A stretch of DNA of 26,282 bases. Origin: Macrostomum lignano. Taxonomy: Eukaryota. How positions within the stretch are numbered: position 1 is the stretch's first letter; each line of letters begins with the position of its first letter. The stretch spans positions 1 through 26,282 of the forward strand of contig NIVC01001477.1 of the NCBI GenBank assembly GCA_002269645.1, in the 5' to 3' direction. Shown here in pieces: positions 1 through 26,282 of the stretch. The position numbers were made by a program, and so were the translations under genes. The notes beneath the pieces were generated by a model. It searched no databases and was not told the origin of the DNA. It saw nothing but the letters and a program-made list of their open reading frames with translations.

Positions 1-1838
1 TCTAGAAAACATTGTCTTGTTCCTTTTAAAAGCTACCTAATATTAGCAAAAAGTGTTTTGCTATAAATAGGTCTTCAGTAGTGAGATTTTGAAAGTTTTT
101 TTTGTATTTTTGATACATACAAGGTGTTTTTTAAAAAGTAAATGAGAATTTTGTTATAACTTTTGATTGGATGAACATATGAACCTGAAATTTTCACCCA
201 ACAATTTTACATATATGAACAATTAATAGCTTTATTTTAAGCCTTACATAGCTGCATGCAACTGTATAATTGTAAATGAAAAATCATGCCTCAAAATTTT
301 AAATTATGATTTTTGTCTCATAATTTTTTTCTTGTAAAAGAAAAATACACTATGGGTTGATTGGTGCCTTTTAAGTGCTATATTTGAATTTTTTTTTTTG
401 GTCATATCTCTCTTAATATTTATCCTACAGTGTTTATATTCATGTTCATTTCATAAAGGCGCATTAAAAAATTGCATTTAGAATTGCGCAAAATGCAATA
501 CAAAAAGTTATTCAACTTTTAAATTTTTACATGGGCCAAGTAAGAACAATAATTTTTTTTCTTACAAAGCAGTTTTTTGGACTTTTAACTATCTAACTTT
601 GCATTTCTATCATTAAAGTTTGTTTAAATGGCCCTTTTAGCATGAAAAATGAATCTGTTTAAAGTAGTATTTCATAGCACCAATTTACATGTATACAAAA
701 AATGTACAATGTTTAAATGATCACTGCTCTTAAAATATTTAGTTTTTTTGTTTAGGAGTTATTTCACTTGAAAGATATATTTCTCTAGTTTTGATACATA
801 TTATAGATTTTTATAAAACCAGTTCAACACATAGCAATTGAATTTTAAAGTTTTAAGAATTTTTGTTTTTTCTGCAACATTTTCAACTTTCAAAATCTCA
901 CTAAAGTCCCTACTAAAAATTCGAAATCAATAAAATAAGTCAATTTTAAGCTCTATCTAGATGTCTAGATGACTTTTTAAACATTGTCTAGACATTTAGA
1001 AGTGACCTATTTAGCTTAGGTTCATAGCAAAACAGTATGTTTAGAAGTAATAGGCCTAGTTTAGAATATCATTAAAAATATAGAATTAAAGATTAGACAA
1101 GATCTAAATTTCAATTGTAAGATTTTAAATATTTAGGTTTTTAAATGCTAAAAATCTAAAACTAAAGCTATATTGATTTGCACACATTTGTACAAGTCCT
1201 AAATGTTGACTGAATCTCAATCATCTTAACTCAGATATACCTATAACCTCAACCACAAATTTTGAAAATCTGATAGTGATGTTGTCTGCTTAATAAATGC
1301 AATAATTATTTTCAAATCTGAAGAATTCAATAATAAATAAATAATTTCAATTCAAAGTTAAACTTACCTCATCTCCATCGTATAAATTATTTTTATATTC
1401 TATTATTCAATTGCTTGACTAAATGGATAACTGTTTTTCAGTTTCAAAAGTGTTAAGAAAACAGTAATTATCGATAAAGGTGATAATTTATTTTTATTTT
1501 ATTTGGTATGCTGTTGACTATACTCTTTGTATGAAGGTACTTTTCAATGTCGTTGTCGACTAACAGATAGTGCGATTACCAAATCACATGATTGACTACG
1601 TACCTACGTGTCTTCCTTTTCATTCTAGGAAAATAGTTAAGTTAAAATTCTATCCCGAACTCTGTCAGAATAACAATAAGGAATATTAGCAAGGATTTTT
1701 AAACAGAGCCGTAGCCTATTGGTCGAACGCAGCGTTCTTCGAAGCGACCTAGGCTCGATTTCAAGTGAAGCGTAGTGATTTAGGGTTAAATTGTAAACTC
1801 GACTAGGTCTGCTCGTGCAATTAGCTCCAAGGGCCAAC

Positions 1839-2166
1839 GGCTGGGCGTGGGCGATCGTATTGGTTCAGTCACTTCCGAGTATGGAGTACCAAGAAGTCCA
1901 ATGGGGTGACCTAGTACCGAGTACTATATTACGAGTCCACCGTGTCCATGCACCGGCACAGTACGAAGCTTACATTGGGTAACGATTAATGAAGTTAGGG
2001 CCGCTGTAAACTCCTGTGTGAGTCTGGTTATGCGTTTGACTGCGTATAACGAGAGTGGTCCTTGTTGTGTGTCGACCTGCTTAGGAGAGTCGGCGGATTG
2101 GCACGATCATCGGCCCCTACCGGTTTTGACAATGTTGCGTAAGTGAGCCAGGATCGGCACACAGCC
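1839..2166. ncRNA. Candidate structured non-coding RNA (unassigned; weak 7SK-like features)
   Basis: GC-richer island in AT-rich DNA. Ends are complementary: GGCTG(1839)..GTG..CGATC pairs with GATCG..CAC..CAGCC(2166). Three GATC motifs (1853, 2105, 2152). Internal hairpin GTTATGCG/CGTATAAC near 2027-2050. Strand and family not determined. Confidence 0.3.
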
Positions 2167-2863
2167 CCTTGCTCTGATTAAAAATAAAATAGATTTTCGA
2201 ATACTACATATATTGCAGCACTACTACTACACTGTATATGATTTTAGATTTAATTACGCTAGCTGCTACAAGCAGGAGTTTGCGGTGTTTTGGATTACAG
2301 GTATACTACATGTATGCAGTATTAAAGTAAATTAAATTAAAAGGATTATGACGACATGAACAGCAAACGTACTGAAACTACATGCATCTCATAAATTTAC
2401 TAGGCTGTAACTGAAAATGGCTGAAGTACATGTAATACTCTACGCAAAACAAAGCGAGCAATCAAGTTCTGGAATCATAATAAAGTGTGTTTTTTATTTT
2501 TACAATCTTGAAAATATGCATTCTCCCTAAAACTCTAAAACTACCCTTTGTTAAACTTGCATGCGGACATGATACCTGTATCTCAGCAATACAAGAATTA
2601 CTTGGTTATCGATCTGCATGACCACACGTACATGGAAAATTTATGCATAATAAAAAATAGCAAATACCAAACTATCAATACATGTATGTTTAGCACAAGT
2701 TGAAATGTACCAAGATGTTTGAAAAGCTAGTTATCAAACAGTTTATCAAATTATTTGTATTTCTTAAGACCGAAATAGACAGCACCAATAATTATAGCAA
2801 CTTATACAACAGGAAATGTAGACGAAACGCATAAAAATTAGTAAGCAATGTCAAATCAATGGG

Positions 2864-4983
2864 TTACAACTGGCAGTTGTAAGTGTTTGACTCCTCAATG
2901 CAACGCAGGCACTGCTGATAGCACACTGTCTCAACTTTTTCCACGCTTTGCCGCATTGTCTCCAGCTTGCCAGAGAAGTCTTTCGGAACAATCCGGACCG
3001 CGGTCTGGCACTGTTTCGCAGCAGCCAAGCAGCTTCTGCAACGTTAACAGCAGGATGAATTTGTCTTTGTGGGAGAAAGAATTGGGACATGTAAAACTAG
3101 AGAAATTAGCAATTAGAGCAATTAGAGAAAACAATTGTCACGTGACTATGTCCAGCCAATGGTGACTTAAATGTGCACGCATCCATACAGGGTTTTTGTA
3201 GTATAGCAATGCACGAATCACACACATACTTGATATCTGTAGCGTCAAGGCAGCTTAGCTTTGAGCTATTCGCCGTTTACCTTCGGCGACATCGTCCCAA
3301 CAACCAGTGCTGAGGCAAATCTGCCTATTTCGCTGAGCACATACAAGAGCACCAATGCTGTACGCAGGCACGTACTCATACACACGCTCACAGGGTTTTC
3401 AGTGGCCCTGACTTTCTAATCGGTCAGGCATGTACACTCTCGGTGCCTTGTGGGTTGGCCCTCATGGCATGGGTGTGAATCGCATGACAACCCCTGGGTC
3501 AATGTTGTGCAAAAAACCGTTGAGCAACCCGCTCTGCCCCAATGAATCAATGAGAACGGCCACCAACCTGTAGAAACGCCAGCACGCGCTCCGGCGTATC
3601 GAAATCAGCCTTGGCAGCGGCATTGAGCGCCAGGCGCATCAACTCGCCGCTGAGGTCGCACACGCCAAGCAGGTAGTCGAACTGGGACACCAGCAGTCCG
3701 GACGGCAGGCGGTCGCGTACCCCGCCGGACAGGCTTAGCAGGCGGCCGGTGGACAGGAATTCTAAGAAAGTCATAGCCTCGATCAGCTCCTGCAGTCCTG
3801 GACTATAAGCCCGCCTGTATTCCCAGGGATCCTGGCCGGTCAGCTCAGAGCTGATTGGCAGCAGCTTAGACGCAATCAGCTTGTCCAATCGCTGGCTAAC
3901 TTCAGTCAGTACAGCCAATCTTTCTTCATCGGAGGCGCCAGCCACTCGATGCAGAGTGAAAATAAGCCGCTTACTCTCCATGGTTATGTCGCGAGACAGT
4001 TTCACAATGCGCTCCCGCCTGTCCTGCTTGACGTCGAGGCGCTCTTTGAATGTCTAATTGGTGTATTAGAACAGTTAATTTTACGAGGTAAGTATTCAAT
4101 ACGTTTATTAACTTTTTATCAGCGTATTTTTCGTAGATCGCTACTATTAGTAGAGTAACAGCACAAAAAGCAAATTATAGTTAATTTTATACAGGTAATA
4201 ATTGGTTATTTTTACTGCAAGTAAAATGTCAAAGAAATGCAACATATTGTAGTTGTTTTTATAAATTTTATATTATCAATCTGACAGTTTTCTTCTATAC
4301 AATACTCATATTTCATGATGCTCCAGACTTGCATATTGAACAGGCTTGCATCATCAAGACTGAGTAAATGGTCAATAATTAGCAGCCCTGAGCTGCGGTA
4401 CAAGTGCAGGATGGGAGTTGCGACCCTTACAATGTCAGGACTGTACAAGCTATATGCATATCTCGGATGCACCATGCCACTGACTGCAACACCTGGGCCA
4501 TGTTGAAATGGGTCAGGGTGTAATTTCTTTGCTAGTTCTATAGTACAGCCTTTGATTTTATTGGAATTAGTACATTTAAAATTATCAAAATCGACAGACT
4601 TTGCAGAAATTTTGCTGTACTTTGCCAAAAAAATTTGCCATGTTATAAGGTAGCATCATAATTCTTATCCTAATCTTTTGAGCCCTTCCCAGTTATCAGG
4701 CTCCTAGATAGCCAGATGATTGGGTAGATGAAAACTGGATTAACTAATTAGCCACCAAAAAGTTTGTCACTAGGGCTTAACAAAGAATGATAACTAAGAC
4801 TGGAAAACAGTAGCCCAGGTTGCTCTAATTTAAATTTAATTCAGCACAGTTGTATACCTGAAATAGTGCTGCCACTTTGTTATTCTCATCCTGACTTAAC
4901 CTGGCACATTTATTGTCACTGGCTGGTCCAGGTGGTGTGGCATTTGGACGCTTTGAAGCTGCAGTTTCTGGTTGTTGAGGGTC
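2864..4983 (-). CDS. TSNAX: Translin-associated factor X (TRAX, C3PO nuclease subunit); three visible coding exons, last exon apparently frameshifted
   Basis: Exons 4983-4858 (DPQQ...NNKVAALFQ), 4053-3568 (TFKERLDVKQDRRERIVKLSRDITMESKRLIFTLHR...PGLQELIEA...DYLLGVCDLSGELMR...FLQ) and 3035-2864 (...KLETMRQSVEKVETVCYQQCLRC...stop), all with AG/GT boundaries. Motifs match the translin/TRAX family, including the TRAX catalytic acidic residues (ExxE and DxxGE). Confidence 0.92.
3290..3421 (-). repeat. Intronic interspersed repeat, copy A (homologous to 15953-16082)
   Basis: Colinear blocks shared with the reverse complement of 15953-16082: CATCGTCCCA, GGCAA.TCTGCC, an 18-nt identity CTGAGCACATACAAGAGC (3333-3350), ACACGCTCACA and GACTTTCTAATC. 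Confidence 0.85.
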
Positions 4984-7357
4984 CTGAAACAAATGAAACA
5001 ATACTTGATATAATTCTCTATCTAGGCTTAACAAGTATTTATATAAATTTATACTCTTACAATACTTTGTATAATAATTGTAATAGTTAGCCATCACTCA
5101 GTTTCTTCTATGATCCATTGGGATTTGTTCTTTGTCCTAGCTTTAGTGCCTTAGTATCTTAGATTAAAGCTTGGAATTAACTATTAATTTAAAGCTATAG
5201 TCTCAACTGATTTTAACAAAGACCTCAACCTAGTATTAAGCTTTTAGCTTCTTATAATTTAAAGATATTAGGCCCTATTAACTTATTAATTTTAGCATTA
5301 CCCAACTAAAGTTAGGTAAAAAGGTTTCTTAAAATGACTTAAGTTTCTTAGGTAAATAGGACTAAAACCCTATTGCAGCCAATGGCTATTATTGTAGTGT
5401 CTACTGCAGATTGGCCTTTAGCAATATAGGCATAGTCTGGCATGCCAATGCAATTGGTATAAGAAATGATTTAGACCTTGGCTGCAATAGAAGACTAAAA
5501 GTTAAGAAGTAAAAATGCTATAGTAGCATGTAGAGAATAAGAGAATATGCAAAATATCACCAATAGCTACTAATAGAAGAATGTTGCAAGACATTATTAT
5601 TGGACTTATCAAAATACTGATAATTTGCAACAGCATTTGAGAGCTTTAGATAGTTTAAACTCATTATGAAAAAAAATGATATTGGGATAAATATTGAATA
5701 GTCCATAATAGGTAGGATAACTATTTATAAAGTATTTATTTGTTACCTTGTAAATTGGTTTTTTTGGCCCCTTAAAAATGTCATTGGCAACTGGATTTTC
5801 GGCATCAGAGGCCAATCTGGCTACTTTATTTTTCCCATGCTAGTTGCCAATTTCAAAAAATTATTTGATATGAATCAATATAATGGAATTGTTAGCAGCA
5901 TAGATCTTAGAGTTGAGAGAACAAATTTCTGCTTTTTAAACATAGAATTGGAAATATCTAGGGCCTATCCTCGAGAATTTGGCTAGTTACCAATGAGCAA
6001 CTGAAAATAGCCATTGGCAACTGGATTTTGAGCCCCAAGGGCCAGTTGGCAACTGGATTTCCAACCTTAAAAACCTAGCTTGTAAATAACACTAGCAATA
6101 TTTACATACTACCATGCAAATAATAGCTATCAAAGTGCAATGATTTGATACAAAGGACCATGGCTTTTGATAGAAAAAATGTTGTACTAAAATAAATTTG
6201 AAATTCCACATTTTCAAGAATGAATAAACATGATTTAAAGAGCATAATTGGATCAAGCACAGGATAAATAATGGATAAAACAAGCGTAATTAAGGGGAAA
6301 GTTAATATGTAGGCCCTGTATTTAGCAAGTTTGCTTCCTTCTTGACAATGCTCGGCCGCATGTTAGGCCTATATTGACTAGGCTAATACCATTTTGTATT
6401 ATAGGAATTAATAAAATTACACACCTGTTCTTTTTCATTTCTTAATTGTCTAGATCTGGATTCATTAGGATTCCAAGTAAATATGTTTAATTGCCACAAT
6501 AATTCACTTGGAAGTTGGAATTGATATGATTGGTGGATGACGAAATGACTCTCTTCAGGTAGTGCACGCTAATTAAAATGACGAACCGACCCTAGTCGAG
6601 GTGAGCACCCCAGACACCCGAGATGACGAAATGATTCGTAACCAATTTAATATCTGACACGAAAAAATATCCTTAATACATTACTCATATTGCTTAAATA
6701 TACTCCAAAAAGAGACAGTGAAGACCATCCGTAAGCGGACAACCACCAACTACCTGGTTGCTGTTGTATTAAGTGACGAAGGAATAATGATCAATCAAAT
6801 ATAAATCAGTTATAATATGTCGTGTAGATTTCAAAGCCGTAGACAAATTTTAATTTACGGGTGACTTAAAATAAAATAATTTTTATAAAATTAAATTTTT
6901 ATTGCTTTACTGTCTTTAGGCCAGAAAATCAATCTTGTACATTTAAAAATTTTGAAAAAAAGTTGTTAGCAATATTAAGAAAGCGTGCGTGTTGAGCTTT
7001 GCTAATAATTTTTTATTTAAATTCATTTTATTGAAAATTGTGCGCGCAAGGCCCTTGCTCAGTGTGTGTTGACCATAACGTATTAACATAACAAGTTACA
7101 TTAATGCGATAAATATAGGATTAGACCCATACTATAGTGTGTTAGCTTATCGAGAAAGAGTCAGTAATTCGTCACAGAAGAGAAAATTTTTTTTCGTATT
7201 TGTTTGTTTGTTGGAACATTAAAGTTTTAAGCTAATTGCACTGATTAATCTGTGTTAAGAAGGCCTAGCCAATTAGCTTGACCAAGACCTGCAACAATAT
7301 TTTGAACTTAGCAACGTTTTGAGTATATATACTAAACTGCATCAACAAAATTACAAC
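4984..7357. promoter_or_regulatory. Divergent (head-to-head) upstream region shared by TRAX and DHX15
   Basis: Lies between the 5'-most visible TRAX exon (minus) and the DHX15 ATG (plus). Four TGACGAA motifs (CRE half-site TGACG) at about 6538, 6579, 6624 and 6774. TSSs not determinable from sequence. Confidence 0.45.
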
Positions 7358-21560
<14,203 letters not shown>

Positions 21561-21631
21561 GAAACTTAATCCGAGTTATTTTGTCCCTACTATGATCTAA
21601 TATCTATTGCCTACTTTGTGTAACCAGGCTA

Positions 21632-21679
21632 AATAAACCAAAATATTTAATACCAGGATCAAAACTTGTGTTAAATAAA
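21632..21679 (+). terminator. Candidate polyadenylation signals of DHX15
   Basis: AATAAA at 21632-21637 and 21674-21679, 70-120 nt after the stop codon, followed by T/GT-rich sequence. Confidence 0.55.
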
Positions 21680-22252
21680 ATGAAAATTGTTTAGCGAGTT
21701 TCACTTTGTTGTTTGTTAAATTTTCAGCATACATTTAATTAATTCCACGCACTTCGCCCGTTTGTGTTCTGTTTTCAACATCCGTTTGCACTACTTGTAG
21801 TAGCAATAATAAGTAAGCTACATAACAGATTAATGCGCGTAAGTTAACTAACTAAATATTTGTTTGTATGTGCAGCTTATTTGAGTAATATTGAATACTA
21901 GTAGGCACATGATTTTTAATTGAATATATCTAGTACAAAGCACTTGAATGTGTATTTGTAATCATTTTCTTTAGTGCACTGTTTTTGTCAATTGTCGAGT
22001 ATGTTATCAATACTGAAATATAAACTTATAAATTATAATACACGGGTTCCTTATAAAAACTGAAATTTTGGGATTTAATAATGCATTTTGTGTTGCAAAT
22101 TTTAACTTATCTGCTTGCTATATGCGACGATGACAACGCTATTCTTGTCGGCTGAAATGCTACCGATAACTCATTTTGCTGTTTTACGCGTTTTTTCATT
22201 TTCATTCTCGACTGAGTCTTGTCGACGGTAAAAAGCTCGCTTTGCGGAATTT

Positions 22253-23497
22253 GTCTATGGTAAATAGACAGATATAGTTAGATGTCTATGGTAAATAGAC
22301 AGATATAGTTAGATGTCTATGGTAAATAGACAGATATAGTTAGATGTCTATGGTAAATAGACATATATAGTTAGATGTCTATGGTAAATAGACAGATATA
22401 GTTAGATGTCTATGGTAAATAGACAGATATAGTTAGATGTCTATGGTAAATAGACAGATATAATTAGATGTCTATGGTAAATAGACAGATATAGTTAATG
22501 TCTATGGTAAATAGACAGATATAGTTAGATGTCTATGGTAAATAGACAGATATAGTTAGATGCCTATGGTAAATAGACAGATATAGTTAACGTCTATGGT
22601 AAATAGACATATATAGTTAGATGTCTATGGTAAATAGACAGATATAGTTAACGTCTATGGTAAATAGACAGATATAGTTAGATGTCTATGGTAAATAGAC
22701 AGATATAGTTAGATGTCTATGGTAAATAGACAGATATAGTTAGATGTCTATGGTAAATAGACAGATATAGTTAGATGTCTATGGTAAATAGACAGATATA
22801 GTTAGATGTCTATGGTAAATAGACAGATATAGTTAGATGCCTATGGTAAATAGACAGATATAGTTAATGTCTATGGTAAATAGACAGATATAGTTTGATG
22901 TCTATGGTAAATAGACAGATATAGTTAGATGTCTATGGTAAATAGACAGATATAGTTAGATGTCTATGGTAAATAGACAGATATAGTTAGATGCCTATGG
23001 TAAATAGACAGATATAGTTAATGTCTATGGTAAATAGACATATATAGTTAGATGTCTATGGTAAATAGACAGATATAGTAAGATGTCTATGGTAAATAGA
23101 CAGATATAGTTAACGTCTATGGTAAATAGACAGATATAGTTAGATGTCTGTGGTAAATAGACAGATATAGTTAGATGTCTATGGTAAATAGACAGATATA
23201 GTTAGATGCCTATGGTAAATAGACAGATATAGTTAATGTCTATGGTAAATAGACAGATATAGTTAGATGTCTATGGTAAATAGACATATATAGTTAGATG
23301 TGTATGGTAAATAGACAGATATAGTTAGATGTCTATGGTAAATAGACAGATATAGTTAATGTCTATGGTAAATAGACAGATATAGTAAGATGTCTATGGT
23401 AAATAGACAGATATAGTAAGATGTCTATGGTAAATAGACAGATATAGTTAATGTCTATGGTAAATAGACAGATATAGTTAGATGTCTATGGTAAATA
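22253..23497. repeat. 31-bp tandem satellite, about 40 highly similar units, each with a perfect hairpin
   Basis: Unit GTCTATGGTAAATAGACAGATATAGTTAGAT; GTCTAT/ATAGAC stem around a GGTAA loop; 30-bp variants present. Confidence 0.98.
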
Positions 23498-24068
23498 CCT
23501 CAATTCGTGGAAATTTTTCTATGGTAACAGTACAAAGGGACGAAATCATATGTGCAAGTCGCGTGATCGCCCTAAAATTACCGTGACTTCATGACGGAGT
23601 AAACGAGCCTTTAAGAATTAAAAATATTAATTGATAGATAAACCTCGTGGAAAAAAACCTACTTGCTCCAATTTGCTGTCCACGTGACATTGCCAATCCA
23701 TGAGTGAAGTGGATCTCAGCTATAGCTAGCTTGTCAATAAGTGTAATGCATTTTAATGGATTCTATCAGCCCCATTTGCGTATATTATCAATCTATTTTA
23801 GATTTCACATTAACCCGTGAGCAAATTGTATTGCTTATAGTCGTTACAGATCTGCACTAGCACTATAGTTATTTAATCGGCTCTGAAGAGCCTGAGCTAG
23901 CTGTTAATCTATGCCACTCTACAAATCAATTAAGTCGTCAAGTGCCAGTACGTATCTATTGATTTAGATGTAGATACTGAGTTTAGTTGCTAGGGCGGGA
24001 GTATATTGAATCTTGAGCCACACATATCCTAGCTGAATATAGAGATCGGGTCCAGGATCCGGAGAAGA

Positions 24069-24075
24069 TATAAAA
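24069..24075 (+). promoter_or_regulatory. Candidate TATA box upstream of the cysteine-rich peptide gene
   Basis: TATAAAA about 540 nt upstream of the ATG. An acceptor-like TTATTTTAG at 24583-24591 suggests a 5'-UTR intron or trans-splice site. Positional inference only. Confidence 0.3.
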
Positions 24076-24617
24076 ATAGCGGTCTAACGAAGTGAACGCA
24101 GGCAGAGACGAGTCGTACGTCTGAAGCTGAATTCATTCCAACAAAGGCTCATACTATAGCTAGCACGTCTCCAAGGAATACCAATTTCTCATGTCGTCCA
24201 GTTTCGCCCAAAGAGTAGGGCGGTGCAGTTGAAATCACGCTCGTAGAAAAAGATTAGTATCATTTTACTCCATTTCGATTCCTTGTTGTAACCGCAGATC
24301 AAATAAAGTACTATAGATCACGCGAACGGCGCATCTGCTGCCATGGATATACGGGCTGCCAGCCGCCCACGCAGAGCCTGACTGTAGATAGTTGAAAGCT
24401 GAGAAGACTGCAAATTGCTTGGTTCTATGCAGCTGTTAATAGCATAGCAGCCAATCATGATCCTCCGGTAGCTTCGGCTACACATGTAGCTGTTACCCTT
24501 TAAAATCTATCGACGGCTCCGCGATTCTGTTGCAGATTTCTTCTTTTTGAAAAATCCCTCCGCTCGTTTTTACTTCGGCACGTTATTTTAGACATCCGCG
24601 TGGTTGCTACAGTGATT

Positions 24618-26029
24618 ATGCGTTCAATGTCGGCTGTTGCTATGCTGATCTGCTGCTGCGCAATGCTCCAGCTGACAGCTCACCTGTCCTCAGCTGTGCC
24701 AGAAATGACTGCCGGAAAAGCTCGCACTGCCGGATTACTGGGGGGCAGTCGAGATAAGCGATCGGTCTTCAATCTGCGTAAGCGCCTTGATGCATTTGCA
24801 TGTACGAGGTTTGATTTGGATTCCGCCTTCTATTACATGTACAAACTTCGACCCGATTAAACTCGGTTGATGGCGCTACAGTATGTTAGGAAGTGCGCCA
24901 CAGTATGTCCGGAGGGCGCCACAGTATGTCCGGGAGGGCGCCACAGTATGTCCGGGAGGGCGTCACAGTATGTGCGGGAGGGCGCTATAGATGTCCGGGA
25001 GGGCGCCACAGTATGACCGGGAGGGCGCTATAAATGTCCGGGAGGGTGTCACAGTATGTCCGGGAGGGCGCCACAGTATGTCCGGGAGGGCGTCACAGTA
25101 TGTCCGGGAGGGCGCTATACATGTAGATGTCCGGGAAGGCGTCACAGTATGTCCGGGAGGGCGCTATACATGTAGATGTCCGGGAAGGCGTCACAGTACG
25201 TCCGGGAGGGCGCTATAGATGTCCAGGAGGGCGCCACACAGTATGTCCGGGAGGGCGCTATACATGTAGATGTCTGGGAGGGCGCCACAGTATGTCCGGG
25301 AGGGCGTCACAGTATGTCCGGGAGGGCGTCACAGTATGTCCGGGAGGGCGCTATAGATGTCCGGGAAGGCGTCACAGTATGTCCGGGAGGGGGCGCTATA
25401 GATGTCCGGGAGGGCGCTATAGATGTCCGGGAGGGCGCTATAGATGTCCGGGAGGGCGCTATAGATGTCCGGGAGGGCGCTATAGATGTCCGGGAGGGCG
25501 CTATAGATGTCCGGGAGGCGCTATAGATGTCCGGGAGGGCGCTATAGATGTCCGGGAGGGCGCTATAGATGTCCGGGAAGGCGTCACAGATGTCCGAGAG
25601 GGCGTCACATTGGAAGGTGCCACATTACGTGCAGATCCTGCAGTGTATGACGGAACCCTTATTCAGCGCTACATGTATGCGTTGTATGAAAGCATGCATA
25701 CTAAAAGACGACAGATCTATAAGTTCCTTATCAGGATGCAACCCTTTTCGCACACGCTATACAAGCTAAGAGATTCGCTTTAAATTCTTCTCTGCTATAC
25801 ATGTACTCTTCATTAAATTATACTGTGACGCCAGCACTTCTCCGACCCCCGCCGGCCACTTTTCGCAGACAAGTACTACAAACAGCTAATGCTGTACTGC
25901 ACCCGAACATGCCGGCGCAAGTTTGGCTCTGGACTGGCCGCCTCGGACTGTTACGGATACTATCAGCAAGGCTGGTACGGCTCCAAGTGCGTGTGCCTCT
26001 GCCCACTGCCTGGCCGCGGTCGGCAGTGA
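24618..26029 (+). CDS. Secreted cysteine-rich cationic prepropeptide, 106 aa (candidate defensin/mytilin-like antimicrobial peptide)
   Basis: Exon 1 24618-24777 (donor GTAAGC) and exon 2 25869-26029 (acceptor CACTTTTCGCAG) join in phase 1. Product: signal-like MRSMSAVAMLICCCAMLQLTAHLSSA, propiece ending in the furin motif RDKR, then SVFNLHKYYKQLMLYCTRTCRRKFGSGLAASDCYGYYQQGWYGSKCVCLCPLPGRGRQ. AATAAA at 26100-26105. Confidence 0.8.
24876..25625 (+). repeat. 21-22-bp CpG-rich minisatellite in the intron of the peptide gene
   Basis: Units CAGTATGTCCGGGAGGGCGCCA and TAGATGTCCGGGAGGGCGCTA, in interleaved blocks. Confidence 0.97.
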
Positions 26030-26099
26030 TGAGACTATCGGCCTGACAACATGTTGTGCGGCATCAGGTTGCAATTTTGATAATACGACAGACAAAAGA

Positions 26100-26105
26100 A
26101 ATAAA
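26100..26105 (+). terminator. Candidate polyadenylation signal of the peptide gene
   Basis: AATAAA about 70 nt after the TGA at 26027-26029. Confidence 0.6.
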
Positions 26106-26282
26106 GTTTCTTTTAATCGCTAATCCTTAACGATGCGCTGAAGGTTAATCGTCACTTGAAAGCGATGGTTTTTTAATACTCCAGTATAGCTGGCTCAAAA
26201 TAAGGCTAAAGTGTTATAATATACGAGGTTTACGTAATTGCTGGTAAACCGATTCAACTGTATGATTTGAGTCGTTTCTGTT

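Follow-up and report, generated by a model that had tools for sequence, protein, structure and literature searches.

The CS-alpha-beta peptides are characterized by a cysteine-stabilised-helix (CSH) core with the pattern CxxxC...CxC, the residues of which are cysteines 3, 4, 8 and 9 of the reference numbering; their scaffolds serve both toxins and antimicrobial peptides (AMPs), and sequence cannot separate the two (PMC5116183). Among them the nematode ASABF-6Cys-alpha provides a precedent for a six-cysteine member that lacks the N-terminal cysteine (PMC5116183). The mytilins display the array C-X3-C-X3-C-X4-C-X11-C-X-C-X-C-X2-C, with the disulfide pairs C1-C5, C2-C6, C3-C7 and C4-C8 (PMC7168163). 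An earlier note on the DNA analysed here had invoked both the CxxxC/CxC signature and a C-X-C-X-C ending in mytilins: the former agrees with the published definition (PMC5116183), as does the latter, with the addition that in mytilins X2-C comes after this motif (PMC7168163). Hardly any antimicrobial effectors are known from flatworms. The one screen to cover the whole phylum reported these animals to lack the classical lophotrochozoan families, namely CS-alpha-beta peptides, big defensins and myticalins; its HMM and BLAST screen for CS-alpha-beta peptides across 33 flatworm genomes, including the Macrostomum lignano assembly ML2, was negative (PMC10414684). The same screen set aside cysteine-rich and single-genome candidates, and the peptide that we describe below was among them (PMC10414684).

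The DNA considered here is a stretch of 26,282 nucleotides of M. lignano (contig NIVC01001477.1, assembly GCA_002269645.1), hereafter the window, and all coordinates refer to its forward strand. It very probably contains a genuine two-exon gene for a secreted propeptide. Exon 1 (24618-24777) and the coding part of exon 2 (25869-26029) comprise 160 and 161 nt, respectively, and join in frame into a coding sequence of 321 nt in the spliced window sequence. They are separated by a phase 1 GT..AG intron of 1091 nt (24778..25868, GTAAGC...TTTTCGCAG), which harbors a 21/43-bp minisatellite of about 33 copies at 24872-25609. The donor reads CTGC/GTAAGC, with 24777 as the final exon base, and the acceptor TTTTCGCAG/AC, with 25869 as the opening exon base; the codon split between them, C/AC, specifies His. 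The start codon (24618-24620) has an A at position -3 and is preceded by an in-frame stop at 24501-24503. Farther upstream a CCAAT (24451-24455) and a TATA-like TTTAAAA (24499-24505, about 115 nt 5' of the ATG) match the respective motifs and may constitute the core promoter. A splice-acceptor-like ttattttag at 24583..24591, 26 nt 5' of the ATG, is used by the chimeric public gene model A0A1I8I619, whose tblastn alignment to the window begins at 24591; it could be the acceptor of a 5'UTR intron or of spliced-leader trans-splicing. The stop codon (26027-26029) is followed, 71 nt past its end, by an AATAAA polyadenylation signal at 26100..26105, both as had been noted earlier.

Several observations favor the 24777/25869 junction. 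Between 24600 and 26100 the GTAAG at 24778 is the sole match to a GT[AG]AG donor, and of the two pyrimidine-rich acceptors in the same interval a long ORF opens only from the one ending at 25868. Measured against the codon usage of the DHX15 and TSNAX exons in the same window, the proposed frame scores +4.8 bits, as opposed to -44 and -39 in the two alternative frames. Three public models, including the chimeric A0A1I8I619, share the junction. As independent M. lignano gene models use exactly the same splice, it is more than a chance combination of sites, and the two-exon structure put forward in the earlier note is thereby upheld. The gene had also been described as hidden. This is correct with respect to the ORF track, in which only the unspliced read-through of exon 1 appears, with just 80 aa, but not with respect to UniProt, which holds models of it.

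Two of these models, A0A1I8JLN2 and A0A1I8ICZ0, are 106-aa "Secreted protein" entries of M. lignano with the same architecture and junction. A0A1I8ICZ0 is 96% identical to the precursor encoded in the window, and A0A1I8JLN2 has a mature peptide identical to that of the window copy. The chimeric A0A1I8I619 corresponds to the locus in the window itself, which lies downstream of DHX15. The window copy has S24, A32 and T37 in its prepro region, as opposed to C, T and P in A0A1I8JLN2 and A0A1I8ICZ0, and shares its prepro type with A0A1I8FBK7 and A0A1I8I619. The gene copies differ at 3 of 48 prepro residues and at 0-1 of 58 mature residues (Fisher p = 0.09), which weakly suggests that the constraint acts on the mature peptide rather than on the prepro region. 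Exact-protein look-ups for three public models and the read-through ORF found no contigs on record that would supply their DNA or transcript context. Within the window itself, tblastn and a scan for the cysteine pattern detected no paralogues besides the gene itself; a pattern match at 25035 was discarded, being a translation of the intron minisatellite.

These data bear on the possibility of a non-functional gene: either an ab initio over-prediction or a duplicate in decay, with an ORF that stays open by chance because the DNA is GC-rich. Exon 2 is indeed fairly open in all three frames, and the sister-copy model A0A1I8FBK7 is frame-shifted in this exon. However, no fewer than three models or loci show an intact ORF that yields an identical mature peptide, the codon-usage signal lies in the proposed frame, and the signal peptide, convertase site, cysteine framework, CCAAT, TATA-like element and AATAAA are all found where they are expected. 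Moreover, the public models bear names of the form 'maker-...-snap-gene', which in the MAKER naming scheme denote evidence-supported predictions. We accordingly regard a non-functional locus as highly improbable; that the gene is transcribed, and in which tissue, we infer.

The spliced exons translate into a precursor of 106 aa (MRSMSAVAMLICCCAMLQLTAHLSSAVPEMTAGKARTAGLLGGSRDKR/SVFNLHKYYKQLMLYCTRTCRRKFGSGLAASDCYGYYQQGWYGSKCVCLCPLPGRGRQ, up to the stop), ordered as a signal peptide, a short propiece, the tetrapeptide RDKR and a 58-aa peptide. This is the order claimed in the earlier note, and it is backed by the translation together with published SignalP 4.1 and ProP 1.0 predictions on near-identical models. 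The putative signal peptide of about 26 aa (MRSMSAVAMLICCCAMLQLTAHLSSA, 24618..24695) displays an n-region, a hydrophobic core and a c-region of small residues, and its cleavage is placed after Ala26 on the basis of the -3/-1 rule. The propiece of 22 aa (24696..24761) ends in R-D-K-R (24750-24761, residues 45-48), an R-x-K/R-R convertase site at the boundary with the mature peptide. The first 5 1/3 codons of the latter (SVFNL and base 1 of the His codon, 24762..24777) terminate exon 1, and exon 2 supplies the remainder with all six cysteines. A recount confirmed the composition and framework given earlier: the 58 residues include 9 K/R, 1 D, 0 E, 1 H, 7 Y, 2 F and 1 W, and the cysteines at 16, 20, 33, 46, 48 and 50 form the pattern C-x3-C-x12-C-x12-C-x-C-x-C. 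The computed net charge is +8.1, the pI about 10.5 and the mass with three disulfides 6720.7 Da.

A signal peptide, a short propiece, a KR site and a single C-terminal peptide constitute a typical prohormone layout, raising the alternative of a signalling peptide (a neuropeptide, hormone or pheromone-like factor) that is cut at the dibasic KR in the regulated secretory pathway and, as a disulfide-rich product, acts on a receptor instead of on microbes. Further, some AMP-like predictions from flatworms carried 'hormone activity' GO terms (PMC10414684), which implies that the predictors confuse the AMP and hormone classes. The C-terminal P-G-R-G-R-Q could in principle undergo trimming or amidation, a proposal already made in the earlier note for its G-R-G-R. 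We did not retain it: ProP predicted the RDKR site and no C-terminal processing site, nothing beyond the presence of Gly-Arg favors amidation, and the idea is speculative. A hormone would also not usually be so strongly charged (+8) or so rich in aromatic residues (17%), none of our searches found similarity to a known peptide-hormone family, and conserved bilaterian hormones should have homologues in other flatworms, where none were found. A signalling role is therefore improbable in our estimate.

The gene is already public: UniProt contains it, and so does a catalogue of AMP-like peptides published in 2023. In this respect the suggestion of an undescribed AMP or toxin family did not hold. 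The exact 58-aa peptide constitutes fAMP-LP group 181 in S5 File of Irvine et al. (2023, PLoS Pathog; PMC10414684), in which it is SignalP 4.1 positive (SP = Y), with one ProP 1.0 site and a peptide that starts with SVFNL. In silico the peptide is AMP-like there: all of the 11 predictors were positive (100%), and a G->N variant scored 90.9% (PMC10414684). That study itself cautions that AMP predictors over-call, as they do with cationic cysteine-rich peptides on account of having been trained on such peptides. Group 181 was dropped from its final set for the sole reason that it occurs in one genome assembly ('Same genome'), and cysteine-rich AMP-like peptides were explicitly left out of its activity testing (PMC10414684). 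Related C-terminal motifs in its supplement yielded no further family members, and a literature search by UniProt accession, peptide fragment and ML2 gene identifier gave no main-text matches, the S5 entry being the only record.

In the databases searched the gene is restricted to M. lignano. At E <= 10 the full precursor matched two proteins, both from this species, and neither a set of 5.8 billion clustered proteins nor one of 1.84 billion representatives contained a homologue outside it. Two additional matches in the exhaustive HMMER search of the 1.84 billion representatives were rejected as homologues: they are translated tandem repeats. NCBIfam gave no match, as expected of a library oriented towards prokaryotes. 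The lack of homologues outside M. lignano means that there is no comparative support for the peptide and no alignment from which covariation or structure could be predicted.

A gene that is species-restricted, multi-copy, small and secreted fits the profile of fast-evolving reproductive or venom-like genes. The peptide could accordingly be a gland product that acts outside immunity, such as a fast-evolving prostate or seminal-fluid peptide, or a toxin or ion-channel blocker directed against prey, predators or mates; scorpion and other channel toxins use the same helix-hairpin disulfide scaffold. Against this, phmmer and Foldseek searches of the PDB and pairwise alignments detected no toxin-family similarity. 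Furthermore, M. lignano is a diatom grazer with no known venom apparatus, and this too counts against the toxin reading. Overall we hold such a secretion to be no more probable than a signalling peptide.

As to the fold, the CSH motif is present in the form of Cys16-x3-Cys20 and Cys46-x-Cys48(-x-Cys50), a statement about the motif that does not imply bonding. No cysteine precedes CxxxC in the mature peptide, and the reference C2, the partner of the gamma-core cysteine (reference C6), is consequently absent. The segment LHKYYKQLMLYCTRTCRR would form an amphipathic helix (muH 0.57, shuffle p = 0.007). AlphaFold2 was run twice, on the full exon-2 peptide and on a trimmed core, in single-sequence mode with no alignment. 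Both runs predicted a helix with CxxxC followed by a hairpin with CxC in its second strand, at a mean pLDDT of 72-74; three of the five models per run, those of lower rank, fall to pLDDT 50-57. The helix covers KYYKQLMLYCTRTCRRKF (3-18, or 2-13, in model numbering) and the hairpin QQGWY/KCVCL, with the CxC strand at 39-43 (or 34-38). Foldseek searches of the PDB with both models found nothing with E < 2 (best E 2.2-3.2, TM < 0.42). In both runs mytilin B (2EEM; TM 0.37-0.41, E = 2.6-3.6) was the sole small disulfide peptide to be matched. Comparison with 16 published mytilins by hhalign gave a probability of 4.8%, and pairwise scores against CS-alpha-beta peptides were no better than those of cysteine-fixed shuffles (p = 0.03-0.2). 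The lone phmmer match in the PDB, an Anopheles defensin (2NY8, E = 0.96), was rejected because its alignment is out of register relative to that motif as proposed.

The earlier proposal of a CS-alpha-beta variant is hence upheld in part: the motif and the order of elements in the AlphaFold2 models speak for it, but the absent C2, Foldseek, phmmer, hhalign and the published HMM screen do not. We consider a CS-alpha-beta fold plausible but unproven, and on balance we lean against its being truly of this type. It is rather unlikely that Platyhelminthes have in this peptide their first genuine defence peptide of the CS-alpha-beta type, with a disulfide arrangement not seen before. Such an arrangement would couple the CxxxC of the helix to the CxC of the strand, and the gamma-core cysteine to the extra cysteine after CxC, replacing the N-terminal cysteine.

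The explanation that we favor, while giving it slightly less than an even chance, is a lineage-restricted secreted peptide of the host-defence type with the following pathway and architecture. The signal peptide would take the precursor into the ER, and a furin/PC-type convertase would cleave after R-D-K-R, removing the propiece and releasing a 6.7 kDa peptide of net charge +8 with three disulfides. Its N-terminal amphipathic alpha-helix, which bears Cys16-x3-Cys20, would pack on the C-terminal beta-hairpin, strand 2 of which bears Cys46-x-Cys48-x-Cys50, with two disulfides stapling the helix to this strand. Cys33, which precedes strand 1 in a gamma-core-like C-x-G context, would pair with the remaining cysteine of CxCxC. 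The peptide might then act as an extracellular antimicrobial-type effector by binding anionic microbial envelopes. Fold, disulfide connectivity and antimicrobial activity are inferences on our part, and we deem an antimicrobial or host-defence role possible rather than probable. The composition of the mature peptide (12% Tyr, 12% Gly and 16% Lys+Arg) resembles that of small cationic DOPA proteins, and would also be compatible with a structural precursor of eggshell or adhesive, cross-linked via tyrosine/DOPA. Yet the sequence has no repeats and forms a single short domain, and it features a defined six-cysteine framework, a compact predicted secondary structure and a convertase-type propiece, making this structural role very hard to credit.

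If the CSH helix/hairpin fold and the killing of microbes both prove true of the favored host-defence peptide, homology-based screens would have missed a divergent CS-alpha-beta-like lineage. M. lignano, in which RNAi and transgenesis are available, would then gain a read-out of innate immunity. If, in addition, the peptide were the first of the CS-alpha-beta type in Platyhelminthes, the published conclusion that these are absent from flatworms would be overturned, and a free-living flatworm that is genetically tractable would acquire an endogenous AMP. Should the product instead be a hormone, a toxin or a reproductive peptide, the locus would still exemplify a young species-restricted gene for a secreted peptide. 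The existence of the gene was already public, as were the processing sites and the AMP-like scores, group 181 being a table row without fold, expression or activity; to these we add the anatomy of the locus, a structural hypothesis and negative homology tests.

Apart from group 181 itself, the closest known systems fall into three groups. With the short-chain scorpion K+ channel toxins of the charybdotoxin type the peptide has in common a basic charge, a comparable size and, as far as its predicted fold goes, the generic CSH scaffold; it lacks sequence similarity to them (p = 0.7-0.9, to be read as a lead only), and cysteine spacing and strand number differ. The CSH core of the invertebrate six-cysteine defensins (Phormia defensin A type) is also found in the M. 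lignano peptide. The order of a helix and then a two-stranded antiparallel sheet in these defensins is predicted for it as well, and as in them the cysteine before the hairpin stands in a C-x-G (gamma-core-like) context. Unlike them, it has an extra cysteine straight after CxC and a helix-to-strand loop of 12 residues. Mytilins have eight cysteines and four disulfides, in contrast to the six cysteines of the M. lignano peptide, which lacks their third helix cysteine and terminal X2-C, differs in loop spacing and has a helix that is longer than theirs by 15 residues at the N-terminus. The mytilin precursor comprises a signal peptide, the mature peptide and an anionic C-terminal extension and is encoded by a gene of four exons, whereas the M. 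lignano precursor has an N-terminal propiece, no C-terminal extension and two coding exons. Nevertheless, the mytilins of Mytilus and the M. lignano peptide are both cationic (+7 to +10), and in each of them CxxxC sits in a helix and C-x-C-x-C in the final strand, as a prediction on the flatworm side. They further share, by the same prediction, an aromatic-rich hairpin, GYYQQGWYGSKCVCLC versus RYYVSVRYGWFCYCRC, which is 44% identical over the 16 hairpin columns that hhalign aligned.

The peptide gene occupies positions 24618-26029 of the forward strand, with two exons that encode a precursor of signal peptide, propiece and six-cysteine mature peptide. Its ATG at 24618 opens a frame encoding MRSMSAVAMLICCCAMLQLTAHLSSAVPEMTAGKARTAGLLGGSRDKRSVFNL, and exon 1 closes at base 24777 with the consensus donor C/GTAAGC (slashes mark splice junctions), the single GT[AG]AG donor in 24600-26100. 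Downstream lie two pyrimidine-rich acceptors, one of which continues the frame: TTTTCGCAG/AC, with the first exon base at 25869. The joined coding sequence (160 + 161 = 321 nt) specifies a 106-aa protein ending at a TGA (26027-26029), with an AATAAA at 26100-26105; the junction coordinates and splice arithmetic of the earlier note are correct. Unspliced, the exon 1 ORF terminates after 80 aa. With the window's own DHX15 and TSNAX exons as the training set, codon-usage scoring favours the proposed frame, at +4.8 bits versus -44 and -39 for the other frames. The intron (1091 nt, phase 1) is filled for two thirds of its length by a 21/43-bp minisatellite (24872-25609); the 218-aa and 116-aa ORFs at 25127-25783 (+) are translations of this array (GGRYRCPGGRY... 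repeats) and not genes.

Upstream of the ATG are an in-frame stop (24501-24503, +) and motif matches to CCAAT (24451) and a TATA-like TTTAAAA (24499). Two 3' splice-acceptor-like sites are also seen just 5' of the ATG: ttattttag/ (24583-24591) and ttctgttgcag/ (24525-24535). By their sequence, these could serve spliced-leader trans-splicing or close an intron in the 5'UTR; if so, the peptide gene would belong to a transcription unit containing DHX15. This DEAH-box helicase gene (DHX15/Prp43, 14495-21600, +) lies ~3 kb upstream on the same strand, and its ORF at 15034-15813 matches human DHX15 with E = 2e-139. The base composition of the window is patchy and minisatellites abound. The DHX15 introns are dense with long arrays: (ACT)n (16084-16369), a 30-bp unit x38 (16818-17991), 36/71-bp units (18355-18619), a 44-bp unit (19162-19524) and a 32-bp unit x45 (19936-21355). 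A further 31-bp x40 array (22252-23497) separates DHX15 from the peptide gene. Elsewhere, an exon of a translin-associated protein X (TSNAX) homologue lies at 3547-4005 on the minus strand (E = 4e-28 to PDB 3PJA chain J), and 10565-11764 holds 1.2 kb of low-complexity, purine-rich sequence resembling (GA)n, in which the asymmetry between strands is extreme (GC skew up to 0.72). Several Ser/Leu-rich minus-strand ORFs there are spurious products of the tract.

With the precursor as query, 5.8 billion clustered proteins yielded matches from Macrostomum lignano throughout, and the window is thus DNA of this species. A0A1I8ICZ0 ('Secreted protein', 106 aa) is 96% identical over its full length, and its cluster mate A0A1I8JLN2 (106 aa) has a mature part identical to that of the window. 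The copies show two types of prepro region (residues 1-48), S24/A32/T37 versus C24/T32/P37, whereas their mature peptide hardly varies; such a pattern is consistent with haplotypes or recent duplicates. In A0A1I8FBK7, exon 1 is identical and exon 2 frame-shifted: aligned to 25902-26077, this model reads exon 2 in two wrong frames and continues beyond the stop codon, probably due to assembly indels, a mis-chosen acceptor or a pseudogenised copy. That the window's gene is itself a non-functional model is highly improbable. The 397-aa A0A1I8I619 ('WSC domain-containing protein') is chimeric: by tblastn it combines DHX15 exons (18891-19035, 21456-21527), the 5'UTR acceptor at 24591, which is the ttattttag/ site, and the peptide gene. 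It reads the 5'UTR as VVATVIM, includes most of the precursor, joining exons 1 and 2 at the identical position, and exits exon 2 at an internal GT (~25993) into sequence with no match inside the window. Since its parts map onto the window, this model represents the locus as assembled earlier in ML2; it has the look of an annotation artefact and ought to be divided. Two further proteins from an HMMER search of 1.84 billion representatives, P0005 (1042 aa, E = 2e-13, 15 stretches matched to the precursor) and P0006 (205 aa, E = 2e-4, three stretches), were rejected as homologues: both are tandem-repeat translations, examples of repeat-driven false positives in a representative library. Exact-protein look-ups of contigs for the proteins of this gene returned no match.

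The gene had been described as hidden and undescribed, a claim that fails: its splice is present in at least three public models, and the gene, its processing sites and an AMP-like score are already public. Irvine et al. (2023, PLoS Pathog, PMC10414684) passed WormBase ParaSite proteomes through SignalP 4.1, ProP 1.0 and eleven AMP predictors, and their S5 File holds two entries from M. lignano PRJNA284736 as 'fAMP-LP 181', with the pipeline step 'Same genome'. The group was discarded only because every member came from one genome assembly; the signal peptide, propeptide and AMP predictions called for earlier are thus positive as published. None of the cysteine-rich candidates was synthesised in that study. 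The literature searched held no report of expression, structure or activity of the peptide, and no main-text mention of its accessions, gene identifiers or fragments; the family is seen only in M. lignano and is otherwise uncharacterised.

Predicted cleavage after RDKR (residues 45-48) would leave a 58-aa mature peptide, SVFNLHKYYKQLMLYCTRTCRRKFGSGLAASDCYGYYQQGWYGSKCVCLCPLPGRGRQ, with 9 K/R, 1 D and 1 H; the computed net charge is +8.1 at pH 7, the pI ~10.5 and the mass 6720.7 Da with three disulfides. The reading we tentatively place first is a host-defence peptide: the precursor would be secreted and cut by a convertase, and the resulting disulfide-stabilised cationic peptide would act in defence. 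A secreted, processed precursor might instead yield a signalling peptide, which we consider unlikely. The cysteines, at 16, 20, 33, 46, 48 and 50 (C-x3-C-x12-C-x12-C-x-C-x-C), would provide a scaffold that a reproductive or toxin-type gland product could share, a similarly doubtful alternative. Ten residues are aromatic; a Tyr/Gly-rich structural precursor is a very improbable alternative. For the preferred host-defence peptide, the predicted helix segment is amphipathic (muH 0.57, shuffle p = 0.007).

That the peptide is a CS-alpha-beta variant is a plausible hypothesis. Peptides of this fold have two hallmarks: a cysteine-stabilised helix, with CxxxC bonded to CxC, and a third bond from an N-terminal Cys to the gamma-core Cys (Tarr 2016, PMC5116183). 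The mature peptide has the CxxxC...CxC motif and lacks the N-terminal Cys, one defining feature. Run without alignment, AlphaFold2 predicted for the exon-2 peptide and for its trimmed core alike a long helix with CxxxC, a short helix turn and a hairpin with CxC in strand 2 (mean pLDDT 72-74; lower-ranked models far weaker). This predicted order fits CS-alpha-beta, and the peptide may work like a member of that class. Matches to known members are what the proposal lacks. Foldseek of both models against the PDB gave none below E = 2, the sole small disulfide peptide in either list being mytilin B (2EEM, TM 0.37-0.41); phmmer against the PDB found one insect defensin (E = 0.96), whose alignment is out of register; in pairwise comparison with CS-alpha-beta peptides, the peptide scored no higher than Cys-fixed shuffles; and hhalign against 16 published mytilins gave a probability of 4.8%, aligning the hairpin alone (GYYQQGWYGSKCVCLC versus RYYVSVRYGWFCYCRC). 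A published CS-alpha-beta HMM/BLAST screen of flatworm proteomes, including M. lignano, was negative (PMC10414684). If the fold is true, the statement that flatworms are without CS-alpha-beta peptides would be contradicted, and the cysteine framework would add a new version to the cysteine-stabilised helix/hairpin theme. The peptide falls outside the mytilins, from which it differs in how many Cys and exons it has and in the layout of its precursor. For the missing N-terminal Cys, ASABF-6Cys-alpha offers a precedent (PMC5116183).
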